A stretch of 64,000 nt of DNA from NCBI GenBank assembly GCA_910583895.1, contig CAJTYJ010000018.1, positions 251 through 64,250 on the forward strand. Direction: 5' to 3'. A program made the translations under genes and the position numbers. Below the pieces are notes generated by a model that searched no databases, was not told the DNA's origin, and saw only the letters and a list, made by a program, of their open reading frames with translations. Source of the DNA: an uncultured Lachnospiraceae bacterium (GTDB lineage Bacteria; Bacillota; Clostridia; Lachnospirales; Lachnospiraceae). Numbering within the stretch: the stretch's first letter is position 1; every line of letters begins with the position of its first letter. This document shows, one piece after another, positions 1 to 64,000 of the stretch.

Positions 1-54
1 TATTATTTTACGACACGTTCTGTCAAAAACCATAATGACAAGGAGGATCATCTT

Positions 55-1098
55 ATGCCCTTATCCTATCACGAACAGATGGATTTAATTAACATAAAAA
101 AATTACGTGAACTTCAAAAGGAACTTCCGGCTTTTGCCAGTGATTTTTTCCGGGCGATGGAGATTAAGAAGGCAACCAACACGCGACGGAATTATGCCTA
201 TGATCTGAGCACTTTCTTCTATTTCCTGAAAACAGAAAATCCCTACTTCAAGAATAAAGATGTCCGTACCCTTCCGGTTTCCGTCCTGGATAATTTGCAG
301 CCGGTGGATATTGAAGAATATCTCTCCTTTCTCACTTACTATGAAAAGGATGGCCAGGTGTACCAGAACCATGAGGAAGGCAAAGCACGAAAATTGGCGA
401 CACTGAACACATTTTTTGGTTATTTTCATAAAAAAGAAATGATTCAGAAAAATGCACCATCTGTGGTAGATGTGCCGAGAGTCAAAGAAAAAAATATCAT
501 CCGTATGGACGCCAACGAAGTAGCCCAACTGATTGACAATATAGAATCTGGAGAAAAACTGACCAAACAGCAGAAAGTCTGGCACAGCCGAAATAAGCTG
601 CGGGATCTGGCAATCGTTGTCACGTTGCTCGGAACAGGTGTTCGAGTGACAGAGCTGGTGGGGCTGGATCTCTCGGACCTGGATTTTGACAATGGTGCCA
701 TACGGGTGATCCGGAAAGGAGGAAGCGAAGATATCGTATATTTTGGAGAAGAAACAGAGGAAATGCTTCGCAATTATCTCGAAGAGCGTCTGGCCATGGA
801 TCCGGAACCCGGGCATGAAAACGCTCTGTTTATCTCTCAGAATAACACCCGGATTACCGTGCGCTCCGTGGAGCGTCTGGTAAAAAAATATGCTTCCACG
901 GCCACTGTCAAAAAAATCACTCCCCATAAACTGCGCAGTACCTATGGAACCTCCCTGTATCAGGAGACCGGTGATATCTACCTGGTGGCCGATGTCCTTG
1001 GACACAAAAACGTCAATACCACCCGAAAGCATTATGCTGCCATGAAGGAAGAAAATAAACGAAAAGCTGCCAATGTTGTGCAGCTAAGAGAACGCTAA
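55..1098 (+). CDS. Tyrosine site-specific recombinase (XerC/XerD / phage-integrase family)
   Basis: 347-aa ORF with AGGAGG about 8 nt upstream of the ATG. Catalytic-domain signatures are TGVRVTEL (Arg), HKLRSTYGT (His-x-x-Arg) and LGHKNVNTTRKHY (His ... Tyr). Confidence 0.9.
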   Translation: MPLSYHEQMDLINIKKLRELQKELPAFASDFFRAMEIKKATNTRRNYAYDLSTFFYFLKTENPYFKNKDVRTLPVSVLDNLQPVDIEEYLSFLTYYEKDGQVYQNHEEGKARKLATLNTFFGYFHKKEMIQKNAPSVVDVPRVKEKNIIRMDANEVAQLIDNIESGEKLTKQQKVWHSRNKLRDLAIVVTLLGTGVRVTELVGLDLSDLDFDNGAIRVIRKGGSEDIVYFGEETEEMLRNYLEERLAMDPEPGHENALFISQNNTRITVRSVERLVKKYASTATVKKITPHKLRSTYGTSLYQETGDIYLVADVLGHKNVNTTRKHYAAMKEENKRKAANVVQLRER

Positions 1099-1103
1099 GA
1101 TAA

Positions 1104-1127
1104 GGAGCGCCAGAATTCCGGCGCTCC
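1104..1127. terminator. Possible bidirectional hairpin between convergent genes
   Basis: GGAGCGCC-agaattcc-GGCGCTCC: 8-bp perfect stem directly after the recombinase stop. No clear T-run follows, so this is weak. Confidence 0.3.
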
Positions 1128-1193
1128 CCTCTCTTCTATCCCATGTCCATACCGGACGAAATTTTATAAAACATATGAATTGCAATCGTCTGT

Positions 1194-2132
1194 TTAATGA
1201 TACGACCACAGATTTTTGATCTGCTTTTCCAACTCTTCATAGGTCCATTTCTTTTCGCTTCTTGCTTTACAATTGGGATCATTAACCAGAAATCCCTTTT
1301 TATCATAACCGTAGATCATGATAAAATGTCCCGCCGCGGTAAAGTCTCCGGCCCGCATGGCACAGATAATCGGGTGTCCTGCATCCAGCTCTTTTTTCAT
1401 CACAAATTCATCCAGTGAAATCTCAGAGCCGGTCACGCCGAATGCCTCCGCCCCGTCGGTCATCAGATCCCAGGATGTTCCCGTTCCTTCTATATAATAC
1501 CCTTGCTCTTCCGAATATCGGGCAACCTTGTCAGGAGTCGCCATTGCATTGTCAGTCAGACCGTAGATCACCATAGACAGGCAGGTTGGTCCGCAGCCGG
1601 AGATTCCGATGCTGCTGGCACCATAGGAACCATATCCCCAGCGCTCGTCCCACTGAAGAAACAGCGGATAGTCACTCTTTTTCTCTTTTTTTGTCAGCTC
1701 TCCATTGACCGTACCGTCATGATCCGGGTATCCTTTTACATAGTCTAACATCTCCGGATTGTTGGCAAGAGCTGCCAGATACACTTCCGGGTAGGATTCA
1801 TAATTGTCCAGAATCTCTTTGAACCCTTTCTTCTCTTCCGCCAGTTCTTCCAGTCTTTCGCGCACTTCTGACTCCACGCGCTGTTTGGGCGCTTCCATCT
1901 CATAGGTTTTCGTACCTGAGAAATGACCAATTGTTCGCAGAAGAAAGAACAAAATCCCTGCCATAACGACAAGAATCAAAAACAGGCAGGCCAGTCTGCA
2001 GATTCGCCTGATCTTCCGGCGCAGCCGTCGCTTTTTCTTTCTGCGCATCTGCTCCCGCCTTCTCATCCGCTCCCGCTCTGTCATCCTTTGTCTTTGCTCC
2101 ATCCCGTCTTTCATCCCTTCGTATGTTCTCAA
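1194..2132 (-). CDS. Membrane-anchored peptidase C39-like (C39_2) domain protein
   Basis: 312-aa ORF with an Arg/Lys-rich N-terminus and one TM helix (LACLFLILVVMAGILFFLL). The C-terminal domain carries WGYGSYG...ISGCGPTCLSMV (Cys nucleophile context) and AAGHFIMIYGYD...VNDP. Confidence 0.75.
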   Translation of the reverse strand: MRTYEGMKDGMEQRQRMTERERMRRREQMRRKKKRRLRRKIRRICRLACLFLILVVMAGILFFLLRTIGHFSGTKTYEMEAPKQRVESEVRERLEELAEEKKGFKEILDNYESYPEVYLAALANNPEMLDYVKGYPDHDGTVNGELTKKEKKSDYPLFLQWDERWGYGSYGASSIGISGCGPTCLSMVIYGLTDNAMATPDKVARYSEEQGYYIEGTGTSWDLMTDGAEAFGVTGSEISLDEFVMKKELDAGHPIICAMRAGDFTAAGHFIMIYGYDKKGFLVNDPNCKARSEKKWTYEELEKQIKNLWSYH

Positions 2133-2225
2133 ATTCTAAGCGAATTCAACAAATATAGAGTAACATATTTTCCGGTTTTTATGTCTGAAGCAAATCATAA
2201 GATTTCTTAAGAAATACTGAAAAGG

Positions 2226-2798
2226 TCAGAAAGACCCGCGTTTCAGCTGTGCTCTGCACTCGCGCCATTTTGGATAATGCTGATCTAAGATCCCGTAAAA
2301 ACGTGCATTGTGTCCGGTTTCCAGAAGATGCGTCAGTTCATGGACAACCACATACTCGATACACTCCTCAGGGAATGCTCCAAGCCAGACACTGATGGAG
2401 ATATTGCCGGATCGGATGCTGCAGCTTCCCCACTGGGAACGGGTGTCCCGGATCGTCACTTTATTACATCGGACTCCCAGGATCCGTTCCCATTTGAGAA
2501 TCAAATCCGGTAGAATTTTTTGCAAATGCTCTCGATAAAAAGCCATCTGCTTTTGCTTATCTTCCTTTTGCATCTCTGGCTTTGTCAAAGATTCGCTGGC
2601 TTTCTTTTGGTACTTCTCTACCCAGCGAAGAATTCGCGGCTGGTTTAGAATCTGTTCCACTGCTTCGTATTTCATGGAACAGGGAATGGAGACACGAATC
2701 ACATCCGGTTCTTCCGGCCGGATCCGAAGATTTGTATGCTTCACTTTCTTTTTCGTAATCTGCACGCGGCAGCCGTGCCAGTTATATTCCTTCATCAT
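2226..2798 (-). CDS. YgjP/DUF45 (SprT-like, M48-type) zinc metallopeptidase
   Basis: 190-aa ORF with WGSCS...ISIS followed by the HExxH motif (VVHELTHLLETGHNARF), typical of the DUF45/YgjP family. Confidence 0.8.
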   Translation of the reverse strand: MMKEYNWHGCRVQITKKKVKHTNLRIRPEEPDVIRVSIPCSMKYEAVEQILNQPRILRWVEKYQKKASESLTKPEMQKEDKQKQMAFYREHLQKILPDLILKWERILGVRCNKVTIRDTRSQWGSCSIRSGNISISVWLGAFPEECIEYVVVHELTHLLETGHNARFYGILDQHYPKWRECRAQLKRGSF

Positions 2799-2808
2799 GC
2801 CTCACGAG

Positions 2809-3792
2809 TTATGCTCTTCTGACATAGGGCTTATTCTCTGTCTCTTTTTCCTGGAATTCCGGCAGGTCTACGGCAGCCTTATAAGCGGCAAAGCCTCTGG
2901 AACTGCCAAGGGAAAGGGGTGCAGCAACAGGTTCGGCATCCGGAAGCACATTGGGCATCTGGATTTTTGTTGCCTGGTTATCCATCATTCCGGCGGCAAT
3001 CATGTATTTGGCTATCCGCTCCTCGTTCATCACCTCGCTGGCCATCAATTCAGCAGCGATGATTTCTTTCTGCCGCATCTCCATTCCTCTCTCTTCCTGC
3101 TCTTCTGTTTCCAGCATTTTTTCTTCTATAAGTTCTTCCGTCATTTCTTTCTTCAGTGCAGCTTCCTGTTGCATCTTTTCCTCCATCTTTTTCTTTCGGG
3201 CTGCCTCCTCTCTTCGCTTCTTCTCTGCTTTTCTCTTTCGGATTTTCTTGTCTTCCTTTGCTTTTGCTTTTTTGCGGGCTTCCAGCTGTTTTTTGTCAAG
3301 ATCCTTCTGCCACGGTTTTCGCGTCACAATAGAGGCCATCTTTTTCTCTGCCTCTTTCATCTGGTTGAGACGAATCATCAGGTACTCTGCATCTTCCTTG
3401 CTCAGATTGGAAGCCATCTCTGCCAGCTTCTGCGTCTTGATCCGCTCTGCATCGTCCCGTGTACGGCACTTTTTCAGACGGTCCTCATAGGCCGCCTGTT
3501 CTTGCTCTAGTGCCATAACTTTCATATAAAGCTGCGGATCATGTTTTTTCAGAAATTCCTTCTCCGCACTGGTCAGCCTGGCGCCTGCCTTAAGTTTTGC
3601 CCGAATCTTTCCAAGCTTCGCCTGAACAGCCGTCTCATCACTGGTCTTTCCTCCGGAAGAGATGGCCTTGGCAAAAGAAGCATGCAGATCCATCTTCTCT
3701 GTCAAAGGGACTTCTCCGGATTCTTTCATTTCCCAGTACCCCTGCATCTTTGTCTGTCTGAGGTATTGGTACATATTGTTGTACAATTCCAT
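2809..3792 (-). CDS. Hypothetical protein with a long Lys/Glu-rich coiled-coil core
   Basis: 327-aa ORF with GGAGGTGA upstream of the ATG. The central ~120 aa are nearly pure K/E/R/A low complexity. No recognisable catalytic motif. Confidence 0.6.
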   Translation of the reverse strand: MELYNNMYQYLRQTKMQGYWEMKESGEVPLTEKMDLHASFAKAISSGGKTSDETAVQAKLGKIRAKLKAGARLTSAEKEFLKKHDPQLYMKVMALEQEQAAYEDRLKKCRTRDDAERIKTQKLAEMASNLSKEDAEYLMIRLNQMKEAEKKMASIVTRKPWQKDLDKKQLEARKKAKAKEDKKIRKRKAEKKRREEAARKKKMEEKMQQEAALKKEMTEELIEEKMLETEEQEERGMEMRQKEIIAAELMASEVMNEERIAKYMIAAGMMDNQATKIQMPNVLPDAEPVAAPLSLGSSRGFAAYKAAVDLPEFQEKETENKPYVRRA

Positions 3793-4053
3793 ATGGTCAG
3801 GTCACCTCCTGACTCCTTCTGCGTCTGATAAACGGTTTCTATACTGTATATGTCGGCTGTGAAGGCGTTTTCCATAAGCTGACAGGGAAATTTTGGAGAT
3901 CTGCAGCAGATCTTTGCTCCTCTTTGCGGTGTTGTCCCGGGCCGGGACCGTAAACTTTTCTGTCCCGGTGACAGCGCTTGATTCTCCTGCGCAAATCGAT
4001 TATGATAAGAACAGCTGTCAGGAATTTATGAATCGAGTAGGAGGTATAAAAAA

Positions 4054-4860
4054 TTGGAAAAACTGATTGTTCTGGGCACCGGAAACGCACAGGCGGTGCA
4101 CTGCTATAATACTTGTTTTGCGATGAAAAAGGGAGATGAATATTTTCTGACTGATGCAGGAGGGGGCAATGGAATCCTTCTTGCTCTGGAAAAACAGCAG
4201 ATCCCTTTGGAACGCATCCATCATATCTTTGTGACCCACGCACACAATGATCATATTCTGGGCATGGTCTGGATGATCCGGATGATCGCCACCAGCATGA
4301 ACAAGGGAAACTATGAGGACAGCCTGCATATTTACTGTCACCGGGAGCTGGTGGATACGATCAAAACACTCTCCTGCCTGACGATCGGGAAAAAGTTCAC
4401 GGCACATTTTGACAGCCGCATCTTGTTTCATATAGTAGAACACAACGACCGAAAAGACATTCTCGGCGACCAGTTTACTTTTTTTGACATTGGATCCTCC
4501 AAGGAAAAACAATATGGCTACTGCATCCATATGGAACAGGGGACCATACTTGCTTTTCCCGGGGATGAACCTTATCATGAAGCACTGTTTCCCTATGTGC
4601 AGGGAGCAGACTGGCTTCTTCATGAGGCCTTTTGCCTGTACAGCCAGCGTGACCGGTTTAAACCTTATGAAAAGCACCACAGTACGGTTATGGATGCCTG
4701 CCGGCTGGCAGAGACGCTCAAAATTCCAAATCTGGTGCTTTGGCACACGGAAGACAAAGACCTGGCGCACAGGAAAGAACGCTATACCGCAGAAGGACGG
4801 CAGCATTATGGCGGAAATCTGTATGTGCCAGAGGATGGTGAGCAGTTTTGCTTCTTATAG
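4054..4860 (+). CDS. MBL-fold metallo-hydrolase
   Basis: 268-aa ORF with a TTG start 10 nt after AGGAGG. Contains the HxHxDH motif (THAHNDHILG) and later His/Asp ligand positions (HEAF, WHTED). Confidence 0.85.
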   Translation: MEKLIVLGTGNAQAVHCYNTCFAMKKGDEYFLTDAGGGNGILLALEKQQIPLERIHHIFVTHAHNDHILGMVWMIRMIATSMNKGNYEDSLHIYCHRELVDTIKTLSCLTIGKKFTAHFDSRILFHIVEHNDRKDILGDQFTFFDIGSSKEKQYGYCIHMEQGTILAFPGDEPYHEALFPYVQGADWLLHEAFCLYSQRDRFKPYEKHHSTVMDACRLAETLKIPNLVLWHTEDKDLAHRKERYTAEGRQHYGGNLYVPEDGEQFCFL

Positions 4861-4924
4861 AGCCTAAGCATCTTCACCCCCTGTTGCATAAACTGAAGAA
4901 AAAGGAAAAACAGGAGATGTATAT

Positions 4925-5419
4925 ATGTATCAGCCTACCCCTTCTTCCCACTTTCAGTATCTGCTGACCCATACTGCTCCGGCAGCAATCGCATGGATCC
5001 AGGGAAATGCCGAACATCCTCAGCTTGCAGGCTCTGTAAAATTTTATCAGACTTCTTATGGCGGCGTTCTTGTGGAAGCCGAGATCTTCGGCCTTCCCAA
5101 TATTCATACGCCTGGTTCCAGTCATTTTTATGGAATGCATATCCATGAGCAGGGGGATTGTACCAGGCCGTTTGATCAGACCGGTGATCATTACAATCCG
5201 GACCACAATCCCCATCCTCAGCATGCAGGTGACCTGCCTCCCTTGATGGGCAATCAAGGATATGCCTGGCATGTTTTCTATGACAAGCGTTTCTTTGTAG
5301 ATGATATCCTAGGAAGATCCGTGATCATCCACAGCATGACCGATGACTTTTCCAGTCAGCCATCCGGCAACTCCGGCGCCAAGATCGGATGCGGAGTGAT
5401 CAAAGCGGCAACTGCCTGA
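4925..5419 (+). CDS. Cu/Zn superoxide dismutase family protein (no signal peptide)
   Basis: 164 aa. Contains GMHIHEQGDC, GDHYNPDHNPHPQHAGDLP, VIIHSMTDDF and GAKIGCGVI. All canonical Cu and Zn His/Asp ligand positions appear present. The N-terminus is not hydrophobic. Confidence 0.85.
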   Translation: MYQPTPSSHFQYLLTHTAPAAIAWIQGNAEHPQLAGSVKFYQTSYGGVLVEAEIFGLPNIHTPGSSHFYGMHIHEQGDCTRPFDQTGDHYNPDHNPHPQHAGDLPPLMGNQGYAWHVFYDKRFFVDDILGRSVIIHSMTDDFSSQPSGNSGAKIGCGVIKAATA

Positions 5420-5421
5420 AC

Positions 5422-6780
5422 TTAACAGGTTTTCACAGGAAAACGCTCCGGCATCCGGATGCCCGCCCGGCTTCGGATGCCGGCTGCACGGATTTTTGCT
5501 TCCTGAATCAGAGACGCTTCGTCAAAAGTCAGGATCTTTCGGTCTCTCATCAGCCATCTGCCGTTGCAGATAGTGCTTTCCACATTGGCAGAATGCATGG
5601 AAGTTACCAGATTGGCGATGGGATCGTGCATAGGCTGCATTCCCACAGAATCCGGATTGATGATGATCAGATCCGCTTTTTTGCCTGGTTCCAGACTTCC
5701 ATAAAGATGTTCCTCCTGCAATGCCTTTGCCCCGTTCATGGTAGCCATACGAAGAATCTCCTGGGCTTTTACGACGGTGGGATCCAGACGCCAGCCTTTG
5801 TGAATCAGGGAAGTCACCCACATCTCGTCCACCATGTCCATCCGGTTGTTGGTGGGTGCCCCGTCGGTTCCGATTGCCACACAGATCCCTTCCCGAAGCA
5901 TTCGCGGCACTTTGGCAAAACCAAGGACCCGCATGGCAGAGGCAGGATTGTGAGATACTTTCACTTCATAGTCCCGGAACATCTCCACTTCTTCATGCGT
6001 CAGCCATACCGTGTGAGCTGCCAAAAGGTTCGGGCCAAGAAACCCCAGATCTCTTAGATGGGTCACTGTCTGCACTCCGAGACGCTCTTTTACATAGTCT
6101 ACCTCAGATTTGGCTTCCGCCACATGCATGTGGATCCCAATGCCGTATCGGTCTGCCAGTTCTTTTGTTCCCAGCAAAAGCTCATCCGTTGCGTTGAAGA
6201 TAGTCCGAACTCCGAGCCAGACCTCCACCCGACCTTCTGCCGTTTTATGAAATCTGCGAATGTCCTCCTCCTGCCGGTCCAGTTCCTCCCTGGTATTGCG
6301 CTGCCAGGCTTTGGGAAGCCCTTCTCCGCAGTCCATGACCGAGTTGGCCAGCTTTGCCCGGATTCCGGCCTCTTCCACCGCCCGGGCCATACCCGATACA
6401 TACTGCCCTCCCGGTTCTGCGATGGCCGTCACACCTGCCTTGATCTGTTCCGCTGCACAGAACAGCGTCGAAATGTAGGAATCCTCTTCGGTCATATGAC
6501 TCTCATAGGGCCAGATGCGGTCGTGCAGCCAGGTCAGCAGATCCACATCATCCGCCAGCCCTCTGGCCAGCTGCTGAGAAGTGTGTACATGGGTGTTGAC
6601 TAGTCCCGGCATCACAAGCTTGCCCGTCAGATCCAGCACTTCATCACAGGTACTCTCATCCACCGCTTCTCCTCCTGCCAGCAGGATTCGGTCATCTTCA
6701 AACAGCAGGTTTCCGTCGGTGTAAACCTGTCCTTCCCTGTTCATGGTTACAATCATGGCATGTTTCAGCAAAGTTCTCAT
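5422..6780 (-). CDS. Amidohydrolase, chlorohydrolase/aminohydrolase type (MTA/SAH deaminase-like)
   Basis: Start trimmed to MRTLLKHAMIVTM (ATG at 6780). Contains GLVNTHVHTSQQ (HxH metal site), GIHMHVAE, HTVWL and GTDGAPTNN (Asp). The exact substrate cannot be assigned from sequence. Confidence 0.8.
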   Translation of the reverse strand: MRTLLKHAMIVTMNREGQVYTDGNLLFEDDRILLAGGEAVDESTCDEVLDLTGKLVMPGLVNTHVHTSQQLARGLADDVDLLTWLHDRIWPYESHMTEEDSYISTLFCAAEQIKAGVTAIAEPGGQYVSGMARAVEEAGIRAKLANSVMDCGEGLPKAWQRNTREELDRQEEDIRRFHKTAEGRVEVWLGVRTIFNATDELLLGTKELADRYGIGIHMHVAEAKSEVDYVKERLGVQTVTHLRDLGFLGPNLLAAHTVWLTHEEVEMFRDYEVKVSHNPASAMRVLGFAKVPRMLREGICVAIGTDGAPTNNRMDMVDEMWVTSLIHKGWRLDPTVVKAQEILRMATMNGAKALQEEHLYGSLEPGKKADLIIINPDSVGMQPMHDPIANLVTSMHSANVESTICNGRWLMRDRKILTFDEASLIQEAKIRAAGIRSRAGIRMPERFPVKTC

Positions 6781-7141
6781 AGACTGCTCCTTTTTCCTTT
6801 CGTAATCGTATTTTTTAGTCAGATTATAACATGAAAGGAATTGTGGTTCAATCCTGAGACTTTTCTGATCCAAAGTAGGACTGTTAAAAACAAGGTACCT
6901 GTGCTATACTGTATTCATGTGCTGACATCTTTATTTTCAGCCTGTGGCACAGAAGGAACTTTTAGCCTGCAGGGCTCAGAAGAAAGGCGATGCGGCGGCA
7001 TTGCTGACCGGCGGTGTCGCAGATGGAAATTCAGGCTTGTCAGCAAACAAAGGGCAAACGGTCTAAGATCCATTGTAAATTTGTTTACAGGAGGATTTTT
7101 GATCAACATTTTATGAAATTACAACAGGAGGAACAGAAATC

Positions 7142-7384
7142 ATGTTTGGATTAATAATCGGACTTTTCACTGGAGGGATTGCCGGCTGGATTGCAGGAAA
7201 AATCATGAACAAGGAAGGCGGTATGATGCAGAATATCCTGCTTGGAATTGTCGGCGGCATCGTGGGAAATGTGGTGCTTGGGATGATCGGTATCCACGGA
7301 AGCGGATTGATTGGAAGCATCATCGTAGCGGTCGTTGGTTCCTGCATTGTCATCTGGCTGGTCAACAATCTGTCCGGACGATGA
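7142..7384 (+). CDS. GlsB/YeaQ/YmgE family stress-response membrane protein
   Basis: 80-aa Gly-rich three-helix membrane protein (MFGLIIGLFTGGIAGWIAGKIM...), with GGAGGA upstream. Confidence 0.85.
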   Translation: MFGLIIGLFTGGIAGWIAGKIMNKEGGMMQNILLGIVGGIVGNVVLGMIGIHGSGLIGSIIVAVVGSCIVIWLVNNLSGR

Positions 7385-7402
7385 AAGAAAGGAGGACTTT
7401 TT

Positions 7403-7981
7403 ATGCGGAGTTATCATAAAACTTGCCTTTTCCTCTGTATTCTTTTCCTGGCCCTGCTAAGCGGCTGTGGGGAAAAGGACCAGACTGAGGAGGTCAAAGA
7501 CAGCACCTCAGAAACCGATACGTCGTCTGCCGTATCAGACAGCAATGCTTCCATTACCTTTGATGCGCAGACCATCGACGGGGCTTCTGTCTCCGGCGAC
7601 GTGTTTTCAAACTCCCGGATTACCATGGTCAATGTGTGGGCCACCTACTGCAATCCCTGTCTGAGTGAGATGCCAGGGCTTGGAGAGCTTGCCAAAGCCT
7701 ATGACACCGAAGATTTTCAGCTGATTGGAATCATCAGCGACGTTGCGGAGGATGCGCAGGAACCGGCGATAAAGACTGCATCGGAACTGATCGGGCAGAC
7801 CGGTGCCGACTACCCGCATCTGCTTTTGAACGAGTCTTTGTACCGCGCGCTTCTGATGGATGTGTCTGCTGTGCCGACTACCTTTTTTATCAGCCAGGAC
7901 GGACAGATCCTGGATACCGTGGTGGGCGCCATGGAAAAATCTGCATGGGAGGAAACCATCAATGCACTTTTGGAACAGTAA
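7403..7981 (+). CDS. TlpA/ResA-like thiol-disulfide oxidoreductase lipoprotein
   Basis: 192 aa. Lipobox LLSGC, Ser/Asp-rich linker, and a thioredoxin fold with WATYCNPC (CxxC). Confidence 0.85.
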   Translation: MRSYHKTCLFLCILFLALLSGCGEKDQTEEVKDSTSETDTSSAVSDSNASITFDAQTIDGASVSGDVFSNSRITMVNVWATYCNPCLSEMPGLGELAKAYDTEDFQLIGIISDVAEDAQEPAIKTASELIGQTGADYPHLLLNESLYRALLMDVSAVPTTFFISQDGQILDTVVGAMEKSAWEETINALLEQ

Positions 7982-8114
7982 ACATCCGTACCTGTGGCTG
8001 TACGGCGTTTTGGCAGGAATTATCTGCTTTATACTTGGACAGGCGCAAGGACAGTTTGCGGTCATCTGGAAAAAGGCTGTGATGATCTGTCTGGAGTGCA
8101 TCGGAATCGGGTGA
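7962..8114 (+). CDS. Small CXXC membrane peptide (CD1871A-like family, from memory)
   Basis: 50-aa ORF MHFWNSKHPYLWLYGVLAGIICFILGQAQGQFAVIWKKAVMICLECIGIG. GGGAGG lies 9 nt upstream. It overlaps the 3' end of the TlpA-like gene by 20 nt. One TM helix plus a C-terminal CLEC motif. In the supplied track it is hidden inside an 84-aa ORF. Confidence 0.6.
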   Translation: MHFWNSKHPYLWLYGVLAGIICFILGQAQGQFAVIWKKAVMICLECIGIG

Positions 8115-8122
8115 GTCGTACT

Positions 8123-8983
8123 ATGGACAGAATGCGTCATACTGTACAACTTTTCTATACCATACTGACCAATGGCTATGCGTACGGTTTTTTGGCCGGG
8201 AAGATCTATCAGGGGAAACTCAAGTATACCTGTGTGCCGGGGCTGAACTGCTACTCCTGCCCCGGAGCAGTCGGCTCCTGCCCCATCGGTGCCCTGCAGG
8301 CCCTGCTAAACCAGCAGGGGTTTCAGATTCCATTCGGTGTGATGGGCTTTCTTTTCCTTTTTGGAAGTTTTCTGGGACGAACTGTGTGCGGATGGTTTTG
8401 TCCGTTCGGCTTTGTGCAGGATCTTCTCTACCGGATTCCTCTGTTTCAAAAAAGAAAACGACTTCCTTTTCACCGAATTTTAAAATACGGAAAATATACA
8501 GTACTTGGACTGCTTGTGTGCATCGGATCCATGTTTTTGTTTGGCGGCTTTGCAAAAGTACCGGCGTTCTGTAAATACCTTTGTCCTTCCGGTACGCTTC
8601 TTGGCGCACTTCCGCTGCTTTCTGCCAATGAAGCACTGCGAAGCCAGATCGGCGGTCTGTTTTTCTGGAAGCTTGGAATCCTGCTTTTTATTCTCCTGCT
8701 TTCTGTAAAGGTTTTCCGGCCTTTTTGCCAGTATCTTTGCCCTTTGGGAGCGATTTACGGCTGGTTCAACCGTTTCAGCCTGGTACAGATCCACTGGGAG
8801 AAGGAAGACTGCATATCCTGCGGCGCCTGTGAGAAGGCATGCCCTGCGGGGCTTTTGATTCAGGAGATCTCCCGCTCTTCCGAGTGCATTCGGTGTGGTA
8901 AATGCGCGTCCGCATGCCCGACCGGATGTCTGCATCCATCCATATATCATTTACATTCTGCAAATAAAAGAAAAGGAGCATAA
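8123..8983 (+). CDS. Polytopic 4Fe-4S ferredoxin-domain membrane protein (NapH/MauN-like)
   Basis: Start trimmed to MDRMRHTV. Contains CYSCPGAVGSCPIG, multiple TM helices with CPFG/CPSG/CPLG motifs, and C-terminal CISCGACEKACP plus CIRCGKCASACP clusters. Confidence 0.85.
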   Translation: MDRMRHTVQLFYTILTNGYAYGFLAGKIYQGKLKYTCVPGLNCYSCPGAVGSCPIGALQALLNQQGFQIPFGVMGFLFLFGSFLGRTVCGWFCPFGFVQDLLYRIPLFQKRKRLPFHRILKYGKYTVLGLLVCIGSMFLFGGFAKVPAFCKYLCPSGTLLGALPLLSANEALRSQIGGLFFWKLGILLFILLLSVKVFRPFCQYLCPLGAIYGWFNRFSLVQIHWEKEDCISCGACEKACPAGLLIQEISRSSECIRCGKCASACPTGCLHPSIYHLHSANKRKGA

Positions 8984-8987
8984 AAAG

Positions 8988-9344
8988 ATGAATAACCAAT
9001 GGAAAAACGAAGTAATGGAAAAAGTGAATGAGCTTCTAAAAGCACCTTCCTGCTGCGCGGAAGCAAAGACAGCAGCCCAGAACTGGCTTGATGCTGTGGG
9101 AACGGATAAAGAATCCGATGCTGCCCGCCATTTTATCGCAGAGCTTGAGATGGATATCATGCCTGTGGACGGACTCATTGCTTTTGCCGACTCACCCAAA
9201 GGAGAACAGGTGTTTGGTGCAGAGACTGCCAAAAAAGTAGCTGCGCACGGCCGGGAACTGAAAGCTGCAGGTGCAGCATACTGCGACTGTCCCGCATGTG
9301 CAGCAGCGGAAGCAATCCTTGCAAAAAAAGAAGCGCTTCTGTAA
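8988..9344 (+). CDS. Cys-rich hypothetical protein (118 aa)
   Basis: AAAGGAG RBS. Contains CC (APSCCAEAK) and CDCPAC motifs. Translationally close-coupled to the 4Fe-4S protein gene. Confidence 0.6.
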   Translation: MNNQWKNEVMEKVNELLKAPSCCAEAKTAAQNWLDAVGTDKESDAARHFIAELEMDIMPVDGLIAFADSPKGEQVFGAETAKKVAAHGRELKAAGAAYCDCPACAAAEAILAKKEALL

Positions 9345-9365
9345 CGCAATCGGATATTCTGAAAT

Positions 9366-9436
9366 AAGGAGAGGCCGCAATGAAGTCCGCCGGAACACCC
9401 GGCAGGACCTCATTGGCAGCCCCTCCTTTTGCTTTT
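9366..9436. terminator. Long compound hairpin terminator
   Basis: Outer arms AAGGAGAGGC / GCCCCTCCTT, with inner GTCC-GCCGG-aacac-CCGGC-a-GGAC. TTTTGCTTTT follows on the plus strand. Lies between convergent genes. Confidence 0.55.
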
Positions 9437-9454
9437 CAATCCTTTTCCTCTGGA

Positions 9455-9775
9455 TCATGCAAACCGGTCTATATACCTTCCAACAGACCCATCTAAGGGA
9501 CTCCGGGATGGATAGCCCGGGCCCTTGGTGTCTTCTTTATCGTCCTCCTTTCGTCTCTTCTTTTTTAACTGCTCGATCTTCTGTTTGACTTGTTCGATCT
9601 GCTTTTCTAACTCTTTCACCTTTTCTTCGTCGTGGTTCTGAACCGCTTTCTTTTTTTCTTGATGAAGTTTTTGGAGTTTCTGTTCCAGAGTCTTCAGCTG
9701 CGGATCCCCTCCGCTTCCCGAAAGATGGACTGGGTCCATGGACAAATCGCCAAAACCAACCGCCTGTATTCCCAT
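9455..9775 (-). CDS. Hypothetical coiled-coil protein (FlxA-like?)
   Basis: 106 aa. Q/K/E heptad region (LEQKLQKLHQEKKKAVQ...IEQVKQKIEQLKKKRRKED), with GGAGGAAAC upstream of the ATG. The family call is weak. Confidence 0.45.
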   Translation of the reverse strand: MGIQAVGFGDLSMDPVHLSGSGGDPQLKTLEQKLQKLHQEKKKAVQNHDEEKVKELEKQIEQVKQKIEQLKKKRRKEDDKEDTKGPGYPSRSPLDGSVGRYIDRFA

Positions 9776-9902
9776 ATCGGTTTCCTCCTGTCTGCATTTT
9801 AGTTTACTCTTTTTATATCGCCCTGCTTTTTTGTCCCATTGCAGAAATGATGCAAAAGGATATTTTCCCGTTGTGAAACAGCTGTGTACTTTACACAGAC
9901 GG

Positions 9903-11273
9903 TTAAGTCTTAGGAATAGTCAAAAAAATCTGCAGCCGATACACTCCTTCAGATACCGTATTCTTAACGGTTCCGTGATATTTTGCCGCGACTGCCCGAA
10001 TGTTGGAAAGGCCGATTCCATCTTCCGGTACACGGGTCAGTTCCTTTGCACAGCGATTCTCTGCCATCAGCAGATAAAAGTTCCCCTTTTTCCGACTCGC
10101 CAGATTAATCTGCCTTTCTTCCTTTGGCAATTCGGTGCAGGCTTTGACGGCGTTGTCCAGTGCATTGGATAAGAGGATGCACCAGTCCATGTCTTTGACC
10201 ATATTTTGTGCGGGTATCTTAAGCTCACAGCGGATCCTTATGTCTTTTTGCTCTGCCAACAGAAGTTTACTTCCCAGCAGGGCGTCCACGGCTGCGTTGC
10301 CTGTGCAGACCGTACAGGACAGCGCTGCTGCCGTCTCATCCAGATGGGCCAGATAATCACACGCCCGGTCTGTCTCTCCCGCCCTGAGAAGCTCCGCCAG
10401 CACCGTCAGATGATTTTTGATATCGTGCCGGAAGGCCCGGGTCTTCTGGTCACGCAGGACTGCTTCCTGCAGGTAGATCTCCTGTTCTGCCGCCTGCTGT
10501 TCCAGCAGAAGGACTTTCTGCTCGGCCTGAAGGATTTTAAGGATTTTCTGGTATGCATATAAGGTCAGCAGCAGACAGACACAGGCAAAGATCTGCAGAA
10601 ACAAGAGTTCTCCATGCCGGATATTTTGCACGGAAAGGATCTCACCGGTGCCAGCGTCAACCCAGAATTCATCTCCGTAGATCATGGTCTGTATAATCCG
10701 CACCACCAATGAAATAAAAAAGACAGGGATTGTCAGCTGCAGATGTGCCTGCCGGCTGGTACTTGCCATGCTCTGCCGGAAATGGCTCAGAATAAAGACA
10801 GACAGGGCACATACCAGAAGCAGGCGAAGACATTCTCTTACTGTGTCAGACGGATAAACCCATTGCTCATGTTCCAGTATAAAAGGCAACAGGATCCGGT
10901 AGCCGATCCAACTTGTGACCCCGCTGCCAACGCTGACCACCGAATGAATCAAAACCGACAGGGTCAGTGCTTCCAGAGGCTTTCTTTTCAGCAGTACACA
11001 GCCGCATCCGGCAAGCAGTCCAATCTCCATGATCAGTCCAAGACTCCCCTGCAGACGGTACCTAAGCTCCATCACTCCAATGCAGGCGGACAATATCGTA
11101 TAACAGCATCCAAAAAGCAGCCGGAAAGGGATTTTGCAGTAACTGCAGAAAAAAAAGAAAATCGTAAAAGGCAGCAGTACATAGGCCAGCAGACCAGGAG
11201 CTGCCATATACCACAAGGATCCCATCAGAAATCCATTTATCCAGTTCATTCTGTGCTCCCTTCTGTTACACAC
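9903..11273 (-). CDS. AgrC-like (HPK10, GHKL ATPase) membrane sensor histidine kinase
   Basis: About 6 N-terminal TM helices. The phospho-acceptor region is RAFRHDIKNHL, and the C-terminal GHKL region has LLSNALDNAVKA and GIGLSNI. Alternative start at 11249 (MNWINGF). Confidence 0.85.
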   Translation of the reverse strand: MCNRREHRMNWINGFLMGSLWYMAAPGLLAYVLLPFTIFFFFCSYCKIPFRLLFGCCYTILSACIGVMELRYRLQGSLGLIMEIGLLAGCGCVLLKRKPLEALTLSVLIHSVVSVGSGVTSWIGYRILLPFILEHEQWVYPSDTVRECLRLLLVCALSVFILSHFRQSMASTSRQAHLQLTIPVFFISLVVRIIQTMIYGDEFWVDAGTGEILSVQNIRHGELLFLQIFACVCLLLTLYAYQKILKILQAEQKVLLLEQQAAEQEIYLQEAVLRDQKTRAFRHDIKNHLTVLAELLRAGETDRACDYLAHLDETAAALSCTVCTGNAAVDALLGSKLLLAEQKDIRIRCELKIPAQNMVKDMDWCILLSNALDNAVKACTELPKEERQINLASRKKGNFYLLMAENRCAKELTRVPEDGIGLSNIRAVAAKYHGTVKNTVSEGVYRLQIFLTIPKT

Positions 11274-11287
11274 AATCGGCGTCGCTT

Positions 11288-12016
11288 CTACCAGGTTCCC
11301 TGATCCGGCACGGCCATTTGCTCTTCCATATATTCCATCATTTTTTTCATAAAGACCGGATGATAATTTCTAGAGACCGGAACCTGGTCTCCATTTTCCA
11401 GAACTGCAACGCCGTCCCGATACTCCGACAGATACTCCGGGTTAACCAAAAAACTGCGGTGGCACCGAATTAGATCCGGCGCTGTCTGCCGCTCAGCTTC
11501 TTTGATTCTCCCGTAATAAGTCATCACCTCGTTTTTGGTGTGTACATAGATCTTCCGATTCACGACCTCACAGTAACAGATATCCCGAAGCTTTACATTG
11601 CGGCACCAGTCTTTCGTCCGGATGGACAGATACCGTTCTTCTTTTCGACACAGACGCTTTAAACTGCGCTTCAAAGCCCGCTCCAGGCGGTTTTCATCTA
11701 CCGGCTTGCACAGATAGTCCATAGCCTCCACTTCAAAAGCATCCAGCATACATTCTTTGAGCACGGTTACAAAGATCAGAACCCCTTCAAATTCTTTCTG
11801 CCGAAGTCTTTTTGCCAGTTCGATCCCGTCCAGATTCGGCATCTGGATATCGAGAAAAATCAGATCAAAATCCAGGGGAGTACACAAAAACTGCACGGCA
11901 TTTGTATAGCAGGAAATCCGGTAATGTTCTTCCCACTGTTGAAGCCTGCATGCGACCATCTGCTTCAGGCGCTCGCACATCACCGGCTCATCGTCGCAGA
12001 CCGCAATTTTTATCAT
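11288..12016 (-). CDS. LytTR-family response regulator
   Basis: Start trimmed to MIKIAVCDDE, with GGAGGAAT upstream. Receiver domain (DLIFLDIQMP) plus a C-terminal LytTR DNA-binding domain (RCHRSFLVN). Confidence 0.9.
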   Translation of the reverse strand: MIKIAVCDDEPVMCERLKQMVACRLQQWEEHYRISCYTNAVQFLCTPLDFDLIFLDIQMPNLDGIELAKRLRQKEFEGVLIFVTVLKECMLDAFEVEAMDYLCKPVDENRLERALKRSLKRLCRKEERYLSIRTKDWCRNVKLRDICYCEVVNRKIYVHTKNEVMTYYGRIKEAERQTAPDLIRCHRSFLVNPEYLSEYRDGVAVLENGDQVPVSRNYHPVFMKKMMEYMEEQMAVPDQGTW

Positions 12017-12067
12017 CTTGATTCCTCCTTCTGACATTCACAGTCAGTGCTCGCCTCTCTCCCCATG

Positions 12068-12197
12068 AATCAAATACCCCGCTGCAAGCAACGGGGTATC
12101 AAACTTGCAGCGCTGCTAAGCAGCGGGGTATTTGACCCTCGCGGCAGTCGCCAAATGTCTGCAAGCAGCCACTTGGCTCGTTGCCCGCGGGAATAAA
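12068..12197. repeat. Composite palindromic intergenic repeat (long copy)
   Basis: The termini AATCAAATACCCCGCTGCAAGCA ... GCCACTTGGCTCGTTGCCCGCGGGAATAAA match the 53-bp copy at 46214-46266, which is in the opposite orientation. The internal 77 nt contains an inverted copy of the left end (CAGCGGGGTATTTGA) and several hairpins. Confidence 0.8.
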
Positions 12198-12348
12198 CAC
12201 ATTTCACCGGATATCATGCAGACAGAACACCGGTCAGATCAAGAGAACCGCTGCTCTTCTGCCTGACTATATGATACCATATATCGTTTAAAATCACCTG
12301 ATTCAAAAGTAAAATGTTGCAGAAGGAAGGTAAAATGCTGCATCTAGT

Positions 12349-14202
12349 CTAGTCTTCTCTTCTGCTCAGCAGTTTCAGCGGCTCTTTTTTCAGATTTCCA
12401 TGAATCATAAAAAGTGATAAAAGGACTGCAGCTGTCAGTACTCCAAACCCGGACGCTGCAGAAACGGCGGCGTTTAAAGAAGTATCCAGTACAATCTCTT
12501 CTGTCTCATTTCCTTCCGCCGCAATCAGTCCGCTGCTGTACAAGGTACTGTAGTGCCCGCCGCTTTCCATCCGCTGCACAGTCTCTTTGGAAAGCCGGCA
12601 GCCGGCGGTGCTTCCCAGAACACACCCTGCCGCGCTGAGCAGCACAAGTCCCGCCAGCAAAGAGACAATACAGGTGCGCGTTCCCATTCCCATGGAACGC
12701 TCGATGGCAGTTCTTCGGCACTGTCTTGTGATAAAAAGGCGGCAGAAAAACATCAATACCAGAAATGCTGTCACAATCCCCGCTGCCAGCAGGACCACGG
12801 AGATCCTTCGGATCCCGGACAGATTTTCCTGGAGATCGGTATATCCTCTGTCATAGAACTGCAGTTCGATCCCCTCCACCCCCTGCTCTTCCCACAGCTT
12901 TTGATATTCCTGGATGCTTCCGTTGGGAATGCAGAAGGATGTGTTTGCCGCATTCATGGGACCGTAGGCCGCAATGTTGTGTTCCATACTTTCTGTCACC
13001 GAACTGGCCGGAATCAGAACCTCATTTTGTCCCAGCGCATAGTCGGTACTTCTGGAACTGCCGGCAGACCAGTCATAGATACCAACCACCGTATAGTCTG
13101 CCTCAAAAAACGGCTCATAAGCTTTTCCTTCTGCGTTCAGCAGTCCGTAATCCGACCAGAACAAAAGACTGGCATCAGAAGAAGTGGTTCCGGAATAGCT
13201 GGCGAGCATCAGTGAAAGCGGCAGCTGATCGCCCACGGAAAGCTCGTTGTTTGCGGCAAAATACCGGGAGATCATACAGACTTTGCGCCCTTCTTCCTGA
13301 TCCGCCTCATCCAGCTTTCTGCCCTCGATCAGGTAGGCATCTCCCTGGTAAAAAGACATCAGAAGGTTCAGATCGCTCACCGGCGTGACCGGGACCGAAT
13401 GGTAGGTCCAGTCCAGTGCTTTGGCAAGCTCCAGCCACTTCTCCCCCGCCTTTGTCTCATAGAATCCTTCGGTCACTTCCTCATAAAATATCCCTGGCAG
13501 CGAACTCGGAATCCGGTTGCCGGACAGGTCGGTCTGGTCCGAGGAAAGCGTTCCTGCCGGAATCCATTCATAAGGATTATCCTCCCCTGTCCGCCATCCA
13601 TGAGGAATATAGTCCCGAAGATACATTACATACGTTTTTCCCGCCTCCAGAGGTTTTGGCTCCGGATTTTCATGATCACAGAAATGAAAGTCGATCAGGT
13701 TGTCCATGGGATAATAGCTGTACAGCACCTTTCCCTGATGCATCCTTATGGGACCGTCAGGGATGCTGTCCTCATAAGGCACCCCTTCTAAGACAACCCT
13801 CTGGCTGACTCCCGTATTCAGATCAAACAGGCGAAAGGAAGGGTCGTAGGCCACATAATATGGCCTTTGTTCCGGTCCGGACAGGTATTCTGCTCCGGAG
13901 AGTTCCAGCACGGAAGCCGGAATCGTTTCTCCGTATTCTTTCACCGTCCGGAAGCGGTAATCTTTGATTTCCGCACTCCATTCCTTTTCTCTTTTCACCG
14001 ACACCGGCACCTGCCTTGCTGTTCCGATGGTCAAAAAGACCTGCTCAAAACGTTCCATGTTAGCAGCGGTCAGCACATACATGCTCCCGCCCAGAGACAA
14101 AAGGAGCACCGCAAAGGTCAGAAGAAGTACAAAAAAGGCACTGATGCGGCGCATCCGCCAAAGCTGTTTCAGACTGTATCGGATCATAATCATACTGCTC
14201 AC
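12349..14202 (-). CDS. FtsX/MacB-type ABC transporter permease with a large extracytoplasmic domain
   Basis: 617 aa. N-terminal TM helix, ~430-aa external domain, and a C-terminal FtsX-type 3-TM bundle. Confidence 0.75.
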   Translation of the reverse strand: MSSMIMIRYSLKQLWRMRRISAFFVLLLTFAVLLLSLGGSMYVLTAANMERFEQVFLTIGTARQVPVSVKREKEWSAEIKDYRFRTVKEYGETIPASVLELSGAEYLSGPEQRPYYVAYDPSFRLFDLNTGVSQRVVLEGVPYEDSIPDGPIRMHQGKVLYSYYPMDNLIDFHFCDHENPEPKPLEAGKTYVMYLRDYIPHGWRTGEDNPYEWIPAGTLSSDQTDLSGNRIPSSLPGIFYEEVTEGFYETKAGEKWLELAKALDWTYHSVPVTPVSDLNLLMSFYQGDAYLIEGRKLDEADQEEGRKVCMISRYFAANNELSVGDQLPLSLMLASYSGTTSSDASLLFWSDYGLLNAEGKAYEPFFEADYTVVGIYDWSAGSSRSTDYALGQNEVLIPASSVTESMEHNIAAYGPMNAANTSFCIPNGSIQEYQKLWEEQGVEGIELQFYDRGYTDLQENLSGIRRISVVLLAAGIVTAFLVLMFFCRLFITRQCRRTAIERSMGMGTRTCIVSLLAGLVLLSAAGCVLGSTAGCRLSKETVQRMESGGHYSTLYSSGLIAAEGNETEEIVLDTSLNAAVSAASGFGVLTAAVLLSLFMIHGNLKKEPLKLLSRRED

Positions 14203-14203
14203 C

Positions 14204-15418
14204 TCAATCCTTCTGTGACAGAATCTGCATCACACTGTGTTTGCTCATGGAGACAAGCGCTGCCAGCATCCCCAGGACGCAGAACCCCACAGACATCCAC
14301 ATCACCACCAGCGAAAAAGAATGGTTCTCTGACATCACAGGCCAGGCGCACAGAGTCCCAAGCCCGCTGCCTGCCACTGCCAGAAGCAGGTATTCTGTAA
14401 AAAAGACGAGGCAGCTTTTCATCTTTCCAATCCCAATGGACCGTAAAAGCGCATATTCCGGTCTCCGGTCCTGGATGAACAGGTGTGCGGTCAGATATCC
14501 TGCTCCCGCCGCAATACAGAAAATCAGAGGCAGAAATCCCCGAAGCAGCGTCAGGCTCTCTTCGATCCGCTCTGCCGCTTTGATAAAGGTCTCATCCTGC
14601 ACCACCAGCGCGTTGCCCTCATAGTGCATCTCTGCCGCTCCTGACACCGGAAGAAGTCCCAGTTTTTGCATCTCTTCTTTAAATGCATTCAGCTTGAGCG
14701 GATTTTTCACAGTGAAAAAAAAGGAATCAGCCAGAAAAGGATACCTCGCCCGCCGGTAGCTGTCCTGCACCGCCTGAATAGGCAGAATCAGTTCCGGATA
14801 TCCCGCGCCGCTGCCTGCATCCATGACTCCCGCAATCTCATATTCGCACTGCTCCAGCGGCTCACAGAATACTTCATGATAGTCTCCGTACCGATAATAA
14901 TAAAGATCCAGAAGGATCCGGTCTCCGGTCTGATACCCTTTCTGTTCCAGAAGGGCCCGGTCCACCAGACATTTCCTTTCACCGGATGCCAGAAAGTCCA
15001 GAGTATTTCCTTCTGTCAACGTCACATCCTCCGGTTTCAGTCCGCCCGCACCTGCCAGACAGTTGACACCCCGGGCTTCAAACGGCGGAATGCTTCCCCT
15101 TCTTTTGGATCCGGATGCATCCAAATCCGCCAGAAGCTGGACCGTCACCGCCGGCTCCGCCACCGATTCCGATGCCAAAAGTTCGGTCACCAATGCCTCC
15201 TCAATCTTCAGTCCCTGATCCATGCTTCCATCCAGATTGCAGATTTTTCCGGCCACTTTTATGGCATCGGGCAAGTGCTCCCTCATCTGTTCCAGATCTC
15301 TCACATTGCCTGCGTAAAGGTGCAGAAACAGCACGGTGACCAGGCAGATCAGCATACACAACAGACTCCGTTGTCCGCAGCGTTTCAGACTGCGGACCGC
15401 CATATGAAGGTAAAACAT
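14204..15418 (-). CDS. FtsX/MacB-type ABC transporter permease
   Basis: Start trimmed to MFYLHMAVRSLKR, 1 nt after the upstream stop. N-terminal TM helix, ~270-aa external domain and a C-terminal FtsX 3-TM bundle. Confidence 0.75.
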   Translation of the reverse strand: MFYLHMAVRSLKRCGQRSLLCMLICLVTVLFLHLYAGNVRDLEQMREHLPDAIKVAGKICNLDGSMDQGLKIEEALVTELLASESVAEPAVTVQLLADLDASGSKRRGSIPPFEARGVNCLAGAGGLKPEDVTLTEGNTLDFLASGERKCLVDRALLEQKGYQTGDRILLDLYYYRYGDYHEVFCEPLEQCEYEIAGVMDAGSGAGYPELILPIQAVQDSYRRARYPFLADSFFFTVKNPLKLNAFKEEMQKLGLLPVSGAAEMHYEGNALVVQDETFIKAAERIEESLTLLRGFLPLIFCIAAGAGYLTAHLFIQDRRPEYALLRSIGIGKMKSCLVFFTEYLLLAVAGSGLGTLCAWPVMSENHSFSLVVMWMSVGFCVLGMLAALVSMSKHSVMQILSQKD

Positions 15419-15419
15419 C

Positions 15420-15998
15420 TCACGGGTCCTCCTTTTCTTTGATCTGCACATAGCAGTTGTCATATTCCCGTGTCACTTCCAGAATCACCCGGTCCACTTC
15501 CTCCCGGTTTTCATCCAGGATCTTGATATACATGGAACTGCTTATGACATCCGGAAGCGCCTCTGCCTCTTCTTCATCGCCAACCAGCCAGAAAATCGTC
15601 TTTCCCTGGGGGCTGATACAGTCTATGCCAAGAATAATAATCTCCTTTTCATAGTAATAGTTTTCCGGCAGATCCAGCTCGATCATGTAACGGTTCCTCA
15701 CCGGATCCAGTTCCAGAAGCACCCGCTCACCGGGTTTCAGAGAAATCCACTGGGCTGTTTTGGTTCCTTTGGCATAGGCCGTGATCCCCCACTTTGGCGT
15801 CTCTTCTATTTTTTCCGGAAGGACCAGGAAGGCAGAAAAAATAAGCGCCGCCATGCATACAGCTGTAAGGCTTTGTCTCACAGTCTTCTGCTGTCCGTGT
15901 CGTTTCTTCTGCTTCTCTTCCAGCTCCAGAATCCGCTTCTTTGCTTCTTCTGACAGGGAAATCTGTTCCACTGCTGTTTTCAGACGTTCATATTCCAT
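15420..15998 (-). CDS. Putative anti-sigma factor / single-pass membrane protein
   Basis: 192 aa. Short cytoplasmic helix, one TM helix (LTAVCMAALIFSAFLVL) and an extracellular beta-rich domain. It overlaps the ECF sigma gene by 11 nt. The call is based on position. Confidence 0.5.
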   Translation of the reverse strand: MEYERLKTAVEQISLSEEAKKRILELEEKQKKRHGQQKTVRQSLTAVCMAALIFSAFLVLPEKIEETPKWGITAYAKGTKTAQWISLKPGERVLLELDPVRNRYMIELDLPENYYYEKEIIILGIDCISPQGKTIFWLVGDEEEAEALPDVISSSMYIKILDENREEVDRVILEVTREYDNCYVQIKEKEDP

Positions 15999-16494
15999 CT
16001 TCTGCCACTCCTTCCTGTTCCATAATCTCTTTAAATTTTCTGCGCCCCCGTTCCAGCCGCTTCTTCATGGCCCCTTCTGTCACCTGCAGGATTTTTGCGG
16101 CTTCCCGGATGCTGTAGCCCATGACATAGTACAAAAGCAGCGCCTCCCGATGCACCCTTGGCAGCTTCAGAAGACATTCCATCATACCACGGTCTTCTGC
16201 ATTCTCATAGCTTCTTGTCAGCTGGGAAAGCTCCACCTGCGGATGTTTTCTTGCGAACAGAAGCCGGTTTTTACACAGATTGATGGTCACCCGGATCAGC
16301 CAGGCTTTCTCATGGGCCTGATCATGAAAGCCCTTTTTTCGTTCCATATATCGAATCAGAGTATCCTGCACCACATCCTCCGCATCATGGGTGCTCTGCA
16401 GCATGACGACGGCAATCCGGTAGAGCATACCGCCGTACCGGAGGAAGACCGCTTCCACGCTGCAGCATGTTTTCTTCTCATAAGGCTGCATCAC
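15988..16494 (-). CDS. ECF-type RNA polymerase sigma-70 family factor
   Basis: 168 aa. Region 2 is [14 protein letters not shown]...[13 protein letters not shown]. Region 4 HTH is [30 protein letters not shown]. Confidence 0.9.
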
Positions 16495-16657
16495 TTATCA
16501 CTCCTTATATATAAAACAAATCACAGCACAAAAAGGTGACAGAAATACAAAAACAATGATAATATTATTCAGACAGGTCTATAATAGTAACAATTCAGAC
16601 AGACTGTCAAGCTGTCGCTTTTTACCGGTGCATGACAGTTATGGAAAGGAGCGCTCC

Positions 16658-28746: not shown

Positions 28747-29463
28747 TCAGCTTTTGGCCTTTCCAAGATAGGCGGCCTTCACTTCTTCATTCTCCGCCAG
28801 TTCCTTGCCGGTTCCGCTTAAGGTGATCTGACCAGTCTCCATGACATAGCCAAGATCTGCCGCCTTCAGCGCCATGTTGGCGTTTTGTTCCACCAGAAGA
28901 ATCGTCACGCCCTGCTTGTTGATCTCCCGGATGATGTCAAAGACGCCCTGAACGATGATCGGTGCCAGCCCAAGAGATGGCTCATCCATCATGATCAGTT
29001 CCGGTCTGGACATCAGTGCCCGGCCAATGGCCAGCATCTGCTGTTCACCGCCGGACAGCGTCCCTGCAAGCTGCCAGGAACGCTCTTTTAAGCGGGGAAA
29101 CAGGTCATGGACCCAGTTCAGGTCCTCTTCCAGCGAATCTTTTCTCATGTATGCACCGATCTTCAGATTCTCCAGAACCGTCAGATCCGAGAAAACTCTG
29201 CGGCCTTCCGGTACCAGGGTGATGCCTTTGGGGACGATCTGATCCGTAGGCAGCCCTGCAAGCTCCGTCTCCTTAAACTGGATGCTTCCGCCTTCCGGCC
29301 GTACCAGTCCTACGATAGAACGTAAGGTAGAGCTTTTTCCTGCACCATTGGCTCCAATCAGTGTCACCACCTGTCCTTTTGGTACATGAAAGCTGATCTC
29401 CTTGACCGCCTTGATTCCCCCATAGGATACATTCAGATTGTTTACTTCCAGAATATTACTCAT
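28747..29463 (-). CDS. livF: Branched-chain amino acid ABC transporter ATP-binding protein
   Basis: Start trimmed to MSNILEVNNL. Walker A GANGAGKSS, signature LSGGEQQ, Walker B LIMMDEPS. Overlaps livG by 8 nt. Confidence 0.9.
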   Translation of the reverse strand: MSNILEVNNLNVSYGGIKAVKEISFHVPKGQVVTLIGANGAGKSSTLRSIVGLVRPEGGSIQFKETELAGLPTDQIVPKGITLVPEGRRVFSDLTVLENLKIGAYMRKDSLEEDLNWVHDLFPRLKERSWQLAGTLSGGEQQMLAIGRALMSRPELIMMDEPSLGLAPIIVQGVFDIIREINKQGVTILLVEQNANMALKAADLGYVMETGQITLSGTGKELAENEEVKAAYLGKAKS

Positions 29464-30307
29464 CCTGCGCACCTCCCAGATATGCTTCGATGACCCGCGG
29501 ATTGTTGCGGATCTCTTCCGGTACGCCCTCCGCGATGGGCTTTCCAAAGTCCAGCACATAGATCCGGTCGGAAATCTCCATCACCAGATCCATATGGTGC
29601 TCAATCATAAAGATTGTCAGCCCGAACTCATCCCGGATCCTGTCGATGAACTGAGTCAGCTCCAATGTCTCCTGCGGATTCATGCCTGCTGCGGGCTCAT
29701 CTAACAGCAGCAGTTCCGGCTTGGTGGCCAGTGCACGGGCAATTTCCAGATGCCTCTGTTTTCCATAAGGAAGAGAGGTGGACAGCTCATTGCGCACATC
29801 TTCCAGATCCATGATCTTCAGAAGCTTCTCTGCTTCTTCTTGCATCTGGTTCTCTTCCTTTGCATTCAGCCGGAAAGTAGCCGTGAAGACATTGCTGGTG
29901 CGCAGCATATGCTTGGCGATCAGAATGTTCTCAAAGACCGTCTGACTCTTGAACAGCCGGATGTTCTGAAACGTCCTGGCAATCCCAAGGCGCGTGATTT
30001 TATCCGGTGTGGGTGCCAGTACATGCTGTCCTGTATACTGATTCGCATTTTCGCCCCGGTAAAGCTTCTTCATCTTGCCCTGGGGGAAATTCTGGATGAT
30101 CATTTTATCTTTATAATAGACTGCTCCGTTGGTGGGCGCATACACACCGGTGATCACGTTGAAAGCGGTGGTCTTGCCGGCGCCGTTAGGGCCGATTAAG
30201 GATACGATCTCCCCTTTGTTGACCTCCAGATTCATGTTGTCCACAGCGATGACGCCGCCAAACTGCATGGTCACATTCTCTACTTTCAGGACATGCTCTT
30301 TACTCAT
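29456..30307 (-). CDS. livG: Branched-chain amino acid ABC transporter ATP-binding protein
   Basis: Start trimmed to MSKEHVLKVENV. Walker A GPNGAGKTT, a LivG-type insertion, signature LPYGKQR, Walker B LLLLDEPAAG. Confidence 0.9.
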   Translation of the reverse strand: MSKEHVLKVENVTMQFGGVIAVDNMNLEVNKGEIVSLIGPNGAGKTTAFNVITGVYAPTNGAVYYKDKMIIQNFPQGKMKKLYRGENANQYTGQHVLAPTPDKITRLGIARTFQNIRLFKSQTVFENILIAKHMLRTSNVFTATFRLNAKEENQMQEEAEKLLKIMDLEDVRNELSTSLPYGKQRHLEIARALATKPELLLLDEPAAGMNPQETLELTQFIDRIRDEFGLTIFMIEHHMDLVMEISDRIYVLDFGKPIAEGVPEEIRNNPRVIEAYLGGAQDE

Positions 30308-31388
30308 GGGAGCCACCTCCCTCTGCTGTTTTTTTTCTGCCAAATTTATTTTTGAAGAAATTCGCGATTCCTTCCACGGAAAATTCCCGGGTGCCCATAA
30401 TTCCCTGCCGGTAGAACAGCACCATCAGCATGATGACCACCGCAAATACAACCTTCCGGAAACCAGGACGCAGAAGCGGAACATGAAAACCGCCGATGTA
30501 CAGATTCTCATTGTCCAGAAAACGAAGCCACCACTCGGAACAGGCAATGAACAAAAAGGAACTGATACAGCTTCCGGTCACAGAACCGATCCCGCCGATG
30601 ACTACAATCAGAAGGATTTCATAGGTCATGGCCGACTTAAACATGGATGCCTGAATCGTTGTCTGATACATGGCGAGCAGTCCGCCGGACACACCTGCAA
30701 AAAAGGAGCTGATCACAAAGGCCAGACGCTTGTGATGGGCCAGATTGATCCCCATGGCCTCCGCCGCAATCTCGTCATCCCGAATGGCCTTAAAAGCTCT
30801 GCCGTAAGTGGAATTGATCAGCATGACAATAAGCGCAATGCAGATTCCGGATACGATAAAAGGATAGAGCACCGATTTAAACGACGGAAAACTTCTCAAA
30901 AGATTGGAGCCGTTGGTCACCGGTCCCAGTTTATCCCACTGGAACACGGCTCTTATGATTTCTGCAAATCCCAGAGTTGCAATCGCCAGATAGTCACTCT
31001 TCAGGCGAAGCACCGGAAGTCCGATCAGATAGGCAAACACGGCCGCCAGAATGCCCCCTGCGATCAGCGCCACCGGAACCGGCACTGTGAACTGGACAAT
31101 TCCGCCGTCAAAGTACTGATAGACACTTCCTCTGGATTCCACCGGAATCGTCAGGATCGCATAGGCATAGGCCCCAAGCAGCATAAATCCGGCCTGACCC
31201 AGAGAAAAAAGTCCGGTAAAACCGTTTAACAGGTTCATGGATACGGCCACCAGCGCATAGATGGCGCCCTTTTTCAGTACCGTGAAAAACATAGAACCGG
31301 AAGGCAGGATCTGCTCCAAGATAAAAAGCGTTGCCAGAAGCGCCACAATCAGCCCGGCGTTCCATATCATTTTTGTATTTTTATTCAT
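30300..31388 (-). CDS. livM: Branched-chain amino acid ABC transporter permease
   Basis: 362-aa polytopic membrane protein at the LivM position, with the motif GQAGFMLLGAY. Confidence 0.85.
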   Translation of the reverse strand: MNKNTKMIWNAGLIVALLATLFILEQILPSGSMFFTVLKKGAIYALVAVSMNLLNGFTGLFSLGQAGFMLLGAYAYAILTIPVESRGSVYQYFDGGIVQFTVPVPVALIAGGILAAVFAYLIGLPVLRLKSDYLAIATLGFAEIIRAVFQWDKLGPVTNGSNLLRSFPSFKSVLYPFIVSGICIALIVMLINSTYGRAFKAIRDDEIAAEAMGINLAHHKRLAFVISSFFAGVSGGLLAMYQTTIQASMFKSAMTYEILLIVVIGGIGSVTGSCISSFLFIACSEWWLRFLDNENLYIGGFHVPLLRPGFRKVVFAVVIMLMVLFYRQGIMGTREFSVEGIANFFKNKFGRKKTAEGGGSHE

Positions 31389-31402
31389 GATAAACGCCCC
31401 CT

Positions 31403-32287
31403 TTACACTTTATCCGTTGCTTTTTCGCCAAAGAGTCCGGTCGGTTTGGCGATCAGAATCACGATCAGAAGTGCGAAGGTGAACGCATCCGAGAAGGTGG
31501 TCCATCCAAGCCCTTTGATAATATTTTCACAGATACCGATGATAAATGCACCGATCACCGCGCCGGGAATGGAACCAATCCCGCCGAACACTGCGGCAAC
31601 GAATGCCTTCAGACCCGGCATGGCTCCGGCAGTCGGAGTCACTCCGGTGTAGTTGGTAAAGAACAAAAGGCTGCCAATGGCGGCCAGAAACGTACCGATG
31701 ATAAAAGTCATACTGATCACGGAGTTGATCTTGATCCCCATCAGCTGGGAAGTCTCAAAATCTCTTGATGCCGCACGCATGGCCATGCCAATCTTTGTCT
31801 TTTTAATCAGAAGCACCAGAGCCACCACCAGGATGATGGTCAGAACCGGTGTGATCAAAGTCACCCGCTTGGTGGTTGCCCCGAGTATCGTCACGGTGTC
31901 ACTGATCCAGGGAATCGTGGGATACTGCTGGGAAAGTCCGCCGGTCACGTACAGCGCCATATTCTGCAGCAGATAGGAAACACCGATTGCCGAGATCATA
32001 ATCGACATACGGGGGGCGCTCCGAAGGGGCTTATACGCCACACGCTCCACCAGAAAGCCCAGGAAAACAGTTACCACGATCATAAATGGGATCGCTATGT
32101 AGATCGGCATCGCGGTGACCGCATAGACCATAAGCAGTCCGGCCACCATAAAGATATCGCCATGGGCAAAATTGATCAGCCTCAGAATACCATAGACCAT
32201 GGTATATCCGATGGCGATCAGGGCATACTGCCCTCCCACAGAAACACCTGCCATCAGATAAGGCAGGTTTCTCGTAATCCATTCCAT
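31403..32287 (-). CDS. livH: Branched-chain amino acid ABC transporter permease
   Basis: Start trimmed to MEWITRNLPYL, with GGAGG upstream. Contains GGQYALIAIGYTMVYGILRLINFAHGD, typical of LivH. Confidence 0.85.
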   Translation of the reverse strand: MEWITRNLPYLMAGVSVGGQYALIAIGYTMVYGILRLINFAHGDIFMVAGLLMVYAVTAMPIYIAIPFMIVVTVFLGFLVERVAYKPLRSAPRMSIMISAIGVSYLLQNMALYVTGGLSQQYPTIPWISDTVTILGATTKRVTLITPVLTIILVVALVLLIKKTKIGMAMRAASRDFETSQLMGIKINSVISMTFIIGTFLAAIGSLLFFTNYTGVTPTAGAMPGLKAFVAAVFGGIGSIPGAVIGAFIIGICENIIKGLGWTTFSDAFTFALLIVILIAKPTGLFGEKATDKV

Positions 32288-32416
32288 AAAAAACCTCCGA
32301 ATTGTTGTTAGACAGATAAAAAACGCACAATTGCCGGTCCAAGAGAAACACCGGCTAAACATATATGGCGGGAGCCATAAGAGCTCCCGCCATCAAAAAA
32401 CTCATCAATTCCGCTC

Positions 32417-33664
32417 TTAGTTGACTCCCTGCTCAGCCACAAAATCCCATGCACCGCTTTCGGTGTTGGCACATTTTACATAAGCAGTGTCACGAAGTGC
32501 ATCTCCGTTCACCTCGTCAAATGCGATATTTCCGGATACACCGGTGTAGGTAACTTTCCAGAGTGCCTCGTTGACGGCTGCTGCATCCGTGCTGCCGGCC
32601 GCTTTCAAAGCCTCAAGCGCCACATAATACGCATCATAACCCATGGCAGATACTGCAGAAATGGTATCGTCTCCGCCGTTGTTTGCCTTTGCGGTGGAAT
32701 CGCCGTTTAAGTACTCTTTGAATCCGTTATCGAAGTCTGCGTTGCCGCCCTCCTGATAGAAGGTCGTTACGTAGATCTGGACATCCTTGCCTTTTGCCGC
32801 ATTCAGGATGACGTTGGAATCCCAGGTGTCGCCTGCCATCATGGGGATGGTCATGCCCTGAGCCGCCGCCTGCTCGATGATCAGCGCTGCCGCCTCGGTG
32901 GAAACCGGAGCGAAGAAGACTTCTGCACCTTCATTCTTTGCGGAGGTAATGTAAGAGGTAAAGTCGCTGTTACCTTCCTGGAACACATCCTCTTTCACCT
33001 CACCGCCAAGTCCGGTGAATGCTTCCTTGAAGTAATGGCCAAGACCGGTGGAGTAATCATCCCCCTGCTTGGTCAGGATATAAGCTTTCTTTGCAGAGAA
33101 GTTCTCGCTTGCAAAGTTCGCCAGTACCGTACCCTGGAACGGATCCAGGAAACAGATCCGGAAGTAATGGGTATTGCCTTCTGTAACCTGCGGATTTGTA
33201 CAGGTAACGCCGATGGCCGGAATGCCTGCCTCTTTGAACACGTCAGAACCTGCGATGGATACGCCGGAACCATAAGAACCAAGTACCACAGATACGCCGG
33301 AACCTACCAGAGAAGATGCCGCCGACGGTCCTTTGTCGTTGGAGGACTCATTGTCCACGATCTCCAGCTGTACTGCATACTCCTCGCCGCCGATCTCAAC
33401 GGTCGGAGTTTCTTTGTTTGCATACTGCATGCCAAGCACTTCCTGCTTGCCGCCTGCACCATTGTCACCGGATGCGGGCTCATAGACGCCAATCTTTACG
33501 ACCTTGGAACCGCCTTCTGCCGCATCTGCAGCCGGAGCCTCTGCCTCTGTGCCGGTGCTTTCACCGGAAGCACCGTTTGTGTCTCCGCCGCTTCCGCCAC
33601 AGCCTGTCAGCATTGTGCCGGCCATAGCAGCAACGAGTGCCATTGCTAATACACGTTTTTTCAT
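32417..33664 (-). CDS. Branched-chain amino acid ABC transporter substrate-binding lipoprotein (LivJ/K-like)
   Basis: Start trimmed to MKKRVLAMALVAAMAGTMLTGCGG (lipobox), with AGGAGGAAAG upstream. Type-I periplasmic binding fold. The longer 513-aa ORF would overlap xpt. Confidence 0.85.
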   Translation of the reverse strand: MKKRVLAMALVAAMAGTMLTGCGGSGGDTNGASGESTGTEAEAPAADAAEGGSKVVKIGVYEPASGDNGAGGKQEVLGMQYANKETPTVEIGGEEYAVQLEIVDNESSNDKGPSAASSLVGSGVSVVLGSYGSGVSIAGSDVFKEAGIPAIGVTCTNPQVTEGNTHYFRICFLDPFQGTVLANFASENFSAKKAYILTKQGDDYSTGLGHYFKEAFTGLGGEVKEDVFQEGNSDFTSYITSAKNEGAEVFFAPVSTEAAALIIEQAAAQGMTIPMMAGDTWDSNVILNAAKGKDVQIYVTTFYQEGGNADFDNGFKEYLNGDSTAKANNGGDDTISAVSAMGYDAYYVALEALKAAGSTDAAAVNEALWKVTYTGVSGNIAFDEVNGDALRDTAYVKCANTESGAWDFVAEQGVN

Positions 33665-33730
33665 TTCTGTCTTTCCTCCTGTATGTACGCCTGTCAAAGA
33701 CATTTGTACGCTTATTTCAATACGGGGTTT

Positions 33731-33759
33731 AGTATAGCATGTTTGAAGAAATAATGCAA
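33731..33759 (-). promoter_or_regulatory. Candidate sigma-A promoter of the liv operon
   Basis: The minus strand reads TTGCAT-17 nt-TATACT, about 65 nt upstream of the SBP start codon. Confidence 0.4.
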
Positions 33760-33836
33760 GAAAAAATCTGTGGAACCAGCAGAAAAACAGACAGAACAGC
33801 TTCAGAGGAAGCATCGTCTGCCTGCTTTTCCTGCGA

Positions 33837-34418
33837 TCAATTATGACGGAATATGATCTTGCCGGTTTTGTCATCCATGCTTTCGATGACAGCCAAAGAC
33901 TCCACCAGATATCCTTTCTCCCGAAGCAGCTTTCCGCCCATCTGTCCTGCTTTTTCAATGGCGATGCCGATGCCTTCTACCACCGCATCTGCACTCTCGA
34001 TCAGAGAAATCAGTCCATTCACCGCACACCCGTTGGCGAGAAAGTCGTCAATGATCAAAATATGATCTTCCGGGCCCAGATATTTTTTGGAGACAATCAC
34101 GTCATAGACCCGTTTGTGGGTGAAAGATTCAATCTTGGTGCTGTACACCTCGCCGTCGATATTGATGCTTTGCGCTTTTTTTGCAAATACTACTGATACT
34201 TGAAAATACTGCGCCACAATGCAGGCAATCCCGATGCCGGAGGCTTCGATGGTCAGAATCTTGTTCACCGGCCGGTCTGCAAACAGCCGCTTAAACTCTT
34301 TTCCCATCTCATTAAAAAGCGCAATATCCATCTGATGATTCAGAAAATTATCCACTTTCAGCACGTTGCCCTTTTTGACGATCCCGTCCTGCTGGATCCG
34401 CTTCTCTAATAGTTCCAT
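33837..34418 (-). CDS. xpt: Xanthine phosphoribosyltransferase
   Basis: 193 aa. [31 protein letters not shown] and the PRPP motif [11 protein letters not shown]. Confidence 0.9.
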
Positions 34419-34468
34419 ATACTGCCCCGCTCTCTTCTGTATTTTTTATAATCTTAACACCGGCCGCG

Positions 34469-34732
34469 TCATTCGTAAAGTCCAAGTTTGGAAAGCTGCA
34501 CAGAAATATCCTCTTCGGTCACCGCTTCCACGATCTGCTCCGCCGTCACATCGCAGAAACTGCTTCCGGTCATGCTAAGATAGGCAAATCCCGCAAACAA
34601 AAACAGACTGATTGTAAATTTCAGCTTGAAAAAGGCAAGCGAACCCGAAGGCACTGCTTCTTCCTGCGTCGGCGTCCCATAAGGCCTGCCTCCATAAGTC
34701 TCTTTTAACAATTGTTCCCGATAAGCACCCAT
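34469..34732 (-). CDS. Small hypothetical membrane protein
   Basis: 87 aa. GGGAGG lies 10 nt upstream. One TM helix (ISLFLFAGFAYLSM). Confidence 0.45.
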   Translation of the reverse strand: MGAYREQLLKETYGGRPYGTPTQEEAVPSGSLAFFKLKFTISLFLFAGFAYLSMTGSSFCDVTAEQIVEAVTEEDISVQLSKLGLYE

Positions 34733-34801
34733 GATACCGGTTCCTCCCAGTGATCCTGTCTCTTACTGGAATTGTATGAGACTTTTCTGAAATCATGCTC
34801 A

Positions 34802-36043
34802 CTATCGGTTGGCCAGTTCTGCTGTAATGTCTTCCCAGGTCACTCCCCGCTCGGCCATCAGCACCATGGCATGATAGAGAAAATCTGACAGTTCATATTT
34901 GATTTCCTCCGGATCCGGATTTTTGGCTGCAATCACCAGTTCGGTGGCTTCCTCTCCCACTTTTTTCAGGATCTTGTCAATGCCTTTGTCAAACAGATAA
35001 TTGGTATAGGAGCCTTCCTTTGGATGAAGTTTGCGGTCCAGGATTACCTGATAGACCTTCTCGAAAACATGCAGAGGATTGGTGTCATCGTAATCTTTTT
35101 TCACCATGTTCCGGTAAAAACAAGTCCGGTTGCCGGTGTGGCAGGCCGGTCCCACCTGGCTGACTTTCGCAAGGATCGTATCGTTGTCGCAGTCCACCAC
35201 CAGCGCTTTTACATACTGAAAATGACCGCTGGTCATCCCTTTGGTCCAAAGTTCGCTGCGGCTGCGGCTCCAGTAAGTCATCTTCCCGGTCTGCAGCGTT
35301 GTGTCAAAGGCTTCTTCGTTCATATAGGCCAGCATGAGCACTTCCGATGTCTGGTAATCCTGTACCACCACAGGGATCAGGCCGTCTCTGGCCGGTTTTA
35401 AATCTTCCCAGGCAAAACTGCTTTCCAGAACATTCATGCGAAGGCCTCTGGCCGCTGCCTTCCCTTTCAGATCCATAAAATCGGCAGCCTCCGAGGAAAA
35501 ATACGCAGAAGCAATACCGGTAAAACATTTATTGGACAGCACTTCAATGACTGCATCGTCCGATGCCGCCGGGCTTAAACTGATCACCGGCAGCTCGCCC
35601 TGATAGGGGCAGCGGCGGTCGGAGCCGGACCAGAGCAGAAGACTCCCCCACTCCTCTAAGGTACGGGATAACTGGGACTCATCGGACAGGCTGAATGCGA
35701 TCTTTTCTCTCCCAAAACGTCCGGATACTTCTTCTGCCATTTCCACATTGCTCTCCCGGCCAAAATTCAGGACCGCCTTGCTGCATCCGGCATAGAGGAT
35801 TTTTTTCACATCCTCCACCCGGCGGATATGTCCCCCTGCGTAGACCGGAATCTCTGCCGCCCGGCAGATCTCTTTCATGGCTTTGATATTCTCTTCATGT
35901 TCTTCGTCTGTGTCCGACAGATCAAAGATCAGGATACCATCCGCACCATTGTCACTGTAAAATCTTGCAAGCGCTGCACCGTCCTGCCCGCCCACAGTTT
36001 TGCCCTTCAGGGGCATTACTGGAAACAGATATTTTCTTTTCAT
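34802..36043 (-). CDS. hisIE: HisF-like (degenerate) domain fused to bifunctional phosphoribosyl-AMP cyclohydrolase / phosphoribosyl-ATP diphosphatase
   Basis: 413 aa. Residues ~1-200 resemble the HisA/HisF barrel ([25 protein letters not shown]). Residues ~215-315 are HisI ([20 protein letters not shown]...CDNDT...GPACHTG). The C-terminus is HisE ([12 protein letters not shown]...SDFLYH). Confidence 0.85.
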
Positions 36044-36046
36044 TCC

Positions 36047-36634
36047 TTATAAACTGCCTTTCGTCGATAATACACCTGTGATCCGGTCTTCCCTGGATAC
36101 CGCCTGATCCAAAGCCTTGGCAAAGGCTTTGAACATGGCCTCACAGATATGATGCTGATTGCTGCCGGAGAATATTTTAAAATGCAGGTTCATCTGCCCG
36201 CTGTATGAGACTGCATAGAAAAACTCTTTTACCATCTCTGTGTCCAGATCTCCGATCCTGGGTACGGTAAATTCCGCATCCGATGCATAGTAAGGTCTTC
36301 CCGAAAGATCCACGGCACACAGTACCAGTGCCTCGTCCATAGGGAGGATGCAGCTTCCGTACCGGCGAATCCCTTTTTTGTCGCCGACTGCTTCCCTTAT
36401 GGCGCTGCCAAGAACGATCCCTGTGTCCTCCACCGTGTGATGGCAGTCCACCTGCAGGTCTCCGTCCACCCGGACGTTCAGATCAAAAAAACCGTGTCTT
36501 GCAAACCCTTCCAGCATATGATCAAAAAATCCGATCCCTGTGTTTAAGTCTGCCTGGCCGCTTCCGTCCAGATTCAGATCAAGCCGGATCCTTGTCTCCT
36601 TTGTGTCTCGCTTCATTGCCGCTGTTCTGTTCAT
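36047..36634 (-). CDS. hisB: Imidazoleglycerol-phosphate dehydratase
   Basis: 195 aa. Contains GIGFFDHML, DCHHTVEDTGI and NQHHICEA motifs. Confidence 0.92.
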   Translation of the reverse strand: MNRTAAMKRDTKETRIRLDLNLDGSGQADLNTGIGFFDHMLEGFARHGFFDLNVRVDGDLQVDCHHTVEDTGIVLGSAIREAVGDKKGIRRYGSCILPMDEALVLCAVDLSGRPYYASDAEFTVPRIGDLDTEMVKEFFYAVSYSGQMNLHFKIFSGSNQHHICEAMFKAFAKALDQAVSREDRITGVLSTKGSL

Positions 36635-36668
36635 GCTTTTTTTCTTCCTTCCGAATCAAATTCTATGT

Positions 36669-37964
36669 TTATTCCGCCTCAAACCGCACCCGGATGGAGT
36701 TGGCGTGAGCCGTCAGCTGTTCCTGTTCGGCAAAATATTCGATGTCTTTATGCACTTTCTGAAGGGCTTCTCTGGAATAGTAGATCACGCTGGACTTTTT
36801 CACAAAGTCGTCTACGGACACCGGAGAGAAAAAGCGGGCGGTTCCGTTGGTGGGCAGTATATGATTGGGTCCCGCAAAGTAATCCCCCAGAGGCTCACTG
36901 CTGTGTGCACCTAAAAAAATCGCTCCTGCATGCTTCACTTTCATCATGTCCTCGAAAGGATTCTCGGTCATGATCTCCAAGTGCTCCGAGGCGATCAGGT
37001 TCACTGTCTCGATCGCCGCCTCTTTTGTGCCCGCCACCAGAATATAGCCGTACTGATCCAGTGATTTCTGAATGATCTCTTTTCTTGATAAATTTTTCAC
37101 AAATCTGTCTGCTTCTTTGGATACCTTTCGGGCCAGTTCCCAGCTCGTTGTGATGAGAATCGCGCTGGCCAGCTCGTCATGCTCTGCCTGAGACAGAAGA
37201 TCCGCCGCCACATACCGGGGGTTGGCACTGTCATCCGCCAGCACCAGAATCTCGCTGGGACCGGCGATGGAGTCGATGCTCACATACCCGGACACCGCTT
37301 TCTTGGCAAGAGCCACGAAGATATTGCCGGGACCTGTGATTTTGTCCACCTTCGGCACGCTCTTCGTCCCAAAAGCCATGGCCGCTACCGCCTGGGCGCC
37401 GCCCATCTTATAGATCGCATCCACGCCGGATTCTTTGGCCGCCACAAGAACCGCCGGATTCACTTTCCCATCCCTGCCGCAGGGAGTCGCCATGATGATT
37501 TGCTCCACCCCTGCAATCCGCGCCGGCACAATGTTCATAAGAACCGAAGAAGGATAGACCGCCTTGCCCCCCGGCACGTATACCCCCGCCGCCTGCAAAG
37601 GCGTTACTTTCTGCCCCAGCATCGTGCCGTCCGGCGTCGTGTCAAACCATCCATACTGCTTCTGCTTCTCATGGTACGCCCGGATATTCAGAAGCGCCTT
37701 TTGGATTGTCTCCAAAAGCCGCGGATCAATCCGGTCATAAGCTTCCCGGATTTCCGCCTCCGTCACCTGAATGTTTGAAGCATCAATGCCCTCGCAGTCG
37801 AACTGGTTTGTGTACGCAAACAAAGCCTGGTCCCCTTCCGTCCGGACCCGCTCGACGATCTCCAAAACCGTTTCGTTATATTTTTCATAATTATTCGGAC
37901 TCCTCTTCAGCAGACCATCCAGAATTCCTTTTCTGGCTTCCTCATCCAATTCTACAATCCGCAT
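36669..37964 (-). CDS. hisD: Histidinol dehydrogenase
   Basis: 431 aa. Contains YVPGGKAVYPSSVLM, GPGNIFVA, LLSQAEHD and SEHLE motifs. Confidence 0.92.
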   Translation of the reverse strand: MRIVELDEEARKGILDGLLKRSPNNYEKYNETVLEIVERVRTEGDQALFAYTNQFDCEGIDASNIQVTEAEIREAYDRIDPRLLETIQKALLNIRAYHEKQKQYGWFDTTPDGTMLGQKVTPLQAAGVYVPGGKAVYPSSVLMNIVPARIAGVEQIIMATPCGRDGKVNPAVLVAAKESGVDAIYKMGGAQAVAAMAFGTKSVPKVDKITGPGNIFVALAKKAVSGYVSIDSIAGPSEILVLADDSANPRYVAADLLSQAEHDELASAILITTSWELARKVSKEADRFVKNLSRKEIIQKSLDQYGYILVAGTKEAAIETVNLIASEHLEIMTENPFEDMMKVKHAGAIFLGAHSSEPLGDYFAGPNHILPTNGTARFFSPVSVDDFVKKSSVIYYSREALQKVHKDIEYFAEQEQLTAHANSIRVRFEAE

Positions 37965-38027
37965 CTTAACCGCCCCTTTCTGTTCTCTGTCAAATGCCCG
38001 GTGGCGTCTGGCTCTTCATCACTTCCA

Positions 38028-38672
38028 TCACTCCATGCAAAGCACCGACTTCAGCTCCCCGATCAATTTTCCAATCCGCTCATTTTCCATCTTCATGCTT
38101 ACCTGGTTCACCACCATCCGCGCAGACAAAGGACACACCTCTTCTAACACTTTCAGTCCGTTCTCTTTGAGCGTCGATCCGGTCTCCACAATATCTACAA
38201 TAACCTCTGACAGCCCCACGATGGGTGCCAGCTCGATGGAACCGTTCAGCTTGATGATCTCCACGGTCTGATGCTTCTGATTATAGAAATATTCCTTTGC
38301 AATATGAGGATACTTGGTGGCCACCCGGATCAGTTCCTGATGCTTCAGAAGCTCTCTTGCCGGCTCCGGTCCGCACACACACATCCGGCATTTCCCGTAG
38401 CCCAGGTCCAGAACTTCATACATCCGCCGGCCCTCTTCCAGGATCGTATCCTTTCCCACGATCCCCACGTCAGCCGCCCCGTACTCCACATAGGTGGGCA
38501 CATCCGGCGCCTTGGCCAGGAAAAACCGCAGCTTCAGCTCCTCATTGACAAAGATCAGCTTTCTGGTCGCCGGATCTTCCATCTCCTTGCAGGTGATCCC
38601 GATCTGTTCAAACAGCTCCATGCTCTTTTTCGCCAGCCGTCCTTTGGCCAGGGCAAAGGTCAGATATCTCAT
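38028..38672 (-). CDS. hisG: ATP phosphoribosyltransferase, short form
   Basis: 214 aa. Contains [18 protein letters not shown] and [14 protein letters not shown]. Short form, consistent with the adjacent hisZ. Confidence 0.92.
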
Positions 38673-39856
38673 ACCGCTCCCTCCTCTGCATAGATGATCT
38701 TCTGGATTTCATTTTTCCGGGCATAGGCTTCATAATCCCGGCCGATCCGCTCCGGCACAAGCTCCACCGCCATTCCCTGCCCCCGAAGCTCCACCGCCTT
38801 TTGAATGGCCAGCTCTGCCTGGGACGCCCGGTACACGATCATCGCCTTTGGCACCTTTACATCCATGGCCACCTTTTGCCTGGAAAGCGCGTTTAGAAGC
38901 CTGTCCACGACAAAAGCGAACCCGGTGGCCGGCGCAGGCTTTCCAAAATGGTCCATCAGCGTATCATAACGCCCGCCTTTGGCCACCGCCTCTCCGGTTC
39001 CGTACGTATAGGCCTGGAAGATAATACCGGTATAATACTTGTATTTGCTGACTACCCCAAGATCAAAGGTGATATAGTTCTCATATCCATAGCTGCAGAG
39101 CAGATCATAAATTCTGCGCAGCCGTTCCAGCGCCCGCTTGGCATCCTCCGTCACGGCACAGGCGTCCGCTTTTTCCAAGATTTCCACAGAACCAAACAGA
39201 TCCGGAACCGCTGCAAACGCTTCCTTAAGTCCCAGCCGGATGGGCAGAGGATCCAAAAGTTCCCGGACCCCGTAGATGTTTTTGTTGGAGATCAGCTCCC
39301 GGAGAGCTGCCTCTGTCTCCTCACTGAGCCTGGATTCTCTCAGAAGACTTTTGAAAAAATCCACATGCCCGATGCTGACCTGAAATTCCGTCAGCCCGGT
39401 CTTCAGAAGAGATTCTGCTACCAGTGCAATCAGCTCGGCGTCGGCTTCCACGCTGCCGTCCCCGATCAGCTCGGCTCCAAGCTGGGTATTTTCCTTTAAC
39501 CGCCCCTGAAAATCGGAGTTGTTGATAAACGTGTTCGCCACATAACACAGACGAACCGGCATGTCCTCCTCCGTAAAATATTTCGCCACCGCCCGGGCGA
39601 TGGACGGGGTGATGTCCGGTCTTAACACCAGGGTATTCCCCTCACGGTCAAAGAATTTGAACAATTCCCTGGAAGCCACCGTGCCCACCTCTTTGCTGAA
39701 CACGTCGAAAAACTCAAAGGTAGGAGTCTGGATATCCTCATAGCCGTAGCTGTGCAGCACGCCGTGCAGTACTTCCTGCACATGATTTTTCCGGCGGCAT
39801 TCACCATTGTAGATATCCCGCACCCCTTCAGGGGTATGTAAAATCTGTTTATACAT
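38669..39856 (-). CDS. hisZ: ATP phosphoribosyltransferase regulatory subunit
   Basis: 395-aa HisRS-like paralogue lacking the anticodon-binding domain. Overlaps hisG by 4 nt. Confidence 0.88.
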
Positions 39857-39914
39857 GATCGGTCCCTTTCACTTTATCATGGTAAATCGTTACTTTATTA
39901 AAGACAATATGTGT

Positions 39915-39942
39915 ATTATACCACGTCATCCGGGATTGTCAA
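39915..39942 (-). promoter_or_regulatory. Near-consensus sigma-A promoter for the his operon
   Basis: The minus strand reads TTGACA-16 nt-(TGG)TATAAT, with an extended -10. The -35 box lies inside the last codons of recU. The hisZ ATG is about 60 nt downstream. Confidence 0.55.
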
Positions 39943-40471
39943 CCTCCGATTCCAGATCCAGCGACAAAGGCTCCAGATACGGCACCAGAAATCCGTTTCC
40001 CCCATGGAAAAAATAAGCCGGATCCAGTTCCTCCATCCGAAAACTTTTGCGTCCCCCTTCCCGGGCCCGGTTCCAGAACGTCAATAGCTGCCGGATGTGC
40101 AGATAATAGAACATCTGTTCTCCTGTGTAGTGGATAATCAGAAAGGACTTCCCGCCCTGCCTTTCGAAATCCTGCATAAAAGCCACCTGATGCTCATGAA
40201 CGTTTTGCAGGGGAAAGGTCCTGGCATTGCATTCCTTGGCATCAAAACAGACCGGGATTCCCTGGACGGCTCCAATATAGTCCACCGTACTCTTCTGCTC
40301 AAAATAAGCCAGTGTAATGTGACGGTGTTCCTTATCAATTTTGATCGGCGTGATGGGAGTCGGTACTTTCTGGATTAATGCAAGACCTTTCTCCCGGTAT
40401 TTTTCATTGGTTCGATTGATCATATCTTCCAGGGTGGATCCCCGAAGTCCCCGCGTATTCCAGGTAGACAT
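39926..40471 (-). CDS. recU: Holliday junction resolvase RecU
   Basis: 181 aa. RG..LE..IN.TNE.Y N-terminus, VDYIG and FDAKE catalytic motifs. Confidence 0.88.
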   Translation of the reverse strand: MSTWNTRGLRGSTLEDMINRTNEKYREKGLALIQKVPTPITPIKIDKEHRHITLAYFEQKSTVDYIGAVQGIPVCFDAKECNARTFPLQNVHEHQVAFMQDFERQGGKSFLIIHYTGEQMFYYLHIRQLLTFWNRAREGGRKSFRMEELDPAYFFHGGNGFLVPYLEPLSLDLESEVDNPG

Positions 40472-40473
40472 CC

Positions 40474-41487
40474 TTATCCCATCCTTCCTTCATCCGCGCA
40501 TGCTTTGAGGATTTTTCGCATCAGAACCGGAGGTTCTGCCTGAAAAATCTGTCCGGAAAGCGCTTCAAAGGGTGCTTCCAGGACCGGCATTTCCAGACGG
40601 CCGGCGTGCAGAAGCTGGCTGTGGAGACCATAACGCTTTTTGTAGGTTTCGTTGATCTTTTGGCTGCCGTACTTGTAATCCCCGATGATCGGATGTCCTT
40701 CGGAGGCAAGATGGGCGCGGATCTGGTGAGAACGTCCGGTGATCAGACAGACCTCTAAAAGTGTGCTGTCAGAAAACACCTGCAAAGGGCGGTATTTTGT
40801 CTCAATGTAGGCCGTCTCCTCCCCCTCACAATTTTGAATCCGCACCTTGTTGGTCTTCGGATCTTTTTCCAGATATCCCTGGATGCTCTGTTCGTTTCGG
40901 ACCTGACCTGCCACAAGACACTGATAATACTTATGCATGGTTCGCTCCCGGAGAAGCTCGGACATCTTCCGAAGTCCTGCGACCGATTTGCCGCAGATCA
41001 CAATACCGCTGGTGTTGCGGTCCAGGCGGTTGCAGACGGAAGGGCGAAACGCATAGTTTACCTGGACAGCACCGTTGGGAGCTGCTTTCTCTTTTCCCCT
41101 TTGCTGCTCCAAATATCCCAGCAAATATTCATTCAGGGATACATCGGACGGCTTTGCTTTCTGCGTCAGCATACCCACGGGCTTGTTGATCAAGATCACA
41201 TGGGCGTCTTCGTAGAGGATGTCCAGTGCAGTCACCGGATAGACAGCCGCCTTTTTTTCTTCCGGCACTCCGGCAAATTTCTCATAAGTCTCCTGGGATA
41301 AAAAGATACAGATCTCGTCGCCCGCCTGCACCTTTTCGCTGCCATCTGCTTTCTTTCGATTGAGTGTTATGTTTTTTTTGCGCAGCATTTTGTAAAGGAA
41401 GCTTCGGGGTGCTTCTTTCAGGTATCTGGACAGAAGCTTGTCCAGTCTCTGCCCGGCTTCTGTCTGTTCTACGGTGATTTGTTTCAT
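40474..41487 (-). CDS. RluA-family pseudouridine synthase with N-terminal S4 domain
   Basis: 337 aa. S4-like RLDKLLSRYL, catalytic NRLDRNTSGIVICGKS, and GRSHQIRAHL. Confidence 0.88.
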   Translation of the reverse strand: MKQITVEQTEAGQRLDKLLSRYLKEAPRSFLYKMLRKKNITLNRKKADGSEKVQAGDEICIFLSQETYEKFAGVPEEKKAAVYPVTALDILYEDAHVILINKPVGMLTQKAKPSDVSLNEYLLGYLEQQRGKEKAAPNGAVQVNYAFRPSVCNRLDRNTSGIVICGKSVAGLRKMSELLRERTMHKYYQCLVAGQVRNEQSIQGYLEKDPKTNKVRIQNCEGEETAYIETKYRPLQVFSDSTLLEVCLITGRSHQIRAHLASEGHPIIGDYKYGSQKINETYKKRYGLHSQLLHAGRLEMPVLEAPFEALSGQIFQAEPPVLMRKILKACADEGRMG

Positions 41488-41499
41488 TTTGACTTACTC

Positions 41500-42099
41500 C
41501 TACAAGGTGATGGACTGCAAAAGGTGCACCACAATCTCATCCCTGTCCGCTCCCGGATAACGATCGTCTCCATGGAAAGGGACCGGCTCCGGTTTTGTCT
41601 GTGCCATCTTTTTCAGCTGTTTTAAAAAGGCTTCCGGCTCTTTTAAGATCCGCACCCGCTGCTTGTATGAACTGTTTTTCAGCATCCGGCGGATATGTTC
41701 CGCCGCTTCTTTGGGATCCAGGGAAGCTTCGCCGGAAAAACCGATCACCTCTCTTCCCCACACGGCCACACATTCTATATAATAATTCTTCTCATATGAA
41801 GTAAATACATTTTCATAGAGAACTGGAAGATCCCCTCTGACTGCTTCGATCTGTTCATAAAGGCTCCGGTCCATGGAGGCGTAACGGCCGGCCAGGATCG
41901 CCCGGACCACCTGGTTGCAGCCGGGCAGGCAGCCGACTACGGCCACCACCGTCATGACATTTTCTCTGGTTCCTTTTAGAATCCATGCCCCAAGAAAAAT
42001 CAGAATCGGCACAGACAGCATGAAAGCTGCTTTTTTCCAGGCTAATATTTTGTTGCAGTTTAAATACCCAAAGGTACCTTTTTCCGTCTTTTTTTGCAT
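41500..42099 (-). CDS. Hypothetical membrane protein
   Basis: 199 aa, two N-terminal TM helices. The start abuts the YgiQ stop (42100). No recognisable motif. Confidence 0.55.
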   Translation of the reverse strand: MQKKTEKGTFGYLNCNKILAWKKAAFMLSVPILIFLGAWILKGTRENVMTVVAVVGCLPGCNQVVRAILAGRYASMDRSLYEQIEAVRGDLPVLYENVFTSYEKNYYIECVAVWGREVIGFSGEASLDPKEAAEHIRRMLKNSSYKQRVRILKEPEAFLKQLKKMAQTKPEPVPFHGDDRYPGADRDEIVVHLLQSITL

Positions 42100-44082
42100 C
42101 TATCGCTCCTGTTTCTTCCGGTGCACATTTCGGATGGTCTTTTTCTGACTCCGGGTCTTCTGCCCCTTTTGCTTTGGACCTGTTTTTTTGGCATCCGGCC
42201 TGTCTTTGGCATCCGGACGGATCAGACAGCCGGGTCCAAAGCCGATCAGATCTTCCCGTCCGGCCAGTTTCAGAGCTTCTTTTACCAGTTTTCGGTTCCC
42301 GGGATTCCGATACTGAATCAGGGCTCTTTGCAGTTCTTTCTCATGGAGGCTTCGGGGAACATAGACCGGCTGTCCGGTCCTTGGGTCCAGCCCGGTATAA
42401 TACATACAGGTGGATATGGTGGAAGGGGTAGGGTAAAAATCCTGTACCTGTTCCGGCATATAGCCCAGATCCCTGCAGTATTCTGCAAGCTTTACCGCCT
42501 CCTTCATGGTGCTGCCCGGATGGGAGGACATCAGATAAGGGACCAGATACTGCTTTTTCTGAAGCTTTTCGTTCATCTTTTTATATTGGCCGGCAAATGC
42601 TGTATATACAGCGTGTTTTGGTTTTCCCATACAGGAGAGTACCGGATCGCTTACATGCTCCGGCGCCACCTTCAGCTGACCGCTCACATGATAGCGACAG
42701 AGTTCCTCCAGAAAAGGACTTTTTTTATCTGCCAGCACATAGTCAAAACGGATACCGGAGCGGATGAATACTTTCTTCACTTTGGGAAGCTTTCGCAGTT
42801 CTCGAAGAAGCAAAAGATAATCCTGGTGGTCCGCCTTCAGATTACTGCAGGGTTCTGGAAAAAGGCACTGACGGTTTGGACATGCCCCTCTGGTTTTCTG
42901 CTTTTCGCAGGCAGGGGTGCGAAAATCTGCCGTGGGACCGCCCACATCGTGAATATAGCCCTTAAAATCTGTATCCTCTGTCATCTTCCGGGCTTCTTTT
43001 AAAAGGGATTCCCGGCTTCTGGCCTGGACGATCCGCCCCTGGTGAAAAGTCAGTGCACAGAAAGAACAGCCTCCAAAACAGCCTCTGCAGCTTACCAGGC
43101 TGAATTTCACCTCCGAGAGAGCCGGAATCCCCCCTGCCGCATCGTACATAGGATGCCAGGTCCGGGTGTAGGGAAGTTCATAGATCTTGTCCATCTCTTC
43201 CTGGGTCAGCGGCCTGGAAGCCGGATTCTGCACCACGTAGCAGTTTTTGGAATATTCCTCTGCCAGCCGTCTGCCGGAGAAAGGATCGGTGTTCTGATAC
43301 TGAATCAGAAAACTTTTGGCATAATATTTTTTCTCTTCCAGCAGTTTTTCGTATGCGGGAAGGAGGAGATAGTCAGAGAGCTCTGTAAGGGATCTTACCT
43401 TGCAGACCGTTCCCGGAATGTCTGTCATCTTCTGCACCGGAATCCCGGCGGCCAGAGCCTTTGCGATGGCCAGCACCGATCGCTCTCCCATGCCGTAGGA
43501 GATCAGGTCCGCTCCGCTTTCCAGCAGAATCGAACGGCGCATAGAATCTGACCAGTAGTCATAATGTGCCAGCCTCCGAAGGGAAGCTTCGATGCCTCCA
43601 AGGATCACAGGCGTTTTTTTATAGGTCTGCCGGATCAGATTGCAGTAGACGATGGCCGCCCGGTCCGGCCTTTTTCCCATCACGCCTCCGGGAGAATACT
43701 GATCTTTGCTTCGATGCTTTTTTGCCGCCGTGTAGTGGTTGACCATGGAATCCATATTTCCGGCGGATACCAGAAAACCAAGGCGCGGCTCACCAAAGAC
43801 CGTGACGCTTTCTTTATCGCGAAAATCGGGCTGCGGCACGATCGCCACCGTATAGCCGTGAGACCAGAGCACCCGGCTGATGATGGCCGGGCCAAAAGAA
43901 GGATGATCCACGTAGGCATCCCCGATGATATAGACAAAGTCCGGCTGCCGGATCTGGAGCTCTCTTAAATCCTCCCTGCATACCGGAAGAAATCCTCTGG
44001 AAACTGCAGAAGCTTCTGCTTTTTGCCCTTTTTTGCCTTTTGGCTCCTGATGCGGATTCCTATGGTTGTTCATCCAAGGCAC
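42100..44082 (-). CDS. YgiQ family (UPF0313) radical SAM protein
   Basis: 660 aa. N-terminal YgiQ domain (DFVYIIGDAYVDHPSFGPAIISRVL), radical-SAM cluster CRGCFGGCSFC, and a Lys/Arg-rich C-terminal tail. Confidence 0.85.
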   Translation of the reverse strand: MPWMNNHRNPHQEPKGKKGQKAEASAVSRGFLPVCREDLRELQIRQPDFVYIIGDAYVDHPSFGPAIISRVLWSHGYTVAIVPQPDFRDKESVTVFGEPRLGFLVSAGNMDSMVNHYTAAKKHRSKDQYSPGGVMGKRPDRAAIVYCNLIRQTYKKTPVILGGIEASLRRLAHYDYWSDSMRRSILLESGADLISYGMGERSVLAIAKALAAGIPVQKMTDIPGTVCKVRSLTELSDYLLLPAYEKLLEEKKYYAKSFLIQYQNTDPFSGRRLAEEYSKNCYVVQNPASRPLTQEEMDKIYELPYTRTWHPMYDAAGGIPALSEVKFSLVSCRGCFGGCSFCALTFHQGRIVQARSRESLLKEARKMTEDTDFKGYIHDVGGPTADFRTPACEKQKTRGACPNRQCLFPEPCSNLKADHQDYLLLLRELRKLPKVKKVFIRSGIRFDYVLADKKSPFLEELCRYHVSGQLKVAPEHVSDPVLSCMGKPKHAVYTAFAGQYKKMNEKLQKKQYLVPYLMSSHPGSTMKEAVKLAEYCRDLGYMPEQVQDFYPTPSTISTCMYYTGLDPRTGQPVYVPRSLHEKELQRALIQYRNPGNRKLVKEALKLAGREDLIGFGPGCLIRPDAKDRPDAKKTGPKQKGQKTRSQKKTIRNVHRKKQER

Positions 44083-44809
44083 CTGTCCTTTCTCCTGCAG
44101 CCTGTGTTTTCAGTTTGTAAACCTCTTCCTTTGTCAGCGGCCGGTATTGGCCGGCAAAAAGCGTATCGTCCAGCACAAGCGTGCCCATGCGCAGCCGTTT
44201 CAGATAAGTTACCTGACAGCCGATTGATTCGAACATACGTTTGATCTGGTGATACTTTCCCTCCCGGATGGTGATCTCCACTTCGCTTTCTTCCCCGCTT
44301 TTTTGGATCACCAGATCTGCCGGAAGCGTGCAGCGCTTTTCTCCAATGTCCAGCCCTTCCAGAAATTTTGCCGCGTGCTCCGCTGTCACCCTTCCTGCCA
44401 CTTTTGCATAATAGATTTTGTCCACATGCTTTCTGGGAGACAGCAGCTGATGGGCCAGTTCGCCGTCATTGGTCAGAAGCAGAAGCCCCTCCGTATCCTT
44501 GTCCAGCCGTCCCACAGGAAACAACTGCTTCCAGGACGGTTCCTCAATCAAGTCCAGAACCGTCTGCTCTTTTCGGTCCTGGGTGGCAGAGACCACGCCG
44601 GCCGGCTTGTGGAGCATCAGATACACAAAAGGGGCATACACCGCCTCTTTCCCGGCGCACTCCACCTGGTCCCTGTCTTCATCAATCTTTTGTTCCGGCT
44701 GCTTCACTGTCTCCTGGTTCACCGTGACCAGTCCCTTTTTCAGAAGGGCTTTTACCTGGCTTCTGGTTCCAAATCCTGTCTCACACAAAAATTTGTCCAG
44801 CCGCATCAT
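44060..44809 (-). CDS. RsuA/RluB-family pseudouridine synthase
   Basis: Start trimmed to MMRLDKFLCETG (S4 domain). Catalytic GRLDKDTEGLLLLTNDG, then GKYHQIKRMF. Confidence 0.88.
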   Translation of the reverse strand: MMRLDKFLCETGFGTRSQVKALLKKGLVTVNQETVKQPEQKIDEDRDQVECAGKEAVYAPFVYLMLHKPAGVVSATQDRKEQTVLDLIEEPSWKQLFPVGRLDKDTEGLLLLTNDGELAHQLLSPRKHVDKIYYAKVAGRVTAEHAAKFLEGLDIGEKRCTLPADLVIQKSGEESEVEITIREGKYHQIKRMFESIGCQVTYLKRLRMGTLVLDDTLFAGQYRPLTKEEVYKLKTQAAGERTGALDEQP

Positions 44810-46185
44810 GCGTTCATCCTCCAACCGAAAAAATATTTGTTGCGCAGAGTCCCCCGGATCAGTTTTCCCCACCCAAGGGGATAGCCGTCCACACAGACCA
44901 GCTGCCAGCCCTCCGGCCGGCTGCTCTCTCCTGCTTCCAACTCCAAAGTCTCTCCTTTCAGATAACGCAGAACCCGGCTGTCCGAGGCCGGCAGATCAAC
45001 AACCGAAGCATAGTCTTCCTTTTTCAGCACCATGGCAAAGGCCTGACTCGGCTCAAAGCGCTTTTTCAAAAGCTCGCCCAGATACAGTCCGGTGCGCAGC
45101 GTCCGAAGTCCCGGACAGCGCCCGATCCCCTCCGGTATCCAGAATACTTTTGTGTTCAGAATCTGTATCCCGGCCGGATCAAAGGGCAGCTTCACATCTT
45201 TTAAAAACTCTGACAACTCCGGGGGCAGTTTTGTCATCCGTTTTCTTCTCGTCAGCCTGTCCAAAAGAGCCTCCCCGTCTTTTGTAAGAAGCGCCAGAAA
45301 GTGCCCTTCCCCGTCGATCTTATGGGGAAACAGCCGGATACATTTTTCCAGCGGAAAAGCACTTCCCACAAGCTTTGGGTTGCCCGGGCAAAATCCCTCA
45401 TGCAGAGGAAGATCTGCCAGATGAAAGTCCGGATGTTTGTTTAAAAATGCATCCACGCTGCCCTCATTTTCCAACTCCGAAAAGGTACAGGTAGAATAAA
45501 GCATCATCCCTCCGGGTTTTAAAAGCGCTGCCGCCTGATCCAGGATCTCCCGCTGCATTTTGGCAAACACGCCTGGTCCCTGCTTTTCCCAGGCCGGAAT
45601 CATATGGGACTGCTTTCGAAACATGCCCTCCCCGGAACAAGGCGCGTCGATTAGGATCTTGTCAAAAAATTCATGGAAATGCGCATCCAGTTGATCCCCC
45701 ATGGCACTGGTGATCAGGATATTTGGCATACCGAACACTTCCAGATTTTTCAGCAGCGCTTTTGTCCTGGAAGCACTGGCGTCATTGGCCACCAGAAATC
45801 CTGTATGATTTAGCTTTGCTGCCAGTTCTGTCGCTTTGCCTCCAGGAGCCGCGCACAGATCCAGCACCCGCTCCCCTTCTTCGACGGGCAGTACGCTGGC
45901 CGGAGTCATGGCGCTTGGCTCCTGGATATAATAAAGTCCGGCATAATAATAAGGATGCTTTGTAGGCGCATCCTCTTCGGTGTAATAATAACCGTTCGAA
46001 ATCCAGGGCACCCGCCTCAGACTGCGAAAAGGGCTGATCCTGTCAAACTCTTCCACGGAAATCTTGGAAGTGTTCACCCGAAGCCCCATATACCGCGGTT
46101 TTTTGTAACTTTCCAGATATGCTCCCAGTTCTTCTTCTCCCAGGATTTTCTTCATATTTTCCACAAATGCTGCTGGCAGCTCCAT
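44806..46185 (-). CDS. RsmB/RsmF (NOL1/NOP2/Sun) family rRNA cytosine-C5 methyltransferase
   Basis: Start trimmed to MELPAAFVENM. SAM site VLDLCAAPGGKATEL, catalytic ILIDAPCSGEGMFRK and YSTCT. Confidence 0.88.
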   Translation of the reverse strand: MELPAAFVENMKKILGEEELGAYLESYKKPRYMGLRVNTSKISVEEFDRISPFRSLRRVPWISNGYYYTEEDAPTKHPYYYAGLYYIQEPSAMTPASVLPVEEGERVLDLCAAPGGKATELAAKLNHTGFLVANDASASRTKALLKNLEVFGMPNILITSAMGDQLDAHFHEFFDKILIDAPCSGEGMFRKQSHMIPAWEKQGPGVFAKMQREILDQAAALLKPGGMMLYSTCTFSELENEGSVDAFLNKHPDFHLADLPLHEGFCPGNPKLVGSAFPLEKCIRLFPHKIDGEGHFLALLTKDGEALLDRLTRRKRMTKLPPELSEFLKDVKLPFDPAGIQILNTKVFWIPEGIGRCPGLRTLRTGLYLGELLKKRFEPSQAFAMVLKKEDYASVVDLPASDSRVLRYLKGETLELEAGESSRPEGWQLVCVDGYPLGWGKLIRGTLRNKYFFGWRMNA

Positions 46186-46213
46186 CTTTTTATCCTTCCT
46201 GTCTTTTCTGAAC

Positions 46214-46266
46214 TTTATTCCCGCGAGCAACGAACCAAGCGGCTGCTTGCAGCGGGGTATTTGATT
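46214..46266. repeat. Palindromic intergenic repeat (short copy)
   Basis: The minus strand reads AATCAAATACCCCGCTGCAAGCAGCCGCTTGGTTCGTTGCTCGCGGGAATAAA. This equals the two ends of the 12068-12197 element with 3 mismatches. Confidence 0.8.
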
Positions 46267-46335
46267 TTGCCAGATAACCTGTCGGAATGTCCGTCCACTG
46301 TATCGCTTAGTTCCCCATTATACCACATCTTTGAC

Positions 46336-47001
46336 TTAATAAGAATAACTTAATTTCTTATTTTCCAGGTATTTCAGCATCCAGTAAGGATTTACTGCCA
46401 TCTCCTGATCCGCACCCAAAGGCACATACACGCCCAGATGCAGATGTACGGGAAACTGTCCGGTGGTCCCTTCCGGCCCGTAACCGGTATCTCCCATAAA
46501 TCCAAGGACGTCTCCTGCCGCCACCAAGTCTCCGGCCTTCCAGTCTCTGGCATAGGAGTCCAGATGCGCATAATAGTAGTAATTTCCTCCCCCGGAACGC
46601 ACCCCCACGCGCCAGCCGCCCTTTTCCAGCCAGCCGATCTGTTCGATGACGCCGTCTGTGATGCTGACCACCGGATAATAGCCCGACTGGTCCAAAGATG
46701 CCATCAGATCCGTACCTTCGTGGCTGCGCTTTCCTCCGTAGTTCCGCTCTGCCATCCAGGAATTTTCAAAAGCCACCTGTGCCTGTTGGTTGGTGCTGGA
46801 TTCCGGCACCGGAAACCAGACCAGTTCCTCCCAGACCAGCTCCAGGGTATCTCGGTAAAGCTCAAAATCTCCCCTGGTATTTTGTTCCGGCAAAAGTTGT
46901 GCTTCTAAAAGTTCTTCCAGCCAGATCATCTCTCCTTGTACGATGCAATTCAGCAAAAGCACCACCGTCAGATAACATGCAATTTTGCGCATTTGACTCA
47001 T
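46336..47001 (-). CDS. M23 family metallopeptidase (secreted)
   Basis: 221 aa. Signal peptide, then HEGTDL, YYAHL and HLHLG (LytM-type HxxxD / HxH) motifs. Confidence 0.88.
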   Translation of the reverse strand: MSQMRKIACYLTVVLLLNCIVQGEMIWLEELLEAQLLPEQNTRGDFELYRDTLELVWEELVWFPVPESSTNQQAQVAFENSWMAERNYGGKRSHEGTDLMASLDQSGYYPVVSITDGVIEQIGWLEKGGWRVGVRSGGGNYYYYAHLDSYARDWKAGDLVAAGDVLGFMGDTGYGPEGTTGQFPVHLHLGVYVPLGADQEMAVNPYWMLKYLENKKLSYSY

Positions 47002-47056
47002 ATTTTACCGCTTGCCCCATAAAATGTAGGGAATTAGTTCATTATATGGTGACGGT

Positions 47057-47998
47057 TTGAAAAAGATACTTTTCATTCTGGCGGTATCCGCTCTGATCCT
47101 TTTGCTGTTTTCCCACCCGGGAGTGGCCGCCGCCGGCTGTTCTGCGGGACTGACTCTCTGGTATACGGCAGTGCTGCCCTCTCTTCTGCCCTTTTTGATC
47201 TTTTCCAATCTTCTGATGGCCACCGGGTTGTTCCGATATCTGAATCCGGTCTACGCTCCTTTCTTAAAACGGCTGTTTCGCATCTCGGATGAGGGCTGCT
47301 ATGGCGTCCTTCTTGGATTTCTGTGCGGTTTTCCCATGGGAGCCAAAGTCATCGCCGACCTGGTCAGAGAAAGACATATTTCCGAAGAAGAAGGTGCTTA
47401 TCTCCTTGGATTCTGCAACAATGTAAGTCCCGCTTTTTTTCTGAACTATGTCTGTCTGCAAAAGCTTGGCTATCCTTTTGTCCCCTGGAATCTGGTAGGG
47501 TTGTTTTACCTTCTTCCCCTGCTGTATGGCATTTTTACAAGACCTTTTTATCACTTCTGCGTACAGCCATCGCAAAAAAAACAGGTCATCCTGCACCGGC
47601 TGGATTTTCCGATGCTGGATACCTGTATTATGGACGGATTCTCCACAATCACCCGACTGGGAGGATATATTATCCTGTTCACCATTTTGGTGCAGTTTTT
47701 GAACCTTTTACCCATCACTCCTGCCCTGCTGGCTTTTTTCAGCTCTTTTTTGGAGATCAGCTGCGGCGCCAATCAGATCGCCGCACTTCCCGGGTTGTCT
47801 GATCTGCACCGTACGGCCTTTGTATGTACCGGATCTGCCTTTGGAGGTCTTTGTATTTGTGCCCAGACAAAAAGCGTTCTTTCTGGTACCTCCCTGTCTG
47901 TTAAAACCTGGCTGAAAGGCCGGATCAGGATTGCTCTCCTTGTGTTTCTTCTGGTGCAGCTTCCGGCTGTGGTGCCAGCTCTGCGCGGTTGCTGGTGA
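47057..47998 (+). CDS. ylbJ: Sporulation integral membrane protein YlbJ-like (nucleoside-recognition domain)
   Basis: 313 aa, TTG start. Contains GLTLWYTAVLPSLLPFLIFSNLL and FLCGFPMGAK, typical of YlbJ. Confidence 0.75.
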   Translation: MKKILFILAVSALILLLFSHPGVAAAGCSAGLTLWYTAVLPSLLPFLIFSNLLMATGLFRYLNPVYAPFLKRLFRISDEGCYGVLLGFLCGFPMGAKVIADLVRERHISEEEGAYLLGFCNNVSPAFFLNYVCLQKLGYPFVPWNLVGLFYLLPLLYGIFTRPFYHFCVQPSQKKQVILHRLDFPMLDTCIMDGFSTITRLGGYIILFTILVQFLNLLPITPALLAFFSSFLEISCGANQIAALPGLSDLHRTAFVCTGSAFGGLCICAQTKSVLSGTSLSVKTWLKGRIRIALLVFLLVQLPAVVPALRGCW

Positions 47999-48509
47999 TC
48001 TCACTGTAAAAATCCCGGAACTGATTCATCATGGCTTCGTAGCGGGTATTGGAATTATCCACCAGACGCTGCACCATCTCCTGCAAAACCGCGAGCTGAT
48101 CGTCTGTATACTGGATTGCGCCGAGACGAATATCGTTGGCATCCCGTGTGGCATCGTTTAAAATATCCTGAGCCTGCTGGGTCGCAGTGTCAATCACCTG
48201 ATTCGCCTGCTCGTATGCCTGCTGCATGATTTCATGCTCGTTGACCATCTCCTGGTTCTGGATGTTTGCCTGGGCCACGATGGCCTGCGCTTTCTTCTGG
48301 GCATCCGCCAGGATCGCATCCTTGTTGGCCAGTACCTTCTGATACCGCTTGATCTCTTCCGGCGTTTTCATCCGAAGTTCTCTTAGCAGTTCCTCCAGCC
48401 TCACCCTGTCCACGATGATCTTGTCCCCGGAACTAAGAAGCGGCCCTTTGCAGGTGTCAATATAATCTTCGATTTCTTCAATAATCTGTTCAATGCGGCT
48501 GTTGCTCAT
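47925..48509 (-). CDS. Hypothetical coiled-coil protein (Q/A-rich)
   Basis: 194 aa. AGGAGGAG RBS. The long helical region is reminiscent of ATPase-subunit-H/DivIVA-like proteins. Its 3' end overlaps ylbJ by 74 nt. Confidence 0.6.
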   Translation of the reverse strand: MSNSRIEQIIEEIEDYIDTCKGPLLSSGDKIIVDRVRLEELLRELRMKTPEEIKRYQKVLANKDAILADAQKKAQAIVAQANIQNQEMVNEHEIMQQAYEQANQVIDTATQQAQDILNDATRDANDIRLGAIQYTDDQLAVLQEMVQRLVDNSNTRYEAMMNQFRDFYSEITSNRAELAPQPEAAPEETQGEQS

Positions 48510-48645
48510 CTTTTCCTTACTCCTCCTGACTGTCCTGTCATAACGTTTTCTATTTCTACTTTAAAACACGCTTCTGTACTTTCCCTGTAACAATCAGCCC
48601 TTCTTGGTTATGTAACGGTTCAGCAAAAAACTGAATTGTTACGCT

Positions 48646-48888
48646 TCATTCATAAAACTTTGTAATTTCATGGTAATTATAACTGAACACAGACATTTGC
48701 GCAAGGTATAATTCTTTAAAATGGATTGCCTTACCGGCTCCATTGTTATTCCATAACTGTACTGCCCCATGACGAATCAGCGGAGTGATTAGCCATAGTG
48801 TGAACAGCAACGCTCCATTACCGTGCTGATTCCACACCAGGCAGCAAAGTGACCGGCGCAGTGTGAAAAATAACTTTGTAAATTTTTT
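48646..48888 (-). pseudogene. Possible GNAT acetyltransferase remnant
   Basis: The open frame reads ...LVWNQHGNGALLFTLWLITPLIRHGAVQLWNNNGAGKAIHFKELY. This resembles the GNAT Q/R-x-x-G-x-G/A acetyl-CoA loop and the ...N..AI.FY..(L)G(F) tail. It has no ATG or RBS, an in-frame TAA upstream, and is far too short for a functional GNAT. Confidence 0.25.
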
Positions 48889-49032
48889 TTATAAGATCAA
48901 CGTGACCAAACGAATGCGGACGAAAGAAAGACTGATACACCGGGGATTTTATGACCTATCCACAGCGTATCAGTCTGTACCTGTCACCGTTTTCGTGACA
49001 TTCTTACACCCGGAACTTCCTGTTCAGACTGT

Positions 49033-51918
49033 TTATTTTTTGTCAATCTTTGTTGTCTGACCTACAGGAGCCGTCTCTTTGGTCCGATAAGGGCCGGAGA
49101 CTGCATAGACTTTGTAGAAATAAGTCGTCCCGCTCATAAGGCCGGTATTGATATAAGATGTTCTGTTCGTATGGTCAATGACCTCATAAGTTCCGTCTAT
49201 GGTATCCGCTCTCAGGATGACATATTGAGTTGCACCCTTGACTTTCTTCCAGCTAAGTTTCATGCGGTCTGTTCCGTTTGGTTTGACTTTCAGTCCGGTG
49301 ACATTGCCAAAGAAAGTGGTTGCAGATACCCCGTTGGACCATCTTCCCCGGAAAGAATCCCTGATCGGGCGTATCTGATAATAGTAGGTAGCACCGGTTG
49401 TCAGCCCTTTATGGGTGAAACTGGTTCCGCCCTTTGTGCCCAGCGACCGCCAGGTGCCTCCCATGGAATCCGCATAGAAAATCTCATATCTTTTGGCACC
49501 CTGCACCTTGCTCCATCTGAGTGTAATGCTGTTATAAGCGGTCTTTTTCACCTGAAGCGCCGGAGTCCCTGCCAGATCAGTCCTTCCATAAGAGACCGGA
49601 CCAAATGCACTCTTTGCTTCCTTCCGGCATACCCTCATCTGGAAATAATAGGTTACCCCGCATTTTGCTTTCGAGAACTTATAAAATGTTTTCTTTACAT
49701 TGGCCAGACGTTTGAATCCGGAGTTAGGAGAAGTCGAATAGAAGATTTCATAAGACTTGGCTCCTGAAACCGCATCCCAGTTTAACATAATGGTATGAAA
49801 GTCAGTCGGATTTGCCGTAATCAGCCGGGTTCCGTTGGAAGAGACATCCGTGGTGCTGCCGGTTCCCTCCAAAACGCCGGAATCCGCGCCGGAGTTTTCG
49901 TCGTCCGAATCCGAAGCAAACCGCTTCACCGTAAGCGTAAGTGTACCTGTTTTGGCCGTACGTTTGTAATTGGAATCTGCGGCGGTAAAGGAATAGGTCA
50001 CAGTCACGGTAGTACTGACTGCTGTCAGGCTGGACAATGCTTTTTTCAGCTGCTCATAATTCATCGTCTGCTGCTTGTAAGTATAGGTCAGTGTGCCTGC
50101 CACCGTTTCCTTATTCACACCCGTAAAAGCTGGCTGTGTAAATCCACCGTCACCTGCCTGAACGTTCTGAGAGGCCGCCACGGTCACCTGATAATCTGCC
50201 GGAGTGATGGTCAGCACCGCCGGCTGGAAGGTGATCACATAGTTGGGATTCGCAAGTGTTCCCTGCTGAATCGCATAACCGCCCTCTTTTACATTTTCTC
50301 CGCCAACCCGCGTCAGTGCTCCGGTAAGGCTGTCTCCAGAGATCAGGCCCTTTGCCGTATAAGTCAATGCCGGATCCTTGCTGCCATAACTTTTGGAAGC
50401 TGCGTTTGCCTGGACCGAAAGATTCTTTTTCGCCACCGTAACCTTTACGGTTATGGCAGCGCGGTCATAGACATCGGTATTATCCGGCGTAAAAATCGCC
50501 GTCAAAGTTTTTTCACCGGCACCACCGTAGGACTTGACGTCCGATGCCCATGAAAAACTGCCTGCCACGTTCTCACCAGTGTCTTTTGCCCTGGCAGATC
50601 CGGTCAGATGGGCTGCGGTCACCGTATCTCCGTATGTGATCACGCCCTTCTGCGATACAGTCGCCGTGACTGCCGTTTTTGGTATGTAGCTTGTATTGGA
50701 CAGCGTCAGAACCGCATCCCCAAGCAGTGTTCTCTGGTTCGGATCATATACATAGCTGATATTCTCACCCTTGCAGGTGACCGTGTAACCGGCGATCGTC
50801 CCGCTGGCTCCGACCAGAAAAAGCTGATCATCTGCCCCGATGCTTCCGGTGTCACAGTTTGTCACATCCACCAGATAATTTTTATTGTCGAGGGTCACAA
50901 TATTCCACATGTGAGGTCCGCCATCCATGTCTCCGGTGACGGTGTAGCAGACTGCATCTGTAAAGACGGACAAATCACACAGATACTGGAACGCTTTGGC
51001 GTAGCCTTCACATACTACAGAAGTGCTCATGTCATTGTCAAATACCCAGATCAACTGCCAGGGATCACCGTAAGGAGTTCCCGGATTACTGGCAGCATTA
51101 CGATTGTAATCCACCAGACGGCAGATTTCCTGCCGGTACGCCGTTAATTTTTCATAGTCGGATTTGTTTTCATTTGCCTTTACGATATTTTTGGCATTCT
51201 GAACGGCACGTTTTACAATGTTTATCCGGCTGCTGCTGACTGTGTTTCCGGATCCATACCCCGATGCCACGCTGAAGGAAAATGTAAACCTTGATACGGT
51301 AACCATACTGGAATTGTAGGACATCGAATAGCCGGTGCTCATACCTCTTGTTTTATCAAACCAGTACAGTTCGTAGGGACAGTCCATAAGCAGATAGCCT
51401 AAAATATCTCTGCTGCTGACCAGTTCACCAACTTTTTTCGATACTGCATCTCTTACATTGCTCTGATTAATGGAAGCCAAACCCAGCTGCGCCGCCGTCC
51501 AGGTCATAGGCTGCAGTCCCAGGCTGCTCAGGTCCAACGTGATTTTGGCATCTGTGATTTCACCTGCCGCAATCTTTTCGATCTTCGTCTTAAGAGCCGC
51601 ATATATTTTTTGATTATAGAGGCCCTGAAGCTTGCTTTCCCCCAGGTTCCCTAAAGTCGAGACGCCGTCATTCAGGTCTTCATAGAGTACCTTCTCCATA
51701 TATCCGGCAAACAGATCTTCCGGATCGTCCTGCTGCTCTTTGGTGACGGGTTCCATAAAGACCGTCATCTCCTCTGCCGCCGAAAGCGCCTCTTCTGCCC
51801 CCGTTGTGCCTTCCCGGGCAAAAGCCGGCATTGCAGTTACATTTATGCAGCTGCACAAAACGACCAGCGTCAAAATGAACGCCAGTCCCCGCTTTCTCAT
51901 GCTTTTCCAATGGTTCAT
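49033..51918 (-). CDS. Large secreted protein: transglutaminase-like Cys protease core, MBG domains and three C-terminal fibronectin type III domains
   Basis: Start taken at MNHWKSMRKRGLAFILTLVVL (signal peptide). Cys-His-Asp core is CEGYAKAFQYLCD ... GPHMWNIV ... YLVDVTN. MBG-type repeats include SKSYGSKDPALTYTAKGL...GGYAI...NPNYVITF. There are three W-x-x-V-x-GA..Y FN3 units. Confidence 0.8.
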   Translation of the reverse strand: MNHWKSMRKRGLAFILTLVVLCSCINVTAMPAFAREGTTGAEEALSAAEEMTVFMEPVTKEQQDDPEDLFAGYMEKVLYEDLNDGVSTLGNLGESKLQGLYNQKIYAALKTKIEKIAAGEITDAKITLDLSSLGLQPMTWTAAQLGLASINQSNVRDAVSKKVGELVSSRDILGYLLMDCPYELYWFDKTRGMSTGYSMSYNSSMVTVSRFTFSFSVASGYGSGNTVSSSRINIVKRAVQNAKNIVKANENKSDYEKLTAYRQEICRLVDYNRNAASNPGTPYGDPWQLIWVFDNDMSTSVVCEGYAKAFQYLCDLSVFTDAVCYTVTGDMDGGPHMWNIVTLDNKNYLVDVTNCDTGSIGADDQLFLVGASGTIAGYTVTCKGENISYVYDPNQRTLLGDAVLTLSNTSYIPKTAVTATVSQKGVITYGDTVTAAHLTGSARAKDTGENVAGSFSWASDVKSYGGAGEKTLTAIFTPDNTDVYDRAAITVKVTVAKKNLSVQANAASKSYGSKDPALTYTAKGLISGDSLTGALTRVGGENVKEGGYAIQQGTLANPNYVITFQPAVLTITPADYQVTVAASQNVQAGDGGFTQPAFTGVNKETVAGTLTYTYKQQTMNYEQLKKALSSLTAVSTTVTVTYSFTAADSNYKRTAKTGTLTLTVKRFASDSDDENSGADSGVLEGTGSTTDVSSNGTRLITANPTDFHTIMLNWDAVSGAKSYEIFYSTSPNSGFKRLANVKKTFYKFSKAKCGVTYYFQMRVCRKEAKSAFGPVSYGRTDLAGTPALQVKKTAYNSITLRWSKVQGAKRYEIFYADSMGGTWRSLGTKGGTSFTHKGLTTGATYYYQIRPIRDSFRGRWSNGVSATTFFGNVTGLKVKPNGTDRMKLSWKKVKGATQYVILRADTIDGTYEVIDHTNRTSYINTGLMSGTTYFYKVYAVSGPYRTKETAPVGQTTKIDKK

Positions 51919-52041
51919 GTCCTTCGCTCCTTTTGTCTTTTTATAACTACTGTGAATTATCGTCACAATTCACAAAAACTTAAGAAAAAGGGCCCCGTTA
52001 TGTCCCATATTCTCCAAATGTTTTTTTATGAGGAGCGGCCT

Positions 52042-53355
52042 CTAACAAAGGGCGATCTTTCCCTTCGTCTCCCGGAAACGACTGGAATAAAACGCTTTCA
52101 TCACCCGGATCAGGTCGTCGGTGTCCTTGACTCCGGCCGTCTCACAGACAGAGTGCATGGCCAGCTGAGGAAGACCGATATCCACCCCGTAGAGCGGAAT
52201 TTTGGAGATGGCAAGATTGCCAAGAGTGCTGCCTCCTGCCATGTCAGAGCGGTTTGCAAAAAACTGCACCGGGGCGCCTGCTTTTTTGCACAGTTCCGAA
52301 AACAGCGCAATGCTCACTCCGTCACTGATGTATTTTTGTCCTGCATGGGACTTTATGACAATCCCTTCGTTCATATAAACGCAGTTTTTGGGGTCCGACT
52401 TTTCCGGATGGTTCGGATGAACAGCATGGGCATTGTCCGCGCTCACCAAAAAGCTTTCGGACAAAGCCTGAAAGAAAGACTCCTGCGTCCCTCCAAGACA
52501 CCCGTGAAATCGCCGGAGGATATCCGATAAAAAGGCGGAGTCTGCCCCCTGCCTGGTCCTGGATCCCACTTCTTCACTGTCGAAGCAGGCAAAGACATGG
52601 ACCGAATCGTTCGGCCTTCCCTGTAAAAATCCCTGCAAAGTCCCGTAGACACACTGCAGATCGTCCAGACGCTGGGCAGAGATAAATTCTTCTTCCGCCC
52701 CCCAAAGAGCAGGTTCCTGCCGGCTGTATAGATACAGGTCGCTCCCCCGGATCTCTTCAGCCGCGACTCCTGCCGCCTCCGCAATCTGTTTTAGAAACGC
52801 TCCTTTTTCTGCGGTTTGGCCTCCGAACAGGGGCAAAAGATCAATCTGCTTATTGTATGCAAACCCTTCGTTGGCGTTCCGGTTCATATGAATCGCCACG
52901 CTTGGGATCAGGAGAAGGTCCCGGTCCACCTTCACAATCCTGGAGACAAAGTGTTCCCCTTCTTTTACAATCAGCCTGCCTGCCACGGACAGAGGGCGGT
53001 CGAACCAGGTGGAACAGAGCATCCCTCCGTATCCTTCGGTATTCAGCTGTATATATTTGCCCCGCACCTCAAGCTCCGGGCATTCTTTGATCTTGAAGGT
53101 GGGAGAATCGCTGTGGGACGCTGCGATCTGAAAGTTCCAGCGCCCCGGAACAGGTCCTGTGTGAAACGCGATCAGACTGGAATCGTTCCGGATTATATAA
53201 TACTTCCCTTCTGGCTGCACCTCCCACCTGCTGCTCTCCCAGAGTCTTTTGTATCCCTGCTCCTCCAGGATCTCGCTGATTCTTTTCACCGTATGAAACG
53301 CGGTCGGACAGTCTTTTAAAAAAGTGATAAAGTCATGGATTGTTTTTTTATACAT
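52042..53355 (-). CDS. M18 family aminopeptidase
   Basis: Start trimmed to MYKKTIHDFITFL, with AGGAGAA upstream. Contains AASHSDSPTFKIK, CFDSEEVGS, GSTLG and DIGLPQLAMHS motifs. Confidence 0.88.
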   Translation of the reverse strand: MYKKTIHDFITFLKDCPTAFHTVKRISEILEEQGYKRLWESSRWEVQPEGKYYIIRNDSSLIAFHTGPVPGRWNFQIAASHSDSPTFKIKECPELEVRGKYIQLNTEGYGGMLCSTWFDRPLSVAGRLIVKEGEHFVSRIVKVDRDLLLIPSVAIHMNRNANEGFAYNKQIDLLPLFGGQTAEKGAFLKQIAEAAGVAAEEIRGSDLYLYSRQEPALWGAEEEFISAQRLDDLQCVYGTLQGFLQGRPNDSVHVFACFDSEEVGSRTRQGADSAFLSDILRRFHGCLGGTQESFFQALSESFLVSADNAHAVHPNHPEKSDPKNCVYMNEGIVIKSHAGQKYISDGVSIALFSELCKKAGAPVQFFANRSDMAGGSTLGNLAISKIPLYGVDIGLPQLAMHSVCETAGVKDTDDLIRVMKAFYSSRFRETKGKIALC

Positions 53356-53370
53356 CTGTTTCTCCTGATT

Positions 53371-53681
53371 TGAGTTCCGCTCCTGCCCACCCGGCACACC
53401 TTTTGCAGATCCATTCTCAGACGTTTTCACGTCTGCTCATCGATCTGTGCGCCGGGTGGGCCTCCGCTGTTTTTTGAGTCCCGCTTCTGCCCACCCGGCA
53501 CACCTTTTGCAGATCCATTCTCAGACGTTTCCACGTCTGCTCATCGATCTGTGCGCCGGGTGGGCCTCCGCTGTTTTTTGAGTTCCGCTCCTGCCCACCC
53601 AGCATACCTTTTGCAGATCCATTCTCAGACGTGAAAACGTCTGCTCATTGATCTGTGCGCCGGGTGGGCCTCCGCTGTTTT
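53371..53681. repeat. Three tandem 104-bp direct repeats, each a long imperfect hairpin
   Basis: Copies lie at 53371-53474, 53475-53578 and 53579-53681. Each unit has outer arms GCCCACCCGGC / GCCGGGTGGGC, middle arms CAGATC / GATCTG, and an apical CAGACGT-NNNN-ACGTCTG. Confidence 0.9.
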
Positions 53682-54558
53682 AGGTTTCGTCCGGCACGAT
53701 TTCCACCACCACCAGCTCTGGACGGTTGAAGACACGGGGCAGCAGGTTTTTACACAGTCCCCTGCTCACGATCATGACCGTATCGCCCAGGTCATAGCGC
53801 CCTCCTGCATATGGGGGGAACCAGCCCTGATTGGGAGCCAGAAGTCCGTTTAAAACGCCCGGGATGCGCACCTGGCCCCCGTGGGCATGACCGGCTGTGA
53901 CCAGATCAAACCCCGGCTTGGAATCTTTGCTCTCATGAGTATAGTAGCTTACCAGCTCCGGACGATGAGACATCAGCACTGAAAAATACTTTCGATCCAG
54001 CGCCTGCCTGCATCGGGCCAGCTGATTTTCCCACTCTGCCATGGCCTCCGGGTCATACCTGTGTTTTTGCCCGTATCCGTCCGGATCGTCCACGCCGCAG
54101 ATCTGGATCGTCTGCTCTTTTACTTCCAGCAGCGCGCATTCTCCTTCCAGAACCCGGACTCCGTAAGAAGCGATCATCTGTTTGATCTTGGGCTCTTCAC
54201 CGGACCAGTATTCATGATTGCCGCTTACATAAAAGCAGGGATATATATCCCCAACCGCAGACAGTAGCACCTTTGTCCCGTCGTGGGGGACTTCGTCATC
54301 CGCAATATCTCCCACAAGAAGCACCGCATCCGGTCCGCAGCTTTGAAGGGTGCGGACCAGTTCCCCCTGATCTTCCCCGTAAAATGTACTGTGCAGGTCT
54401 GTCAGAACTGCCAGAATCACCGGCTTTTCCACCTTGTCAGAGACTATCGGATAGTATCGGACTGCAAGCTTTTGACTGCACGCAGACTTCAGGAATACCA
54501 GCACCAGTACGGCCGCGCACAGAATCACCAGACGCCTTTTTTTCCACTTTATTTTCAT
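53680..54558 (-). CDS. Membrane-anchored metallophosphoesterase (YkuE/calcineurin-like)
   Basis: Start trimmed to MKIKWKKRRLVIL. Contains LTDLHS, VGDIAD, GNHE and AGHAHGGQ motifs. Confidence 0.88.
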   Translation of the reverse strand: MKIKWKKRRLVILCAAVLVLVFLKSACSQKLAVRYYPIVSDKVEKPVILAVLTDLHSTFYGEDQGELVRTLQSCGPDAVLLVGDIADDEVPHDGTKVLLSAVGDIYPCFYVSGNHEYWSGEEPKIKQMIASYGVRVLEGECALLEVKEQTIQICGVDDPDGYGQKHRYDPEAMAEWENQLARCRQALDRKYFSVLMSHRPELVSYYTHESKDSKPGFDLVTAGHAHGGQVRIPGVLNGLLAPNQGWFPPYAGGRYDLGDTVMIVSRGLCKNLLPRVFNRPELVVVEIVPDET

Positions 54559-54645
54559 GGCACCATTCCTTCCTGTCAAAACTGTGTCATCTCATAACTT
54601 ATGCAAAAACAGGCAATGCTTTTACACATCACCTGTTCGTCTTGT

Positions 54646-55137
54646 CTATGTTCGGGTAACTTCCAGTACTTTTTCCTGCACCCTTTTTGCCACTGATTCC
54701 GGCACAAATTCATGAATGTCGCCGTGAAAAAATGCCACTTCCTTGACAATCGTGGAACTTAGATAAGAATATTCCAGTCCGGTTGCCAGAAACATGGTAT
54801 CCACCTGTGGATTCATCTTGCGATTGGTCTGGGCCATCTGCAGCTCATATTCAAAATCGGAGATCGCCCGCAGTCCTCTCACCACAACATTTGCATTAGT
54901 CTGCCTTGCAAAGTCCACCAAAAGACCTGAAAAAGACATAACCTTTACATTGGAAAGCCCTTCTGTCACTTCCAGAAGCATGCTGACCCGCTCATCAATG
55001 GTAAAAAGAGGCGTCTTGCTGCCGTTATTCAGGACTCCCACAATCAGTTCACCGACGGTCTGGGCAGCTCTTTTTATAATGTCCAGATGCCCGAGAGTCA
55101 CAGGATCAAAACTTCCCGGATATATTGCTCGAATCAT
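54646..55137 (-). CDS. coaD: Pantetheine-phosphate adenylyltransferase
   Basis: 163 aa. Contains [16 protein letters not shown] and [12 protein letters not shown]. Confidence 0.93.
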
Positions 55138-55145
55138 TGGTTTTT

Positions 55146-55700
55146 CTATCCTTTCTTCTGTAAAAACACGTGCTGGCTGGTCTTGTATTTCTTATATTTA
55201 TATGCATGGTAGCCCATTTCCTCAAGCCAGGAAAAATCCGTCTCCAAAGAAGCTTCCACCACAATCACGGTATAAAGATCTGCCAGGGTACTGTCTGCCA
55301 GATAAGAAAGTACGCCCTGTTCGGCCTCCTGATCATAGGGCGGATCCAGGAAGATGATGTCAAAAGGCTTCTGGCCCTCCATCCGCCGAAGTGCAGTCAG
55401 CACCTCGCACTTTTGAACCTCCGCCCGGTCTGCCAGCCTGGTAAATACCAGATTTTCCTGAATGCACTGGGCAGCTTTTCCGTTCTGCTCCACAAGCACC
55501 GCGTACGCTGCCCCCCGGCTCAAAGCTTCAATGGCGATCGCACCGCTTCCGCTGAACAGATCCAAAAAGCGGCAGTCCGGCACATCCGCCTGCAGGATAT
55601 TAAACAGTGTCTCCTTGGTCTTATCGGTGGTGGGCCGGGTCTCCAAGCCCTTTATGGTTTTCAGCGGCATGCTCCTTGCCGTTCCTGCGATTACTCTCAT
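55146..55700 (-). CDS. rsmD: 16S rRNA (guanine966-N2)-methyltransferase
   Basis: 184 aa. Contains [28 protein letters not shown] and FLDPPY. Confidence 0.9.
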
Positions 55701-57514
55701 CGTATCTGTCCGTTTCCATAGATAATATATTTGCTGGAAGTCAGCGCATCCAGCCCCATGGGCCCTCTGGCATGCAGCTTCTGGGTACTGATCCCGATCT
55801 CCGCACCAAAGCCAAACTCAAACCCGTCGGTAAAACGGGTGGAAGCATTCACATAGACAGCCGCCGCATCAATCTCATTTAAAAACCGCTGTGCGTTTTC
55901 ATAATCCATAGTGATGATAGCTTCCGAATGCCCGGTATTGTAGCAGTTGATATGAGCGATGGCTTCGTCTATGCCTGCCACCGTTTTAACCGAAAGGATA
56001 TAGTCCAGATACTCTGTCCCCCAGTCCTCTTCTGTGGCTTCCTTCACACCGGATGCCGCTTTTCTTGCCTGCTCATCTCCCCGCAGCTCCACACTGCGTT
56101 CATCCAGACGCTCTTTCAGGCGGGGAAGGAACGTGTTTACAATCTTCTCATGGACCAGAAGGGATTCACAGGCATTGCACACCCCGATGCGCTGGGTCTT
56201 GGCATTGAAAATGATTTCAATGGCCATTTGAAAATCTGCACTCTCATCCACATAGATATGGCAGTTCCCGGTACCGGTCTCAATGACCGGAATCCGGCTG
56301 TTTTCCACCACCGTGCGGATCAGGCCTGCGCCTCCTCTGGGAATCAGTACATCCACATACTGATTCATCTTCATAAAGTCCTGTACGGTTTCTCTTCTGG
56401 TATCCTCGATCAGCTGGATGGCATCCATGGGTATCTTTTTCTGCAAAAGTGCAGTGCGCACAGCCTTTACGATGGCCCGATTGGAATAAAAGGCATCGCT
56501 TCCCCCCCGCAGAATCACCACATTGCCTGCTTTGAAGCAGAGAGCAAAAGCGTCTGCCGTCACATTGGGCCTGGATTCATAGATTATGCCGATTACGCCG
56601 AGGGGGACTTTTTTCTGTCCGATCATCAGCCCGTTGGGGCGCGGCTTCATGGAGCATATCTCCCCTACCGGGTCCGGGAGTGCTGCCACCTGACAGAGTC
56701 CTTCCGCCATCCCTTCCACACGGCTTTCATCCAGCAGCAGACGGTCCACAAGACCGGGATTCATGCCGTTTTCCTTTGCCTTTTTTACATCTTTGGCATT
56801 TTCGGAAAGAATGTATCCGCTCATATTGCGAAGCATCCAGGCGATATGCAAAAGGGCTTCATTCTTCCGCGTCGTATCCAGGATCCGAAGGGCCGGTTCT
56901 GCCGCTTTTGCGTTTTTCCCGATTTCCTCCAACGTCACTTCCTTTTTTTCCGCCGGAAGAAGAGTTCTGCGCTCGGTCACAATCATCTCCGGCAAAATGT
57001 CATGATCTTCAAAAGGGACTTCCTCAAATACCTGGAATTCAAAAGCCAGCGCAATATGTACAAGTCCCGGATGCTTTTCCAGATACCGGTCATAATAGCC
57101 CCCGCCATAACCTATCCGATGGCAGGAGACGTCAAAGGCGACCCCGGGCATCAACAACAGCCCCTCTTCTCCCTCCCATAAGGAGCAGGTACCTTTCGGT
57201 TCCATGATGCCAAAGCTTCCAGGCTCCAGATCCTCAAGACGTTCGACTACATAGTAGTGCATGATCCCATCTTTGTCTACCCGCGGAGCCGCAACGGTCT
57301 TTTTGTCCTCCCAGGCCTTCTGCATCAGAAGTCTGGTCTCCACCTCCCGTTTGGCATCCACATAGGCCAGAAGAACCGAGGCCTCCTGATATGCCGGAAG
57401 TGATGTAAAGCGCTCTTTGATCTGAAGACTGGCCTCGTGCAAAGATGCAGGATCCGCACTGGCTCTGCGCTGTTTTACTTCTGTCCTAATTTCCGCTTTT
57501 TTGTTTTTTTCCAT
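55697..57514 (-). CDS. proA: Fusion: 5-formyltetrahydrofolate cyclo-ligase (N-terminal ~190 aa) :: glutamate-5-semialdehyde dehydrogenase
   Basis: One uninterrupted 605-aa ORF. The N-terminal part has 5-FCL motifs ([20 protein letters not shown]...[13 protein letters not shown]). The remainder is a full-length ProA ([34 protein letters not shown]). Confidence 0.85.
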
Positions 57515-57713
57515 ATTTTTCCCCCAGATTTACAACCGTTCCGTCCGGTTCTTGGATATCAATATTGTCAAGCTGACTTTTTAAGTTGCTGCGCACATTT
57601 GCCAGAAACTCCTGTCTGAGGAGCTGCTGCTCCTTTTTTTCCGCTTCGGTCAGACCTTCCGCCTTCGACTTATGAGCCAGCTCGTTGATCCGCGCAATCT
57701 TTTTCTCGTTCAT
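57486..57713 (-). CDS. DUF896 (YnzC/UPF0291) family protein
   Basis: Start trimmed to [37 protein letters not shown], with AGAGGTG upstream. 75 aa. Confidence 0.8.
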
Positions 57714-57726
57714 AAATACACCTCTT

Positions 57727-58623
57727 TTATCTAGTTTCGCTGCTTCCCATCTGTTTATCCAGCCGGGCACCCGTTTCATGATCTGACGGCGGATCCAGGT
57801 AGTCGATCAGATAAAAATTTTCTGTCCGGTTGGCCCGAAACATGGTTCCGATCCGCTCTCCGTCCATAATCCGGTGAATGATCCCCATATCCGTTCCGTT
57901 GGCAATGATCATGTCTGCCCCGGCGGAGGTGGCTAGCCTTGCTGCATTTACTTTTGTGGACATGCCTCCGGTTCCCACATCACTGGAAGCGCCTTTGGCC
58001 ATCCGGACGAACCGCTCATCGATCCGGTCCACATATTCGATAAATTTTGCATCCGGATTCTGATTGGGGTCATCTGTAAAAAGACCGTCAATATCCGATA
58101 ATAAGATCAGAAGATCTGCCTGAATCAGCGCCGTCACAACTGCTGACAGCGTATCGTTGTCGCCGAACTGAATCTCATAAGTAGATATAGTATCATTTTC
58201 ATTAACTATAGGTATTGCTCCCATAGACAAGAGGGTCTCGAATGTATTCCCTGCATTCTCCCGGTTAACCTCATCTACCAGTGTATTCTTCGTCATAAGG
58301 ATCTGAGACGCGATCTGATTATATTCCATGAAAAGCTTCTGATAGATCATCATCAGCCGCGCCTGGCCGATGGAGGCACAGGCCTGCTTGACTTCCAGCT
58401 TTGTGGGGCGCTCCTTCATGCCGATGGCCTTGCGGCCCACGGCGATGGCTCCGGAGCTTACCAGCACCACCTCTTTGCCCTGGTTGTTCAGATCCGTCAG
58501 TTCTCTGACCAGCTTTTCCATCTTGATATAATCTATAAGCCCAGTTTCCGGATGAGTCAAAGAAGAAGTACCCACTTTGATGACGATCCGCTTTTTGTCT
58601 TTTAGTATCTTTCTAAGTGTCAT
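57727..58623 (-). CDS. proB: Glutamate 5-kinase
   Basis: 298 aa. Contains IVIKVGTSSLT, VLVSSGAIAVG, NENDT and GTGGMSTK. No obvious PUA domain. Confidence 0.9.
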   Translation of the reverse strand: MTLRKILKDKKRIVIKVGTSSLTHPETGLIDYIKMEKLVRELTDLNNQGKEVVLVSSGAIAVGRKAIGMKERPTKLEVKQACASIGQARLMMIYQKLFMEYNQIASQILMTKNTLVDEVNRENAGNTFETLLSMGAIPIVNENDTISTYEIQFGDNDTLSAVVTALIQADLLILLSDIDGLFTDDPNQNPDAKFIEYVDRIDERFVRMAKGASSDVGTGGMSTKVNAARLATSAGADMIIANGTDMGIIHRIMDGERIGTMFRANRTENFYLIDYLDPPSDHETGARLDKQMGSSETR

Positions 58624-58707
58624 TTCCTAATCACCAGTCTTTTTGATCTGTATGAGTCGTTCACCCAACAAGTATAATTTACAATATCCTGGCTTCAAAC
58701 ACAATGG

Positions 58708-59127
58708 CTAACTTGTATAATTTTCAAGAAAATTGTAAAGTTCTTCTTCATTTTTTAAATATTTTCCATTGTGAATCTCTTCCTGCATCCCCACAGGCAG
58801 GATGTCCATAATCACATCCGTGTATTCAAAAATCTCATTCTCCGGAAGTTTATAGACCGACACATAGCCGTTGTCATTCCGAAGAAGATACTCATACTCT
58901 TCATATGTGGTATCTTCCTTTGGTTCTTCCGGGAAGAGGGGGTTTTCTTCCTCTTCCGGAGTTACCTGATCCGGGCTGGTCCGGGCCGGCAGCATTTCCA
59001 CCAGTTCCGTTCCGTGCTGTTCTTCCGGCGGGACCACCGTATCCTCTTTGATATACCAAAGCACTGCCGCTGCCACGATCACCATGGCCAGCACCGTAAG
59101 GGTGATCCCCCATGTTCTTTTGGACAT
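58708..59127 (-). CDS. Hypothetical membrane-anchored protein
   Basis: 139 aa. N-terminal TM helix, an acidic/Pro-rich linker, and a small C-terminal domain (YLLRNDNGYVSVYKL...) reminiscent of the BofC-C-like fold. The family assignment is uncertain. Confidence 0.55.
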   Translation of the reverse strand: MSKRTWGITLTVLAMVIVAAAVLWYIKEDTVVPPEEQHGTELVEMLPARTSPDQVTPEEEENPLFPEEPKEDTTYEEYEYLLRNDNGYVSVYKLPENEIFEYTDVIMDILPVGMQEEIHNGKYLKNEEELYNFLENYTS

Positions 59128-59237
59128 AATAAAACCTCCTTTTTCCAGTCACATCCATTCAGATCAGGGAAAGCTGACATAAAACTTTTCCCATTCTGTA
59201 TTATGAACTGGAAAAAAGAGGGTTATACGCAAAATCA

Positions 59238-60899
59238 CTACATCAATCTTAATTTTTTTGCAAGATTTACCAAAATCTGTCCCTTGGGAATCCTGAGCAG
59301 TTCTTCTTCTGTAAGTCCGCGGAACAAAAGAAGCGCGATTCCGTATACCAGCACCGCGCAGGCGCAGGCGGCCAGTGTGGCGATTGTATTGTTCTTGACC
59401 AGGGTCATCAGGCCCAGATGAATTCCATATGCAGCACCGCCCATGATCGCAGAGGAAGCCGCCGGGATCAAAAAGGTCCGGATCACCTCCTGCCGGTACT
59501 TCATATACCTGGCTATGGACCGGGAATTCAGCACACACATCAAAAATGCAAAAAAGATATTTGACCACACCACTGCATAAATATTCAGGTTCGGCACCAG
59601 GATCAGAAAGACCAGAAGCGCAATATGGAGAACCAGGGCAACCGCCGCATGGATCACCGGAAGCCGCATCTTATCCATCCCCTGCAGGATGCCGTTGGTC
59701 AGCGTCGACATTCCATAAAAAACAACCGATGCCGTCCCGATCTGAAGAAGTGCTGCCGAAGTCTGGATATGCTCTTTGGCCCCAAACAAAAGCGTAAGGA
59801 TCGGTTCCGCCAGCACAGAAAGTCCCACGGCACTGGGAATGCAGACGATCATCACAAAACGGATGGCGTTCTCTGTCTTTCTGCGCATTTCCCTTCGGTC
59901 CTTGTTGACTCTGGCTTTGGTCAGTACCGGAATCGTGGACGCAGCCATGGCGGAAGCCACGGCAATGGGAACGTTGGTCAGCACTTTGTATTCTCCGCTG
60001 AAGATTCCCCAAAGCTCGTCAATCTTCATATTGTCGTATTTTTTATACACCATCAGATGCTTGAAGATGCCCTGGTCGATGATGCCGCTTAAATTATAGA
60101 CCGCCGTACTTAAAATCACCGGCAGAATCGTGATCAGCAGAAGATAATAGATCTCCGGTGTAGACTCCACCTTCCCGCCCCGGTCCATGCTCCTTTTCTT
60201 TTTCATGACTCTGCTGTAAGCGAACATGATAAAGATCAGGAACAAAAGTCCAATCAGCGCTCCTGCCCCCGTACCAAGCGTGCTGCCCGCAGCCCCGTAG
60301 GCGTAAGCAGCCGTTTTGGTGGAAAAAAGAGCATCCAGCTTTGTTCCGTACCGGAAAAGAGCCCATGCAGCGCCGATACTCACCGCTGCGTTGATCACCT
60401 GTTCCACGATCTGAGAGACTGCCGTTGGGATCATGGATCCCAGTCCTTGAAAATATCCCCGCATGCAGCCCATGAGAGCCACCACCAGAATCGTCGGGGC
60501 CAGCACCTGCAGAGCCAGACGGCTCTCCGGCGTATTGACCAGCACATCGCTGAAAAAGTCAGCCCCCAAATAGATCAAAAGGGAGCCAAGCCCTCCGGAG
60601 ATCAGGGAGAAGATCAGCGTACACCGGAAGATCTTGTAGGCACTTTTTACCCTGCCCCTGGCCATCCGGGCGCTCACCAGCTTGGACACCGCCAGCGGAA
60701 GACTAAAAGACGAGATCAGAAGCACCATGGAATAGACTTCAAATGCCGCCGAATAATAGCTGTTGCCCACCGGTCCTAAGATTCTTGTGACAGGGATACG
60801 GTAGGCAAGTCCGATCACTCTTACAAGGATGGACGCCACCGCCAGAATCCCGCCCTGTACAATGTAGTTAGAGCCTTTTTTATGCTTCTTTGTACCCAT
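59238..60899 (-). CDS. MOP-superfamily flippase (stage V sporulation protein B / MurJ-like polysaccharide biosynthesis protein)
   Basis: 553 aa, about 14 TM helices. N-terminus GGILAVASILVRVIGLAYRIPVTRILG is typical of SpoVB/MurJ-type proteins. Confidence 0.8.
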   Translation of the reverse strand: MGTKKHKKGSNYIVQGGILAVASILVRVIGLAYRIPVTRILGPVGNSYYSAAFEVYSMVLLISSFSLPLAVSKLVSARMARGRVKSAYKIFRCTLIFSLISGGLGSLLIYLGADFFSDVLVNTPESRLALQVLAPTILVVALMGCMRGYFQGLGSMIPTAVSQIVEQVINAAVSIGAAWALFRYGTKLDALFSTKTAAYAYGAAGSTLGTGAGALIGLLFLIFIMFAYSRVMKKKRSMDRGGKVESTPEIYYLLLITILPVILSTAVYNLSGIIDQGIFKHLMVYKKYDNMKIDELWGIFSGEYKVLTNVPIAVASAMAASTIPVLTKARVNKDRREMRRKTENAIRFVMIVCIPSAVGLSVLAEPILTLLFGAKEHIQTSAALLQIGTASVVFYGMSTLTNGILQGMDKMRLPVIHAAVALVLHIALLVFLILVPNLNIYAVVWSNIFFAFLMCVLNSRSIARYMKYRQEVIRTFLIPAASSAIMGGAAYGIHLGLMTLVKNNTIATLAACACAVLVYGIALLLFRGLTEEELLRIPKGQILVNLAKKLRLM

Positions 60900-60916
60900 A
60901 GATTCTCTAATCCTCT

Positions 60917-61414
60917 TTATCTTTTTATACCTAAATGCTGCAATACGGCAGACTGTCTTGCCTCCATATCTGCAGCGTCCTCTTCTGTCATATGGTCATA
61001 CCCCAGAAGGTGCAGCATGCTGTGGGCCACCAGAAAAGCGAACTCCCGCCGCCTGCCGTGGCCGTAGCAGTCTGCCTGCTCTTTTACCTTGTCCAAAGAG
61101 ATGATGATATCTCCCAGAAACAATTCTCCCGTATCCGGGTTAAAGCATCCTGCCTCTTGTTCTTCTGCCCGTGAAAAATCTCCCGGTTTCTCATAATCGA
61201 TCTGAGGAAAAGACAGCACGTCCGTCGGCCGGTCAATCCCCCGATACTGAAGATTCAGATGATGAATCTCTTCGTCCGAAGTCAAAAGCAGACTCACTTC
61301 GGCTTCATAAGGACAGCCCTCCTGTTCCAGAACCTGCACGGCTACCTCTTTGGCTGTCTTTTCATAGTCCACGTCCAGATCCAGATCGTATTCCTTTTCT
61401 ACGTTTAGCGTCAT
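60917..61414 (-). CDS. ybeY: rRNA maturation endoribonuclease YbeY
   Basis: Start trimmed to MTLNVEKEYDL. Contains DVLSFP and the zinc motif HSMLHLLGYDH. Confidence 0.9.
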   Translation of the reverse strand: MTLNVEKEYDLDLDVDYEKTAKEVAVQVLEQEGCPYEAEVSLLLTSDEEIHHLNLQYRGIDRPTDVLSFPQIDYEKPGDFSRAEEQEAGCFNPDTGELFLGDIIISLDKVKEQADCYGHGRRREFAFLVAHSMLHLLGYDHMTEEDAADMEARQSAVLQHLGIKR

Positions 61415-62390
61415 GGTTTTCCTTTCTTCCGGCTGTCTTTTTTTCATATTCCTCATATGCAGTCACAATTCTCTGCACCAGGGGATGGCGCACCACATCC
61501 TTGCTGGTCAGACGGCAAAAAGCGATCTCTTCCACCTGACGCAGCACTTTCTGAGCTACGTCCAGGCCGGATGATACGTCCGGAGACAAATCTTTCTGGG
61601 TCTCATCACCGGTTACCACCACTTTCGACCCAAACCCGATTCTGGTTAAAAACATCTTCATCTGTGCCTGCGTCGTGTTCTGGGCTTCATCCAGGATGAT
61701 AAAGGCATTGTCCAGAGTTCTCCCCCGCATATAGGCCAGGGGAGCCACCTCGATCAGCCCTTTTTCCATGTTCTTCTGAAAACTGTCTGCTCCCATGATC
61801 TGATACAAAGCATCATACAAAGGACGCAGATAAGGATCCACCTTGCTCTGCAGATCGCCCGGCAGAAAGCCCAGCTTCTCTCCCGCCTCAATGGCGGGAC
61901 GGGTCAGAATAATCCGCTCCACCTCCCCGGATTTGAAAGCAGTGATCGCCATGGCCATGGCCAGATAAGTTTTTCCGGTACCCGCCGGTCCGATGCCAAA
62001 TACGATCATATGATCCCGGATGGCGTCTACATACTGCTTCTGCCCCAGAGTCTTGGGCTTTATGGATTTTCCGCTGATGGTATGGCAGATCAGGTCGTTG
62101 TCGATGGCCAGAAGCGCCCCGCTTTGCTTTTCCATGGCCATAGCCAGGGCATAATTTACATTTTGCTCCGTGATCTGGCTGCCTCTTCTGGACAGTTCCA
62201 AAAGTTCTAAAAGCACCTGCTTTGCCTGGGAGACTTGTGCCTCGCTGCCCAGCAGTTTCAGTCCGTCGTCCCTTGTGATGGCCGACACGCCAGTGGTCCG
62301 CTCGATCTTCTTCAGGTATACGTCAAATTGTCCGAATACATTCTGTTCATGCTCGGACGGAATGTCAAAAATATGTTCTTCTAATGTCAC
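61362..62390 (-). CDS. phoH: PhoH-like ATPase
   Basis: 342 aa. Walker A GPAGTGKTYLAMA, then ILDEAQN and GDETQKDL. Confidence 0.9.
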   Translation of the reverse strand: MTLEEHIFDIPSEHEQNVFGQFDVYLKKIERTTGVSAITRDDGLKLLGSEAQVSQAKQVLLELLELSRRGSQITEQNVNYALAMAMEKQSGALLAIDNDLICHTISGKSIKPKTLGQKQYVDAIRDHMIVFGIGPAGTGKTYLAMAMAITAFKSGEVERIILTRPAIEAGEKLGFLPGDLQSKVDPYLRPLYDALYQIMGADSFQKNMEKGLIEVAPLAYMRGRTLDNAFIILDEAQNTTQAQMKMFLTRIGFGSKVVVTGDETQKDLSPDVSSGLDVAQKVLRQVEEIAFCRLTSKDVVRHPLVQRIVTAYEEYEKKTAGRKENHDAKRRKGIRSGSGRGL

Positions 62391-63635
62391 TTAAGTCTCT
62401 TCCCTTTCCTCTGCAGGCTCTTCCTGCGTTGGTTCTTCCTGCTTCGGCGTACACTCCTGCACGGCAGACTCTTCCACCACATAGTCTCCCTCTGCGTTGC
62501 AGACGCCTCCGCTAATCTCTATTTTAACATTATTTTCAATAATTTGAAGTCCCTTTCTTCTTAATTTTTCAAAAAACAGGGACCATTCTTCTTTGGCACG
62601 AGCCACCGCTTCCTCTTTGGTGTACGTCGTCTCTGACGGAACGTACTCCTGTTCGACATTTTTCCCCAGAATCACCGGCAAATAAAAATTCTCCGTGATC
62701 TTCAAAGGCAGTTCGCTGGCAATGGAATCAAACTGCTCATAAGTATCCGGGTGCCAGAACCGAACATCGAATCTTTTCTTTCCCAGGATCAGGTAAAAAG
62801 AGGTTTTCGTTCTTCCTGTATACTCTTTCTTGATATATTTCATCTCGAAAGAAGCCTGATAGTGCTCAGTCCGCTGAATCTGTATGTCTGCATCCGCATG
62901 CACATAATACGTATTGGCTGTCTCCCCGGCATCATCTAAAATCTCCACAAGACTTTCCACCAGCATATCGCCTTTTTTCACTTCCATCCCTTCTGTGACA
63001 GCCGGTGTGCCGCTGCGCACGATCATGGAGACGATGGTGCCGGAATTCGAAGCTTTCAGGTCCGCCGGTTCTTCCTTTGGTATCTTTTCCGGAATCACGT
63101 CCTCATTTTCCTGCACATGGATGATGAGCCTCGTCCCTTTCACCTCCGCAGAGGTCCAGGTGATCTCCGGAAAATGTTCCCGCAAGGCGGCTTCGATCTC
63201 TTCTCCGTGAATCTCTCTTTTCGCCATTCCATGAACGATCTCGATGCTCTCCAGGTAATCAAGAATCACTTCATCGCTTAAACTGTAGTTGCCCTCCACA
63301 TGGATATTCCATATAAAAAGAGACAATCCATACAGAATCACCGCCCCAAGCAGCGCACCCGCTGCAAAAAGCTTCCGGTTCTGGTAGCGGTAAAGCATAA
63401 AAGGAAGGCCGTGTCTTTCCAGAATCACGACCTTCGTCTTTGTCTTGTGCACCAGCGGCCGAAGTCTGCGGAATCCGCTGATACTGATACACATCTCATA
63501 TTCCGTTCCGACTGAACGCAGGCCCCAGAGTATAATACGGTGATGACTGCACAGATTCAAAAAACGCTCCGGCGAATATCCGGACAGGCGAATCACCACA
63601 TATCCTTTCAGAAATTTCAAAAGATTCGTCAACAA
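62391..63635 (-). CDS. yqfD: Sporulation protein YqfD
   Basis: 414 aa. MLTNLLKFLKGYVVIRLSGYSPERFLNLC N-terminus, a central TM helix, and position directly after yqfC. Confidence 0.85.
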   Translation of the reverse strand: MLTNLLKFLKGYVVIRLSGYSPERFLNLCSHHRIILWGLRSVGTEYEMCISISGFRRLRPLVHKTKTKVVILERHGLPFMLYRYQNRKLFAAGALLGAVILYGLSLFIWNIHVEGNYSLSDEVILDYLESIEIVHGMAKREIHGEEIEAALREHFPEITWTSAEVKGTRLIIHVQENEDVIPEKIPKEEPADLKASNSGTIVSMIVRSGTPAVTEGMEVKKGDMLVESLVEILDDAGETANTYYVHADADIQIQRTEHYQASFEMKYIKKEYTGRTKTSFYLILGKKRFDVRFWHPDTYEQFDSIASELPLKITENFYLPVILGKNVEQEYVPSETTYTKEEAVARAKEEWSLFFEKLRRKGLQIIENNVKIEISGGVCNAEGDYVVEESAVQECTPKQEEPTQEEPAEEREET

Positions 63636-63889
63636 TAACGGATTTCTCCAATCTCGCCCGATATTTTCATCTCATCTTCTGTATAGTAGTCGATATGCAG
63701 CCCCTCCCCGCACAGGGTCATCTGACAGGTTTTGGTCTGCAGACGGATCCTCTTCTCGGTGTATTCAATGATTCCCCGGTAATTTTCCACATATGCCTCA
63801 CATCTTCCGGTCACCGTCAGGACAGCTGCGCCCATGACCAGATCCTTGGGAAGTTTCAGCTTTTCCGCCATCTGTTCTCTCAGTTTCAT
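63629..63889 (-). CDS. yqfC: Sporulation protein YqfC (YabP family)
   Basis: 86 aa. LPKDLVMGAAVLTVTGRCEAYVENYRGIIEYT is typical of YqfC. Overlaps yqfD by 7 nt. Confidence 0.85.
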   Translation of the reverse strand: MKLREQMAEKLKLPKDLVMGAAVLTVTGRCEAYVENYRGIIEYTEKRIRLQTKTCQMTLCGEGLHIDYYTEDEMKISGEIGEIRYC

Positions 63890-64000
63890 GATCTACCAGC
63901 CTGCGTAGTTACTATCAATATATGTAAGGGATTTTGTTTTATGTCACCGATATAAGATGAGGCTGAACCAGGTTACCACATTCCCCTCATTCATAAAAGT

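What the first reader, a model, noticed from the sequence alone, without database searches (positions are those of the whole stretch)
53371..53681. Three tandem 104-bp hairpin repeats with an exactly inverted apical tetraloop in one copy
Copies at 53371-53474, 53475-53578 and 53579-53681 differ by only a few substitutions. Together they fill the whole gap between the metallophosphoesterase stop (53680) and the aminopeptidase RBS/start (53355).

Each unit folds into a ~77-nt imperfect hairpin:
- 11-bp outer arms GCCCACCCGGC / GCCGGGTGGGC (one mismatch in copy 3)
- a middle helix CAGATC / GATCTG
- an apical 7-bp stem CAGACGT / ACGTCTG

The apical loop on the plus strand is TTTC in copy 1, TTCC in copy 2 and GAAA in copy 3. 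Copy 3 therefore carries the exact reverse complement of the copy-1 loop while the stem is unchanged. That is a footprint of hairpin- or cruciform-mediated inversion, or of template switching.

On the minus strand, which is the sense strand of both neighbouring genes, copies 1 and 2 display GNRA-type loops (GAAA, GGAA).

The unit length is not a multiple of three. The ORFs crossing the array (53417-53605, and the 25-codon N-terminal extension of the aminopeptidase ORF) look like repeat artefacts.

The function is unknown. Options include stacked attenuators or terminators, processed small RNAs, a protein-binding array, or a REP/BIME-like element amplified in place.
Basis: seen in the sequence. 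Interest (0 to 1): 0.65.

Follow-up and report, generated by a model that had tools for sequence, protein, structure and literature searches.

The report
Amplified hairpin repeat between two genes
The three 104-bp repeats are real and are a strain-variable local amplification (1, 2 or 3 copies) of one member of an apparently undescribed family of about 96-nt hairpin elements in mouse-gut Lachnospiraceae, which always sit in one orientation just upstream of a gene's ribosome-binding site.

Summary
In detail: three 104-bp units at 53369-53681, each a strong hairpin. The apical loop of the stop-proximal unit is the exact reverse complement of the loop of the unit next to the aminopeptidase start.

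The unit is not unique. A covariance model finds a second member in the window (26463-26557, minus strand) and about 50 distinct loci in metagenome contigs. Stems differ between loci but covary (94% of cells paired; 18 of 20 pairs show double changes). Pairing is better on the strand of the downstream gene in all 46 units.

Every locus shows the same layout: A-run, CAGCGRARGCCC, hairpin, GGGCNNNAGCGGAAC, 6-8 nt, Shine-Dalgarno, start codon. Downstream genes are functionally unrelated.

Sister species with the same gene order have empty sites, so the elements are lineage-specific insertions without target duplication. Strains encoding the identical aminopeptidase carry 1, 2 or 3 copies. Both loop orientations exist as single-copy alleles.

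The best reading is a mobile REP/ERIC/MITE-like intercistronic hairpin, co-transcribed rather than terminating, amplified by recombination between flanking short repeats. The loop flip fits a template-switch inversion and is probably neutral. Its RNA-level role (mRNA processing or stabilisation) is inferred, not shown. It has no Rfam match.

The parts
53582..53677 (-). Unit 3, first in the sense direction; starts 4 nt after the stop TAA. Haplotype 'H3': sense loop UUUC, weaker outer stem (one G.U, one C.A).
   Evidence: -44.2 kcal/mol; 79.2 bits. Identical to the commonest single-copy allele, L062.
53478..53573 (-). Unit 2, sense loop GGAA; its 3' box is mutated to AGCGGGAC.
   Evidence: 84 bits. 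A variant with a compensatory C-G to A-U change in the outer stem is the first unit of the 2-copy allele L064.
53374..53469 (-). Unit 1, last in the sense direction and next to the SD. Haplotype 'H1': sense loop GAAA.
   Evidence: -56.3 kcal/mol; 87.8 bits. Identical to the single-copy allele L063.
53470..53477 (-). Inter-unit linker UCAAAAAA. It combines the first bases of the downstream flank (UCAA) with the A-run of the upstream flank. The same linker lies at 53574-53581.
   Evidence: Consistent with duplication by recombination or slippage between the A-rich flanks (inference).
53626..53643 (.). 18-nt apical palindrome with the inverted loop (plus strand CAGACGT GAAA ACGTCTG). Counterparts lie at 53418-53435 (TTTC) and 53522-53539 (TTCC).
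   Evidence: The inversion end points cannot be placed within the 7-bp arms. The flanking internal-loop bases are not inverted.
53361..53373 (-). Host-derived linker UCAAAUC plus SD AGGAGA of the aminopeptidase gene (ATG at 53355).
   Evidence: The same AUCAAC AGGAGA AAUCAG AUG is present at the empty site of the sister species, L066.
53678..53682 (-). Stop codon TAA of the metallophosphoesterase gene plus AA. This is the A-run immediately 5' of the element (the insertion point).
26463..26557 (-). Second family member in the window. It lies 7 nt upstream of the SD AAGGAGG (26455-26449) and ATG (26442) of a Band_7/SPFH gene.
   Evidence: (59.9 bits, E about 1e-11). Absent from the orthologous site in 4 related species. 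Tandemly duplicated (103 bp) in runs X7, X25 and X29.
26558..26577 (-). Partial upstream copy of the 3' box plus linker (GGGGCGCGGAAC UAUUUUCA). This is the direct repeat that flanks the second member.
   Evidence: The duplication joint 26561->26459 shares 11 letters on both sides.

Best explanation
**What it is**

The array is a local, strain-variable amplification of one copy of a lineage-specific, mobile, non-coding hairpin element. The element is about 96 nt. On the sense strand it reads: A-run | CAGCGRARGCCC - imperfect hairpin of about 30 bp - GGGCNNNAGCGGAAC | U NN AAU - SD.

Members of the family lie in one orientation only. They sit in the few bases between an A-run (often just after the stop codon of the preceding gene) and the Shine-Dalgarno sequence of the next gene.

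**How it works**

- *Shown:* the element is an insertion relative to sister species and has no target-site duplication.
- *Shown:* it is part of the transcribed intercistronic or 5' leader region and has no terminator on the sense strand.
- *Shown:* its pairing is conserved by compensatory change and is better on the sense strand.
- *Shown:* copy number changes between strains.
- *Inferred:* once inserted, the element amplifies and contracts by recombination or slippage between the short direct repeats that flank it (the A-rich flanks, or box plus linker).
- *Inferred:* the loop flip is a template-switch (hairpin) inversion within the 18-nt apical palindrome and is selectively neutral.
- *Inferred:* as RNA the hairpin acts as an intercistronic structure, either an exonuclease barrier or an endonuclease (RNase III / RNase Y type) processing site. 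This would uncouple the stability of the upstream and downstream cistrons without stopping transcription.
For: **Dispersed family**
- Diverged copies with other flanks appear in the same runs.
- A metagenome pattern scan returned 59 loci, of which 56 are genuine.
- Searches with covariance model R1 gave about 90 hits in 52 distinct loci, including window 26463-26557.

**Structure**
- 94.3% of cells are paired, against 30-41% in slid controls. 18 of 20 pairs show double changes. 0 of 500 shuffles reach the observed values.

**Strand**
- The sense fold is more stable in all 46 units.
- Summed MFE is -2571 kcal/mol for sense and -2056 for antisense. At paired columns there are 70 G.U against 11 A.C.

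**Position**
- 47 loci were examined. In 44 of them the (last) unit is followed within 30 nt by the start of a long ORF; in the other 3 the contig ends before any ORF. In the 47 downstream flanks listed, an SD lies 6-8 nt after the unit in nearly all.
- In 34 of the 47 loci a same-strand ORF stops 2-40 nt upstream.

**Downstream genes are unrelated**
- ThrRS, PurE, PurA, Cmk, AroQ, RsfS, BMC shell protein, ABC ATPase, Band_7 and M18 peptidase.

**Empty sites**
- L066 (aminopeptidase 83% identical) and L067 (75% identical, full synteny) have only 6 and 12 nt between stop and SD. The window's SD and its 5' linker match the empty site.
- Four Band_7 orthologous loci are empty.

**Copy-number alleles (identical aminopeptidase protein)**
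- 3 copies (L061), 2 copies (L064), 1 copy of H3 type (L062, plus 13 similar places), 1 copy of H1 type (L063, plus 4 similar places).
- Other array forms occur in X30 and X32.
- The second locus is duplicated in other runs. L049 versus L053 and L032 versus L033 also differ in copy number.

**Read-through**
- Contigs from runs labelled metatranscriptome or RNA span gene-element-gene (X7, X16, X25, X29).
- There is no U-run after the hairpin on the sense strand.

**Within-locus compensation**
- In the outer stem of L064, a C-G pair has become A-U.
Against: - No read-level RNA data were available, only assembled contigs, some possibly containing DNA. Processing, stabilisation or any effect on expression is therefore untested.
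- Predicted SD accessibility is the same with and without the element (0.57 against 0.55). A simple insulator effect is not supported.
- Sense orientation coincides with the G-rich (probably leading) strand in 33 of 35 loci. Orientation and the G.U(T) bias could therefore reflect a single-stranded-DNA mechanism rather than RNA.
- Selection alone does not explain why the element is 6-8 nt from the SD even where the upstream spacer is 77-600 nt.
- The means of mobility is unknown, and no transposase was looked for.
Confidence: 0.6

Rival explanations
1. The hairpin matters as single-stranded DNA, not as RNA. In this view it is the recognition structure of an HUH/Y1-type enzyme (IS200/IS605 TnpA or a RAYT-like protein) that excises and inserts it on the lagging-strand template, 3' of an A-rich target and without duplication. 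Any effect on mRNA would be incidental.
For: - There is no target-site duplication at the insertion.
- A conserved A-run lies immediately 5' of the element (A at 74-89% of positions -4 to -1).
- The element has a single orientation that coincides with the G-rich strand in 33 of 35 loci.
- Pairing is strand-specific and tolerates G.T.
- Short single-stranded tails of 8-11 nt flank the stem, which resembles the geometry of IS608 ends (from general knowledge of IS200/IS605, not tested here).
Against: - The constant 6-8 nt distance to the SD is not predicted by this model.
- No Y1 or RAYT gene was looked for, so none is known.
- Copies within one genome are diverged (86% identity or less), whereas a recent burst would give near-identical copies.
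- REP/REPIN clusters are typically inverted pairs, not direct tandem arrays.
Confidence: 0.2
2. It is a dedicated cis-regulatory RNA module. A clade-specific RNA-binding protein or nuclease would recognise the conserved single-stranded boxes (CAGCGRAR and AGCGGAAC) at the foot of the hairpin and set translation or decay of the gene immediately downstream. Copy number would then tune expression.
For: - The boxes are nearly invariant while the stem is free to vary.
- The spacing to the SD is fixed.
- Pairing is selected on the sense strand, with a G.U pair that is the commonest state at one position (35 of 61 sequences).
- Copy number varies between strains at several loci.
Against: - The conservation of the boxes is partly imposed by the search pattern and by the model built from its hits.
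- The downstream genes share no function.
- Orthologous genes in sister species do without the element.
- No partner protein is known.
Confidence: 0.12
3. The units are stacked intrinsic terminators or attenuators between the two genes. Alternatively they are terminators for antisense transcription, since the plus strand has a T-run 8 nt after the stem.
For: - The plus strand reads hairpin - CCTCCGCTG - TTTTT(T), and the simple scan reports terminator-like sites on the plus strand in each unit.
- The T-run is common across the family.
Against: - On the sense strand there is no U-run after the stem.
- RNA-labelled contigs span the element.
- Pairing is worse on the plus (antisense) strand in all 46 units.
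- The element sits between co-directional genes, and between a T-box leader and thrS. A terminator there would be polar.
Confidence: 0.03
4. The three-copy array is an assembly artefact of a single-copy hairpin.
For: - Most runs (word share 0.74) and most contigs (L062 type) have one copy.
- Short-read contigs break inside the array.
Against: - Each unit has private variants.
- Junction-spanning unitigs occur in X1, X2 and X19; in X1 their depth is close to that of the flanks.
- An independent public assembly has the same array (L061), and another has a 2-copy form (L064).
Confidence: 0.01

Closest known systems
REP / BIME elements of enterobacteria and pseudomonads (REPINs mobilised by RAYTs)
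   Same: - High-copy extragenic hairpins in transcribed intergenic regions.
- They form local clusters and have no coding capacity.
- They are known to act as mRNA 3' stabilisers (general knowledge; PMC3116915 and PMC3184786 were listed but not read).
   Different: - REPs are 20-40 nt; this element is about 96 nt.
- REP clusters have alternating orientation; here the arrays are direct tandem repeats.
- REPs are not tied to the downstream SD.
- REPs have a conserved GTAG head; no such head is seen here.
- No RAYT is known for this family.
ERIC/IRU (127-bp) and Neisseria Correia (NEMIS) elements; MITE-like long imperfect palindromes
   Same: - About 100-150-bp imperfect palindromes inserted in transcribed intergenic regions.
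- They fold as long RNA hairpins that can be cut by RNase III/E and alter stability of flanking cistrons (general knowledge).
   Different: - Those occur in both orientations.
- Correia elements have TA target duplications and near-identical copies.
- Here there is one orientation, no duplication, diverged copies with compensatory changes, and a fixed distance to the SD.
IS200/IS605-derived hairpin elements (PATEs)
   Same: - Strand-specific hairpin, insertion without duplication 3' of a short motif, and an orientation bias with the replication strand.
   Different: - PATEs have two subterminal hairpins from the IS ends and a related full-length IS. Neither was seen or tested here.
Intercistronic RNase III processing hairpins of phage T7 early mRNA; 5' stem-loop stabilisers of Bacillus mRNAs (aprE, ermC leaders)
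   Same: - A long hairpin with internal loops placed directly upstream of each cistron's SD in a polycistronic RNA, with no termination. This is what the element would work like.
   Different: - Those are not repeated mobile sequences.
- Cleavage or stabilisation is not shown here.
Minute hairpin-loop inversions (chloroplast non-coding DNA; quasipalindrome template-switch mutations in bacteria)
   Same: - The loop is replaced by its exact reverse complement between unchanged inverted-repeat arms.
   Different: - None in kind. Here it is seen between paralogous tandem units and as a strain polymorphism.

Membership tests
Rfam RNA families (release 15) | Match to a curated covariance model at or near the gathering score | tested here: not met
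   - Window 52800-54200 at E<=10 gave only chance miRNA-type hits of 17-19 bits, against gathering scores of 80-97.
- 14 family loci at gathering threshold gave 0 hits.
Intrinsic (Rho-independent) terminator | G+C-rich hairpin immediately followed by a U-tract on the transcribed strand | tested here: not met
   - The sense strand continues CAGGAGCGGAACUCAAA after the stem.
- A T-run exists only on the antisense strand, 8 nt after the stem.
- RNA-labelled contigs read through.
MITE | Target-site duplication flanking terminal inverted repeats | tested here: not met
   - Occupied site: TAAAA[E]TCAAATCAGGAGA. Empty site: TAAATCAACAGGAGA. No duplicated target is present.
- The upstream partial boxes at other loci are remnants of units of variable length (8-30 nt), not fixed-length duplications.
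MITE | Many near-identical copies, and a related full-length IS with the same ends | tested here: inconclusive
   - Apart from tandem units and orthologous strain copies, the closest pair found (window unit 1 and L044) is 86% identical. Variant contigs with the L044 flanks occur in run X19 alongside the window locus.
- No complete genome was available to search for a parent IS.
REP/BIME (REPIN) | Short (20-40 nt) palindrome, clusters of inverted pairs, associated RAYT gene | tested here: not met
   - Unit length is 95-101 nt.
- Arrays are head-to-tail.
- RAYT presence was not tested.
Integron attC site | Inverted core sites R''(RYYYAAC)...R'(GTTRRRY) at the two ends, cassette array next to an integrase | tested here: not met
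   - The two boxes (AGCGRAA ... AGCGGAAC) are direct repeats, not inverted.
- The flanking genes are housekeeping operon genes.
CRISPR array | Identical short repeats separated by unique spacers | tested here: not met
   Within an array the whole 104-bp unit is repeated, including the variable hairpin.
IS200/IS605-type ssDNA hairpin element | Cognate Y1 (HUH) transposase in the genome; insertion 3' of a fixed tetra- or pentanucleotide | not tested
   - Only indirect hints exist: the A-run 5' of the element, no duplication, and the strand bias.
- No complete genome could be searched for a transposase.
Hairpin-loop (template-switch) inversion | Loop equals the reverse complement of its counterpart, arms unchanged, few other differences | tested here: met
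   - GAAA against UUUC between units that differ at 3 other positions.
- The same two states exist as single-copy alleles, L063 and L062.

The most novel reading that the evidence does not exclude
The family is a new kind of mobile hairpin that homes, in one orientation, to a fixed position 6-8 nt upstream of Shine-Dalgarno sequences. This could be an SD-proximal targeting mechanism, or an RNA module read by a clade-specific factor. In either case a bacterium would acquire, amplify and lose a structured leader in front of arbitrary genes, with copy number as a strain-level expression knob.
Probability: 0.3. Interest if true: 0.75.

Novelty: new variant of a known kind. Interest (0 to 1): 0.58.

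Why it matters
Structured intergenic repeats (REP, ERIC, Correia) are well studied mainly in Proteobacteria. For gut Clostridia, which are abundant and hard to manipulate genetically, almost nothing comparable appears to be described.

- **A possible new source of expression differences between strains.** This family occurs about once per 30 kb (rough estimate from extra hits in fetched flanks). It sits in front of unrelated housekeeping and metabolic genes and changes copy number between strains of one species. If the hairpin affects mRNA decay or translation, it would be an unnoticed source of strain-to-strain expression differences in the mouse gut microbiota.
- **An annotation problem.** The element creates false ORFs and start-codon extensions, and it breaks short-read assemblies.
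- **A population-level example of loop inversion.** The two loop states exist as separate alleles and also side by side in one array.
- **A strain marker.** The 1/2/3-copy polymorphism is a ready marker for strain typing.

Tried and rejected
- **Rfam.** Scans of the window region and of 14 family loci found nothing.
- **Genome-collection scan.** A scan with the apical-stem pattern gave a single hit, L001 (a Lachnospiraceae MAG). It is a larger, different hairpin sharing only the 25-nt apical module, and model R1 does not match it.
- **Viral contigs.** 0 hits.
- **Chance pattern hits.** Three of the 59 metagenome hits (L026, L040, L041) lie in G+C-rich coding DNA and do not fold better on the sense strand.
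- **Solo boxes.** The four other AGCGGAAC sites in the window lie inside coding sequence with no hairpin. The box therefore belongs to the element and is not a pre-existing target.
- **Insulator idea.** Predicted SD accessibility is 0.57 with the element and 0.55 without it.
- **Replication strand versus gene strand.** GC skew is positive in the sense orientation in 33 of 35 loci, so the two cannot be separated with these data.
- **Other loop inversions.** Among 50 close unit pairs only the window pair is an exact inversion.
- **Promoter inside the element.** There are no sigma-70-like hexamers. An ECF-type GGAAC -35 was considered, but the spacing to CGTA is 18 nt and CGTA is not conserved. 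This was judged by reading the sequence only.
- **Re-insertion model for the arrays.** Rejected, because the last unit keeps the full host linker UCAAAUC.
- **Literature.** Three full-text searches found no description of this family.
- **Read-level RNA data.** Every run found is held only as contigs.

Full report
**1.

Tandem Repeats Finder reports one long-period array in the window: 53369-53681, period 104, 3.0 copies, 94% matches. The three units align without gaps at 96% identity.

On the plus strand the apical palindrome CAGACGT-NNNN-ACGTCTG occurs three times, against 0.09 expected. Its loops are TTTC, TTCC and GAAA. GAAA is the exact reverse complement of TTTC, and the arms are unchanged.

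Every unit folds far better than shuffled sequence. The minus strand is the stronger one: -56.3, -56.3 and -44.2 kcal/mol, against -45.8, -45.6 and -39.6 on the plus strand. The minus strand is the sense strand of both neighbouring genes. These are a calcineurin-like phosphoesterase gene (53680-54579) and an M18 aminopeptidase gene (52042-53355). The array begins 4 nt after the stop codon TAA and ends 7 nt before the SD AGGAGA.

**2. The array is real and polymorphic**

Unitigs from independent mouse-gut metagenomes (X1, X2) and from 'organism A' (X19) carry the copy1/copy2 and copy2/copy3 junctions. In X1 their depth is close to that of the flanks. Most runs instead carry a form that skips exactly 208 bp, that is, a single unit.

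Contigs that encode the identical aminopeptidase protein show four alleles:
- Three units, identical to the window (L061).
- One unit of the stop-proximal type, sense loop UUUC ('H3'; L062, the commonest form).
- One unit of the SD-proximal type, sense loop GAAA ('H1'; L063).
- Two units (L064). Here a copy-2-like unit precedes H3 and carries a compensatory C-G to A-U change in the outer stem.

Runs X30 and X32 hold further arrangements. Both loop orientations therefore exist as single-copy alleles, each linked to three transitions. The window's array contains both haplotypes.

**3. The unit belongs to a dispersed family**

At 80% likeness the same runs contain diverged copies with other flanks.

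A metagenome scan with the conserved ends found 59 loci, of which 56 are genuine. The pattern was GTTCCGCTNNNGCCC-N55-85-GGGCYTYCGCTG, written for the window's plus strand. Several hits are tandem arrays of period about 104.

A covariance model built from 40 units (A2, R1) found about 90 hits in 52 distinct loci. One is a second member in this window at 26463-26557 on the minus strand (59.9 bits). It lies directly upstream of the SD and ATG of a Band_7/SPFH gene.

Extra hits in the fetched flanks suggest roughly one locus per 30 kb. This is a rough estimate.

**4. The hairpin is conserved by compensation, on the sense strand**

On the model alignment of 61 distinct units:
- 94.3% of cells pair, against 30-41% when partners are slid.
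- 18 of 20 pairs show changes on both sides.
- No shuffle out of 500 reaches the observed values.

This alignment is fitted to the model. Two independent checks agree with it. The MAFFT/RNAalifold analysis also gave 13 of 20 compensated pairs. Each of 46 units, folded on its own, is more stable on the sense strand than on the antisense strand.

Summed MFE is -2571 kcal/mol for the sense strand and -2056 for the antisense strand. At paired columns there are 70 G.U against 11 A.C. The pairing is therefore selected on one strand. That strand could act as RNA or as single-stranded DNA of that polarity.

**5. Position and orientation are stereotyped**

47 loci were examined. In 44 of them the last unit is followed within 30 nt by the start of a long ORF; in the other 3 the contig ends before any ORF. 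Nearly all of the 47 listed downstream flanks read U-NN-AAU-(A)GGAGG, then 6-9 nt, then a start codon.

In 34 of the 47 a same-strand ORF stops 2-40 nt upstream. In the remainder the upstream spacer is 77-381 nt or there is no such ORF, yet the 6-8 nt distance to the SD is kept. One example lies between the apparent T-box terminator and the SD of thrS (L046).

The downstream genes are unrelated: ThrRS, PurE, PurA, Cmk, AroQ, RsfS, BMC shell protein, ABC ATPase, 3-hydroxyacyl-CoA dehydrogenase, Band_7 and M18 peptidase. This is not a regulon-specific riboswitch.

**6. The elements are insertions**

In the closest other species (aminopeptidase 83% identical, L066) the homologous site reads TAA-AUCAAC-AGGAGA-AAUCAG-AUG. 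In a 75%-identical species with full synteny (L067) it reads TGA-12 nt-AGGAGAG. The window reads TAA-AA-[units]-UCAAAUC-AGGAGA-AACAG-AUG.

Three things follow:
- The SD and its 5' linker are host sequence.
- The element lies between an A-run and a U.
- There is no target duplication.

Four species with Band_7 orthologues at 84-66% identity have no element at that site, and R1 finds none in 33 kb. L066 has its own member at a different site. There a 17-nt direct repeat of box plus linker overlaps the end of the aminopeptidase coding sequence.

The family is therefore mobile on the time scale of speciation and confined, as far as seen, to a narrow clade.

**7. How arrays arise (inferred)**

About 60% of loci have, upstream of the first unit, a partial copy of the 3' box plus the locus-specific linker. 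These partial copies are of variable length (8-30 nt). Some look like units from which the hairpin has been deleted between the two AGCGRAA direct repeats, for example AAAAACAGCGGAACUUUAAAA in L021.

Inter-unit linkers consist of the first bases of the downstream flank plus the upstream A-run. In the window this is UCAA+AAAA. This fits cycles of duplication and deletion by slippage or unequal exchange between short flanking repeats.

Copy-number differences between near-identical contigs agree with this:
- The 53-kb locus has 1, 2 or 3 copies.
- The 26-kb locus has 1 copy here and a 103-bp duplication joint in X7, X25 and X29.
- L049 differs from L053, and L032 from L033.

**8. The loop flip**

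H1 and H3 differ at three transitions plus all four loop bases, and the loop change is the exact reverse complement. One inversion event is far more parsimonious than four substitutions.

The end points lie somewhere within the 18-nt palindrome. The adjacent internal-loop bases are not inverted.

Relatives of this subfamily (L044, L017, window 26.5 kb) have GAAA on the sense strand. UUUC is therefore probably the derived state.

Loop sequence and length vary freely in the family. Among 50 close pairs this is the only exact inversion. It is best read as a neutral template-switch (hairpin) inversion. That mechanism comes from established knowledge of quasipalindrome mutagenesis and chloroplast minute inversions, and was not tested here.

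**9. What it does**

- *Shown:* there is no sense-strand terminator. Contigs from runs labelled as RNA run from gene through element to gene. These are assembled contigs and may include DNA.
- *Inferred:* as RNA, a 30-bp imperfect hairpin directly 5' of a strong SD would be a barrier to 3'-5' and 5'-3' exonucleases, a substrate for RNase III or Y, or both. This resembles REP/ERIC/Correia elements, the T7 intercistronic sites and the 5' stabilisers of Bacillus mRNAs.
- *Not supported:* a simple SD-unmasking role.
- *Main rival:* the hairpin serves mobility as single-stranded DNA (an HUH/Y1-type mechanism). This would also explain the lack of duplication, the A-run, the strand-specific G.T tolerance, and the coincidence of sense orientation with the G-rich strand in 33 of 35 loci. 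It would not explain the fixed distance to the SD.

**10. Comparison with known families, and novelty**

No Rfam family matches, and three literature searches found no description. The element fails the defining tests for a terminator, MITE (no target duplication), REP/BIME, attC and CRISPR.

It works like the long-palindrome intergenic repeats of Proteobacteria, but it differs from them in three ways:
- a single orientation;
- adjacency to the SD;
- head-to-tail amplification.

I rate it a new variant of a known kind and moderately interesting. The SD-proximal, one-orientation placement is the feature a specialist would not expect.

Noticed in passing
window 26606-27057 (probably minus strand): - A non-coding stretch lies between a MatE gene and the second hairpin element.
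- In metatranscriptome X7 its contig depth is about 1000-3400 in 26616-26791 and falls to 71 by 27055, against 52 for the adjacent Band_7 gene and 16 for MatE. Adapter letters mark fragment ends at about 26606/26611, 26805, 26956 and 27057.
- It contains a tRNA-like T-arm (GGAGGTTCGAATCCTCC, 26943-26959) and a terminator-like hairpin (26655-26670).
- Rfam gives only a weak YrlA (Y RNA-like) hit of 22 bits; ARAGORN finds nothing.
- In more distant relatives the Band_7 gene follows RtcB, with a gap of about 530 nt, and part of that gap is conserved.
- This may be an abundant, unannotated Y-RNA-like or tRNA-like ncRNA.
   Followed up: partly
L066 1790-1950: In the sister species, a 17-nt direct repeat of the element's 3' box plus linker (GGCAGGAGCGGAACTCT) overlaps the last codons and the stop codon of the aminopeptidase gene. 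The gene's C-terminus there appears to be encoded by element-derived sequence.
   Followed up: no
L001 6990-7140 (Lachnospiraceae MAG JAAVZR010000026.1): A longer imperfect hairpin (about 150 nt) shares the 25-nt apical module GAGCAGACGC-GAAA-GCGUCUGAGA with L044 and the window subfamily. It lacks the CAGCG/AGCGGAAC boxes, and model R1 does not match it. It may belong to a related family in another lineage.
   Followed up: partly
L046 4156-4251 and L010/L011 (thrS loci): The element sits between what looks like a T-box leader terminator (…gagggtgcttttt…) and the SD of threonyl-tRNA synthetase. It has been inserted downstream of an existing riboswitch-type leader.
   Followed up: no
L031 9305-9415, L058 6886-6996: One family member carries an extra insertion of about 15-20 nt in its apical region (unit length 111 nt). 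It lies upstream of a BMC shell protein gene, in a microcompartment operon that holds three family members within 5 kb.
   Followed up: no
window 53340-53477 (+), 53417-53605 (-), 53447-53581 (+), and the GTG start at 53430 (-): ORFs of 44-62 codons, and a 25-codon N-terminal extension of the aminopeptidase, are generated purely by the repeat. Gene callers may annotate them: the orthologue P0002 is called 8 residues too long.
   Followed up: partly
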